Shown here one piece after another: positions 1-64,000 of a stretch of 64,000 bases of DNA. This stretch comes from Utricularia gibba (lineage: Eukaryota; Plantae; Magnoliophyta). The notes under the pieces are model-generated. The model had not been told where the DNA came from and made no database searches. It saw only the letters and a program-made list of their open reading frames with translations. The position numbers and the translations under genes are program-made. Each line of letters starts with the position of its first letter. Positions within the stretch are counted from its first letter, which is position 1. The stretch is from NCBI GenBank assembly GCA_002189035.1, contig NEEC01000015.1:62001-126000 (forward strand). The letters run 5' to 3'.

Positions 1-11690: not shown

Positions 11691-12597
11691 GCGTGTTGGC
11701 TGATGTTGTTTTTGGGTTGGCGGAGAAGTCGCCGCGAAGAGGACCCGGCAAACATGGAACTAGTGTAAGAGTAGTAGGCGCGCGACCTGAGAGACCTGAT
11801 CTCCTCTGGGAGCAAAAGGGGGTGGGGGAGGCTCCTTCTCTTTCCTCTCTCTTAAAACATAAAATAGAAAAGTTTAAGGGATAAGGAACTTACGGGGGCC
11901 GGGTGCGTTACCGGTTAGCCTGGTCAAAATCATTTACAAACTAATTTCAAATCGTATTTAATATTTTTTTTAATTTCAAATCACGTAATGTAAATTATGA
12001 TGTTTTTGAAAAATTAATTATTTTAAGCATATAGTACAACATACGTTTAAAAAATTTAAAATTGTGTTTTAAGCAATTGTTGAATAAAACATATATTGAT
12101 ATGTTCATTAAAAGTATAATTTAATGTTGATTTGTGATAATGAACAAATGCGAGTACAGGCATATATTTGACCAATATCTTTAAAAACTAGGAATTTTGT
12201 CAAGTAATTTGACAATGGGACGTATTTTGGTAAATTTCTGCGTTCTCCCGCATATTTACGGGGTTCCGCTGCCGCTGCCACAGGCAATCTCGAAAATAAT
12301 ATTTAGGTGATAAACTCCAGCAGGCCAGGGCCAGTACTTTATCTTACCATGGGGCTTGGGCCGACCCACTAATAACAGAATGCGTCCCTTTTCCGCACTT
12401 GGGCTTTACGCCGCTGCTGGTGACAGCTTGCGCACCAAGTCCAACATCTCTCTGCAGCCTCCGCCCATAGCTCGCTCATTGTTTCGCTTCGCCGAGTTCG
12501 GAGAATCAAGAATTTGTTTATGTTTAACCTTTCGCTGCCGTCGAATTCCTCCCCTCTCTTAATTATTAATCCGGTTGCATAGATTTTTGAATCCTTG

Positions 12598-14971
12598 ATG
12601 GCGCTTCCTCTGGCCAAGTTTACCTTCGTCCTCGGTGCCGGTTAGTACTTTATTGGAGGAATATTTGATGAAGTCTTGGTGCACCTTGTTCTTATCAACG
12701 GTTTTAGGGTGCATCGCAAATCCTAGCCTTCCCTCTCGGCTACCCTTTCCCCCCTCCTTCAGTCGCATTTTTTGTTGCTTTTTCTTATTCTCAATGTAGT
12801 GATGATAGGCATAACAAAATATGTAGGCTATTTGGGGACAGTTCTTGCTAAAGAAGGGCGCTTGTCTGATATTCTTTCTGGTGCGATTAAGGTAGTTTTA
12901 TACGTTTTCAATTACTTTAGTTCTCAATGGCCCGGACTCGAGTTTTGTTAACAATTTCTCAGCTTGAGTTACTTATTATTTTTCCTTGTACAAACAGATT
13001 GTCTTTAATCCACTTGACCGAGGTGATTCATCCGTTTCGAGCTCCAAGCCCAAAAATGAAGTTTTGATGCAACAGGTTGCAATATGTTTTCTTTTGGGGC
13101 GGGGAGGGGAGTGGTGCACTTTAATATTTCCTGATCATGAACATTTATGTATGCTTCTGTAGATTAATAGCTTGCGCAATGAGTTGCAAATCATCGCATC
13201 GTCGAACAGATGCTTAACCATTGTTACAGAAAATCGATCAGGTTTCTCCTAATCTCGGATAAACCAGGATGTGTATTTTGGCAAAGTCACACACTATCCA
13301 GAAACTTCCATTGATTTTTCTGTTGAACGCATAGCATCTTTAGGACGAATTCTCTGAATCTGTAATCCAGATTTTTTTTCTCGCTCCCCTTGAGTATGTG
13401 CTTAATAGTTCTAGGTTTCGGTTTTTATTTTTCTCATTTGCATTTATATATTGATTGTGATAGTTTATCCGAGCTATTGTTGACCTGCCATACGTTTTTT
13501 TAGGGTCTCGCAAGTTTGGTGTTGTAGTTCTCTTGGTGGTTGTTGGATCGGGCTACATTTGGTGGAAGGTAATTCGTCTTTCCTTCACTTGCTACAGTAA
13601 ATATCAACTTCCACGTACTTACATTATCTGCCTCTAGGGTATTAAATTACCAGATATGATGTTCGCGACAAGGCGTGGTTTAAATGATGCATGCGCTTCT
13701 GTAGCTAAGCAGCTTGAGAATGTCTATTCCTCACTTGCGGCAAGTTTATTTTTTTTTTTCAGATACAAATCATTTCATTTCATAAGTTCCTTGTTCATCT
13801 TGAGATAAGTGGACAGTTTTTGGTTTACACTTCTAATATGTGAACTGATAACCTATCACCTCATGTTATGCTTTTCTAGGCGACAAGGAAGCATCTATCT
13901 ACAAGAATTAATTTGGTTGATTCCAAAGTTGATGAATGCTTGGATAATACTTCTTCTATTAAAGAAGATGTGAGGCATCCTAGCTGATTCTTTGAGTATG
14001 GACACTTATTTTCATTGAGATCATTGCTTATTAAATCTTACAGGTTCCTCTTCTTCGAGGTGACCTCAACCAAATTGGGACCGACGTGCAATTCATTCAA
14101 AACAAAGTTCGATGTCTGGTGAATGATTTCTTTCCCTAATCTACCTTCCCTTTTTATGTGTTTACTGAATTGTAGACCGTGTTGCATTACACTTTTTTTT
14201 TTTTGTTGTTGCAGGAAACTACTATTAACAACATAGAAGGTCGGCAGGTAACACTTTTAAAATTGCATGTGTCTGCGGTTTTCTAGCATTTAATTAACCT
14301 CCATTCTGAAATTTGTTCAGGATGAGACACTTAACGGTTTGAAGAATTTGGTTTCCTTTACAAGGAATCTTGAATTTGATCGTAGGGCACAGATTGAGGC
14401 AAGGACATGCTCGATATTCATTTAATTTCATGTCGCTGTTGACATATTTGATATATTTATGAGAATGGATCATGTAGGGTGCTAGCCCAACCTCTTCCAG
14501 GCGTGCTATTGAATCTTTGGAAGCAACTCCTTCAAGGGTACGTTTAATGGATATACACACATATCTTGAGGTGATCATCCTCTAACCAATGGTTGAATGG
14601 GTGTGGGTGCTTTGCAGGCTCTGTCTTTGCCTGCTAGCTTATCTGCGGAGCCAGCATCCCCATCTCATTTGAATGGGCGCCAAAGGAGTCAGAGTGCCAC
14701 CCTGGGGTCGGGCTTGAAGGTGGTAGAGCATCCTGTTTAGTCTGTTTTTGTTGGTTCCCCCGAATTGCGTGGGAGATTGTTATCCTGTATCCATGCCTCT
14801 GAGTTACGTCCATGAGTTGTTGCTCTGTAGGGACTCACCGGAATATCTGAAGTCACAGAGAGTAGCTACCAAAGTCTGCCAATCGCTGAGTCGCCTGAAA
14901 AAGCTGCTCCAGCAGTGTTGGGAAGAAACTTGTCTGGTTTGTGGTCAGCGTTACCTCGCATTTACAAATAA
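12598..14971 (+). CDS. DUF1664 family protein (At1g24267-like)
   Basis: 13 exons translating MALPLAKFTFVLGAG-YLGTVLAKEGRLSD..INSLRNELQ..GYIWWKGIKLPDMMFATRRGLNDAC..ATRKHLSTRI..RALSLP-like region..LPRIYK*. The model needs two GC-AG introns. Confidence 0.88.
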
Positions 14972-15467
14972 ACGTAGAACTATGGGGTTGCAGAGCAATA
15001 TTTTTGCGGCCGACATTTTTACTTTTGCCGTCGCCCACCTCTTGTTTCTTGTGGTGGGTGCTTGCTTAAAGCCATACGCCAAATCGAGCAATGAAATTCC
15101 AAAGAAGAGAAAGATGGTAAAACTAGTGCGCACTTGTCGCAGAGTAGCACGCAACAACTAATCTTTTTATCAAAAAGGTAGAAGTAGAGTTGGGTGGCAT
15201 TATCACTGAAGAGAAAGAAATCCAGCTGCACTCTCGAACACCTGGAAGCCCGCCTGCCTGCCTGTGTTCACATTTCACATTGGGACGGCGAAGGCAGCGT
15301 GCCGTGGTGGCTCCGTCGAGAATCTGAATTCCATTTCCATTTCTATTTCCCAAAGAGGTAGTGAGGGATATGGAGGGCCGAGATGGGTGCTTGTCGAATA
15401 TCCACGAAAGGAGGCCGTAATGGGGTGGGTCCGGTCCTTGTTGAAGTCATATGATAGATGTGGGCAC

Positions 15468-15500
15468 GGCACCGGCACCGGCACCGGCACCGGCACCGGC
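15468..15500. repeat. (GGCACC)5.5 hexamer tandem repeat upstream of the MADS-box gene
   Basis: Five perfect GGCACC units plus GGC, read directly. Confidence 0.9.
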
Positions 15501-15758
15501 TGGTGGGTGATGTGTGCGGAAGGCCCACATCAATCCGGGAAGGTGCAACGGTTGATTCCCAACGACTAGCCTCTGGGTACTCATCGCAATCCACAGACTC
15601 ACGAGAAGACCGGATCACTGCTCCGGTATTAAAAAAAGCACAAGTTGGATTGGAATTTAAAATTCATAATTACATACGTGGGAATGGTACGGTGACGCAT
15701 GAACAACACAGAAGGTGTATAAATAAGGTTGGAGGCGCCCCAAATCAGACGACACAAG

Positions 15759-18715
15759 ATGGGGAGAGGGAGAGTTGAGCTGAAGAGAATCGAAAACAAG
15801 ATCAACAGGCAGGTCACTTTCGCCAAACGGAGGGCTGGGCTTTGGAAGAAAGCTCGCGAGCTTTCCGTTCTTTGCGACGCCGAGATTGTAATGATCGTCT
15901 TCTCCAGTAGGGGGAAGCTCTACGACTTCTGCAGTAGCTCTAGGTATCAAAACCACACCACACATCACACCGCCTCTCTTCCTTGCTTTCTTTACTCGCT
16001 TACTTTCACTCATGGTTCCATAGATTTGTGGCTTGTTTGGCCCCAAAAAAGACACAAAAGCAGTTTTATCTCTTCTTGCCGTTTCTGTGATGGTTATGGG
16101 GCTCTGTGCTTGTGGGTTTGCCAAGATCCGCCACTCCAAAAAACCGCCACCGTATACCTTCAACGCTACCTTTCTCTTCCTTCTTTCTTTTGTCTCTTCA
16201 TCGTAAATCTCTGTTTTTGGAGATACAACATCCCATAACTACCAACAAAACACCTAACGGGCCAACGGCTGATCTTCTTTCTTCCCTTGTTCGTTGAGGA
16301 GAAGTAATGGCACAGTGCAATAGAATGAAAAACAGGCTTCCTAGGGTTTTCCCCACGTTTTCTTCATGGCAGAATCCCAAGTTTCAAGGGACATGCCCCA
16401 CCCCTTTTTTCAGACCTTGGTTTCCATATCTTTTTCAGCTTCGTCATCGGCTTCAAGTTACCCTAGGGAGTCCAGACTCTTCTCTCTCAGTTTTCTTCTT
16501 CTTTTCTTTTATTTTTCTTGGATTGCGCTGCAATTAGGGCTTCGTGTGGGAGGATGAACATCATCAGCATCTACTAAATTTTTGCGAGAAATTCTCTCTA
16601 TAATAAATGCCTTTTCGTGGGATTTAGCCCTAGGTTTTGGTTTGGGGATTGTGAATTGTTGCAGATAATCCTTTTTTTTTTTCGTTTGCGTCAGTCTTGT
16701 GTGTCAAGAATATTTTTTAATGATGGGTTTTCAGGCCAGTCTCTTAATCCAAGATCTTTTAAAGCTTCAAATAATTATTTGTGTAGTCACTGACAATCTG
16801 CAACAAACTTACCGTTGGGCAACGTTTAGGATGCGCAAATGCATGAATTACACTACGATTCCTCGATTTATCTCACGGAAATTTAGGAAGCTCGTCCATT
16901 ACAGACTCATGTTTATCTGTTCACGCAGCCTTTTTTTCCCGTCCGAACTGGTGACTGGGCAAGCTAGATTCCTTCTAACTCGTAGTAATCAATGTTTCTG
17001 GATTATACTTTTGTTTATTGCTTTTGCCTGAATCTCTCAGCACCATGCTCGAGACACTGGAAAAGTATCAGAATTCAAATTATGGACCACCAGAGACAAA
17101 TGTTTCCACCAGGGAGGCACTGGTAACCGTCACACATTCTTCTATGATTATTGCTTTTATTTTTTCATTTATCTGTTTACTGGCCCTAAAACTCTTGAAT
17201 TCCTTGCTTGGTTGATATTTATTATTGTCTAACAAGAAAGTAGTCTATAACCACAAGGGTGCTAATGTAGGTTTTTGTAATATTGCTTAAAACTTTCTTG
17301 GGGGCTAATATTTAGAACAAACAACACCAAAGTATTAAATAAAAATATTACCTTTCAGTTCAAAAATACTTTGTTTGATGCATGTCGAATGTATACAGTC
17401 CTACAGCTCTTCGTGGCTGAAATCATGCTTGCTCTTCCCTTTTCCGTTGATGCAAGATGAAAATGAAGATCACAATATATGTATAAGGAAGAGGTTTTTG
17501 TAATTTTTGTATGAGCTGTTCTCATTTGCTTTTATGTCAAATTTAGTGAAATAACTGTGAATAAAACGTTTGTTGACCCCCACAAAATATAGAATGTTTA
17601 TGTGGCAGAAGTTCCATTCGCTTTATTACTACATAGCCAATTATGTCTGAGCTTTTGAGGATTTCACCTGTGGATGTGATGACTAAGCATGTTTTCATTG
17701 TAAAATATTGATTCAGGAACTGAGTAGCCAGCAGGAGTATTTGAAGCTTAAAGCACGCTATGAAGCTCTGCAGAGAACTCAAAGGTTTTGTGCTTCTGTT
17801 GGGTTGTTTGTGATTCTACATTACAGTTACACCAAGATTTTTGCATTCATTTATTAAAGATAATATCGTGTTCTTGTTAAGGTACCAGGAATCATACACG
17901 GGTGATACGTGTAGCTGATTTTATTGCATTCTCAGGAACCTTCTTGGTGAGGATCTTGGCCCCTTGAACAGCAAGGAGCTCGAGTCACTAGAGAGACAAC
18001 TTGATGCATCACTGAAGCATATCAGATCAACTCGGGTTGGTACTGTTTATCTTGTGTTTGTCCCCGTGCTAATCGATTTTTTCCGAGGTTTTGGTTTGGA
18101 GTTACGCATAAATTTAACTTCTCGCAACAAAGTTCGAAGCTCATAAGAAGGTTTTTGTCAACACATTTGAGATTGCCTGCCATTTTTTTTCAGACTCAGG
18201 CAATGCTTGATACACTCGCAGACCTTCAGAGAAAGGTATCGTGAATCAGGGTTTCAAGTTCGTGCTATTTCAGCTAAGTATAACTTGTGTTTATATTGTG
18301 TTTATGATAAGGAGCACGCTCTCAATGAAGCTAACAAGAACTTGAAGCAGAGGGTAAAACATATTGGATATTTGGTGTATACCTGAATCGTCAGTGTTTT
18401 TCCCTCATGACTTGAAATAAAAAGAATTTTTCAATGGCTTTGCAGCTGATGGAAGGATGCCAGATAAGCCTTCAGTGGGATTCGAGTGCTTGCGATGTCG
18501 CTTACGGAGGGCAACCCCACCACCAGGCTCAGCCGGACGTATTCCTTCATCCTCTCGACTGTGAGCCGACACTGCAAATCGGGTAACATAACAAGCAGGC
18601 ATCCCTTCTCTTCCACACTGATTTCAAGCTTTTCTTAGTCTGTTTTGTGCTCAGTTACCAGAATGATCACCTAGCAGTTGCAGCTGGTCCTACCATGACA
18701 AGCTGGATGCTGTGA
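15759..18715 (+). CDS. SEP3: MIKC MADS-box transcription factor, SEPALLATA3 clade
   Basis: Eight exons: 15759-15943, 17041-17122, 17717-17784, 17936-18035, 18194-18235, 18312-18353, 18446-18582, 18655-18715. K-box [46 protein letters not shown] and SEP-I motif [15 protein letters not shown]. Confidence 0.93.
16342..16349 (-). promoter_or_regulatory. Telobox (AAACCCTA) in SEP3 intron 1
   Basis: TAGGGTTT on the plus strand, with related CTAGGG/TTAGGG motifs nearby at about 16460-16540. Confidence 0.4.
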
Positions 18716-18974
18716 CTTCTTCTCCAGATGCAACCGGACCAATTCATCTCTTGATTTTCAATGGAATCATCTCCTTGTGTGGTCCAATTATATTATACCT
18801 CCTTCCAACTCCGTTGGAACTCCTCGTGCGATGTAGTTATATATTGGTATGAAAATTGCCACGGAATAAATGTAAGCCAAGTGATCCCTCGGAAAAATCT
18901 TGACACATGTTTTGCAAAAAGGGTGTGATGACAATGAAGGCAGGACGTGAGGGGACTTCGCACAGAGAAGATAG

Positions 18975-20981
18975 TCAAGGCATTGCAGCCAAAGAAGGTT
19001 CAAAGGCAGTGGAATAAAGGAGGAGCTGCCTCCGCTTAGCCTCCGGCCGGACAAAGCTAGGGGCTTTTACCCATTCACGAGTCTTTGCATCATAGGTGAC
19101 CAACCAGTTCATCTGCCGTGATCGCAGCGAAAGCATGAGCAAGCCTTTGTTCCCAAGGCAACCCATTCTAACATGCTTCCCATAAAACTCCCAGCACCAC
19201 AACCTTGGCATTCTGTCAACCTCCTTCCACAGCAAAGTCATCTTCTGCAGCTCCCATATGTAGATGCAACTTGCCGCGTTTCTTGTCAGCAACCCTACGA
19301 GGATGATCCTACTGCCGCAGACAGCAAGGATCTGATCACTCAAATGTTGAGGTGCAGGTATGGCAAACTGTTTCCAAATCCCATTTTCCACATCGTAGGA
19401 CAAAATTCCATCAGGATTATGACGCATAAAATAAACAGTTTTTTTGATACAAACTGCTTGCGACCTGCGATTTAGTGTAAGCGGAAGGCATGCAGATGGC
19501 AACTTTCCACGGCCAACCCAAGAGTTGTTAATGGAGTCATAGATCCCGTAATCCCCACTACGGAAAACCAATACGATCTTGTAACCCAACTGGGCAGATT
19601 GAGCGTTAAGAGTCATCCCAACAGATACCCGTGGCATGACTCCAACAGACAGAGGAGGCAGCTCCTTGTGTGACCGAGTTAAAGGGTTGCAAACGTAGAA
19701 AGCTCTCTCTCCAGTTTCAAGGAAGCAGATGAGCCCGCCTGCTGAAGCCACAGGCATAACTCTTTTTTTCGGCAGGAGCCCTGGTGTTGGATGGTACCAC
19801 CTCTTCGAGGAAGGATCATAAATCGACCCCATGTTTCCCTTTGTATGACTGATGGTGTAGAACCAAGTTTGAGATTGCTTCTTATGAGCACATTCTTGTG
19901 AAAAACTTGGAGAATTCAGCAACATGTTCCATTTCTGGCAGACTAATCGGAACCGGAAAAATGCATCTACAGGAAGCCTTGCTATTACGGCTTCAAAGAG
20001 GTCTTCAGGAAATTCTTTCCAGATATTCTCATCCATGATTTCAGACGAGCTTCCAGACAACAAATTATATGCACGGCTACACTCTTTTCGAGTTCTCTTA
20101 GTAGGAGGCTTACAGGGTTCCACAATTCTCATATTTTCAGAGCTTCCTACAGTCATTAAAAGATTACGGCAGCTGTATTTGAATATGCTAACTCCTTTAT
20201 CGTAGATGCCCCAACTGCAAAAAAGTGGAAATAGATTTCAAACGTTTGGGAAGAATAAGAAGCCATGCGTTGAAAATAACCATCGCGAGAGGGAGGAATC
20301 ACACTAAGATCGAAGCCATACATGGAAAAATAACAGATCCTCCACAAAATGATGACCAGAGAAGTAGAATTTTCACACAGACAACACAAATCCTACAACT
20401 GAAAGCGGCTGTGATGGAAACGCAATGACCATTGCCAAAAAAAAGTTACCGATTCAGTGATTATTTTCTAGACAGAAACAACGAGACACTATCATATCCA
20501 GAAGATCAAAAGTACATATCGTCTGGCTTGACCATGAAAGTAGAGACGGAAAACGGTTGATGGGGCACTAACACAATGATTAAGCCTCACTGGGACCATG
20601 CCGATGAGGTCGCTCAACAACATCGGAAAAAAGAACCATCCTTCCGTCAACGGTTCATTATAGTTCACTTTTTGCAGAAAGGGGCGACACTCGATGTTAC
20701 CAAATCGAAAGCAACTCAGAACCTAGTGTAAACGATACAAAGCAACACTTCAATTCAACACAAGAAGAAAAAAAAATCATTTTTCCCCATGGAAGGGGTC
20801 CAAAAAACGTGGAGGGAATCATTTTTCCCCCATTGATGAAGCAAATTACCCACCTGACGGAGCGTTCCCCCGAAGTGGGTTGCCTTGGAGCTTCAAGGCC
20901 ATTGAGGAAATCGAAAGAAGGCGCAGCTGAAGAACCATAAACCTCCAAAACCTCGTCCAATTCGCGGAAACGCTGCCCCAT
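18975..20981 (-). CDS. LCR: F-box protein LEAF CURLING RESPONSIVENESS (FBX6-like)
   Basis: Exon 1 at 20981-20854 (MGQRFRELDEVLEVYGS..) and exon 2 at 20214-18975 in frame. F-box IWKEFPEDLFEAVIARLP and C-terminal IWELQKMTLLWKEVDRMP..LSLRSRQMN, typical of LCR. Confidence 0.92.
19205..19224 (-). promoter_or_regulatory. miR394 target site in the LCR mRNA
   Basis: The mRNA reads GGAGGTTGACAGAATGCCAA, complementary to miR394 (UUGGCAUUCUGUCCACCUCC) with one mismatch. Confidence 0.9.
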
Positions 20982-21170
20982 GAACAATCCGCCTTCAGCA
21001 GTCTTCCCCTTGTCCCTGTAGACAACTCGCAACCCAGAAGGGGGGGTTTCTTAAATTTTTTTTTAAAAAAACCAAGAGACCGAAAAGCGGGGTTTGCATT
21101 TGAAGCAGTGGGATTAGTACACACGTCACACGTAGCGGCGTCCCTCAAATCAAACCCCCAATGACCGACC

Positions 21171-21662
21171 ATGCTATGCATGTCCCCTCCGGCTCTGAAC
21201 ATCTGCTATTCTGGGCTCCGGTTAGTCTTAATATTACCCGATCGAGGAATTTTTGTTGTCAAGTGTACTTCGACAGGTTTGTACCCCTAAAAAAGTTACT
21301 GAGACCATAAAAAGTATTACGCTGGTTGAAAAACAGGTTGTAAGGGATCTTTCATCACTTCTCCTCCGCATAGGGAAGCAGCTACAGAGTACAGTCGTGC
21401 TCTCTCTCTTCTGTCAATAAGCAACTCCCGGGGTTCATGCGGACTGCCTCCTATTCATTGCCAAGGAATCATCCTCCCTCTCATTACAGAGCCGCCGGTG
21501 ACCCCGACCTACGGACTGGCCGAAGAAGGCTTGCCGGATATTTTTGTTTCAGAGAATCATCATTCATCAGCACAAGCACCACGTGAAGCTCAGGATTAGG
21601 AAAGCAGCAGCCGGATGCTGAGGGCACCTTATGAGCCCAAGCTGGGGTTTCTACTAACATAG
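21171..21662 (+). pseudogene. SPL2/10/11-clade remnant lacking the SBP domain (last two exons only)
   Basis: Putative exon 21171-21276, a 60-nt GT-AG intron, then an exon from 21337: GCKGSFITSPPHREAATEYSRALSLLSISNSRGSC..AQD* (TAG 21597-21599), followed in frame by ESSSRMLRAPYEPKLGF. No SBP zinc-finger sequence is visible upstream. Confidence 0.78.
21397..21416 (+). promoter_or_regulatory. miR156/157 target site
   Basis: GTGCTCTCTCTCTTCTGTCA, identical to the canonical SPL miR156 response element and in the RALSLLS frame. Confidence 0.9.
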
Positions 21663-22039
21663 TCCCCAAAGAACTGATAAAACCAGTTCCCAGTTTGTAA
21701 TTTTCAAAATTTTTGGGTAGACTTGGCCCTGATTTCAGATTCATTTTCAATTCCTCCTGTTCTGCTTCAAGGACCACGCCATCCTTGAAGCGTGATTCTT
21801 GAAGCAACTTGGTTGGTGCTACTAGTCACTCTTGTCTACGTTTGAAACAAACACCTTTGTGAATTCTATCACGCTGAAAAATGGGCAGATTCCACTCGAA
21901 CTCAGATTCATGCCATGAGTGTGCGCACTGGCTAAGATTCATTTCTTAATTTATCACAGCTACGCAAATACCTACACGGATTACAGGAGAAAAAAGGGAA
22001 AATGAGAGGACAGCAAACAATTCTTAAGGAATCCAATGG

Positions 22040-23491
22040 TTACAAAAAGTATTTCATCCTATCGTCTCTTCTCATAGCGTTGTACACAGCCTGCACCTGA
22101 AAAATGAGCATAAATCATTCATTTAACAGCCACAGAGGAAGCACCTAAAATGCACCAACAGATCCAATGCTGAAAATTCTTATAGCTCCTTCAGTGTAGT
22201 TTAATTTGGTTTAGTTTCATCCAGTAACTAATACATCCTGGAGAACGAGAGCTCACCTGCTCACTGGAAACAACTCGAACCGGCCCAATGTTTACAGAGA
22301 CATACTTTCCCCCAGAAGAGATCTTTTGTTTCACTTTACCCTGTTGAGAAAACAAACCAGGCATCACACTCCCAGATATGCATCATCACATCAATATTGA
22401 CACTCCCAGATATGGTTTTGTGGGGATCCAGAGAGAGATATCGATCGTTCACTGATAAGGGTAAGACAAATGTTGGATTCCAAAAAGAACATCTGCATGA
22501 GGAGGAAGGCCGTGGGTGTTTGCCTTGAACTATCGAGGGGTTGTACAGCATCCAGGACTTAGTCATGTGATGTGGTACGATACAACTTAAAAGTTCTGTA
22601 GGACTTCGACTATGCTTACCTCCGGGATCTGGTATTGGAGTACTGATTCCACAGCAATGACCATGGCCTGTACAAAATCATCACCCCCTGTTCCAATAGC
22701 TGTAAATCTTCTGGCCGTCGGGTATGAGTTCACCTGTGAAACATGAAAAACATATTATCAAGCGATCATCCTAAGTTTGTGGCAAGCAGCAGTGATTAGG
22801 CTAAATGCCAATCTCTTAGACATGGGGGATCACAATCCTCGAATAGTCATCTAATAACAATGAAGATTTTCACTTTCAGGATACCTTCTGATCAAGAGTA
22901 AGCCACTCATTGTTTGCATCATCCGTAACCGTACCGCCTATAACTACATTTGTGGTTTGCCCCACTCTGCCTTCCGTCCTTGAAAGCTCTAGAAACAAGA
23001 ATCAAACATTAAGGGATGCTTTCGCCATCCCTCCGAAACATAGATATACAAAACCACCAACCAAATTGCGTAAGTGCAAGTGCTTTAAGTAAGCGGCTTT
23101 GCAGTGTCAACCGAACAATGTACAATGAAGAATAATTGACAAAAGTACATAGAATTAATGGTATTTTCATGAAAAGAGATCAATAAATACGACATGGAAA
23201 CGAAAATACTTCAAACTATATACCAGATATTGCCTTCAAAACGGCTTCCTGGGGCGGTCCATGCTCAGAGTCATCATCGAAGGGCAAGTAGGGGTTCTCA
23301 GTTTCGGAGCAATTTCTTCCAAGACGATAACTTTTGGCGTTAACCGACATTTGACACCCACAAATTGCACTAGATTTCGATACGTTCTTGCGATAGGAAA
23401 CAACGGGAGTCAGATAGCACGGTTTCTTGTTCATCAAAGGCAAAAGCATCCATGGCTCAGCTAAGAAAGTCCCCGTAGTTGTGCTGACCAT
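22040..23491 (-). CDS. DUF493/YbeD(HP0495)-like protein (At1g27385-like), probable plastid transit peptide
   Basis: Exons 23491-23224, 22988-22885, 22733-22620, 22340-22257, 22096-22040: PPQEAVLKAISELSRTEGRVGQTTNVVIGGTV..VNSYPTARRFTAIGTGGDDFVQAM..SSGGKYVSVNIGPVRVVSSEQVQAVYNAMRRDDRMKYFL*. Confidence 0.9.
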
Positions 23492-23757
23492 TTTCCCAAT
23501 CACCGAGGAAAATCGCTTTAGAGTTCTCGTTCAATTGGGATTTGCTGTGAATTTTATTGTCAGGATTATATGGTCTGCCGTTTTCCAGCCGTTCATCAAA
23601 CGGAACCGAAGAGCAGTTTGATTTGAGCACACCTGGCTTTACTATTGCCAGAACGCTATTCGAGGAAAGGACGATTCTGTCCTTGTGACCGAGACAAAGG
23701 TGTAGCGGCGTATTCGTAAGCTGCGAAACACAGCTTCTTCTCCTCCGATCATCGTGT

Positions 23758-23766
23758 AAACCCTAG
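23758..23766 (+). promoter_or_regulatory. Telobox-like AAACCCTAG in the 317-bp divergent promoter between the DUF493 and ALKBH1 genes
   Basis: Motif read directly. The start codons at 23491 (-) and 23809 (+) are head-to-head. Confidence 0.4.
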
Positions 23767-23808
23767 CATTTCGGTAATTCCCCTATAGTCGAATTTCAAC
23801 CGCTTTAG

Positions 23809-25478
23809 ATGTACGCATCAGATGCCGCCGGCGAGGAATTGGAGAGAACAGCTTTTCGAAAAGCTGAAAAGAAGTATAAACTTTATTATGACAATTCCAG
23901 AAGGTGTGGGCGTCCGTAATTTTTTTTGTACATGTATTCACGGCAAGAACGACTCACCCTTTTTCTGGTTTGATCAATTTCAGGAAGAAGGTACCAATGC
24001 CTGTTGACTTGTCTGAGGTTGTAGATTTTAAAGCAATTTTGGAGAATTATACTCGCAATGGTGAACTCCCGGGAGGGGTTTTATTGCTAAACTCAGGTTT
24101 TGATCGGCATGTCTTCTGCCTTGAAGACCGACCAGGTACGGAGGCTTTTTGCCGTATCTAAGGCGTTGGATCGGTGCGTTTTTGGGAATTAATTTTCTCT
24201 TTTAAATTTAGGTTTTTACTTTGTTCCTGGTGCATTAAGCGTTGAGGAGCAATGCCATTGGATAAAGGAGAGTCTGATAAGCTTTCCTCAGCCTCCCAAT
24301 CGAACAAACCATAATGCAATATATGGGCCTATAGAAGATTTGTTTACCTCAGCGACAACTGGGAAGGATTTAGTATTTGAAGAGAAAGCTCGAGATTGTG
24401 CTCATGTGGAGACTGATATTGGGCTAAGTTCTCCGGAGTGGAAAATTGTCGGTGATTTGGACGTTTCGAATGGGAAAGTTTTGCGAAAGTCTGCTTCTGT
24501 AATGCTGCGTAAGTTAAGATGGAGTACTCTTGGCTTGCAATTTGATTGGTCCAAGGTTTTTCTGGAATCCCTTTTAACTTGTTGCATTCTTGCTATCAAA
24601 TGACTTCGTTTTGTTCTGCCTTAATGATAAGTTGGCAACTGCGAGCACTTTATTTGGTTTTGTTTCATGTCGTCTTGAGTATTTAGCTTCCGTGTCAAAT
24701 AGAACATCCAGAAGTTGTTTTTTTCCATGCAGCGGAGTTATAATACTTCTCTCCCGCATAACAAGATACCTGATGCATTGTGCCTCCTGGCGCAAAGAAT
24801 GGCAGCACCTGCTATGCGACATGGTGATCAGTTCAAGCCCGAAGCTGCAATTGTGAATTACTTCGGACCAGGTTCATTTTGTTTCATGTAAATCTACCTT
24901 TTCTATTCTTTTGTATGGATGTTCTGATTTTCCATCTCTTCAGGTGATACACTTGGTGGTCACCTTGATGACATGGAAAAGGATTGGAGTAAACCTATTG
25001 TTAGCATGAGGTACGTTCTTGACTATAAAGAGTAATATGACCCCTGGTTGGTGTCTGATTCGTTGCGTGCGAATGATTTTCTTCGCTCAACAGTTTGGGC
25101 TGTAAAGCCATATTCCTTCTTGGTGGCAAGTCAAGGGTTTATCCACCGACTGCAATGTTCCTTCGATCTGGTGACATTGTACTCATGGCAGGGGAGGCGA
25201 GGGAATGCTTTCATGGTACTAATATTCTTTACCCTTCCCAGGATGCCTTTCAGTTGACAAAATGCTTGCAGGACTCATCTTTTTTGATATTTTGACAAAG
25301 ATGCATTCTTGACGGTTCTGACGCTGAATTCGTGCGCAGGTGTGCCTCGTATTTTTACGGATGAAGAACATGCCGAAATCACACATCTTAAATCACGGTT
25401 TGTGGAGAAGACGTTTGCCCTTTCTTAAACTACATGCGGACATCCAGAATCAATATCAACATCAGGCAAGTTTTCTGA
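23809..25478 (+). CDS. ALKBH1: AlkB/ALKBH1-like 2OG-Fe(II) dioxygenase, with an apparent 1-bp frameshift in the last exon
   Basis: MYASDAAGEELERTAFRKAEKKYKLYY..LRKLRWSTLGLQFDWSK..EAAIVNYFG..GDTLGGHLDD..ARECFHGVPRIF. The conserved RTSRININIRQVF* ending is out of frame after 25399-25401. Confidence 0.88.
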
Positions 25479-25609
25479 CCATTTTGCGTTGCACCTGAAC
25501 ATCATGCTGTGGTCACACATTGTTTATCTGGCAATCTGAAGACACATACAAGTTGAAACGATTTGTCAGTTGCCGGGTTCGAAGGCATTTGCACACATGC
25601 ATTTCGAAA

Positions 25610-26450
25610 TCAAGCCCACCCAAAGCGCACTACTGACCCCGGATCCGCAAGGTGGTGAAAAGATCATCAAATGGCCCAGCTCCCGTATGCGCATGTTGGA
25701 ACCAGGCACCCATCATAACCAACATCGCCAATCTCCCGTTCTTGATCTCCTCGCGCGCTTGGGTATCCAACATTGATTCCGGTGAGGGGATTGCTCACTT
25801 GGGTATGTTGCAGTGCTGGATGATATCCGATCTGATCTTCGTTGCGGATGATGCAGTAATGGATCGAGAGAAAATGGGTGAAATCTGTCTCAAGAACACA
25901 CTTCGGACACTGTTAGAACACCTGGCAGTCTGGTTCACACCAAAATAAATTGACCCACAAGTCTAATAGCACCACGAAACACTTCAATCCCACACTGCGA
26001 AGCCGGAAGAAATGAAGCACCGCGGTAACAGATCCAGATGGGGTTAACCCGTAGTCCGCTCACCTCAAGAGTCACGCTCGATTGTATCTGCCACACCCAA
26101 TTCCACACACGGAGACTTGGAGTTGTCGGATACCTCCCAAAAAAACAAAAGCCAGAAAGTCCCCCGTTAGACGATTGGGCCGCCTTCAAGCTTGCTCACT
26201 AGTAACTGCATCATTCCCGCCAAGTGGAAAACCATTCCACCCCCAACGGCCGGAGGGAGTGGTAAGGGAACATATGGCGTAGATTGAAGACATCAGATGT
26301 GTGGAGGCCAGGAGATTGGCGAACTATAAGCATTAGAGTGAACCAGTTCAATCTGTCTGGATCGGATCCTGTTAACATTTCCCGATGGTCGAAATCGCCC
26401 GGAAGGCCACCGTGAAACCAAGCCGGCGAACTCCTAATAGCTCGGTCTGA
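25610..26450 (-). pseudogene. Decayed light-harvesting complex I gene, Lhca2-like
   Basis: Scattered motifs in different frames: [74 protein letters not shown], then a frameshift to HLADPG. There are multiple stops and deletions. Confidence 0.85.
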
Positions 26451-26910
26451 CTGGATTATGCGGAAGAATGGACGGCGAATTTTCCGATTCTGAGCTTTGT
26501 CGTTGGAAAGAAGACTTGGTTGCCCACATGGTTGAACTGCAACGAAAATGCAGTCAGAAGTTGGGGGTGAGCGAATAGATGGTGTTTTCGAATCCTCCCT
26601 CGGATGAATCCATCCCAAAAAGGAAAACGTTGTTTGGAACGTGAATTCACCGCCGCTTCGGACTCGCATGTGCGCCATGACTTGGTGCAATTTTGATCGG
26701 CCGGTTCACAGGCCCCCCGGCGCAGCGGATCTCAGACTATGATCTTATCGTCTTCAGGAAAATAGCAATGCAAATCTAATACAACGTTGGCAATAAGAGA
26801 TTGGGAACAAAAAACTCGTTTGATAGACGACAGAAGTCTTCTGAAACAAGACGATAACCCAGGAACACATCACATTAGAAGCTATTTGGCCTGAAGGAGG
26901 AAGATTATTT

Positions 26911-28484
<1,574 letters not shown>

Positions 28485-28577
28485 AGCTGTTAGTGAGTAA
28501 CCCCGTTGCGGTGGCTTCCACTACAGATTTGGATCGTCGCCGGCCGTCTACAGAGAAAAACGTAGTGAAGTAGACGT

Positions 28578-28681
28578 AAACCCTAGATTATATATACTGT
28601 TGGGCTACCCATGATTTCCATGTTAATGGGCTCCAAGAAAATGGACAAACATTATGGATACGGGTTAGCCAACGAGGCCCA
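28578..28681. promoter_or_regulatory. Ribosomal-protein-type promoter module (telobox-like motif plus site II motifs)
   Basis: AAACCCTAG at 28578, TGGGCT at 28601 and 28627, and GGCCCA at 28676, 94-197 bp upstream of the RPSA ATG. Confidence 0.6.
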
Positions 28682-29151
28682 TATTTTAGAGGGCTCCACC
28701 CTTTCTTACCATTAACTGATCTGTGTTTTTGCTTGATCGAGAGGAAAAACATACTGGCGATATGATCATTCAATCGCTCCAACAAGGGAGCAATTTCAAC
28801 AATATCAGCAGTGGCAATACTGAGCTCGAAGCAGCTACATCGCATGAGGATCACTGTGGAGCTAATGCCTTTGAAGGTTATCAAGAGCTGCCCTGCTCTG
28901 TGTTGCCAATGCTAGAACGGTGCAAGCCCAATTCTAATGTAAACAAAACTTGTCCTATCTATCTATCTATCCATCTCGTTGTTTGTGAGTCTAGACCTTG
29001 CACAGCAGTACGAAAACCGAAAAACAAAAAAAGCTTATCTACACAACGGAATGGAACAGTCGATATGAAATGATACACAGATTGGGTCCATGATCAACAA
29101 ACTCCAGGGGACACCTGGAGCAGCTTTAACGCATGTAAGCAGCACTCGTCG

Positions 29152-30419
29152 TTACCAGCAGCAAGACGGCAGCTTGTGGGAGAAACACCAGGGTAGATGC
29201 CCTGTTCTCCGTATATAATCCGCCCGTTCGGAGGTTTTCAGCGCCTTTTTGTTGAGTTTGGCTTCGGCATTTGCGCGCCCTTCCTCAGCTATTCTCTGAA
29301 CAGTTGCCAGTTTGGTTGCACATCTCTCCTGTGCCCGAGTTTTCAGCCTCTCCGCTTTCGCCTGAGCTCAAAAAAATTCGTTCTTGGGCTAATAACGCAG
29401 GTGTCCAATTTCAGACATTCAATACTCATGAATTACGCGAGTGCAAAGAGACAGAATCTGCACCTCAACTTTACGCATCTCCATCTCCGCCTTCATCTTT
29501 TGATGATTTTCCCATGCTTGAATCTTCATCTCTTCACGCTTATACCTGTAACTCCACAACCACAACATACTTGGCACAAAACTACTGTTGACTATAATCT
29601 TAAACAGTGTAAGCCTGCACTGAGACATGCAGCTTGCGAATAAAGACAGATGATTGGATTCAATCTCGTGGGTGTTTTCCCCACTCACCTAGCCATATAT
29701 TTGGCGCGCTCAGCCTCGTCCCAAGCCGTTGCCCTGGTTTCCAATGGATTCGCAATGCTGCTCTGTTGCAAATCAAGCTTGGTTCCCAGGTGCCTTTCAT
29801 TATTACTAGTCACAACAACATGTCGTGTCCCGTTAGCCCACAGAGCCTCAGCTCCCTTCTCAACATTTGAAGTCTTGATCGGAGTAGATGACCCTGAAGC
29901 ATTAGGACTCCGAGTAGCCGGAGTGGTAGCCCTTATCGGAGTCGCTGTTCTGGATGGCTCCTGGCTCCCAATTGGTGTCATCTCAGTCCCCATATCCCTC
30001 ACAGAAACGCACCCAAGTTGAGCCTTGGAATTATGCACCCTTTTGTTTATCCTCCAGATCGACTCTTCGCATTGCACATTCTTTGTCTCCATGGCTAACT
30101 GATCAACTCCAGTTGAAGAAGCGTCGCATCCCTTTTCAGCCTCCTCCCCAGTTTCATACCCTTTGGGCGGCGTTATCAATCTCCGGTCATCGGAGCTGGA
30201 GTTTCTCGGCGACGCTTTTGTAGGAGGATTCTTATCCCTCTAGACATATTCACCAGCCATTTTTGAGCATCATCCCATTTCGAGGGAGTCGTTTGTTTCC
30301 ATAACGCCGTCCTGGGTTGAGAAGAGCCACGGGTTGCTCCTTTGCTTCTATGAAAATCGAAGTTTATACAACTCGCCCCTGAAAATTCCTGAGTTGTCAT
30401 GCTTTTCTTCTCCTCCATC
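29152..30419 (-). CDS. Remorin (At1g67590-like), with an apparent 1-bp frameshift in exon 1
   Basis: TPSKWDDAQKWL, SVRDMGTEMTPIGSQEPSRTATPIRATTP, RATAWDEAERAKYMARYKREEMKIQAWENHQK..DYIRRTGHLP..KLPSCCW*. Exons 30419-29689, 29545-29464, 29361-29152. The frame breaks at 30236-30238. Confidence 0.87.
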
Positions 30420-31560
30420 ACCTGCTGGAGTTGCATAAGAATGCCCACATGAAACCGAGGAAAGGGGAAATAATGCAGCCTCACTCCGAGCAAGCACACA
30501 GCGAGGTTACCAACCTGAAACTCCTCCAGAAATGACGCTCAGATCCACCGACTGAAGGAATAAGGCATCATCACCCACCAACATAATCCTTACAAAAGCG
30601 AGGTGAAAAGGCAAGTACGGCAGAGCAGTAAAAAAGAAAAAAGGAAATTTATCACGAACAAGACAATCAATATAAAGTGTCGCAGTGGTTCACTTCCGGA
30701 CTAAAACTCGAAACTTAGTTGGCACAGCAGGTCACCACCCACATCAGGAATCCGACAGGGACACCCTGTCAGACAATTTATCATGAAGATGTGTTCCCGG
30801 GGGCTCTCCATTATCACTAATAGCAATTTAGATTTTTCCATCCGGGAGACGGGAGCCGTGCGCAGTTTGCGCATCTGGCCTAGCCATCCGTCACAGTTTT
30901 TCCTCCATCCGGACGAAGGATGCTGAGGAGAAACATACATAGATCGGAAACGGCGGGGGCGGGCAGTCACTATTCAATGTTCTAACTAATTTTCCGACAC
31001 GATCTCGGGAAGAGAGCCACACTATCGCCATCATCTCCATGAGGGAGGACTAGCACTAGCGCCCTGCAACCCAGTAATAATAATAGCACTGGGTATGGTC
31101 TGGGAGACCTGCGAGCAGCACTCGAGTTGAGGCAACATTTACTCATGTAAGCTGCTTTCTTTGGTAATAGTTCATTTCAGAAACGTGTAATAAAGTAAGA
31201 CTTTTGATGAGTTCTGGGCTGGGGACATCACATGTGCTCGGGATATGGGCATGTGCGGTGGCAGATGGGATTGGGAGTGGAATTTAATTTAGTTTTCCAT
31301 TTTTTTATTTGTTGTTTATTTACTCCCAAAATAGGCTCCATAAACTGGGCCTGGGGCATCAGAATCGCATTTAAAATCTCCGAGTGGGATAGGAGATGGC
31401 GACCGAAGCCTGCCAGATGCCAACCGGACAAGTCCTTGCAGCCCCGGCCCGGCCCACTCACTGCCAACCTCACGCACAGCTCACCCCAGTGGGGCCCAAT
31501 TCACCATAATTGGGCAATTGTTTCCGTTGCTGGAGCGTACAGAGCCGTTGACCGTCTGCG

Positions 31561-34500
31561 ATGGCGTTTCTTCGACGCGCGAGCACGATTCAGGGGTTCA
31601 ACAGCAGCAGGCGAATCCATGAAGCTGTGACTCTCTGCAACGGGCGCCTTGGGAAAAGGGGTTTTTCGGGTGGGAATGACGGCGATGACTCACTGCTGCC
31701 TGTGATGATCGTTGGCGCTGGCCCGGTGGGGCTGACGCTTGCCATACTGCTTACTAGATTGGGTGAATTTTTCTTGCTTCTGAACTGTGTGCTCTAACCT
31801 AGTTTTTTAATGTCTCTTGTCTCATTGGGTTTCGTTCACGTGACTCGTTTCGTTTGGAGGGCTTCCGATGCCCCCAGTAATCTTTACATCTTTCACAATG
31901 GCATGCTTCAGCATGTACTGCATTTATGAAGATTGTAATGGTTTTGGTTTTAGAATACTCGCAGGGGTGAAATGCGCGATTTTGGAGAAGAACACTGGGT
32001 TTTCGAGACATCCGCAAGCACATTTCATCAATAATAGATCGATGGAGGTCGATGGTATTTCCTTTTATGTCGGTTTCTGTATTTAACGTGGCTTTATTCC
32101 TTGAAGTGGAGCTTTTGTCTTGAGTAGATTATTCATGATAGGTGTTCCGAAAAATAAATGGCCTGGCTGATGAGATTCTGAGACATCAACCACCCGTAGA
32201 TTCTTGGAGGAAATTCATATATTGCAAATCCCTCACTGGCCCCATTTTCGGATCGGTTGATCACATGCGACCTGAAGGTTATTATGTTTGCATTATGATG
32301 TTGCAGTTAACCCGAAGGTTACTGTTGAAACCATTCTTAAATGATTCACAATGCGATCCCTTCTGTCTTCCTGAGTTTTTATTTTTATTTTCAGTTTCAT
32401 GCCCAGTATTTTTGTTTTATCTGCAGATTTTGACCAAAGCTGGAGTCCGGTTTCTGTTGCTCACTTTTCTCAATATAAGCTGATGGGATTGCTACTCAAA
32501 CAACTTGATAATATTGGTTTTTCTGTAAGGAGTGATTACTCATTGGATACTGGCAACTGCAAACTTTCGGGGCGTGAAATTTTGTTGGGTCATGAGTGTG
32601 TATCTATCTGTGATGGCAAGGATGCTGTAAGTGTGACTGCACGTTTAACTGAGGCAGGAAGGCGGATGGAGAAAGTGTTCAAATGCAAGTTTGTCGTTGG
32701 CACTGATGGATCTGCAAGTATGGTCAGGAAACTCATGGGAATAGGTATGAGCGGTGAGGGTAACTTGCAAAACCTCATAAGCGTGCATTTTATGAGCCAC
32801 GATCTTGGGCAATACTTGATGAATGAGAGACCTGGAATGCTTTTTTTTGTGTTCAACATTGACGCAATTGGCGTTCTTGTTGCTCATGATCTCACTGAGG
32901 GAGAATTTGTACTTCAGGTGGAGTACATGCTCTTCCTAGTTCATGAGTATGCATTCTTATCATCTCTTACATTGAAATTTATAAGTATTTCCTAAATGGT
33001 TGTTGCAGGTCCCTTTTTATCCGCCACAGCAAGAGTTCAAAGATTTTGGCCACAAGGTAAATCTAAATTTTAGTCCCTGTTATTATAAAATATCCGAAAC
33101 TAGGATTTTCTAGATCAGTTTGCTTTTGGCTGCTGCTAAATAGATCTTTTTGTTTTCATTTTCATTTACCGTAGGCATGTAAGGAATTAGTGTTCAAACT
33201 TGTCGGTAGAGAGCTAGGTGACATAAATGTCTTGGACATCAAACCTTGGGTGATGCATGCCGAGGTGGCTGAAAGATTCTTAGCCTATGATAACAGAGTG
33301 ATACTGGCTGGTGATGCTGCTCATCGTTTTCCACCTGCAGGTGGTTTTGGTAAGTTGCTCATCCAACCCTTTGCTTTTATGCATTGTAATTCCTGTTGTT
33401 AGGTAGTGACTTTTTGTGCCCGTCAAACTTCTCAGGAATGAATACCGGTATTCAGGATGCTCATAACCTTGCCTGGAAGCTGGCTTGTATCCTGACAGGA
33501 ATCACATCATCATCATTTCTTTCGACTTATGAAACTGAGCGCAGACAGGTTCCTCTTTTTCATTTTTTTGTTCCCTGTTTGTGTGTATCGTCTTCTCTTT
33601 CAGTGTTGATTCTTCTCTTTGTTAGATTGCCATATTTAACACGGCTCTGAGCGTTCAAAATTTTCATGCTGCAATGGCCATTCCAGCTGCTCTCGGTCTA
33701 GATCCTAATATTGCAAATTCGAGTAGATGCAACCTTCTCTTCTGCTTATTCTATTCAATTCGTGTTGTTAGAATAATCTGTTTCTTTTGTTTTACAGTCC
33801 ATCGCACTGTAAACAGCTTGTTGGGTGCTGTTTTACCAACCAAATTACAAAGGATGGTCCTGGATGGAATATTTAGAATAGGTCGTATGCAGCTATCGGA
33901 TTCTCTGTTGAATGAGAACAATCCGTTGGGATCTTTAAGGCTTTCGAAACTGAGACGGGTATTTGAAGAAGGCAAAAGTCTTCAACTCCAGTTCCCAGCT
34001 GAGGACCTGGGCTTTAGGTACTGCATGGTGTTCCTTTTTGACTGAAAATTTTTCTTTTGGGTTGAGGCTTTTGAACTCAGCTGTTGGCACTTTCGATTAG
34101 GTATTGTAGCGGAGCTCTAGTACCCGAAACAGATGATTTATCTTCGGTCTCTTGTGAAGTGTCCCCTTCTGGACGCAGGAAGGAGTACATTCCCTCATCC
34201 GTGCCAGGATCAAGACTACCTCATATGGAGATTCAGCTATCATCCCCCAACTCCCCAACACGGTTAGCTAGTGTAACATCAGCACTTCTGTTCGTCTAAT
34301 TTTTTGCATTTGGTCTGACATCATTCGTTCTCTTCTTCAGCAGAATACCTTTTCAACACACGACCTTGGATCCCTAGACAATATCGAGTTCCTGCTTCTC
34401 ATTGCACCATCCGCAGAATCCTACAAGTTAGCTCAAGCTGCATTTAAGGTGGCCAGAGAACATAATGTCTCGCTAAAGGTCTGCGTGATTTGGCAAAGAA

Positions 34501-34745
34501 ATGCAGCTGGAAATGGCCGAAGTAACGTAGCTCTCTCACCGTGGACCAACTTTGTGGATGTGATTGAAGCTGGAAGTCGCCCTACTTCATGTTCCTGGTG
34601 GGATATCTGTGGGATAACAGATAAAGGAGCTATTTTGGTGAGGCCTGATGATCATACCGCTTGGAGAGCAAAATCAGAAATCTGGGGTGATCCAGTTTCG
34701 TTATTCAAGCAGGTTTTCCACAATGTATTACGGCCATCGCTGTAA
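31561..34745 (+). CDS. FAD-dependent monooxygenase (EMB2421/At1g24340-like)
   Basis: IVGAGPVGL (FAD binding), [60 protein letters not shown] and ILVRPDDHTAWR, across many exons. The N-terminus resembles an organelle-targeting peptide. Confidence 0.9.
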
Positions 34746-35015
34746 ACTGAATGAACATTCCCGAAGAAATTGAAGGTGCACTTCCAGCAATGCCACAGTA
34801 GAGTGAAAAAAATAGCTGCGAACTCGATGGCTACAAAGAATGTAACATTTGCAGAAAGCAACAGTATATTGGCTTTTTCTATCAAGCGAATATAACAACA
34901 AGAATAGACATTTACAGGAGATTACTTCTAGTTAGTTTACCTTAGGAAACAATGGTGACAGACAAAAAACGAGTGCAGCTCTTCCAAACAGTATAAGAAA
35001 CAAACCTTGTCGCTG

Positions 35016-38000
35016 TTACATGATGGTGCAATTACACTTGGACACCATCTTTGGAGGCATATGGCTGTTGCTCATGCTAGCCGGGGACAAAACAATCCTG
35101 GGAGTAGATTTCCCTTCATTTTCAGCTAGTACAGACTGAGGAGAACTTTGTTCCATTTCCAATTCCCTCTTCTGGGATTTGTAGCTCTTTGATATGCATC
35201 TTCCCATGGTGCGTGAGCGTATCTGCTTTTTATCAGAAATGGTTTTCGAAGAAAATGGTATAGTTATCGGAAATCCAGCTTCCGAGCTTTCTTTGTTGAT
35301 CGCAATGTTTGCAGCATTGTATGCAATGTCATGAACAATCGAACTGCAGATCAGGATCACATCCGTAGCTTCTTCTAAAGTGAGGCTTCTTGTCGTATCT
35401 TCTGAAACAGTAGTGACTATTTAGTGAGTATAAGGAAGACGTTACTTGAAAAGAAAAACATAAATGATCCATACCAAGGAAAGCATTCTCAGTGGTTGAG
35501 ACATGCGGCTGTTCACAAGATGCAGTTATATGAGCATCCTGCACAGCTGTGACCTTTTCAACCAGGTCATTCATACAGCTCTCTGATTTTGTTGAATCCA
35601 ATTCCGACTGTAAAATGTGTGACATGGTCTCCATTGTGCCTGGCTGTGGAACCTGAGGCTCAGCATCAGCGTCATCACAATTTGAACTTATTTTAGTATC
35701 TCCTCCCGGACTATATATTTTCGACTTTAAGGTTGACGTTTCTTCCTGAGTGGAATCCTGAGGATTTCTACTCCACTTATTTCCTGTCTCAAGAGGTGAT
35801 GGCTCCTCGGAAGTAGAAAACGAGACTCCAGAATCTGTGGTCTTACAGATTATACTACTTCCTTTATCAGTAGTACTTGCTTCAGTATTCTCGGAATTCA
35901 GGGACAGATGATGAGGAGATTCATGGGGCGCTACCCCTCTTCCAGCACTGCTTTTCTTTTCTCTAATAATCTCGAAGCCATCTTCAAGTGACAATGAGAT
36001 GGAGCTTTGGTGAGATGTAGATTCCCCACATCTGAAATTCTCAGTATCGGAGTTCTGCACCCGAAGTTGTCCATGTGCATGAGCCTCATTCGATTTATAT
36101 GATCCCAAATCAAAAGATGATAAAGCAGACACACTGCTATGCCCAACAGAGCTTCTTAGACTCGTTAGACTATCTCTCATGAAGGAGAAGTCATCAATAC
36201 TAGTGTTGCTTGCCGTGTAGCTCCTGTTTGGGATAATATGTCCTTGAGCTCCACTTGACCTTTTGAGCAGGAGTGACAATCCTTTTAGTTCATGGATATC
36301 AAATTTTGAGCCCAAGTAGAAGTCAGCCAGAAACTTTCCTTCATGGCAAGGTACACCATCTATACAGGGTTCCGGCTCCTCAGTTGATGATGGAGCTACA
36401 TTTTGACCCTTATGGGGAATGCTCTCAAAATAGTTTGCTTTCGTTGCACCAGTCTGAGAAATTGATATCCGTTCCGGGACTGAAATAGAGTGCTCTAAAA
36501 TGTCGAGGGAAACTATCCTGGTACTATTATCAATTGCAGTAGAATTTGCCTCTGCCATAGCTGTTTCCTCAGGAATGAATGACGGAATAGAATCCAAAAT
36601 CTTACACTTATGACAAAGAGGTTCATCTCCCTCTGTAACAATTTCTGCAGAATTTAATCTCCTTTGGCATCTAGAGCATACTTCCATATCTGATGCTCCA
36701 TCTATATTTACACCGGAGTGCAAAAATGCAGTGCTGCTACTCTCAGCAACAACTAGCTCTGATAAACCTGCAGGTGAATCATCCCTTTCTGGATTATCAA
36801 TTATCATATTAGGGACATCTTCGATCGAAGCTGCAGCTTTGTCCATAGAGAACACTTCGTCAATTGTACCAGGATGTTGCTGTTCCAAAAAGTTTCTGCT
36901 CATATCATCTTGCTTCTCATCAACTTCATCGATATCAAGTGCACGAATAGTAGCACCATGATCACAATTAGCGTTACTGCTAGTTGTGATTGAAGAATTT
37001 TTGGATACCAGAGAGTGAGATGGAGTGCCTCCTTTTCCGACATAAAATGTGGAGCTTGAAACATTAGACATCAAAGGCCGGAACATATTGTGAGGGCCCT
37101 TCTTGTCCTGAAAAAGAGTACGGTATTATAGGCAGAAATATCAGCAAAGAAAATGATGAGATAGCATTACAGCATATATGAAATTATCATCAGACACCTA
37201 CCAATTGTCGAAGTGCAAAGCTTTTGGGAGCAGAATTAGAGAAAACTTTAGTTGGTTTCTTCAAAACTCCAGAGGATCTGTTGTTTGGTAAAGCACAAAT
37301 ATCTTGTGGAACTGAGTAATCCGAGCAGCTAACAGGATTAGATGGCAGTGAATCTATATCATCATCTCTTGATGATGCAACTGAACCTTTACTGTAAGAG
37401 CTAAACGGGTCAATCTCATGACTATTAGAGGAACTCACACTTCTAGAAGCCGCTGGAGACATAGACTGCCTGCCAGATCCGGAATTCCTTGATGCTGGAG
37501 AGGACCCTCTTACATATGATCCTGGCCTATTAGCCAGTGAGGTACGAAGATTCAGAGGTGCCTCACACGAGAACCCAGGGATATCTGATTGCCAAGCCCT
37601 TGTTTTTGGCGATGCAGAGTTACCACGACTTGTCTTGACCGGCGAGATTCCTCTCCTAGCCTGAGCAGTACTAGCAGAACCAGTACTCATCCTTCTAGGA
37701 GTCAGTGCACCTGATCTCACAGCTAGTGTCGCAAGTTTACTTGGTGGTGGAGACAGCCTTCTTGATGGAGAAGTGTGGGGAAATGTAGGTGGACTACAAT
37801 GAGAGGCAGATGAAGGCCTGCTTCTTGACTGCATTTTTGCATTATTGGAACGAGGAGATGGACTAGGACGACGAGGACTCGGACTGCCTCTAACACTCCT
37901 GCTGCTCTTCTCCACCTACGGTTGCAGATAGTTGAGGGTAGGAAGGTAGCATAGATTTTCATTTAGCATAACCAGGTGACTCAAATCTACCTTACAAACC

Positions 38001-38644
38001 TGCGGAATCGGAACAGGATGACCTCTCGTCATACCCCTCATTTCATAATGTAGCCTCTCATCATCCAATGAGGGAAAGAGTGGACTTTCAGGAGGTGTCA
38101 ATAGCCTGAGTTCATTAGTGTAAGGAGAGATAAATAATTACAACAAGAATCTCATAGCATGAGCAGGAAAAAACAATTAAATGAAATCAGTACAGAAATC
38201 AATCATCAATCCAGAAAAAGGAAAACATCAATAATTAGACATCACGAGCGGATGAAAAACGATCAACCAGTCATAATCATTTTTGTCCACTGCGTTGAGG
38301 AGGTCACTACTCTCTCCCGAGTAACAATCGCGAACCCCTTGTGATCAGATGACTGCTTTATTCTGGATGCTGCTAGAACAAAACAAGGGGCATTTGTCAA
38401 CCAGTGTAATGCTAAAAGCCCAAAAGAGCATCATAGAGAAAAGGAGCGAGAACTTACCAAAGATGTCATCCAAGTCACAATTTGATTGAAGCAAATAATT
38501 ATCCCTTTCTTTGTTCTTCACCTCGTTGAACAGCGCAAGATCATCTTCCTTGTCATCAAGGGCGATCCTACGTCCAAGACTACGCCCTCGTTTAGGATTC
38601 GCAGTCCTTAGCTCAGAAATTTTTGGATTAGGCGATGGAGGCAT
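35016..38644 (-). CDS. At1g27850-like basic proline/serine-rich protein with a C-terminal CaaX motif
   Basis: [89 protein letters not shown]. Confidence 0.87.
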
Positions 38645-40004
38645 TTCTCGGACTCCCTGAACGGAGTCGTACGATGAACCCGATGCTCAACTACTTAATC
38701 ATGATCACTTCAAACATCATCGACAACCAAAAGACCCCAGATCCAATCTATCTCAACCATCAACCCAATTAAAACCGGGAAAGAAAATCCCAGTTTGAAA
38801 CTTCAGAATCCAAGGCAGCCACAATCCAGACGCTAATAACTGGAAAAAAAAAGCAGAAATTTTTCAGCAAACCCTTTAAATGAGCTGAAGTTGTGAGCAT
38901 CCACGTAGAGTGGATCTGCAGTGGGGTTGCGCAGATCAAGAGAAATCGCGGATCAGGAAATGGAAGACAGAACCAAACAGGAAAACACAAAATAGTTGAT
39001 AGAGCCCAAGAGATTGGAGGAAGGCAAAAGGGTAAAAATTGAAGAAAGGTGCAATAATGGTTCACGTGAGAGGTGGATTAAGAAGCCAGAAAGCGAAATG
39101 TGCAATGGGGGCACCACCAGCATCACCCCCAGTAGCGAAGATGATGAAAAAAGCTAAGACGCATAAAAGAAAAAGAAAATGGGAACTCCTCCTCACTCAT
39201 TCAGTAGCCCACGAGTAAAGTGACACACACAGTAAAAAGAATCAATCTTTCAGGGGTTAGTTCACTTTTCCCATCAAGTTCTTCTGTTTGCTTTCGCTGT
39301 GAGTTTGAGCAATCATAGGTAGATCGATCGCATAGCATACACGTAGATAACCCCTTTTCTACAACCGTTGCATCCTGGCAGTTGAGTATGGGCATTCAGA
39401 TGAATATTCAAAGGAGAGGAGACATACAGACTCACGTGCAGGATTAAATACATACCGGGTCATTTCAGATAAAAATAAAAAATCTAGTCTTTCTGTTACC
39501 TGCATTTACGTACAGCATTGAAGAAGACAATCGTTGATTTTTGGTGCTTCAGAGCCTTTTTTTATTAAAAATATGAGAGCATCTATCCAGTGTTTTCAGC
39601 TCACTTTCGTAAAAGACAGGCAGCACCAAGTTCTTGAAATCAGAGTTTGGCAGTAGGCTCGATTGACCCACGAAGAGTTTTCCTGGTTCACCCAGTCAAA
39701 TGGGTCGTAAACCCAGTAAAAAACATGTCCTGGTTCAAATTGGTAAGAACTGATGTAACCCTCCTCCAAACTTGAGATGCGCTGCTCGAAACTTGAAAGG
39801 AACCTGCCAATGGCCAAGTTTAATAAACTGGATGAAGAATGTAACCGTTGATTATGGAGAACAAATACTAAAAACAAACAACCGAGAAGACCAAACCTGC
39901 CTCCCTTCTTCGCAGTCCCCCCTGACAACAAGAGACATGCTCTGGCAATGTATTTGGAAGATTCTCTCATTAAAATTTAAACAGCTGAAATTTTACGCTG
40001 CGAC

Positions 40005-40009
40005 AAAAA
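40005..40009 (-). terminator. Pol III oligo-T terminator of the second tRNA-Val
   Basis: T5 on the minus strand starting 10 nt after the tRNA 3' end. Confidence 0.55.
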
Positions 40010-40018
40010 GTCTTAATC

Positions 40019-40092
40019 TGGCGTCGCCCGGACTCGAACCGGAGACCTTCAGTGTGTTAGACTGACGTGATAACCAACTACACCACGACACC
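40019..40092 (-). tRNA. tRNA-Val(AAC), identical to 11601-11674
   Basis: The reverse complement matches the first copy at 74/74 nt by eye. Confidence 0.97.
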
Positions 40093-40552
40093 TATTGGAA
40101 GAGTTTTTTCTAGTTTTAAATGTTATTATTAGAGCGTATATTTATGCATTAAATTACTTAAATACCATTTTAAAATATGGATAAAATTGAAAAACGAAAA
40201 ATCTTATAAGATGAATATATTTAAATTCACTAGTTGATTGAATTTATATAAATCCATATCTATAAGTTAATGATGAGGTTATCTAAAACTATTGGGTAAA
40301 TTTATACTCATCAATAACCAAAGTAGCAAAAGTTGTTAAAATATTAAACCTATCGATAAATTTGACTAAACCTACAAACCAAACATATCGTAAAATGCAT
40401 ACGTTATTTGTTGACAATGGCACTTTTACTGGAAGCAGCTGAGATATAAATCTTACTGATTGTTCTACAATCATTCCAAATACTTTATTCTAAATCATTC
40501 TAATCGTTCCCACCCCACCACTTGAAAGACACCAAGGCAATGAGTTGCATTC

Positions 40553-43500
40553 TTAGATTCCCCCAGCGGCCGATCTTCTCAGCAGCTCGACTAGACCAGA
40601 GAAAGCAGAGTTGCTGTCTCGAAGCAGACTTGATGGAGGGTCAAACTCAATAACCTTCCCTGCAAAAACCAACCAGTGTTTCATCATTCCTTTGCTTGTC
40701 TTGGGGTGGACACAGCACACATTTACAGCCTTACCATCAGCTAGAACCATAACCAGATCGTTGTCGATGACTGTGTGTATCCTGTGAGCTATAGTGATGA
40801 CAGTACATTCACTGGTTTCTTCCCTCAGAGTCATCTGTATCAGGTTATCTGTTGCTGTGTCAACTGAAGCCGTAGCCTCATCCATTACTAGTATTCGTCG
40901 TCGTTGTAGAAGCACCCTTGCTAGGCAAACGAGTTGTCTTTGCCCCAGGCTCCAGTTCTCTCCATCTTCAGCAACTGAATGCAACACTTACAAAATATCA
41001 GGAGCTTGACGAGACTGACAGGATAAACATTTTACATATACTGGCTTGAGACCTGGAGAATCAAGAAGCCTTTCGTCACCGTTCTGCTTTATGTTTTCAG
41101 CAAGATGGCATTTGCGTAAAACCTGTTTTTAATGCGAAACAATAAGCCAAAATGATCAATCAATGATGATGCAAAGATATAATGATATCATTGACTACCT
41201 CCCATAGCTCAGGGTCAGAGTGTTCTTGTAGAGGATCAAGATTCGTTCTCAATGTCCCCTGAAACAAAATTGGATCTTGTGGTATTATACTTAATCTAGA
41301 CCTCAGATCATGGAGACCAATCTTTGAAATGTCCAATCCATCGATCAAAATGTACCCCTCCGAAGGCTCGACAGCTCTGAAAAGCGCCTGAATTAGGGTA
41401 GACTTGCCACTTCCAGTTCTCCCGATCACAGCAATTCTCTTTTTACCTGGGAAAGTGCATGTGATTCCTTTTAGAACTCTCGGAAGTGAGGGACTAAACT
41501 GTATGTGAAGATTTCGGAATTCAATTCTTCCATCTTGTGGCCATTCGGGTTCAGGCCTGCTGTTCAGCAGAATCAATGGAGCTTCACTGGGTATACAGGA
41601 GAATTGAAGAATCCTCTCTACAGAGATCATCTTGTTTTCCACGTTACAAAGGTTCCATATTATCCATGCTTGAAGCACATTCAAGTTCAAGCCATAGGTG
41701 GCTGCAAGTCCGGCCAAAGCTGCCACCAAGTCAGCATCATTAACTCAAAATTTTGTTCTTGTCAGACTACTATACAATTTATTGTACGAGTATCAGTGCT
41801 TACTGCGATCAATGGCTGACCTTGGAAAGCAGACAAGGACGGTAAGAAGCAGAAAGAAGGCAATGTTGAAAAGAACGTTGATCCTTACGCAAAGCCATTC
41901 CATTGTTCCACAGTTGTGAAAGGCAACACGGGAGTAATTGTCAATGAGCTCAAGATTCTTTTCCCAAAACCGATCTTTTTGATTGAAGGTCCGAATTACT
42001 GTTGCCCCGGAAACTGATTCTGAAAAATGATGGATAACAGGAGCTTGTTGAACTGGGACCATTCTGGCTAATTCTCGTGCAGTGGAGATGTAGTATGACT
42101 GCCAGTATAAAGTAACAGAATATGATCGAGGATCTGCTGAAAGGAATTGATTAATTTGCAGGTACTAGAAGGATTCTTGCCTGATACCATATGGATATTG
42201 CAAATACAACGAGGAAGAGAAACAAAAAGTGCCAGGTGATCTGCGACATGAGCACAACAATGCTGAGAAGCTGAATAACTGCAAATGCCAGCCCAGCTAG
42301 CCTGTAAGCGATATCTGTATCGACTACACTTTGATCTGTGGAAAACTGATGATAGGAAAGCATAAATATAATTATAAGTACGCTTCAGAACATGAGGAAA
42401 ACAGAGAGGACATACATATACTGACCCGTTTAAGGATTCGACTGGAAGGTGTTGAGTCGAAGAAAGACAAAGGTGCCTGAAATATGGTCTTTATCATTCT
42501 GAGGAAGAGGCACTGAGCCGTCTCCATAGCTACAGTTGACAGCACAAAAGCTCGCACTAGAATAAAGAGAGAGCTACCACAAGAAAGCAAAGCAAAAACA
42601 ATGAGCAAGTGCATTTTAGTGACACTCTCTTCTTCTGATCCCCAAGCAATCCAGTAATTGCTAGCCATTTGCAAAATCTGGAATAGGATCTGACATAACA
42701 AAACGATTGGGACAAGAGAACCTTTGTATGCAGCTGTAATGAATTTTGCATAGACCTGCCATTTCACTCGGCCGCTTTCAGTTTTTTCGTTTTGATTTAA
42801 TGGACTATTGCAGAGATCAACAAGTTTTACTTCATTTTCATCTATCTGTTCAACCTGATGCTTACCCTTGGTTGAGCTGATGAACTTTCGAGGATTCACT
42901 TGATCTAAAGATTTATTGTGAGCCTCCACTAGATGTAACAGTTCTCCATTTTGTTTCACAATCAAATCTTGATATGTGCCCAACTCATTGATCCTTCCAT
43001 CCTTCATAACCTGCTTCGATCGTAAAGAAAAGTTTACACTGCTGTGTGTATAGAAAAAGCATTAACAGAGAGATTTGATAAAACATACCAATATAAAATC
43101 AGAAGCAGCCAGAAATTCTAGCTGATGAGTGACATAGACTACTGTCTTCTCGTGCAAGAGTTGCAATAGACATGTCTGCACATTGAATGAGATCATAAGA
43201 ATAGCTCCTAACCCACAAGATAATGGCCCTGCCCTGTTGCATTGACGCCACCATAGAATAACAAAAATATAAAAAACAAAAAAGGGTAGAGAGAAGCAAG
43301 AAAAAAAACCCGTAACAGAAGTACGCTAATGAATGCTGCAAAATGGATACAAAGAAGAATCCGTCTTGCCTTGAACATATGAGCCCCTGTATTTGCATCA
43401 ACAGCACTGAAAGGGTCATCAAACAAGTATATATCTGAGTTGTGATAAAGAGCTCTTGCCATTTGGATTCTCTGTTTTTGTCCACCACTCAAATTGAAGC

Positions 43501-45718
43501 CTCTCTCCCCTACGACATATAAATCTCCAGCATTCCACATTTCAATGTCGTGATTTAAAGCACAGGCTTTAATCACCTGACCGTAAAAAGTTTGATCCAT
43601 TTCCTTTCCGAACAACATATTATCTCTCACAGTACCTGTCTGTATCCAGGAACTTTGAGGGACAAAGGATTTTGATCCAGAAGTTCTGATACTCAACCCT
43701 GATACCAAGTGTAATTCTCCAATTATACTGAAAAGCAAACTTGTTTTTCCTGATCCAATGGAGCCACAAATAGCAATCTTGCTACCCCTTTTAATTTTGA
43801 GTTTCTCAGACAACTTAATTGTTGGCCTCTTTGTGACTCCACTGTGCCATGAAAACTCTCCAGCCTCAAATTCGATGGCAACCCCTGCTGTAGTATAGCC
43901 ATAACATTCTATTTGTTTCTTCTCATTTTGCTCCAGAATGAAGTTTTGAACTCGATCAATTGAAACTTTAGTCTGAGCAGTCGAAGAAATAAGCTCTGGC
44001 AGGTTATAGATTGGTTCTTGAAGAATTCGAAAAATAGCTAAAGCAGAAAGAACATTTCCTGATGTTAATGGTGTCCTGAAGACCATACTGACACCAAAAG
44101 TCACTAATGATACTAATGTTGGAGATGCCCAGAATAGAAAAGCAACAGTTGAGCAAGTATAGAGATATCGTCTGAGCCAAACTTTTTCCGTTTCCCGGAG
44201 CTGAAGCAACCTCTCCAAAAATTCTGTTTCCCATGAATACAACTTCAGTATTCGCATATTCTTTATTGTCTCTGAAGTTTCCTTTACCCTTGAATCCTTG
44301 GATTCCATAATCTTTCTGTGCAGTCTTTCTTGCACGTTAGCAAGTGGGGTGTTACATACCAACGCAAATGCAGCGGTGAAAAGAGCAGCACAAGCTGGTC
44401 CAACTCCTAAATTCTCGTATAGTAAAACAAGGGAAAAGGTAATCTGAACAGGAAGCAACCAAAAGCCATGGAAATACCAGCAGAATTCTCCAATCCTCTC
44501 AGCATCAACATTCAGAAGATTAATGATTTTCCCGTTGATTATACCACCATGCTTAATTGACAGAGATTTCTTATATACCAATGCCATCAAGGCTGCTCTC
44601 ACCCGGATACCAATCCTATGGGATCCAAAATACCATTGCCGCTGACATAATGACTCCACAGTCTTTGAAGCGAAAAAGATCAAAGCTAAAGTAACACCAT
44701 AAACCCAAGTTTGGTTTTCATCCTTTGTTAACAAGTTCACAAAGCTCCTTATCAATATAGGGCCCATACATGAAGCCATTGTATTTACCCCTGCAAAAGA
44801 GTTCATCATCTTCTTGTCAACAAAAGATTACAGTGCTAAGTCATTACAAAAATAAGTATGTTTAACACAGAGCTTGAAGTTTTTGGACGAAGAGCGAGTA
44901 CCAGCAAAAACGCCATTAATCACTAGAGGTTTCCATTCAGCATGAAGTATGGCTTTTGCAAGGTGACCTTTCTGCTTTCTGAGGGACTCTTCAAGCAGTA
45001 AAGCAGCTTCATGGGCACTATCACTTCGCGGGATTGGTGGTATGTCTTCGACTTCGAGTTTTTTACAGTAACCAATGCGAAACAGAGGATTCAGCCACCC
45101 AAATGTAAGCTTCTTCCATATTCCGGCACTAGAAAATCGAACCTTACCATACAATTGATCATTCCGGGACTGTTTTTCAAGCAAGGGCTCGGTGGCATCA
45201 CTTGACTCTTTTGCAGTTGTGCTACACAAATCATTGAAAAAGAGAACCAGAGACAACGGAAGAGAAACAAAATCAATCACATTGGATTGTGGAACTAGGT
45301 CTGTAGTTACCAAAAGCTTGAAATGTTGGCCAAGATAAACGATGGCAAAGAACAAATTAAATAGGCTGGAAAAACCCCACCACAGAGTAAGGACTAAGTG
45401 CCTCTTTCTTGGTGTCTTGATTGCTGAATGTATGGCAAGAATGCAAGAAAAACACCACGTTGTAGCGGATAAAATAGCATCAATATTGCTGATTCCACAT
45501 CTCCAAAACTCATATACACAGAAAGCCGTATAAGATAAGCAAATTATGATATTCAGTGAAGCAGAAATCCTGGTAACTGTTGGTTTTTCTCTTTGCGAAA
45601 GATGCTCCTCAGCATTTCTTTTCTTCGAGGCATCCAAAAAAACCCATACAAGAAACAGCAGACAAAATGCCAATTTGGCCAACTTCAGAATACTATCGAA
45701 TCCGAAATCAGGACTCAT
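40553..45718 (-). CDS. ABCC (MRP) family ABC transporter
   Basis: TMD0-TMD1-NBD1-TMD2-NBD2 layout. NBD1 has [16 protein letters not shown] and [14 protein letters not shown]2 has [16 protein letters not shown] and [11 protein letters not shown]. The model includes two GC-AG introns. Confidence 0.93.
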
Positions 45719-47177
45719 AATACAAGCATTATGGAGCGCTTGCAGGCTGAAGAGAAGAGATCTTAAACCTCCCACAAACAATCACATGCAAGTTATATAA
45801 GACCAAAACATGACAGCCACACCAAGTTCGTGTCTTGAGTACATCAAGTTTGAATTTCATATAGATGTCACCATGTATCTCTCTACTACGCGTTAACAAC
45901 GTTTCAGAGAGCAGCACCAGGAAAGTGCGCAGTTTATGTATTATCCATTTATATAGTCCAGAACCTCATTACAAAGCTGGGAGCAGAAACAATGGAATGC
46001 CGACAAAAAGATGAATATATCATGCGCAGGCAGCATATTTCCTGTCGACACATTTTACCCCAAAGTGAAAACTATGAAATAGTTCATTCCATACGGATCG
46101 GAGAAGTCCCACAATGAATCACCCAATAAAAGCAAAAAGAAGAGGGACTGAGGAAAAGATTCACATCGATTAGGGGATGTTAGGCAGCAGTAATAAAGCC
46201 AATTAAATGGTCCGATTTGAGGGGGTTGGTCCCCGTTTTCATGACACCTCATTAAAGAACCGAATCGTGATGGAGCCAGCCAGCCACAGCAACTGGGCAG
46301 CCATTTACCGTATGAGTGCTGCAAGAATACCAGAGGCATGCACACTTCGACCACGTACACCATGCGCTGTAAAGCAATGGGGACAATGTGAAAAAAGAGA
46401 AAACGAGCCAAATATGTGGGTTGTCGTAGGGCACCCCCAGAATGAGTGGACGACATATTTTTATATACTGAATACCGACAATGTGGAGCCGCAGCATCAT
46501 GTACGGAGATAAGCGATATCAACTCAGATCATTCCTCTTATTAACACATGTTAAAAATGGCGTTGGCGGCCTGAACAAAGAAGTGGACTGAAAGGGCATA
46601 GCAGGATATGATTGAGAGGAAGCAGCGGGCTTGGCTGTTGGGAGTGATTTCTCTCAAGCCTGGATTGTCTGTGTTGAGACTTGAGAAGCGGACCTTTCAG
46701 AGAAGGAACTGGACTTGAATTTGGGCTTTTCGCAGCCCATTACTACTCATCCTAATTACTACGCTCCCCCAGTCCCGGCTGCGCCTTGTTTGTTCGCCGG
46801 AGACGGGTTTACTCTGGCATTCCTTTTATCCTGAAGTTACGCCGTTTCGATGTCGATATCAGTTTAAGGTGCTTCTGGAACTTGTAGTAGTATTCTTCCA
46901 TTCCTCTTCCATATAGTTTGAAATTTGGGCCTGATTTCACGACCTTCTCTCAGCTAATTCCGGGACTTGTTGTCGCATCGTGTTGTATGTTTTTGCTGCT
47001 GGGTGCTCTTAATTATTCGGCCGATATCAGGTTTGCGGTGGAATTGCAAACCTTGTGTTGCCTTCTCTATTGATTATGCATTTCCTGTTAGTAGATTATG
47101 CTGGGTAATGAATAACCTATCTTTGATTTTCCAGGGCTTTTCATTCTGTATATCTATCTGGGTTTGGTGGCTGAACT

Positions 47178-48104
47178 ATGACCAATGCCTGTGTCCCTCG
47201 GTTCTGTATTATTCGTAGAGTGACATTGCATTTGCCTCCAAGAAGCAAGTCCAGAGTAGTATACATGAGAAGTTATTACACTTGTGCTTCGCTCTCCCCT
47301 TCTTCATCCAGCCTTCATTTTCCCACCTCTTGTTTTGTATTGAATGCTCATCTTGCTGCTTCTGATACTCCACAAAGATCAGACCAATGGTTTGCCCTCA
47401 GGAAGGACAGACTAACTACTAGCACTTTCAGCACAGCTCTTGGATTCTGGAAAGGTAATCGCCGATATGAACTGTGGCATGAGAAAGTATATTCCTCAGA
47501 TGTTCAGTTGAGCGACAAAAATAAGAATGGTGCGATGGAATGGGGTGTTCAGAACGAGGCTGTGGCGATTGAGAAATACAAAAGCATCACCGGCCGTGAT
47601 GTTAGTGCATTGGGTTTTGCCACTCATTCAGAGGAAGAATTCGGATGGATCGGAGCTTCTCCGGATGGTCTCCTGGGATGCCCCCCTGATGGTGGAATAC
47701 TTGAAGTAAAATGCCCCTTCAACAAGGGGAAGCCAGAGACGATGTTACCCTGGTTGAGTATGCCATTTTATTACATGCCTCAGATACAAGGACAAATGGA
47801 GGTGATGGATAGAGATTGGGTAGATTTGTATTGTTGGACACCAAACGGGAGCACCATATTTCGAGTTTATAGAGAAAAAAGCTACTGGGATTTGATTCAT
47901 GGGATTCTGCGGGAGTTTTGGTGGGAGCATGTTGTTCCAGCTAGAGAATCAATCCTCTTGGGAAAACAGGAAGAAGCTGAGTTATTCAAACCAACTTCAA
48001 CACACAAGCAAACCGGGTTCATCATTCACAGAAGTTTGAAACTGGCTGAAGAAGCAAAGCTGCTCTGCAGGGAGATTGCTGGCCATGTTGAATTTTATCC
48101 CTAG
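47178..48104 (+). CDS. YqaJ/lambda-exonuclease-like PD-(D/E)XK nuclease domain protein (At1g67660-like)
   Basis: Intronless 308-aa ORF with QRSDQWFALR, GASPDGLL..ILEVKCPF and YYMPQIQGQMEV. The true start codon is uncertain. Confidence 0.88.
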   Translation: MTNACVPRFCIIRRVTLHLPPRSKSRVVYMRSYYTCASLSPSSSSLHFPTSCFVLNAHLAASDTPQRSDQWFALRKDRLTTSTFSTALGFWKGNRRYELWHEKVYSSDVQLSDKNKNGAMEWGVQNEAVAIEKYKSITGRDVSALGFATHSEEEFGWIGASPDGLLGCPPDGGILEVKCPFNKGKPETMLPWLSMPFYYMPQIQGQMEVMDRDWVDLYCWTPNGSTIFRVYREKSYWDLIHGILREFWWEHVVPARESILLGKQEEAELFKPTSTHKQTGFIIHRSLKLAEEAKLLCREIAGHVEFYP

Positions 48105-48722
48105 CTGCCTTCATTGCTGTACTTAACTGATGTACTCTTTATCCTTGTTAAAGTTTTGATGCTATATAACAAAAGAAGCATTCATTGGAGATACGAAAAA
48201 TCTATTAAACAAGCAACTGTCATCAAAGCTGTTTAACAGGGGACTTGGTTTAATCAACAGAAAAATCATCAAGTAACAGAAGCCAAGTACTATCACATCA
48301 TCCATATCCCTTCTAACAGTCATCAATAGCAACATTACATAGTAATCTGGTAGTATGGCAATTAATTGTTAATAAGTCATATCACATAGAATAAAACATA
48401 TGAATAGAAAGCTGCAGCTCACCCAAAGAAAAATAAATATGACTTGGGTATCTGAGTCGTCTCTCTCAACAGTTTCGGTATTCCCCAATCTCAAGGAATA
48501 CTGAAGGATAAAGAGAAAGATCATTGTTCTCCAAGCACCATCACAGGGACTAGTCGCCAAGCAGTGAGCTGTTCACCGCACATATCCAGCATTCAAATTA
48601 TTTATTCCAAGGTTAGCTAAAGAAGCAGCTTTGAGAATCACAAGCAGTTTCCAGCTCCTCTGACCAAGATGATTGAAATGATAACAGCTTGGATAACTCA
48701 GAGACCGCGTGGAATCATGGTA

Positions 48723-50412
48723 CTAAAGCAGCTGTCTGCAACAATCTGAACATAGCAACTCCAAGCAGAAAGTTTCTTCAAAAGCAGTATCATTGACACA
48801 CCTACCGCATTGAGCACACCGGGCTATGCAAAGAGTACATGCACGACAAGCTTGAGAGGGATCTTTAGTGCTACAACTCTCAGAAGGGCAGTCGTAGACC
48901 AATCGATATTTATCGCATCTCGGACATATATCAATATCTATAGCTCGATCATCTTCATATGGTAGATAAAAATTCCCACGGTGAAAAAAATATCGTTTGC
49001 AAGCACTATGGCAGTTACTGCCAATGCCAAGTAGCATCTTCAACTCTTCAAAATGTTCGTGGTCAACTCCATAAAGACCACCTATCCGAAGACGCTTTAT
49101 GCCTCCAACATTTTTTTGAGAATTAAATGCCCTGATGCTATCGACTACACATTCGATGCTGATCCTCGTACACCCAGGAATGGAGAGCTGCCACAGCCAA
49201 AAAAAATCCATGCTTATATGCATATACAATGTTTAAATATCAGCATTTCAACAAATCCAAACCGATAAATAATTGAATAGAGCTTTTACAGCATCCAATA
49301 ACATGTAAATAGCATTAGAAAATGAGCACTTTCAACCCGAAATAGCATTAGAGGAAGGGTGATAGACAACCAAGAAAACTGCAACGAAACACAACTAAAA
49401 ATCTGACCTTGCTTAGTTGTGGATTGGTTTCTAATATAAACCTTAGACCATCATCAGTGACTTTAGGGCAATCAACCAAGCTCAGGCATTGGAGTTTACC
49501 TTGCGCCCTGCTAGCCAATCTCAAAAGAACATCATCCGTGATCCTTTCATTAAGAGGTTGATCTATACGGATGGTTTTCCATAACCAGGGATCTGTTCGG
49601 ATGGACAAGAATAACGATTTGCAAACTCTTTCCAACGATAAAAGGTCTGTTAATCCCAAGTAGCTAAAAACCAAAGTGAACGCCCCCTCAAGAAATGAAG
49701 TTTCCTCCACTTGTTTTTCAGGAGAAAGAGGAAGAAAAACAGTGCTTTTATCATTTCCCCTCCCAGATCCAACAGCATCAAACGTACCACAAACGTGTAA
49801 GAAATGAGTATCACAAATATCCAGTTCGGACTCAATAGCTTCCTCCTTCACGGGTATATCTACAAGATTGGGTATTATCTTCTCGTGAAATGGAGCAGTG
49901 CCAGGGAAATCGTGCATGAATGGAACTTCATCAGCATTGAGATTGCTAGATGAACACGACGCATCCAAAGCAGGTATCTCAGTGAATTGAACAGTATTAG
50001 GAAATGGCTGGAAACTCAAACCATGATGCCACAAAAACCCCCATCTATCTAACACACTGTAATCATTTACACTGGTACTGCCATCATTGCTCCACGTGTA
50101 TCCATCACAGTTTACCTCCAAATCTTCTAGCCATCCAGTGATCGCAGTAAAAGTAGTCTGAATATCCATACCAAAAGGATCAGAGGGCAGCAGGTCAACA
50201 ATGTCATCAGAATCTGACTTTGATGCAAAAAATCCATAGTTTCTTTCCTTATCTTCATCAAGATTCGTACGCCAAACCCTCGAGCTGCTTTCCACAGTGT
50301 TGTCCGAAACACCTTCTACCAGGTACCCGTTCATGATTCCAAAAGGCGATATCAAAGTATCATCAGCAAGATGGGTAGAAAATAAATGTTGATGTAAATA
50401 GTTCAAGGCCAT
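48723..50412 (-). CDS. SKIP14: F-box protein SKIP14-like
   Basis: Exons 50412-49408 and 49187-48723: MALNY.., DLLPSDPFGMDI, F-box LGLTDLLSLERVCKSL, and a Cys-rich end IDICPRC..CRACTLCIARCAQCGRC. Confidence 0.88.
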
Positions 50413-51610
50413 CTCAATATCTCTCTGCAAACACTAGATTTTGTATTTTGACTTTCTTTTTTACCCACATAACCAATGGAAGAACAGTAAAAATTCTAAA
50501 AACACGGGAAACAATTTCTCCAACTCCTTTTCTTTTTCTTTTTCAGGGCTACTATATTCAAACAAGAAAACTCTCAATTTCCAATGGCATACTAAAACAT
50601 AGCACCAAAAATCTCACAGAGTTTTTCTTGGGACCAATCTCGCTACATGCAAGATTTGATTTTTGTTTTTCTTTTTTTAACTACTGCCAATCAGTTTAAC
50701 GAAAGCCGATCTGCCCTTCTCTTATGTACAAAAGAATCAAAGAATTCCCTAGGCAAAAACTACAAAATCGAGCATAAGGATGAATAAACCTTACTATCAA
50801 CTAACACAAGCTCATACACGCAAACAAACAAAAAAGGGATTATCGAAAAAAAGTAGCTATTTTCTTCCCAAACAGGTATCCTACCACCCGATTGCGAGAG
50901 ATATTGAGACCCTGAAGTGGGATTTTGTCCAGCAAACTGGAAAACCAGATGGGAGGGGAAAAAAAGACGATCTTCCACGCAATGTGAAAATGAAATTTCT
51001 CCTCTAGGAGAGGGGAAAATGGGGTGAAGGGGGAAGGGTAGTCCGTGAGATTTAGAAGTCACTTGACACGTGTGGGGCTTTCCCGGTGTATTCGGTGGCG
51101 TATGCGGGAATTCCTTGTGAGAATCACCTTATTTCTCGGTTTATTTTTTACCCTCCGTGCGGTGGAAAACGGCAGCTCAAAGCTTCAAAACTACAATCCA
51201 GTACATTTACCTACGTTACGCTTAACAAAAAAAATGAATCTTTACCACACAAACAGGTTTCTAAAATGCATTCAAGGATGAATAATTTACTCACCAATAG
51301 CGTATTACGAAAGCATTGGCAATAAGCATTCATTTTTCGAGGCTGTCTTGGTTACCGTTAATAAAGATTTGATCTTTATTCTTTATTGTCATTAGTCACA
51401 ATCGCGATAATGGAGGAGCACTTAATTATCTCATTTTTGGAAACGGCTATTGACTTAATATGCAACGTCTCGAACAACGTTATGAGGTTCATAAATGTTC
51501 AGTACAAAATAAGTTAAAAAAATCAATTCTTTCTTTCCCTCGCATTTGTCGCCCTTCGATAAGGCAGTGAAAAATCAGACGAGTAAGGGAACGGTCTGTG
51601 TGACTGTGGG

Positions 51611-54600
51611 ATGGAGGGCGAATCCAGAAGAGGAGTAGGAAATCTGGTGGCTTTGACGGGGGCGGCTGCTTTACTTGCCGTAGCAGTCAACTTTGCCATT
51701 GCTACACTCAACTCACATTTGAAGAATCGCAAGAAAAAAGGTATAAGCAGCGCAAACACTCAATCTTGATCGTGGGGCCCTATGTTCATGTTTCCAAAGG
51801 TGTCGCAGGTGGCCGCTATCTGTTTTTTAATCTTTCCAGATGTGGGTAACAAAAAAGGTTATTGAAACTTGTTGTCTAAAGAACCTGGCTTGAATGTAAA
51901 CGAGTGAGATCTCGAGTTTACTGCTTTCCCAGTGAAAATGTATCCCGGGTCTGTTTTTGGCCTGTTCAACGTAACTGAGGTATTATTCGAAACTTGAAAT
52001 TCGTGCATGATTCCTAGTAACATTTTAAAATTCTTAAAACTTTCAGGACTTCTGGGAACAAGTGTCCAAATAAACCTGTCGGCTTCCGAAATATTGAGGT
52101 TGGCAGATCACATTGTGGAAAAATCCAAGCAAGTTCATGATGCCGTTGCTACAGTTCCTCTCGGCAAGGTACTTAGTTTTCTTGAAGGAAGATATTGATA
52201 AAAGAAAGGGAGTGAATCTAGTTGCGCTTTGTGCCGGTTCTCTTATCATCTTTGCTCGTGTATTATTGCCATTATGATATAAGAGTGCATTTTTTTGTCT
52301 GCTGTTAGGTGAGTTATGCCAATTCAGTACAGCTACTGGCCGAATTAGAAGCACAACAGTTTCCTCTAATACAATCCTGTGCATTCCCTAAATTGGTGTC
52401 TGTTTCTGAGGATATTCGTAAAGCAAGCATTGAAGCTGAGCAAAGAATCGATGCCCATTTTTTTGCATGCAGGTTCTAATTTAGAGTCACTTTCCATTTT
52501 CTTCTATTTATGTGGCACTGCATTTGATAATTCCAAGGGATATACCATAGTTTTGTAAAAGAATCAGAATTACTTGTTTGATTTTCTAACATTACTCTTT
52601 TTTTGAGAATCATGCAGTAGACGTGAAGATGTTTATCGTGTTATTAAGGCTTTCACAAGACAGGAGAGCCAAAAAAGCTCTGAAGTCTATCGTTTTGCAA
52701 AAAGTTTGGTACGATCTGTTTAGCATGTCTTGGGTTTTGGTTACAATTTACTAGTTCTCCACGTTTGGTGGCCTATCTGTGGTAGAAACTTAGTATGTTG
52801 TCTATGCATGTACATGGCGTATCTCTGTGATGGCAACACTCCGTGCAATGTTCTTGATGCCTTGCATGAGTGATGTATATATGGGTCAAGTTTATATGTT
52901 ACAATGTTTAGTGACAGATTAAAGATTTTGTACGGAACGGATTGGATCTTACCTCCACCAAAAGGGAAGAGTTGCAGCGTCTGAAGGCTAAGATTGACGA
53001 GCTAAGCTTGAGATACATCAGAAATCTGAATGATGATAGTTCATTTCTCCATTTTGATGAAAAAGAACTGGAAGGTCTGCCCCTCGAGTTTCTCAAGGTT
53101 AGAGAATGTGATTCGTCTACTGATTCTACTCTAGCATACCAACATTTATATACTACTCATCAAAGATCCAGATGCCTTTTCCATTCGGAGTTCTCTTTTT
53201 TGGATTCCCATATTTTGCACCTTAGCACAATAAAAGTCCATTTGTTCCAGAGTTTGGACAGGGCAGAGGATGGAAGGTACAAAGTACTCTTAAGAAGCCA
53301 TCATGTTTCTCCCATCCTAGAGCTCTGCAAGGTTGGACCTTTTGAAACCATTTCTATATTTTTTTCCTTCTTAGATGAAGTAGTAATTTAATTTACATCA
53401 CTTTTTTGGTAACGTGACTCAAAATCATTGTCCCTTCTTTGTTGATGTAAACCATTTTTTCTCATAAGTATATTATCATTACGTAGGTGGGATCCACCAG
53501 GAAAACTGTTGCTGTGAATTATGGCAGAAGATGCGAAGTGAATGTTTCTGTCTTGAAGGCTCTGGTAAAGATTGCTCTTTAAGACTACTTTTATGCATCT
53601 TGTTTTGATTCAGTTTTATCAACTATGCTTTTCTGACATTTTAGTACACTGAAATTTAGTGATACTTGCATTTGTGTTGACGACTTGTTCTTATATATTG
53701 AAATTTCTGAATGCAAAGCAACTGTTCTTTCTTTTTTCTAGGTTCAGTGTCGTCACAAACTTGCCAGATTGCTCGGTTTTGCAAGTTATGCAGATTATGC
53801 TGTCGATTCTCGAATGGCAGGCAAATCTCAAAAGGTTTCTACTATCTGATAACAGTAGCTCCACATTTGATGCTGTGATTTCATGTAAAATTGGCCAGCA
53901 TAGTGCTCTTCTGGTCTGCTGATAAAAAGTGCAAGCTCTTCTGATGCAGCCCCCAGGGAACTATAAATGAGAGTTTCATTTGTGTATAAATTACATATCT
54001 TGCCTTGCTTGATCTTACATATACCCGTGTCTTTAAGGTTGTGGAGTTTTTGGAGAATATTTCAGCTAAAGTAGCGGGAATGGCATCCAAAGAACTTTCT
54101 CTTCTAAAGGAAGTCAAGGTTGGCATGTTATTGTTATCTTTTACCTATCAAGCACCCTCTGAAAATTGATTTTCGCGCTAAAGAGAAGCGAGGAGGGGGA
54201 TTTTCCTTTTGGGGTTGAAGACCTGCCATTCTATGTCAAGAAAATCAAAGAGCATACGCTTGGCATCGACTTCGGAGTCATCAAACAGCACTTCCCTCTA
54301 GATCTAGTTATATCTGGGATGCTCAAAATAACCCAAGACCTTTTTGGTAATTATATATATATTCTTCTGACGTAACTTATAAATGCATATTTGCACAACA
54401 GTCTGGATGAGGCATGTATACATCCTTCTAATGCTGAATAATGAATGAAGGATTAAGCTTCGAGGAAGTGCTTGATGCAGAAGTTTGGCACCAGGATGTG
54501 CAACTTTTTTCGGTTATAGACTTGCCTTTGGGTGAACACATGGGATACTTTTATCTTGATATATATGCCAGGTTTATTTGCTTAGTTCTCTCCATCAAGT

Positions 54601-56132
54601 CAAGTCAATCGTCTGTCACCTTGGAGATATAGTCATGCAATGCATTTCTTTGCATAGGGAAGGAAAGTATGGTCACACATGTGTTGTGCCTCTTCAAAAT
54701 GGTACATGCTCTAACAATATTCGACAGGTAATCTGATCGTTGAGTTCCTTTTGCTTGTTTAGATGGTCTATTTCTTTATCATTAGCCTGTTCTCTTTTTT
54801 TTTTCAGATTCCCGTGGCTTTGTTGATTAGTCAGTTACAAAAGGAAGCCAGTGGGCATCCCAGCCTTTTGAGATTTTCTGAAGTTGTGAATTTGTTCCAT
54901 GAGTTTGGTCATGTGGTATGATTTATATGCAGTGAATGCTTTATTTGCAATGCCTATTCGTTTCATCTATGGCCTAAGCTCATGAACAATTCTCATGGTG
55001 TCAGATCCACCATCTATGCAGTCGATCATCTTTCTCTAGATTTTCTGGCTTACGCCTTGATCCTGACTTCGTTGAGATCCCCTCACTTTTACTGGAGAAC
55101 TGGTAAGCATAACTGTTCAGGGTAATGTATCGTAGTCTGCTTACCAGCAATTTCTTCTCAGGTGTTATGAAAGTGAAGCTCTCAAACTGATCTCTGGCTT
55201 TCACCAGGTATTTTTATTAATGAATACTCATTTATTGAGATGTGTTTTCCTGGGAACTTTGAAGTGTGATGCAATCCTGTTCTAACAACTCTAGGATATC
55301 ACAAAGCCTCTGGAGGAAGAGGTATGCAAATCACTAAAGAGTTGGAGGTCCTACTTCTCTGCACTTAAAATCAAACAGGAAGTCCTCTATTGTAAGTCTT
55401 CCAGTTCACCGAACTCATAGTTTCTTCATTTCCTTGTTCACCTAGTTTCGAATTAGTACCGTGATCTGCAGGTCTGTTTGATCAGAAAATACACTCCACG
55501 GAGGATATAGACATGATTGAATTGTTCCGCGATCTCCATCCAAAGGTACTTCCTGCGCCTGCTGCCTGTTAGTTCTTGTATACAGAGTCCTGCATTGATA
55601 TCCTTATTCTTGTTTGTTGCAGATTATGCTGGGGTTACCGATGTTAGAAGGAACACACCCGGCGTCGTGTTTTCCACGAACAGCCATAGGCTATGAAGCT
55701 ACTTGCTATAGCCGGCTATGGAGCGAGGTCCGAGTAACAGCTTTTTCATTGCCAAGTCATCAAAATTTGCAGTCTTTGTTTACAATCTGCTAAAAAAGTT
55801 ACAAGAAGTTTGTGTGAAGGGTTGGTTGGTTACCTTTTGCTCCCCCAACAGGTGTTTGCTGCTGATATATTCTCAGCCAAGTTTTCAGATGGCATACTTA
55901 ACCAGAACGCTGGCATTGGGTTTAGGAACAAGGTAGGGGGCTGGCCCTCTGATACACTCTCGTTTCAACTAAGACTTTGTACAAGGAGGAGATCCCTCCT
56001 GCTAATTCTGATCCTTGTTCTGTCATTTGGAAGGTATTGAGTCAGGGAGGAAAAGACCCTTTAGAGCTTTTGTCTGATTTTCTTGGGAGGAAACCTTCTG
56101 CGGAAGCCTTCATAAATGATAGAGTTAGTTGA
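51611..56132 (+). CDS. Thimet oligopeptidase-like M3 metallopeptidase (At1g67690-like)
   Basis: N-terminal hydrophobic segment LTGAAALLAVAVNFA, HEFGH zinc motif at about 54898, EIPSLLLENW, YSRLWSEV and a last exon ending AFINDRVS*. Confidence 0.9.
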
Positions 56133-56652
56133 GTCCCTGTTACTCGGCAGCTCAAGGTATTCAGAAGATTTTGTATTATTATTAGCATCGCCATTCGACG
56201 CCAAGAATACTTAATCTTGTACCAGGGGGACAAACACCTCTGTGCCTGAAAAATGCGCATGTTTCCTAAAATATATATGTATATTTATTCTACCGTATAG
56301 GATGCTTTGGGACGAAGTACATGCAATTTCGTAGAGCAACCAAACTGTACGTAGTATGTATGCATGCCTTGTGCCGATCTGTCGAAAATCCTTTTCGAAG
56401 GCTTGACATAGTGAAAGCGGCAATTGCTTTCCCGTCCCATCGGAAAAACAAAGCTGGGGTCTTTTGATTTATTACGACTGCGATGTCGCAAAAGACAGAC
56501 GGACATTCCAGCTTTCCCTCGGGGAGTATATATTATTTTACTACAGTTTTGGACCGAATTTTCCCATGTTTGTGTTATGTCATGCATTGATTGAAGCTTC
56601 TGCTTATCTTCTTCGGCTCAACTTAACTGCAGCGCCCTCCGTTCCTGGAGAA

Positions 56653-57962
56653 ATGACGGCATCGTCATATTCGTGGCTGATCCCACTCCTCTCCCTCGTG
56701 GGTTTCATCTCCCTCCTCGCTCCCTCGGTTTCTTTCCTCAAATGGGTCTACACCAACTTCTTCCGGGCACCCAAAGATCTGAAATCCTACGGTCCATGGG
56801 CCTTAATCACCGGAGCGACGGATGGAATCGGTAAGGCCTTCGCCTTCAAACTCGCCTCCGCCGGCCTGAATCTCGTCCTCGTCAGCCGCGACCGCGCAAA
56901 ACTGGAAAGGGTCTCCGGAGAAATCCAGCAAAAGCATCCTCCAGTCGAAATCCGAGTCTTCGATATCGATTTCGCGGCAGACGACGCCGTTTCGAAGATC
57001 TGCTGTCTGGGTGATGCCGTCGAGGATATCGAGATCGGGGTTCTGGTTAACAACGTGGGGGTGACGTATCCTGGAGCCATGTATTTCCATCAAGTGGAGG
57101 AGGAAATCTGGATGAAGCTTGTGAAGGTTAATGTCGTGGGAACAAGCTGCGTGACCAAGATCCTTGTGCCGAGGATGGTGGCCCGCGGAAGAGGAGCGGT
57201 AGTGAACATCGGCTCCGGCGCCTCCGTCGCCGTACCTTCTCACCCCCTCTACGCCGTCTACGCCGCCACCAAAGCGTAAGTTCTCCGATCTCTCCGCACG
57301 CAACATTTATTGCAGCTGCCGCTGGGCAGCAGGCATGCCCATATGCAGCTCAACCCAGTTAACGATATACCGTGAAAAACAAAAGTAAAAATACTTTTCG
57401 GGGGAGGGGGGGTGGGGTGCATGCGTATATGTGAAGTTTTGAAAGTTGGGTGGTATATGCATGTGGGTACCTGCTGGCATGTTAATTGGTAGGGTAGGTG
57501 GCACGTGGACTGCGGTTGGTTTCCGATTTTTTGTACTTTGTGTGGCAGGTACGTGGATCGGGTGAGTCAGAGCATTTACGTGGAGTACAAGCGCTACGGG
57601 GTGGACGTCCAGTGTCAAGTAAGTACTGGTGTCGCCAGCCAGGCATTCATCGGGCTGCCCTGCTGAATGCTGATGCCTGCCTCTCTTGTCTGTCTTTGCC
57701 CGCCCAGGTCCCTCTCTACGTGTCCACAAAAATGGCCTCCCAAGTGGCGTTCAAGGGAAAGCCGTCCCTCTTCGTGCCCACGGCGGAGGGCTACGCGGAG
57801 GCTGGCGCAAGGTTCATTGGGCGTGAGCGGCGATGCACCCCCCACTGGGCTCATTCGCTGCAGTGCTTCTTGGCTTCGCTCTTGCCCGACGCCCTCCTCG
57901 ACGCCTGGAGGCTTTCCATTGGGCTCAAAAGGCGAGACGAGACGCACGCCCTGAAAATTTAG
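56653..57962 (+). CDS. KCR2: Very-long-chain 3-oxoacyl-CoA reductase-like SDR (KCR2/At1g24470 type)
   Basis: Exons 56653-57275, 57549-57618, 57708-57962. Motifs TGATDGIG, NNVG and VPSHPLYAVYAATKAY (YxxxK). Confidence 0.9.
57400..57417 (+). other. G-rich tract (G5-A-G7-T-G4) in KCR2 intron 1, potential G-quadruplex
   Basis: Read directly from the sequence. Folding is not demonstrated. Confidence 0.35.
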
Positions 57963-58358
57963 GCTACTTAAAAAATCATCGTCTTGTCTAAGATGCATGA
58001 AAATTGCTGCCTTCTTTCCCTGTGGACGGACAGTGGATATACGCAATATGTAACAGTATATGTGAGTTGTGACACGACACAACGCTTGTCAAAATGCATC
58101 TTTGGGATTCGTTCCGTCAACAAATGAATCTGAATATGTGTGATTGAGATGAGGATAATTGCAATCCAATCCAAGGGGTTCCGGTTTCGCAGGAAACACC
58201 CACCAAGGTGCGGTGCGGACTCGACTCGAGTCGAATTGGGCCCCGGATTGGTGATTCTGGGATTTCCCACGAATTCCTGGCTCAGCGCTTTGAGATTCTA
58301 GTGCTAGGTTTTGGGGGATATTTGGTAGAAAGTTGCTTTTCTGAAGCAGATGGACGGT

Positions 58359-59276
58359 ATGGGCGATGAGGAGAATGACGCCGTGCTGAGCGATGTGGAG
58401 GGGGATGATCCATTGCCTGTTGACACCAAGCCGTGGAGAATATCTCTGAGGAGAAGTTCCGGAAACTTTTACTTGAACTGATCGTGAGAGATTAGCCCGT
58501 GGGGCTGCAGAGAGGGCAAAGAATGACCTCCAGGTGTCGATGAATCGTCTTAAAGCGCTGTGCCATGAGGCTATCAAGAAGAGGGATGAGTCCTTCCGGA
58601 AGCGTGCTGAATCGTCTTAGTTACTCAATTTGTTGTTTTCCTAGCAGATTGAAGGGCTTCTGACGGATATTTCTACCGCGGAGGAAGAAATAGCACGATG
58701 GAAGGTGGCAGCACAGCAGGAAGCTGAAGCAGGAAAAGCAGTTGAACAGCAATGTGCATCACAGGTATGCCAATATTTACTAGAAGTTGGTCGTACAGAT
58801 AGATGGATGTCCTGATTTCAGCTAGTGGTCTGGAGTCGCAGTGGTACTTATTCATGATCCAGAGATGTTCTGGGTAGCATTCTTCCTCAACATCTTGATT
58901 TGCTTCCAATTATGTGATCCAGTTGGCGTCAGTGCGCCAGGAGCTTGAAGAGGCTCGACAAGCTGTGATGGAGGCGGAGAAAAAGCTTGAGCTCAAGGAA
59001 CAAACGGCAGAAGCAGCGATGGCAGCAAGAGATGCAGCTGAGAAATCGTTGAGATTGGCTGATACCAGAGCTTCAAAACTTTGGGATCGAGTCGAGGTGC
59101 TTACTCGACATCTGGAAGAGCTGGATGCCCGCGAAACGTCGAGATCTGGAGCTGCTAGGCCGAGGTACGTCTGCTGGCCGTGGCAGTGGTTAGGCCTGAA
59201 CTTCTTAGGGCCACAGCGCCCCGACACTCCAAGGCAAACTGCCAACGAGATGGAGCTCTCTGAACCGTTTCTTTGA
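58359..59276 (+). pseudogene. Internally deleted At1g24560/At3g49055-like coiled-coil gene
   Basis: MGDEENDAVLSDVEGDDP [frameshift] ISEEKFRKLLLE [frameshift] DRERLAR..LQVSMNRLKALCHEAIKKRDES..*, then directly the last two exons IEGLLTDISTAEEEIARWKVAA (58648-58764) and ..RYVCWPWQWLGLNF..NEMELSEPFL* (58923-59276). Confidence 0.8.
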
Positions 59277-59990
59277 TTCTTTGTCGTGTGATGATACTTC
59301 TCAAGAAAAATAAATGAACTGTACAGAGCGTTCTGTTCGTTCTTTTTCATTACCACCGGCATCAGTTCATTCTCTTGGCATTATTACTATCCGTGTTTTA
59401 AATTTGATAATTGTAATCTTTTATATCCAATTTAATAAAAATTAAAAAACACGAAATTAAAATATATTTTTTTATTTTTCGTTTATAATAAGCCAAATTC
59501 GATTCTAAATCAATAAATAGTTTTAATATAATTTTAAAATTACAAATACGATATTTTTAGAAAGATAAATTTAATTTAATTTTTTAACCTCACGTGTCAC
59601 GGGTCCGTGAACTTTACCCAGCCGATTTCGGAACGCATTTGTCCTTTTCGATGGTTTCTTTGACCAAATTGGTGTCATCTCCTCCAGCTTCTTACCTTTA
59701 CCTTTGATAATAAGCGATGATCTCTTACCCAAATTTCTCATGTAATAAGGAAATTAGCAGAAAAGCCAAATGCACTTTTGCCTTGAGATGTTGAAGAGAA
59801 GCCAAATGTCGGTTTTCTTCCTCACGTTCAACACTTGACCGATTCTGCTTTGAGTTGCTGCGCCATTTGTTATCATCTTTCTTCTCTAGAAAACTGTAGG
59901 ACTAGTCTGCATAGCAACAACTGTGCAGTCAATCCATTCGGAGGAGACGTGGAATTCCATAAAACACAAGGAGCTTTGAAGAATCGGAAA

Positions 59991-61337
59991 ATGAAGGCAC
60001 TTATCACTGTTTTCGTTTCCCTGCTTTCACTGACCTCCTCATCTGCTTGTGAGTTTCCGGCGGTTTTCAACTTCGGCGACTCCAACTCCGACACCGGCGG
60101 CTTGTCGGCGGCCTTCGGTCAGGCCAGTCCGCCCAACGGCGAGACTTACTTTCATCGCCCCGCTGGGCGCTACTCTGATGGCAGACTCATAATTGATTTT
60201 CTCGGTAATGACCGCCAGTTTATTATGATTATTGCTTCCCGTTGTTTACCATTCTGACTGTTTCTGTGTCTGCATGCTTGCAGTGGAAAAGCTGGAGCAC
60301 CCACATCTGAGTGCGTTTCTTGACGCACTAGGCTCTAACTTCAGCCACGGAGCCAATTTCGCAACAGCGGGATCAACTATCAGACCCCAGAACACAACTC
60401 TGCATCAGAGTGGCTACAGCCCAATCTCACTCAACGTGCAGTACTATGAATTCAATGACTTCCATAGGAGGTCTCAGGTGATACGGCGTGAAGGCGGGCA
60501 AGCTTTCAAAGGACTGATGCCAAGGCCTGAGTATTTCTCGCAAGCTCTGTACGCATTCGATATCGGCCAAAATGATCTCACCGCTGGTTATTTCTTCAAC
60601 CTCACCACGGATCAAGTGAGAGCTCAGATACCCGATATCCTGGATCAGTTCAAGACCATTTTGAAGGTAAATAAGGGATAGATGATTTCCTTATTTAAAA
60701 GAGGCCTAATGATATCTCTGTGCAGTACATATATGAGGGTCATGGAGGGAGATCCTTTTGGATCCACAACACAGGGCCAGTAGGTTGCTTGCCTTATGTC
60801 ATGGATGGTCTCCCAGTCACTAAAGCGCAGCTCGACAAAGTCGGATGCGCAATCCCCTACAATGAAGTGGCTCGCTATTTCAACCTGAAACTTAAAGAAG
60901 CTGTGGTTCAGCTCAGGAAAGATCTACCATCAGCAGCCTTGACATATGTTGATGTCTACTCTGTCAAATATGAACTCATCAGTAATGCCAAGAAGCATGG
61001 TATGCCATGGCCCCTCTATCAAAAGAGCCTGTTTGCATTGGTTGGATACAAATAGCGTTAATGTGTTGATTCAAATGCAGGGTTTGTGCACCCATTACGA
61101 GCATGTTGTGGGCATGGAGGGAAGTATAACTACAACAGGAGGATTGGGTGTGGAAGGAAGATCAAGGTGAATGGAACGGAAATAACAATTGGATCATGCG
61201 AGGATCCATCTGTTATGATCAACTGGGACGGGGTTCACTACACTGAAGCTGCTAATAAATGGGTTTTTGAGCAAATTGTGATCGGAAACTTCTCAGATCC
61301 TCCAGTTTCCTTGACAAGAGCCTGCCACAAAAACTAA
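59991..61337 (+). CDS. GDSL esterase/lipase (FXG1/At3g26430-like), secreted
   Basis: Signal peptide, FPAVFNFGDSNSDTGG, GRYSDGRL, GANFATAGST, DIGQND and INWDGVHYTEAAN, over five exons. Confidence 0.93.
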
Positions 61338-62798
61338 ACCAGAGTAACAGGGCACCTTGTACTCCGATGAAATAAGCTCATCATCAAGACAACACCCTTA
61401 GACTCAACAAATGAGGATTGTTTGCATTTCAAACAAAGTTTTTTCTACTGCGAACTTTTGTTGGCTGATGTTCGCATGGTAAGAAGCTTGCGAAACTTGT
61501 CCATAAATCCAATATATGACCACAAAATCAAAGTGGGCGCTGAAACGAACTTGAAAAAGGCAATCAAAGCAAGGAACCTGAAAGGTGGCTCATGGATTGC
61601 GCAGCGCTGATGGCTACTGTGGGTCGAAAGCCCTGGTCCTCTTACCCTTGGATTTAGGATCGGGGCCGGATGCCTGCTTTCAAGCTCTTGCGTAGGAAAG
61701 TTGAATTCTACTGCGCAAAAGCCAACTGCAAGAATCAAAGCTCTGCATGACCCCTTCTGTTGGCACACATATGGGCAAATCAATTGTTCCCTCAGCAGTG
61801 TTTGCATGTTGGAAAACCATTGAGCAACAAGATTCAGGCCCAAGATGACTCCTGCGTGTTAGGTGGATCATGGCTACAAGTTAATGGGATGTGCATACCT
61901 GAGCATTTGCTGTGTACAAAGATTGACAGAGATTCCCAACATATTTCGTTTTGACGATGAATATCTTGGCCCTTGGGGAGGGGAGTGGCAATATGGGTAA
62001 TTTGCTAACTCGTGATGGCTATTTGGTAAATATTCACAATGGGCTCCTTTTATCTTGTGAACGCCGTGTCAGCGTTGGCCGTAAGCAGTTTCTCCTCGTG
62101 TTCTCCTGCGTGATAGCTATTGTGTTGGAGATTGGTACGTAATTTCTTGAGATCGCTGATCTTGTCTTGGATCTGATGGCATCTGAATTTCTTTAGCGGT
62201 GGTTCTTAGATTTCGGTATTTTCAACCTGTGTTGAAGGTTTCTCCGATTCTGCAATTTCATTATTTTGTTCCGTGGAACCTCCTCGATTTTTAGACGAGT
62301 GGTCTTGTTTGAAGTTGCCTTGGAGGTTTTTCTAATGCACCAGCCTTTTTATTTGGATGAGCCGATTGTTTGACTGTGTATTTTCTTGTGCATGAAATGC
62401 ATCCTTACCCATCCCCGGGTTGGTGCTGGTTTTGTACTGATCGGGAACCGTCTCTTTCGGTTCAGATCTATTGGTGCTTCTGTTCGGTTTTTTTTTTAAA
62501 TTTTTTTTTTGGTAATTACCGAGGGTGCTACTGCGAATGATTTTTAAGAAAACTGAATGGGATTCCGCTTTGCAACGTATACCAGAATATTCCAATCGTT
62601 CTTCGCAAATATTACTACAAGATTTAAGATTGTCTTATTTCTTTTTTCATACGTATGACTCACAATATGGACTGAAAGAATGACCCAAGTTATGTAAGTA
62701 TAGACACTTTCGCCTGTGTATAATTGAGGGAACAATGATTAGTGGTATTCCTGTTATAACGATCTGGCTTCATCAGAGAAACTATTTATATTTCATGA

Positions 62799-64000
<1,202 letters not shown>

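Follow-up and report, generated by a model that had tools for sequence, protein, structure and literature searches.

The locus described here lies in a 64-kb window (the whole stretch of Utricularia gibba DNA that was analyzed) between two genes of the minus strand, an F-box/Kelch gene and a gene encoding a DUF493 protein. The former contains an ORF of 393 residues (18975-20156) with the F-box and Kelch domains assigned by Pfam. Its closest relatives are proteins named 'F-box only protein 6', with 57-66% identity and Lamiales leading (60-66% to other Lamiales), and an exact-protein look-up of the ORF gave no match on record. The second exon carries a miR394 site, GGAGGTTGACAGAATGCCAA, which departs from the perfect complement at one position. 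As AT1G27340 is the Kelch protein listed as a target of miR394 (PMC3981707), the domains and the site identify the gene as LCR; the first-pass annotation had proposed such a miR394-target neighbour on the minus strand, and spliced RNA contigs also bear it out. These contigs come from three RNA-like contig runs (X6, X7, and X8), and their CT..AC joints correspond to GT..AG introns of the minus strand; in LCR, the intron spans 20215-20853 and separates the two exons given in Table 1.

The DUF493 gene was likewise delineated by RNA contigs. Its exons at 23224-23546, 22883-22988, 22619-22731, and 22254-22339 precede the last exon listed in Table 1, and its 3' end is near 21885. This leaves an interval without a known transcript of about 822 bp (21063-21884) between LCR and the DUF493 gene, ∼40% of which is taken up by the SPL-like exon that is the subject of this study. 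Two close ACGT-core motifs, cacacgtcacacgtag, are found at 21120-21137, ∼60-75 bp upstream of the furthest end of an LCR RNA contig; judging by their sequence, it is possible that they are G-box/ABRE-type elements of the LCR promoter. On the other side of LCR, positions 15729-18600 of the plus strand are occupied by a MADS-box gene that has an SRF-TF domain (E 1e-23) and, farther along, exons resembling a K-box; it is arranged tail-to-tail with LCR.

Table 1. Coordinates of the features at the locus (window positions) and the evidence for each
Feature	Position	Strand	Evidence
LCR exon 2 (F-box/Kelch), with the miR394 site at 19205-19224	18975..20214	-	Domains, site match
LCR exon 1 (ATG at 20981), 5' UTR to at least 21062	20854..21062	-	Spliced RNA contigs, CT..AC joint 20214/20854
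Hypothetical first exon with ATG, within the likely LCR promoter	21171..21276	+	No homologue, no Pfam match, zero depth
Putative 60-nt GT-AG intron	21277..21336	+	Sequence; match of the 17-mer starts at 21334; no RNA joint
Relic of the last exon of a group V (SPL2/10/11-type) gene, 108 codons including the internal stop and the terminal TAG	21337..21662	+	SbSPL1 collinearity, probes
Canonical miR156/157 target site, without central bulge	21397..21416	+	Exact, unique; sequence and frame shared with the SPL sites of Arabidopsis (PMC3727082)
15-nt GSCG block, identical to SbSPL1 CDS; control for non-miRNA preservation	21430..21444	+	Exact, unique
Premature in-frame TAG	21597..21599	+	Frame reading, SbSPL1/SbSPL3 comparison
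DUF493 gene, last exon and 3' UTR (stop at 22040-22042), convergent	21885..22093	-	RNA contigs, Pfam

The miR156 site and its reading frame

The miR156 site, the 20-mer GTGCTCTCTCTCTTCTGTCA, occurs without a mismatch and as a single copy in the window; in shuffled sequences, the chance rate for a miR156 20-mer with up to three mismatches was 0.01 per window. In the frame 21171+3k, the site reads R-A-L-S-L-L-S, with the peptide context EAATEYSRALSLLSISNSRGSCG. The miR156-targeted Arabidopsis SPL genes, such as AT1G27360 (SPL11) and AT1G27370 (SPL10), have xGU GCU CUC UCU CUU CUG UCA at this place, translated as x-A-L-S-L-L-S (PMC3727082). The site in the window equals the Arabidopsis sites in both sequence and frame, and agrees with the published definition of an SPL site as GUGCUCUCUCUCUUCUGUCA read as ALSLLS (PMC3727082). 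Hence, the canonical element in the RALSLLS frame, reported in the first-pass annotation, is there as described, and the AGI numbers that the annotation gave for LCR, SPL11, and SPL10 agree with the literature (PMC3727082, PMC3981707). Pairing with miR156 is continuous through positions 10-11 of the miRNA; against miR156a, the site has a single mismatch, opposite position 14. To our knowledge, this mismatch is common to every SPL target.

The frame bearing the site is open at 21330-21596 only, which amounts to 89 residues without a single Met codon, and is directly preceded by TGA at 21327-21329. Since the open frame has no ATG and starts right after a stop, the fragment cannot be translated alone. 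The in-frame TAG that closes the frame is followed by ESSSRMLRAPYEPKLGFLLT, which includes RMLRAPYEPKLGFLLT, and then by the second TAG at 21660-21662.

Homology to the C-terminus of group V SPL proteins

For comparison, we used the 14 SPL proteins and CDSs of Scutellaria baicalensis (Lamiales) printed in the supplement of PMC10873456; SbSPL1 is the only group V member among them. Aligned by eye, the segment 21337-21662 is collinear in one frame with the C-terminal 108 codons of SbSPL1, from the first G to the stop codon in both. We take group V to be the SPL2/10/11 type, in line with the usual grouping of AtSPL. The end of SbSPL1 reads ...GSKGSQLSFHLDAAAPEYRRALSLLSSNVWGSCGPES...HGIPEGVPLSS...HQSTHPHAP...ITPNETDLYPDILN, and its counterpart in the window is GCKGSFITSPPHREAATEYSRALSLLSISNSRGSCGLPP...YGLAEEGLPDIF...HHSSAQAP...*...RAPYEPK...*. 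By eye, the landmarks GxKGS, AAxEYxRALSLLS, SN, GSCG, G[IL]xEG[VL]P, and H.S...AP are common to both and retain their order, with overall amino acid identity of ∼30%. Other miR156-targeted clades differ around ALSLLS, as seen in SbSPL2 (VDSDGALSLLSSASP), SbSPL4 (SNSTTALSLLSNTNN), and SbSPL5 (GSDSSSALSLLSAQSQ).

Given that this alignment was made by eye, two probes from the SbSPL1 CDS serve as objective anchors. The 15-nt probe GGGGTTCATGCGGAC has an exact and unique match (chance 0.01) in the block encoding GSCG, which is unrelated to miR156 and is situated 14 nt downstream of the site. A 17-mer from the start of the homologous stretch of SbSPL1 matches 14/17 positions at 21334-21350 (chance 0.24, so this match is weak alone); the distance from it to the miR156 site is 63 nt in the window and 60 nt in SbSPL1, so that the two sequences are collinear but for a single codon. 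Upstream of ∼21334 (21334-21337), the resemblance to the SbSPL1 CDS falls to the background level, and therefore the AG at 21335-21336 is most simply explained as the ancestral acceptor of the last exon, which it probably marks. Thus, the SPL2/10/11-like context suggested by the annotation holds in the comparison with a Lamiales group V protein, and 21337-21662 represents, as far as the sequence can tell, the whole of the last exon from a group V SPL gene.

The motif [KR]APY[DE] is found close to the C-end of the related SbSPL3 (QLFKAPYDSGG), and in the window it follows the internal TAG. This means that the TAG is premature relative to the ancestral frame: SbSPL1 is collinear through this region, and the codon stands ∼20 codons before the ancestral stop and cuts off the APY[DE] end.

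Searches with the 89-residue peptide found no match in Pfam, among proteins of the same length, or in the ESM Atlas, and none that was significant among 1.84 billion representative proteins. This is expected, as the C-terminus is short, disordered, and fast-evolving; its homology is visible only against a specific published SPL from Lamiales. Like group V proteins (Arabidopsis SPL2, SPL10, and SPL11, and SbSPL1), the exon has the miR156 site in the ALSLLS frame, preceded by AAxEYxR and followed by GSCG, and it matches them in length, with 108 codons counted from GxKGS through the stop. Unlike these genes, the locus lacks the SBP domain, the N-terminal and middle parts, and the promoter, has the premature TAG before the APY[DE] end, and has no detected RNA.

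Absence of the SBP domain

SPL proteins are transcription factors that act in flowering time and bind DNA through the SBP domain, which consists of two zinc fingers and an NLS. Its signatures C[SAT][RK]FH, R[RK][RK]L..H[NK], and F[DE]..[KR][RK]SCR are all missing from the 64-kb window in six-frame translation, and the open frame 21330-21596 has no Pfam match. The absence of the SBP domain, originally claimed for the ∼190 bp before the LCR ATG, thus extends to the entire window. Together with the homology to SbSPL1, it supports the view, already put forward in the annotation, that the SBP-encoding 5' part of an SPL gene has been lost while the last exon with the miR156 site has been kept.

Transcription and the proposed splicing

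We found no RNA over the site in the X6, X7, and X8 runs: the depth is zero in the bins 21138-21304 and 21305-21471, although contigs cannot prove silence. In the same runs, exon 1 of LCR was assembled at a depth of 4-25 and the DUF493 gene at 20-200, and the contigs of both genes have their introns removed. Hence, the fragment is not detectably transcribed, and RNA from this locus, if any, is far below the levels of its neighbours.

The annotation also proposed a 60-nt intron and a spliced ORF beginning at ATG 21171. The GT at 21277 and the AG at 21335-21336 are both present, and the arithmetic is correct (106 + 260 nt make 122 codons in frame); still, the X6, X7, and X8 contigs contain no splice joint anywhere between 21062 and 21885, including 21276/21337, so this structure stands as a pair of borders and a frame but not as an observed transcript. 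We also considered 21176-21276 as the penultimate SPL exon, based on the patterns H.P..HL and [KR]G[FI][LF]..K noted by eye, and rejected it, as the resemblance is weak and needs several indels and a frameshift.

A faint contig at 21472-21805 was seen in X6 only, with a mean depth of 2.3 and 1.1 in its two bins and no strand information. It abuts the 3' end of the DUF493 gene and is probably a read-through from it. The same bins coincide with a minus-strand ORF of 107 codons (21484-21807) that has no Pfam match.

Preservation of the site and its flanks

According to the first-pass annotation, the miR156 site had remained unmutated while the flanking protein drifted. The comparison with SbSPL1 contradicts this, as the flanks are not decayed: the exon keeps both its frame and its length over 108 codons, its visible lesions are limited to one nonsense codon with no frameshift, and the GSCG block, which is not part of the miR156 site, is as intact as the site itself. 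The ∼30% identity to SbSPL1 fits the fast protein evolution of the U. gibba genome, where even LCR is 60-66% identical to its Lamiales relatives, and the divergence could have built up while the SPL gene still worked.

In a neutral simulation, in which 106 sense codons received substitutions biased towards transitions and indels were assumed at 0.1 per substitution, the combination of one stop and no frameshift was likeliest at 2-3% divergence. The probability that a 20-nt site stays untouched was 0.54-0.67 at this divergence and 0.36 at 5%. As a 20-mer is likely to survive neutral decay of 2-3%, the intact site needs no selection. The proposal that the RNA is under selection as a competing miR156 target therefore finds no support, given also the lack of RNA contigs and joints, the cleavable site, and the absence of excess preservation.

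Origin of the fragment and alternative explanations

We consider it likely that the locus is what deletion has left of a group V SPL gene of the SPL2/10/11 type, and that this fragment is non-functional and evolutionarily young. Like other pseudogene fragments, it is homologous to a part of the parent gene with essential parts missing, and carries a disabling stop, the TAG at 21597-21599. One or more deletions would have removed the promoter, the exons encoding the SBP domain, and the middle of the gene. The last exon, perhaps with a part of the last intron, would have survived on the upstream side of LCR, at a distance of ∼275 bp from its transcription start and of ∼220 bp from the DUF493 3' end, and the miR156 site would be intact owing to the little time elapsed since the loss of constraint rather than to use. 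Several observations weigh on the other side. Low or tissue-specific transcription may occur, as contigs show presence and not absence; X6 has its faint contig (depth 1-2) over 21472-21805; the kept frame and length could reflect constraint instead of youth; the alignment to SbSPL1 was made by eye; and the 89-residue peptide has no significant match among 1.84 billion proteins.

Among the alternatives, an intact SPL gene, with SBP exons hidden by an assembly error or situated far upstream so that LCR is nested in an intron, is highly improbable: the window is free of Ns, an SBP motif is missing from both its strands, DNA runs from two studies contain 97%, 88%, and 69% of the sampled 31-mers from 20700-22300, and no RNA joint enters 21337. 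The first three of these observations by themselves make a hidden SBP exon unlikely. Even less credible is an SBP-less C-terminal SPL protein of ∼122 residues, started at ATG 21171 and produced by the 21276/21337 splice. The in-frame arithmetic, the GT-AG borders, and the preserved frame of the exon all agree with such a protein, but there is neither RNA nor a splice joint, both pieces lack Pfam matches and homologues, the proposed first exon falls inside the LCR promoter, and the premature TAG removes the conserved end. Finally, a MIR156 gene on the minus strand deserves almost no credence. The reverse complement of the site, UGACAGAAGAGAGAGAGCAC, is a miR156j-type mature sequence with a 100% match in Table 2 of PMC3727082, but the locus forms no hairpin (fold z-scores of +0.74 for the minus strand and +1.52 for the plus strand) and has no Rfam match to mir-156, which refutes a MIR156 precursor on either strand.

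Other explanations assign a function to the RNA or to the DNA as such. The fragment might be transcribed from a bidirectional LCR promoter and act as a decoy, either titrating miR156 off SPL mRNAs or being sliced to give rise to siRNAs. To work in this way, a decoy RNA has to be abundant. The site is indeed perfect, miR156 ranks with the most abundant miRNAs in U. gibba, being one of the five families that make 94% of its miRNA reads (PMC8333044), the genome has short bidirectional promoters (PMC4972453), and there is the faint X6 signal at 21472-21805. Against this, in the three runs in which LCR was assembled at a depth of 6-25, no RNA contig covers the site and no splice joint is seen; the site is preserved no better than the adjacent 15-mer, within the neutral expectation. 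In addition, plant target mimics of the IPS1 type block slicing and trap the miRNA by a central bulge or poor pairing at the cleavage position (PMC6162444), and the site at 21397-21416 has no bulge or mismatch opposite miRNA positions 10-11; therefore, an RNA from this locus would be cut rather than sequester miR156. The locus does resemble endogenous target mimics (IPS1/miR399 and the predicted miR156 eTMs) in having a miR156-complementary element without coding for an SPL, but the mimics are expressed non-coding RNAs with a bulge or mismatches at positions 10-11, while here the pairing is continuous and no transcript was found. Given the abundance of miR156 in U. gibba, a rare cleavable RNA is not expected to titrate it. 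Overall, we regard the decoy as quite unlikely. Still less likely is the more specific possibility that the orphan exon is transcribed at a low level or in particular tissues from the bidirectional LCR promoter as an SBP-less substrate sliced by miR156, which would buffer miR156 or seed secondary siRNAs against the intact SPL2/10/11-type paralogues; if it were expressed and sliced, the miR394-LCR and miR156-SPL modules would be coupled at one promoter. It is also unlikely, albeit somewhat less so than the decoy, that the DNA is retained because it works within the LCR promoter or keeps LCR apart from the 3' end of the DUF493 gene, with the miR156 site as a passenger of such a cis-regulatory takeover. 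This would agree with the large share of the exon in the DNA between the end of the LCR 5' UTR (21062) and the DUF493 3' end (21885), with the ACGT-core motifs, and with the fact that the remaining intergenic DNA of U. gibba is short and often promoter-active (PMC4972453). However, a regulatory activity of 21337-21662 is unsupported, the ACGT motifs are upstream of the relic exon and not inside it, and young age accounts for its retention without any function.

Genomic context and implications

The flanks of the relic were said in the annotation to be the same as those of SPL11 and SPL10 in Arabidopsis. Both LCR and the DUF493 gene are confirmed beside it, and the Arabidopsis order is borne out in part, by the AGI numbers of LCR, SPL11, and SPL10. 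The head-to-head adjacency of LCR and SPL was not seen in the six other eudicots compared (Handroanthus, Erythranthe, Salvia, Olea, tomato, and papaya), where no SPL gene, SBP motif, or miR156 site is present within 10 kb of LCR. Downstream of LCR, RAMP4 or DnaJ genes occur in five of these six, papaya having an AMP-binding gene instead. In particular, RAMP4 takes the position of the MADS-box gene in tomato and in three of the four other Lamiales compared (not in Salvia), and there is none beside LCR in the window. Probably, the deletion or rearrangement removed more than the SPL sequence.

The Lamiales-first matches of LCR and the compact gene spacing agree with Utricularia gibba, a species whose genome was duplicated as a whole at least three times and then fractionated to an extreme degree, back to single copy, and for which a deletion bias has been proposed (PMC4972453). 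A second copy of LCR, which differs at 83 of 581 nt (∼85% identity), is seen in RNA contigs matching 19021-19986; its depth is 113 compared to ∼10 for the copy in the window, and this homoeologue seems to be the main expressed LCR. The existence of an expressed second copy means that the window locus is one member of a duplicated region, and the loss of an SPL gene by deletion from one such member is the expected process in U. gibba. We infer that the deletion took place in situ during post-polyploid gene loss and that the relic is young.

The locus is similar to the gene fragments left by fractionation in maize and U. gibba (PMC4972453), as it is a partial gene in a duplicated region of a deletion-biased genome, with intact and expressed neighbours and an expressed LCR paralogue elsewhere. 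It differs from them in that the surviving piece happens to hold a complete miRNA target site. If our reading is correct, it provides a clean, datable case of piecemeal gene loss in a genome shrinking by deletions, with the DNA-binding two-thirds of an SPL gene gone and its last exon almost untouched beside another microRNA-regulated gene. It also calls for caution in genome scans: when a gene fragment retains an intact miRNA site, this counts as evidence of a decoy only if the remainder of the fragment is visibly decayed. If RNA from the fragment were made and sliced, plants would have here one of the rare natural competitors for miR156 derived from a pseudogene; nothing that we found points there.

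Two repeats were noted near these genes. An inverted repeat at 21763-21806, just beyond the 3' end of the DUF493 gene, has 17-nt arms that are 88% complementary and a 10-nt loop; its match to mir-8186 in Rfam is non-significant (E 0.93). The other is a short (TG)n/(CA)n microsatellite at 15470-15500, which precedes the MADS-box gene and appears in the ORF lists as RHRHRH/GTGTGT.
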